Assembly: GCA_013416795.1 (NCBI GenBank)
Contig: RQSC01000020.1
Coordinates: 569,793-580,750 of the forward strand
Direction: 5' to 3'
DNA: 10,958 bases
Source: Prasinococcaceae sp. CCMP 1430
Lineage: Eukaryota > Plantae > Prasinodermophyta
The notes beneath the pieces are model-generated. The model did not search any database and was not told the DNA's origin. It saw only the letters and a list, made by a program, of their open reading frames with translations. Every line of letters begins with the position of its first letter. Positions within the stretch are counted from its first letter, which is position 1. The position numbers were made by a program, and so were the translations under genes. This document shows positions 1 to 10,958 of the stretch, one piece after another.

Positions 1-2
1 AC

Positions 3-428
3 TTGGCCAGGAGCGCACCGCACGACAGGCCACCGATGCCGCTGCCGATCACCACGACGTCCACCTCCTCCTCCTTCGCCGCCGCATGCGCGGCCGCCGC
101 CCCCGCCGCCGCCGCGCTGCCCGCGCTCGCCTGCCTCGGCGCGGGCTCGACGGTGCCGCTCATCACGTCGTTGATCGCGAGCTTCATCAAGCTGTACCTG
201 CTGCTGCTGTTCGTGCGCGTGCTGCTCTCGTGGTTTCCCAACGTCGACTGGATGGGCCAGCCGTGGCTCACGCTGCGCCAGGTGACCGACCCGTACCTCA
301 ACGTCTTCCGCAACCTGATCCCGCCGCTCATGGGCCAGATCGACTTCACGCCCATCCTCGGCTTCCTCGTGCTTCAGTTCGTGGCACAGGTGCTCAGCGG
401 TGGGCCGCAGGCGATGGACATCATGTGA
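3..428 (+). CDS. ylmG: YGGT/YlmG family membrane protein (plastid YLMG1-like); 5' end probably incomplete (frame open from window edge; first ATG at 36)
   Basis: Translation contains LYLLLLFVRVLLSWFPNVDW..QPW..LRQVTDPYLNVFRNLIPPL.GQIDFTPILGFLVLQF, the typical YGGT signature. Strong GC3 bias, stop TGA 426-428, and an Ala/Thr/Ser-rich N-terminus compatible with the end of a transit peptide. Confidence 0.92.
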   Translation: MARSAPHDRPPMPLPITTTSTSSSFAAACAAAAPAAAALPALACLGAGSTVPLITSLIASFIKLYLLLLFVRVLLSWFPNVDWMGQPWLTLRQVTDPYLNVFRNLIPPLMGQIDFTPILGFLVLQFVAQVLSGGPQAMDIM

Positions 429-499
429 GCGCGCCGCCCGAGGGCTGCCACGGCGGGCAGCGTGCGCGCGCCGCGAGGGTGCGCGAGCCCCTACCGCAA

Positions 500-504
500 T
501 GTAA
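500..504 (+). terminator. TGTAA polyadenylation signal (green-algal type) for the YGGT gene
   Basis: TGTAA 72 nt after the YGGT stop; UGUAA is the established near-upstream poly(A) element in chlorophytes. Confidence 0.55.
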
Positions 505-734
505 ACAACCTTTGCCCGCCCGGCGGCGATGGGTGGTGCTCCCGAGCGCCCCGAGCGCACGCGCTGCCCCCCCACCCCACCCCCCCCTCCCCCCCTCGCG
601 CGCGCGCTCGCCCGCCCACTCGCTCGCCCGCGCGGATGCTGGCGCCGACAAAGCGCGTCCGCGCGCGAGAGAGAGGTCGGCATCGCGCGCACCGGCTCGT
701 CACAAAGTATTAGAACAACCTCCGCACCCCATCC

Positions 735-1967
735 CTATTGCTGCAGGAGCACGACCACGGCGCTCATGTTGTCTCCGCCAATGCCCTGCGTCTGGCGCGG
801 GTCGTCGGCGATGCAATTGTCGACGAGGTCCTCGCAGATCTTCTTGCAGATGCTCGCCTTTTCCTCCTTGGAACGCGCCCCGTCCTTGCCGCCGTATTCG
901 GTCAGGCGCGCCGACACGAAGTCGCACACCTCCTGATTGCTCATGACGTCCCAGACGCCATCGCAGCAGAGCACGATGAACTCGTCCGCGGCCGTCAGCG
1001 TCTCCTCGATGATGTCCGGTTCGGCGGTGATTATTTGCTCCTCCCGCGGGATGCGCTTGTCGGCCTTGTACTTCAGGTCGCCTATGGCCCTGCTGAGGTT
1101 GAGGTTGCCGTTGACGCGGTGGTGGCCGTTGGCGTCGCGCACGAAGCCGCCGGCCTTGCGAATGCGGTTGTGCTCGCGTTCCTGGTTGGGTTTGTGGTCG
1201 TAGCTCAGCGCCACCGCCTCTCCGCCGCGGCACAGCACGGCGCGGCTGTCCCCCGCGTTGGCCACCACCACCTGACTGCCGCGTTTGAGGCACACCACGG
1301 CGGTGCAGCCGGCAGCGATGCGGTGGTCGGGCAGCATGCACACGCCGTCACGGGAAGCCACCGGGGGCTGGCCGGCCTGCTGCCTCATGTCAGCCCCTTG
1401 CTGCTTGCGACTTGCTAGGAACTCCTTGAGCATGCTCATGGGATCCTGCATTTCCTGCATGCGCACCGCATCGGACTTGCCCCTGGCCGCCCCCCCCGCG
1501 CCGCCGCCGCTGCCTCCCGCGCCCGGAGAGCTCGACACCTCCTCGCCGTCCTCCTTGCCGGCGACCCCCCCGGGCAAGCCGCTGATGGACATGTCGCGCT
1601 CGTCCTCGCCCATGCGCATGACGTTGAGCTCGTGGTCGAACTTCTCGTCGTCGATCATCTCGTCCATCCGGTGGAACGCGTTGGCCAGGCCCGCGCCGAG
1701 CTCGCCGTTCTTGAACTGCTCGATCTTCGCCAGCTCCCCGGGCATGTATTTCTGGCAGAACTTGCTCACCTCCGTGCCTCCGTGCCCATCGAACACCGCG
1801 AACATCGCGGTGTCCTGGTGCTCGGGGCTCAGCTCAGGCAGCAAGATCTCCGCATCCTCCATGCTCTTTCGCCAGCCCTGCATGCAGCTGCCGCCGAAGA
1901 CGAAATCGGCGCCCACACCGTCGTGCGAGTCCTTGGCCGTCACCGGCTGCGAGAGGTAGGCGCCCAT
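735..1967 (-). CDS. Protein phosphatase 2C (PPM family; PPM1G / plant clade I-like), 410 aa, intronless
   Basis: ATG at 1967 (gcagccATGg) gives MGAYLSQPV. PPM motifs present: MQGWRKSMEDA, FAVFDGHGG, GCTAVV, NAGDSRAVL, DHKP, RVNGNLNLSRAIGD, DGVWD, GGDNMS. Stop TAG 737-735. Confidence 0.96.
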   Translation of the reverse strand: MGAYLSQPVTAKDSHDGVGADFVFGGSCMQGWRKSMEDAEILLPELSPEHQDTAMFAVFDGHGGTEVSKFCQKYMPGELAKIEQFKNGELGAGLANAFHRMDEMIDDEKFDHELNVMRMGEDERDMSISGLPGGVAGKEDGEEVSSSPGAGGSGGGAGGAARGKSDAVRMQEMQDPMSMLKEFLASRKQQGADMRQQAGQPPVASRDGVCMLPDHRIAAGCTAVVCLKRGSQVVVANAGDSRAVLCRGGEAVALSYDHKPNQEREHNRIRKAGGFVRDANGHHRVNGNLNLSRAIGDLKYKADKRIPREEQIITAEPDIIEETLTAADEFIVLCCDGVWDVMSNQEVCDFVSARLTEYGGKDGARSKEEKASICKKICEDLVDNCIADDPRQTQGIGGDNMSAVVVLLQQ

Positions 1968-2923
1968 GGCTGCCCACTGCACGGCGCGGGGGCACGAGAC
2001 GTCGCGCGCGCGGCGCGGGTGGCACCGGCGAGGCACGGCGCGGAGGGATCGTCAGCCAGGAGCGCGAAGGCGCGTCCGCTCGGCTCTAGTCCGTTCGCGC
2101 GAGCGCAGGTCCACGACGACGACGAACAAAAGGCTGCGCACGAGACGCGCGCGACAAGGTCCTCGGGCCCGGAGGGCGGGTGGCGCTCCGACGTGCGCGT
2201 TGCGCCGGCGCTCGCTGGAGCGCGCGTGGAGGCAAGGCGCGGCACTTGCGCGCTGGATTCACCCACCCACCCCCCGCCCAGACCCCCTCCCCGCCTCCTG
2301 CCACGTCGTGCGTCTTTTTGGGGCGGTTGGGAGGGCGGGTCGGTGGGTGGTGGTGGGGGGGGGCGCCACGCGCGGGCGCGCTTACGCGCGCGCTGACGCC
2401 CGCGCGCGCCGCCCCCTCCCGTAGCGAGAGATCTCCACCCCGGCGCACGCACCTGAACACCTCCCCTTTCGCACGCTGCCCCCTTTCTCCCCCCCCCCCC
2501 GGCGTTCGACGCGCGCGCTGTGGCCACACCGCGCGCGCGCGCCGCGCGCAAAACACGCGCCGCCTTGGTAGCGCGGCGCCCCGCGGAACCCCACCGTTTG
2601 ATCCGGAAACGGGGACGCAGGGGGGCTCGCGCGAGCCGGGCTCCGCGCGCTCCCGCCTTTCTCCCCGGGGCGAGTTCAACTCCGGGCCCGAAAATCCGAA
2701 ACGGAGGCGCACTCTCAAATCATCAACATCAAGCACCACCACGCATGGCATGATGAAGAAGATCGCGCGCGCCGCATGTATTTTTTTGCTCGACTTGTCC
2801 CAACAATTCCTTTTTTATTATTATTTCGACGGGTTTGTTTGCTCGAGACGCGTGCAACCTCTTCGTTGCTACGTCTGCCACCTCTCTGCCTCTCTTAGAG
2901 ATGTATCGTCCAGCGACGTCCCA

Positions 2924-2966
2924 CTGTCTGTCTGTCTGTCTTCTGTCTGTCTGTCTGTCTGTCTGT
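2924..2966. repeat. (CTGT)n microsatellite, 10 units with one interruption
   Basis: CTGT x4 (2924-2939), short interruption, CTGT x6 (2943-2966). Confidence 0.9.
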
Positions 2967-3033
2967 AGTGCGTTTTTGTGTTTGGTTTTTGCGTTGGTCG
3001 TGGTGCGGTGCGTGCGTCTGTGATAGGTGGTGT

Positions 3034-3060
3034 GGGTGGGTGGGTGGGTGGGTGGGCGGG
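3034..3060 (+). repeat. (GGGT)n repeat, seven G3 tracts, potential G-quadruplex
   Basis: gggtgggtgggtgggtgggtgggcggg read directly. Confidence 0.85.
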
Positions 3061-3086
3061 CGGTCGTTGCGTCGCGGTGCGTACGC

Positions 3087-3102
3087 GGTGTGTGTGTGTG
3101 TG
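3087..3102. repeat. (GT)n dinucleotide microsatellite
   Basis: Run of gtgtgtgtgtgtgtgt. Confidence 0.8.
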
Positions 3103-3370
3103 TAGCGGCTGCTCGGTGTGCCGTGCCGTCGTCCGTTCCGGCTGGCGTGTTTCCTGGCGATCGCGTGCGGTGCCCGGCGGGACAGGAGCGTGCTCACCGG
3201 CTCCCCGCGCCGCGTGCTTGCGTGCTGCTATTGCTATGCTGCCTCTTCATGCATACCCCTTGCTGCTGCGTTGCCCGCGCCGGGAGCCGCGGAGGCTCGC
3301 CGGCGGCGGGCGCGAGGCGCGGCGCCCCACCGGGCGCGGCGCCTCTTCGCGACCCTCCGTCGTCCCCTGG

Positions 3371-4502
3371 CTACGCGAAGAGCCCCGAGACGAAGGTGGC
3401 GCTCGACGCGAAGATGTCGTCGGTGGAGAGCAGGTCCGACGACAGGAGGTCGAACTGCTCGGCGGGGCCCAGGTTGGGCACGCCGGCCGACGCGATCCAC
3501 GGGAGGCTCACGCCGGCCTCGGGCTTGCATGAGCCCAGGACGGGCCCAGGCATGCCCGCCGGCGGCGCGGTCGCCTCCGTGCAGTAGCTCGTCGTCGGCG
3601 CGCCGTCGTCCTCCGTGCGCAACGACAGCACGTCGTCCATGGAGGGCGACGCCGAGGCGCCGCCCCAGCCGCCTGGCGGGGCATCGAGCGCCCAGCCATC
3701 GAGCAGGTTCGCCTCGTCGACGGCCGAGAGCTCGCACACGTGCTCGCTCGCCTGCCCCTCGCTCGCCTGCTCGTACGTCTGCTCGAACGCCTGCTGCTGC
3801 GCCTGTTCCCGCGCCCCCGCCTGCTGCGCCTGCTGCACCTCATGCGCGCCCGCCGCCGCCGGCGAGGCCTCCTGCAGCGACATCGTCGGCGACGGCGTCG
3901 CGGGCGCCTCCACCTTGCGCCGCCGGCTCACCGACGTGCGCCTCTTGGTGGGGACCTTGGTGACGATCTCCTCCATCGAGACCTTGGCGGCGGCCGTGCG
4001 CGCGCGCTTGGGGGCCTTGCCCGAGCTGCCGATGGAGTCCTCCGATGACGTGGCGGGCTCGAGGGCGACGCGCTTGGGCGCGCGCGAGCGCGGGCGCGCG
4101 GGTGCCTTCACCTCGGCGGCGCGGGCCTTGGCGCTCGGCGCCGACCTCCGCCGCGCGGCGCCCGCGGGCTTCTGCTGGCGCGTGAGCTTGCGGCGCTGGC
4201 ACTCCGGGCAGAGCAGCTTGGCGCCGTTGTCCAGAGCCCCGGCCCCGTTGTGCTCCAGGTGGCACGCCTTGTGCACCCACCTCGAGCAGCACGCGCAGCT
4301 CAGCCAGCCGGCCGCGCTGCTCGCGCCCTTCCCGCCCGCCGCGGCCTCCGCCGCGTCGGCGTCGTTGTACGTCACCTGGCAGTAGGGGCAGCACTTGCCG
4401 CGCTTGAGCCTGATGCCGCACGCGTTGCACAGCGTCACGAGCTTGCCCTTCTGCATGCCCTTGCGCCACATGGGCGTCGAGTCGGTGCCGCATGACGCGC
4501 AC
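3371..4502 (-). CDS. Main exon of a GATA-type zinc finger + PHD finger protein (putative chromatin-reading transcription factor)
   Basis: CASCGTDSTPMWRKG...TLCNACG is a GATA finger (C-x2-C-x20-C-x2-C). It is followed by CPYC...CACCSRWVHKAC...CPEC (C4HC3 PHD), a basic K/R-rich region and an acidic C-terminus. Acceptor gcgaacAG at 4504-4503 (phase 2), stop TAG 3373-3371, high GC3. Confidence 0.88.
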
Positions 4503-5007
4503 CTGTTCGCGCGCGGCGCCGTGGAGAAACCGAATGGTCCGCGCACGCGCGTGCGTGTCCGTGCGTGTGACCAGCAGCATTTCGGAATCGCGCGGGTAGG
4601 TCAAAGTGCAAGGGCGCCGGGGTGAGGCCGGGGGTGGGGGGCGCGTGAAGAGCGTCGGTGCGGGTAGCGTCGGCGGTGGCGCCAGGACGACGCTGGCAGC
4701 GCTCGACCCTATAGGATACACGGAGGCGCTCAGCCACGGCGTCATGAATTCACGTCGAAGTGCGCTGCATGCGACGGCCTCAGAGAGGCTCGCAGCGGCG
4801 TCCGGGGCACAATGGCCGCTTGGTGGCGGCGACTTCGGGCGCAGTGCGCTACTCGTGCCGCAGGACCCACAGATTGCGACGCGTGCAAGAAGTGCGCCGG
4901 TCGCGGGCACGCCGCCGCCCTCGTGGCTGGCGGTCGAGCCCGTCGCGGCATCGGTGGTCAGACACGCGCGTGCCCACGCGCACGCGCATCCTCACCAGCA
5001 CGCGCAC

Positions 5008-5039
5008 GATGGCGGCTCTGCGAGGCGCTTCGGCTTCAT
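5008..5039 (-). CDS. Candidate first coding exon of the GATA-PHD gene (MKPKRLAEPPS-)
   Basis: ATG at 5039. Phase-2 donors GTGCGC (5007) or GTGAGG (4995) are both compatible with the phase-2 acceptor at 4503, giving MKPKRLAEPPS-CASCGTDSTPMW (387 aa with donor 5007). No other in-frame ATG exists ahead of the finger in the main exon. The implied 505-nt intron is longer than others here. Confidence 0.45.
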
Positions 5040-5260
5040 GTGCGAGGGCTTGGGCGTGAGCGGCGCGCAACAGCTGCTGCCTTGAAAGGCGAGCGGACGG
5101 CCGCGTGTCGATGCAATATGGGACGAAGCTGGTACGGTCCATACGCAGTGCATGCGCGCCGCGCATGCATGCAGGCTCGCGCATGGAGGCAAGTAAGTCC
5201 GCACGGAGGAAAAATGGCCGCGCGACGCCACGCGTGTGCGCGCGGCGCGCCGACAATCCA

Positions 5261-5265
5261 TTACA
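5261..5265 (-). terminator. Possible TGTAA poly(A) signal on the minus strand
   Basis: TTACA on +, about 185 nt downstream of a TAA stop (5452-5450) that ends a Lys-rich coding-like fragment. Confidence 0.3.
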
Positions 5266-5515
5266 ACGCGGGCACACTCGACGCCCGGTCCTCTTTCCCC
5301 CCCGCCCACACACCTGGTTTCGTCGCAGCGTGCGTTGCTGTGGTGTGTATGTGTGTGTGTGCCCGCGAGCATGCGTCCGTGCGTGCTTGCGCGCATGCGT
5401 GCGCGCGAGTGCGAATCCAATCGCCGCACTCTCCCGCCTCAGTCGCGCCTTATTCACGCGGCCGCGGGGCCTGGTTGTGGGTCTTCTTGTCCTTCTTCTT
5501 GGCCGCGGCCGCCTT

Positions 5516-5516
5516 N
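5516..5516. other. Single ambiguous base N (possible hidden scaffold junction)
   Basis: n at 5516. Confidence 0.95.
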
Positions 5517-6288
5517 CGCCCCGGTCGCACGCACGCACCCGCGGCGCCCCGCGGCCGAAACCGCGGAAACGCGCGACGTGAACGCGCCGACCGCAAAATC
5601 GAAGTCGCGACCGCGCGCCGCGCGGCCCGCGCTCCGGAGGAACGACGAGCGAGGGGGGGGCGCCCCCCGAGATTTCGCCCGTGGGGAAGTGTGACGTCTA
5701 TATGAGAATTATATCTACGCGTGCGAACGCGCGCTCGCGCGCGGCGCGGCGCGAACGAACGCGTCCCGGGTCTGTGTGACGCCATCCCCGGTGATGATCC
5801 GCTTTTGACCCCGGGGCAACGCCGCGCATTCATAGGGGGTGACCCCGACGCTCCCCCGGATTACACAACACGCCCCGCCGAGCGCGCGAATCGATCGGTT
5901 CGCGCGCGCGAACGGGCGCCTCCCCCGCGCCTTTTCGCGGAAGCGCCGCGGAAACGCGCGCAGAGAGACACACCGAGGGGAAAAGCGCGCATGCGCCTTT
6001 TTCGGGCGGCGGTTGATTTGACACGGGCGAGGCCGTCGTATCACATCACATCACATCGATGTTATACCTCACCATTGCGTTTGCTCTCCGATGCGAGGAC
6101 ACAGGGCAAACAACACCAAAGAAAGTCTGCATCCGCGCGTCCGGATGTTTTCTGGGGTGTGCGCGCGCGCGGGTGCGGGGGCCGCGGGTTCCGCCTCCGG
6201 GATGAAAAGGTGGGCTCGGCGGGCGGCGGCGCGCGCGCCCGCGGGGCGCGCGAAGGGTGCCCCGCCGCGCGGTGACGAACGTTCCGGA

Positions 6289-6319
6289 NNNNNNNNNNNN
6301 NNNNNNNNNNNNNNNNNNN
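6289..6319. other. Assembly gap (31 N)
   Basis: Run of N. Confidence 0.98.
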
Positions 6320-6538
6320 GCACCACTCCGCACCCCCCACCCCGCGGCGCGGCGCGCGCCCGCCGCGCGCGCGCGCTCTGGCAGCGCCGCAGCCGCGAGA
6401 TCGCCCCCTTTCAACAGCTCTTTTGAACGCTGCGTGCATTTTGACCTACTTTTTTCTTTTTTCAGTCGCTTGCATTCTGATGAAGAGTTCTACTTTCGAT
6501 ACCGGCGATGCGGTGGCGCAAGTGCGCAGGGTGCGAAC

Positions 6539-7572
6539 TCAGAACACCTCATCAGCGCCGAGTTCCATGACGCCGTCCTCCTCGCTGAGCAGAGAGCGCG
6601 GTGCACGCGCCCTGCCATGTGGGCGACCACTGCCGCCATCGCCCCCGCCTACCCATGACATGATGTCATCGTCCGCGTCGCTCTCGTCGTCCTCGACGGT
6701 GCCATTGCCGCTCGTGGTGAACGTACGCGCAGCGGGCTCGCGCAACGGGCTGGATGCGCGCTCAGGGGAACGCGCGCGCATCACAGCACCCCCGTCGACC
6801 ACCTCCCCCTTCATCTCGTCATACAGCATGCGCTTGCGCGCCTCCTCCCAAGTTCTGGGCACACCGCTGCCGCCCGCGCTGCTGCCACCTTCCTCATCCG
6901 AACTTGTGTCTACATCCGCCACGATAGATTCGTGCCATGCATGCTTCGCCGCACTGCTCGCCTCGCCCGTTCCCTTTCCCTTTCCCTTTCCTTTTATGTT
7001 GTTTCCACCCTCGGCAGACTGAATAGACGCGATGTCGCCATCCTTCTGGAGAAGGGCGGGCGTACGTGCAATCGTTTTCGACAGAATGACGGGAGGGAGG
7101 AAATGGAGGATCAGCGTGTGCATATGCACTCACGCGCATTCGCCCCACACACATCCGCGCGCGTCGCCTGTAAAGGCACGCGCGCATGGCGTAGCGCGCT
7201 TACCTCGACGGTAAACTCCTTCTCAAGAGCGCGTGCATCCTCGTCGCGGCCTTTGGAACGCAGTCTATGCGCCATTGCGCGCGCTTGATGTACAGCTCGC
7301 GCCATCTCGGGACTGGCTCCCTGCCCGCTCTTGCGCATCATACTTAAGAGCTTCGTTGGTCCGAGTGCCTCGACCTCCTTCAGGAACGAACGCTTGGACT
7401 CGGCGGCGGGGCCCATCGCCTTGGGACCCACATCACGCACGGTATAGTCGAGCCCATCATCGTCATCGTCGACTTCTCCGGCAATCACCATGACCTGTGC
7501 ACGCTCCGCCTCCGCTTGAATGTGTTCCAAGTACTTGCTCTCAAAGGCTGCTCGCTCGCCCTCTGAGAGCCC
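6539..7572 (-). CDS. Hypothetical protein, 3' exons 7572-7204 and 7045-6539; 5' exon(s) unresolved (probably 7700-7950)
   Basis: Acceptor ctatctgcAG (7574-7573). Donor GAG|GTAAGC at 7203, branch-like CTGAT and acceptor ttctccAG (7047-7046) join in phase 0: ...ARALEKEFTVE|KDGDIASIQ... Stop TGA 6541-6539. Protein-like charged/acidic composition; no family recognised. Confidence 0.62.
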
Positions 7573-8041
7573 CTGCAGATAGGGCGCGTGTGCGTGACCT
7601 CGCCGACGACGCTGCCGCCGCTGCCGTGGCCCCGGCGCGTCGGCAGATAAAGCGCGCGCGCGCATCGCCACGCGTCCGCAGAGATATTTCCGCGACGCAG
7701 CAGGCGCGCGCCGCCGCGCGCGGGGGAACGGCGGGGGCGGATCGGATGTGTGCGCAGATAGGGAGCGAGAGCGAGAAAATTCGGCCAGGCCACCCCGCCG
7801 CGGCCTGCTCCTCGTCTCTCGCCGCAGCCTCGCGCTGCCGTCTGTGCTGTGGCTGGCGTTGCTGTGGGTTGGTTGGCGAGCACGATGGGGGTGGGGGAAG
7901 GGGTGAGGCGGCCGCGGCCGCGGCGGCGGCGGCGCAATCGTGATCCGCGCGGGATCGGCAGGCGCGCGGCGCGAGCGCGCGTCGGCGCGCGCGCGCGCGC
8001 GCGCACAGCGCCGCCGCCGCCGCCGTCGTTTCATCCCCGCG

Positions 8042-8107
8042 TGTAACGCCTTTACGGTTTGTAACCAATGTAGGGTTTGTAACGAATGGCGTTTCAGCAC
8101 ATTCGTT
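8042..8107. promoter_or_regulatory. AT-richer motif cluster between divergent units: 3x TGTAAC, telo-box (TAGGGTTT 8071-8078), CCAAT (8065-8069), 8-bp inverted repeat
   Basis: Motifs read directly; the cluster sits between the minus-strand orphan 5' end and the plus-strand PheRS fragment. Regulatory function is inferred. Confidence 0.4.
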
Positions 8108-8261
8108 TTGATGGGTGGAGGTTCGGTCGTTTCGGGGGGTGGGGAGTTGAGGTTCGCGCGCGCGCGCGCGTTTGACAGCTCGCGCGGCAAAGCAGCCGCC
8201 GGCGGCTGCTGCGCGCGCGCGAAGGGGCACCGCCGGCGGTGCCCTAATTGCGCGGCGGCGC

Positions 8262-8861
8262 GGCGGCTACGGCTCCTTCGGCTACAACTACTACTGGAAG
8301 CGCTCCGAGGCCGAGAAGAATCTGCTGCGCACGCACACCACGGCCGTGTCGAGCCGCATGCTGTACAAGCTGGCGCAGGAGGGCTTCCGGCCGCAGAAGT
8401 ACTTCTCCATCGACCGCGTCTTCCGCAACGAGGCCGTGGATCGCACGCACCTGGCCGAGTTCCACCAGGTGGAGGGTGTGGTGTGCGACCGGAACCTCAG
8501 CCTGGGCCACCTGATGGGCCAGATTCGCTCCTTCTTCGAGCGCATCGGCATGCCCAGCGTGCGCTTCAAGCCCGCCTACAACCCCTACACCGAGCCCTCG
8601 ATGGAGATCTTCGCCTTTCACCAGGGGCTGGGCAAGTGGGTGGAGGTGGGCAACTCGGGCGTCTTCCGGCCCGAGATGCTGCGTCCCATGGGGCTGCCGG
8701 AGGACGTGACGGTCATTGCGTGGGGGCTGAGCCTCGAGAGGCCCACCATGATCCTGTACGGTATCGACAACATCCGGGACCTCTTCGGCCACAAGACGGA
8801 CCTGGACATGATCCAGAGCAACCCCATTTGCAGGCTGGGCATGGACGACGTGCAGGGCTGA
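8262..8861 (+). CDS. FARSA: Cytosolic phenylalanine-tRNA ligase alpha subunit, C-terminal ~199 aa only (5' half absent from window)
   Basis: [59 protein letters not shown] (class II motif 2), [60 protein letters not shown] (motif 3), NPICRLG. No stops or frameshifts, very high GC3, stop TGA 8859-8861. Confidence 0.95.
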
Positions 8862-8883
8862 GCGGAGCCACTCACCCCCAAAC

Positions 8884-8888
8884 TGTAA
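8884..8888 (+). terminator. TGTAA poly(A) signal for the PheRS-alpha unit
   Basis: TGTAA 23 nt after the stop codon. Confidence 0.55.
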
Positions 8889-8983
8889 ACATCGAGCGAC
8901 TCATTATTACTACCGCAATCTGCCTCTTCTAGCTATGAGCGCGATCTGAGACAGCTGCGAGCTGCGAGTGCTTGGTCTCCTCA

Positions 8984-10352
8984 TCAGTAGCCGACCGCCT
9001 CCGAGATCACTCCGATGCACCCGCCGAAAACGGATCCCCAAACGACGAGCCAGGACAAGTGCGCGCGCAGCACGTCCTCCACCATGGACTTCACCTTGTT
9101 GGGCGTGAGCTCCTCCAGCCGCTCTTCCATGAGGCGGTCTACCTCGCGAACGATCGCGTTGACGGGCGGATTGGCCGCCTTGTCCGCAACGATCTCGCTC
9201 AGGTGCGGCGCAACGTCATCGGCCAGCTATTATGTGGGGCAAAGACGCCGCGCGCGAGGGCCGGGCCCGGTCAGCTGGCTGTGTGCACGCCTGGGCACGT
9301 GCGCAGCCGTGCGAGCGCACAGCGCCGTAGGGGAAATGCCCTGCCCCCGGTGACCGCGCTTTGCAAGCGAGAGCGCACCTTGCCGATGAAACCCTTGACG
9401 AGAGCCTTGAGCTGCTCCCCGCCGATGCCCATCGTCTTCAGGATGAGCCCTGCAGGGCGCGTCGAGATCTTCTCCAACTTCCTCTCGAGCGCCGTGTTGA
9501 ACTCCTCGTCGGACAGGATCGAACGGAGCTTGTCCTCGACACCCCACTGGCATGTGGAGGGCGCGCACCGCGTGTGTGGGAGCGAGCAGAGCGTCAGCGG
9601 AAGTCGGAGCGCGGCATTGGGGCGAGCGGCGCTGTGCCACATCTCCGCTTTGCTGCTCCGCGCGCGCACCTGTGTGCTGTAAGGCCCGAACTTCTTCTTG
9701 AGCTGCTTGGTGAGGAACGTGGGCTCGAAAAAGGTATCCATGATCATGTTCTTCATGGTCGCGCGGATGGCTGCGGGATAGAGCAGCAGCGCGTGCCCAG
9801 CGGTCAGCCTCGGGAGCTCACACGGCCAACAGGCGCATAGGCTCGCGCACGAGCGCGCCACGCTGCCGCATCCGCCCCGCGCCCCACCCAGCGCGTGCCT
9901 CACCCTTGAACTGCTTCGGAATAATACCGCTGCCGAAGACGCCGGGTATCTCGTCGAAGAGCATGACGATGGCGATCCAGTTGGTCGCACCCCCTGCGAA
10001 GCCGAACAACCCGAACGCCATGATGTAGGCGCCGGCGGTGGATGCAGCGTCGTCGTCCTTGAGCGCGGTGCGCAGCGCCACGCCAATGCACTGCGTCGGT
10101 TTCGTGAGGTGATAAGGCATGGTGTGGGGAGTATAGCAGGGTTGGAGGGCGGGTGGCGAGTGCATGAGCGAGCGAGCGAGAAGGTGGCACTCACGCGTGA
10201 GCATGCCGGGCGACCGCAATCGCGCGCTCTCTAAGGCACGCGCCGCGGGTGCCATCGCCGCGGCCGCAGCGAGCGCGCGCGTGCGCGCGCGTTGAGCGCA
10301 CCATCATCGCGATGGTGCAGAGGTTGGCGACATCGCCGCGGTTGAGGCCCAT
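8984..10352 (-). CDS. DUF445-like membrane protein, 5 exons (10352-10302, 10090-9904, 9770-9670, 9546-9379, 9226-8984), 249 aa
   Basis: All four introns are GT-AG and phase-consistent (donors GTGCGC, GTGAGG, GTGCGC, GTGCGC; CTGAC branch sites at 9807, 9597, 9274); exons sum to 750 nt. The spliced protein has FGLFGFAGGATNWIAIVMLFDEIPGVFGSGIIP near the N-terminus and ELTPNKVKSMVEDVLRAHLSWLVVWGSVFGGCIG at the C-terminus, the two hallmark hydrophobic ends of DUF445-type proteins. Confidence 0.85.
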
Positions 10353-10438
10353 GGCACGCGTTCGCGCGCGGGCGCGCCGAGCGGCGGCGCCGAGCGGTTG
10401 AACGGGCGCCGAACCGCAGGCGGGCGCTGCCCCACGCG

Positions 10439-10647
10439 NNNNNNNNNNNNNNNNNNNNNNNNNNNNNNNNNNNNNNNNNNNNNNNNNNNNNNNNNNNNNN
10501 NNNNNNNNNNNNNNNNNNNNNNNNNNNNNNNNNNNNNNNNNNNNNNNNNNNNNNNNNNNNNNNNNNNNNNNNNNNNNNNNNNNNNNNNNNNNNNNNNNNN
10601 NNNNNNNNNNNNNNNNNNNNNNNNNNNNNNNNNNNNNNNNNNNNNNN
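10439..10647. other. Assembly gap (209 N)
   Basis: Run of N. Confidence 0.98.
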
Positions 10648-10853
10648 CGAAAGGGCGCGCCGCCAACGGGCGCGCGCCGCGACGGCACGCGAGGGGCGGG
10701 GTTCAGGTCCGTCGCGGCGGGACCGGCGGCCCGGCGCCGACGTTTTGGGGAAGAGCCTCGGTGGATGGCCGAGAGGGTCTGCGGTCGGCACGGACCATAT
10801 TCGAATGCGTGGGAAATCAAAAAGACCCGACGCAAGCGCATGCACACGGCCTC

Positions 10854-10879
10854 TTCTTTTTTTTCTTTTTTTTTCTTTT
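10854..10879 (+). repeat. Poly-pyrimidine / oligo-T tract
   Basis: ttcttttttttctttttttttctttt-type tract in an otherwise GC-rich context. Confidence 0.8.
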
Positions 10880-10958
10880 GGGCGCGGCGAAAACGTTCGT
10901 ATTGGGCGCACCGTCCGGCGCCGCGCGCGCCACTCGGCGGTCGCCGGGCGCGCGCCGG

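Follow-up and report, generated by a model that had tools for sequence, protein, structure and literature searches.

The window, as we call the whole 10,958-bp stretch of DNA that was analysed (GC content about 68%), carries on its plus strand the 3' part of a gene for cytosolic PheRS-alpha. In Pfam, PF01409 (tRNA-synt_2d; class II core, Phe) matched the open reading frame at 8172-8861 (8.5e-65) over profile positions 75-244 of 246 only. A phmmer search against the PDB aligned residues 28-224 of this frame with residues 300-497 of human FARSA (3l4g_A; 7.9e-97), and residues 300-494 of 8s8b_A were also aligned. Class II motifs 2 and 3 were both found in the fragment (LRTHTT...FRNE...EFHQ.EG; GNSG.FRPE...AWG.SLERP). 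The coding part opens with the second and third bases of the Ser296 codon, continues with the codons for Gly297 to Gly495 and ends in a TGA stop at 8859-8861; 8262-8858 corresponds to residues 297-495 of the enzyme only. The features of the locus and the DNA contigs that bear on them are collected in Table 1.

Table 1. Features at the PheRS-alpha locus and independent DNA contigs placed on the window.
Feature	Position	Strand	Basis or remark
Genuine 3' part of cytosolic PheRS-alpha (FARSA-type) CDS	8260-8861	+	PF01409, human FARSA, A0A7R9Y643, RNA contig
3' UTR with algal TGTAA poly(A) signal at 8884-8888	8862-8896	+	Transcript contig ends and sequence
Right breakpoint	8252-8267		X3 record 25 matches to 8267; X3 record 29 and RNA contigs match from 8260
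Probably misplaced GC-rich low-complexity segment, ~670 bp	7591-8259		X3 record 25 block order
Left breakpoint, 10-bp overlap AGGGCGCGTG	7581-7590		X3 record 23 matches to 7590, record 25 from 7581
Minus-strand neighbour exon, no Pfam family	7111-7579	-	ORF translation and sequence reading
X3 record 29 (7454 nt)	8260-10430		0 mismatches; 1826 more letters without a contiguous place on the window (if colinear, left of 8260)
X3 record 23 (8595 nt)	6330-7590		0 mismatches; then 1378 letters unlike the window
X3 record 25 (5834 nt)	7983-8267 (own 9-293) and 7581-7981 (own 1316-1716)		0 mismatches

Homology to PheRS-alpha starts at GGYGS (8262), which was where tblastn matches began with all queries, namely five longer homologues and the organism's own 495-aa protein. 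GC3 is 0.955 across 8262-8858 compared with 0.70 in the 30 codons upstream, and the first in-frame ATG is at 8358. The N-terminal 296 residues gave no tblastn match at E < 1e-3 on either strand of the whole window. The best stray N-terminal match (7221-7322, minus strand, E 0.002) was lost when the organism's own protein was the query; all others had E values of at least 0.28. Motif 1 and its adjoining conserved segment were not encoded in the six frames of the window as searched by tblastn, nor were the N-terminal domains PF18552 and PF18553 when A0A7R9Y643 was the query. An earlier, sequence-only reading had described an orphaned fragment of this kind, with an abrupt start of homology at GGYGS, an intact, high-GC3 catalytic C-terminus followed by TGTAA, a first in-frame ATG at 8358 and no N-terminal exon on either strand. 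That description was borne out at every point.

Several genes on the minus strand flank the fragment. Those at 735-2036 and 3371-4546 look like ordinary genes: the former encodes a PP2C phosphatase (PF00481, 6.5e-74) and is apparently intronless, and the latter a GATA zinc-finger protein (PF00320, 1.1e-10) with a weak PHD-like match (PF00628, 0.0065). Downstream of the fragment, a metatranscriptome contig (X16 record 14) is a spliced minus-strand transcript with exons at 9491-9546, 9670-9770 and 9904-10055. The two introns of this gene are 123 and 133 nt long and have canonical GT..AG borders. Its joined frame reads ...AFGLFGFAGGATNWIAIVMLFDEIPGVFGSGIIPKQFK... and is membrane-protein-like in appearance; a homologue search of the protein collection with the overlapping minus-strand ORF at 9274-10194 gave no match. 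The exon nearest to the fragment on its left, at 7111-7579, has a putative CTGCAG acceptor at 7574-7579, which on the minus strand reads cgccctatctgcag and then ggg across the splice site.

Near the junction at 8260, CTAAT lies at 8244-8248, CG at 8259-8260 and GC at 8258-8259, and there is no AG anywhere in 8224-8298. The 8-bp string GCGGCGGC is present twice, at 8252-8259 and again at 8260-8267. The sequence-only reading had recorded the CTAAT motif, the CG in place of an AG before the exon and the tandem duplication correctly. Runs of N of 1, 31 and 209 letters occur at 5516, 6289-6319 and 10439-10647, and none at the junction. We considered whether N gaps might hide 888 nt beside 8260 and rejected this, as the gaps are too small and wrongly located. 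The upstream AGs at 8223, 8194, 8191 and 8177 were likewise rejected as acceptors, since their use would add non-homologous residues and the join in RNA is at 8259/8260.

Transcripts of the gene were sought by a word-content search of sequencing runs with sampled 31-mers of 7600-8900. The contigs of four runs were then placed on 6330-10430, and the longest pieces are those considered here, among a set that holds 3688 more. Run identities are coded, and the contigs are those of Logan, in which rare variants are lost. An RNA-type run that shares an organism label ('organism A') with the DNA-type runs contained 0.49 of the 7600-8900 words, a share that corresponds to the length of the exonic part. 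Matches were also found in marine metatranscriptomes. The RNA contig X15 record 7 (1532 nt) matches 8260-8895 with its positions 895-1530 and zero mismatches. It has a further 894 nt upstream of the match to 8260, and these are absent from the window. The final 30 of these upstream letters are in frame with the window and translate to LERVRKVHES, after which the window protein follows. YLERVRKVHES is the conserved segment that precedes GGYGS in homologues (P0004, P0002). The sequence-only reading had suggested asking RNA what is joined to 8260-8262, and the 894 nt ending in ...YLERVRKVHES are the answer. The match likewise begins at 8260 in two 514-nt contigs from marine metatranscriptomes (X16 record 9, X17 record 15), each of which has 101 nt extra. 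At the other end, transcripts stop at 8895 (X15 record 7) and 8896 (X17 record 20), about 8 nt past the TGTAA.

The corresponding complete protein is A0A7R9Y643 (P0122; UniRef, from a transcriptome of the green alga Prasinoderma coloniale). It is 495 aa long, and its residues 297-495 are identical to the translation of 8262-8858 at 199 of 199 positions. It came to light in a word search whose query was an alignment led by a 387-aa homologue; a search with the bare fragment is blind to proteins longer than 400 aa. Residues 286-296 are YLERVRKVHES, the precomputed domains are PF18552, PF18553 and PF01409, and the motif 1 region lies at residues about 219-275. The 296 codons before Gly297 leave a 5' UTR of 8 nt within the 894 upstream letters, in agreement with the RNA contig. 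Given a full-length mRNA and a 495-aa protein, the organism expresses an ordinary, complete PheRS-alpha. Motif 1 is present in the transcript-derived protein, and its lack in the window is thus the fault of the assembly and not of the gene. The protein database held no protein of 126-400 aa at 100% identity, as a window-like truncated ORF would give. A metagenome scan with A0A7R9Y643 gave 80 loci with identities of at most 64%, and each locus was one match that spans about 1.3-1.6 kb (usually 1.4-1.5 kb) on a single contig; P. coloniale DNA was not among these 80 loci. Two environmental proteins, P0002 (256 aa, ENA) and P0126 (498 aa, JGI), are 86% and 81% identical to P. coloniale PheRS-alpha, respectively, and their likely sources are other marine representatives of the Prasinoderma lineage.

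Independent DNA was available for the same region. In each of 14 DNA-type runs of organism A, 0.95 of the sampled 31-mers from 7600-8900 were present; by our estimate, the absence of the words across 7982 and 8260-8267 would cause about this loss. In one of them, X3, all 30 bins of 6330-10430 were covered, intergenic DNA included, at a word depth of about 66-100x. The run type is an automated guess, but X3 covers intergenic DNA and both strands evenly and so behaves as genomic DNA. None of the three X3 contigs in Table 1 follows the order of the window across the region upstream of the fragment. In record 25 the two window blocks stand in the opposite order, 1022 nt apart. No contig bridging 7590 or 8260 was present among the contig pieces listed, which are the longest of the set; a short bridging contig of low coverage may still exist. 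Overlaps of 8 and 10 bp are too short to break a graph of k=31, so the X3 contigs lack the junctions of the window. The 3' half itself lies on a single X3 contig at a depth of 66.5, compared with 74-85 for its neighbours, and this contig runs unbroken past 8895 into the downstream genes.

The segment between the breakpoints is in turn made up of two pieces, 7581-7981 and 7983-8267, with a third break at 7982. The second GCGGCGGC copy (8260-8267) is the 8-bp overlap common to both source sequences at the right breakpoint. TGTAA occurs three times within the segment, at 8042, 8060 and 8078, as would be expected of the 3' region of another gene. In X3, the summed word depth is 9,000-13,500 in 7837-8110, compared with about 70-100 elsewhere. 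Tracts of (GCC)n and (CG)n, both GC-rich simple sequence, lie at 7837-8110 and at 10166-10302; their summed word depth is 30-180x that of unique DNA, and there are many spurious joints between them. Such simple-sequence tracts are probable hot spots of misjoining in this assembly. On its other side, the left breakpoint cuts the intron of the 7111-7579 gene 7-16 nt upstream of the exon. The upstream exon or exons of this neighbour look to have been removed by the same misjoin, and the gene thus also looks artefactually orphaned at its 5' end.

We consider it highly probable (roughly 0.87) that the window is locally misassembled and that the orphaned 3' half of PheRS-alpha is an artefact of assembly rather than a real biological feature. 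Direct observations carry this reading: a full-length mRNA and protein exist, the 5' half is missing from the window, and DNA contigs diverge from it at both breakpoints. At about 7590-8260, some 670 bp of low-complexity, GC-rich DNA that belongs elsewhere in the genome would have taken the place of the true sequence. The foreign DNA would have been joined through the 10-bp overlap at 7581-7590 and the 8-bp GCGGCGGC overlap at 8260-8267, with the tandem 8-bp duplication as the footprint of the overlap join. At a minimum, this would have removed the 888 nt for residues 1-296 together with the promoter and, from the divergent neighbour, one or more 5' exons. From the coincident break positions in DNA and RNA, rather than from a direct reading, we infer that the real genome left of 8260 holds the 5' half of the coding sequence; under a misjoin it would read ...GTGCGCAAGGTGCACGAGA. 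The step responsible was presumably gap closing or overlap merging. The join in RNA at 8259/8260 is also the point at which the DNA contigs depart from the window, which fits a breakpoint and not a splice site. If 8260 is not the start of an exon, the absence of an AG acceptor is expected. The earlier suggestion of a branch point followed by a dinucleotide one change away from AG is therefore moot.

The sequence-only reading had left three options: a split gene joined by trans-splicing or expressed as two polypeptides, a recent partial duplicate or transposon footprint, and a chimeric assembly join. The last, which it called quite plausible, is the one that has held up, given the divergence of X3 contigs at both breakpoints and the existence of a full-length mRNA. 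A truly split gene, with its 5' half at another locus and trans-spliced onto 8260, or with the two halves expressed separately, might be suspected from mRNA contigs that join sequence foreign to the window exactly at 8260 and from the missing 5' half. Trans-spliced group I introns are, moreover, described for the mitochondrial genome of the species (PMC3873408), although these belong to a different compartment and mechanism. Trans-splicing does not predict that X3 DNA contigs with zero mismatches should themselves depart from the window at 8260-8267, and again at 7581-7590. Confirmation from DNA that the two halves have separate neighbours is thus contradicted by the X3 divergence at both breakpoints. 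The junction has no AG acceptor, whereas the confirmed nearby introns are canonical GT..AG introns, and an acceptor-less exon start is thus out of character. Among the titles and abstract openings returned by a full-text literature search on trans-splicing in P. coloniale, none dealt with nuclear trans-splicing. We therefore regard a truly split gene as very improbable. That the 8260 junction is real in the assembled isolate, with an mRNA built from a distant 5' half and an acceptor-less 3' half, is equally hard to credit; if true, an early-branching lineage of green plants would be joining the halves of a protein-coding gene by trans-splicing in the nucleus.

A genuine partial duplication, or the footprint of a rearrangement, is only slightly less improbable. 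Here a complete PheRS-alpha would lie elsewhere and a dead 3' copy would have arrived at this locus through a microhomology-mediated event, a biological kind of join that the 8- and 10-bp microhomologies would also suit. A second copy would branch the assembly graph or double the depth, and X3 shows a single contig whose depth is near that of its neighbours. That contig is uninterrupted at about 8895 and has a differing left neighbour at 8260. The 3' copy is 100% identical to the transcript and, at a GC3 of 0.955, has no sign of decay. A further reading places the 5' exons in cis but beyond the window, with the divergent gene inside a very long intron that ends in a non-canonical acceptor at 8259. 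The window is indeed just 11 kb, and the search of the upstream plus strand was confined to it. This reading fares as poorly as the split gene, because the X3 DNA contigs diverge at 8260, the acceptor would be ..GC and not AG, the confirmed local introns are only 123 and 133 nt long, and no N-terminal homology was found across the 8.2 kb upstream within the window.

Of the known systems, the closest is FARSA (PDB 3L4G chain A, 8S8B chain A; PF01409 with PF18552/PF18553/PF18554), with whose human form (residues 300-497) 8262-8858 aligns along its length. The organism's 495-aa protein has PF18552, PF18553 and the catalytic core. There is no difference in the organism, and residues 1-296 are missing in this assembly only. 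Genuinely split, trans-spliced nuclear genes exist, as in Hsp90 and dynein of Giardia; their fragments carry splice-like signals at the ends, and DNA reads confirm the separation. The present case resembles them on paper, in that the 5' half of the mRNA is not encoded beside the 3' half, but differs in that the window has no acceptor and DNA contigs contradict the separation. It also shares features with the misjoins and wrong gap fills that short-read or scaffolded draft assemblies contain at GC-rich low-complexity DNA. There, too, breakpoints fall at short shared strings, here of 8 and 10 bp, and the insert is rich in simple sequence and of very high k-mer depth, with N-run gaps nearby and junctions contradicted by independent contigs.

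The strain CCMP1413 is that of the published reference genome; JGI sequenced its mutation-accumulation lines on Illumina, and MMETSP0806 is also of this strain (PMC11884799). The coded runs (14 runs of 2024 that belong to 13 studies, plus an RNA run of 2015) appear to fit these CCMP1413 data. The published P. coloniale assembly was made with NextDenovo, Arrow and NextPolish and has 22 chromosomes (PMC7455551); it may differ from the draft from which the window comes, which is in at least 184 pieces and contains N runs.

Misjoins in the GC-rich low-complexity DNA of this draft can take away upwards of 1 kb of coding sequence and cut short two adjacent genes at once. In P. coloniale, PheRS-alpha is most likely a complete gene, whose 495-aa product combines a class II catalytic core with DNA-binding-fold domains at its N-terminus. 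For the biology of the organism this means that P. coloniale has no special PheRS-alpha, and the value of the finding lies in quality control.
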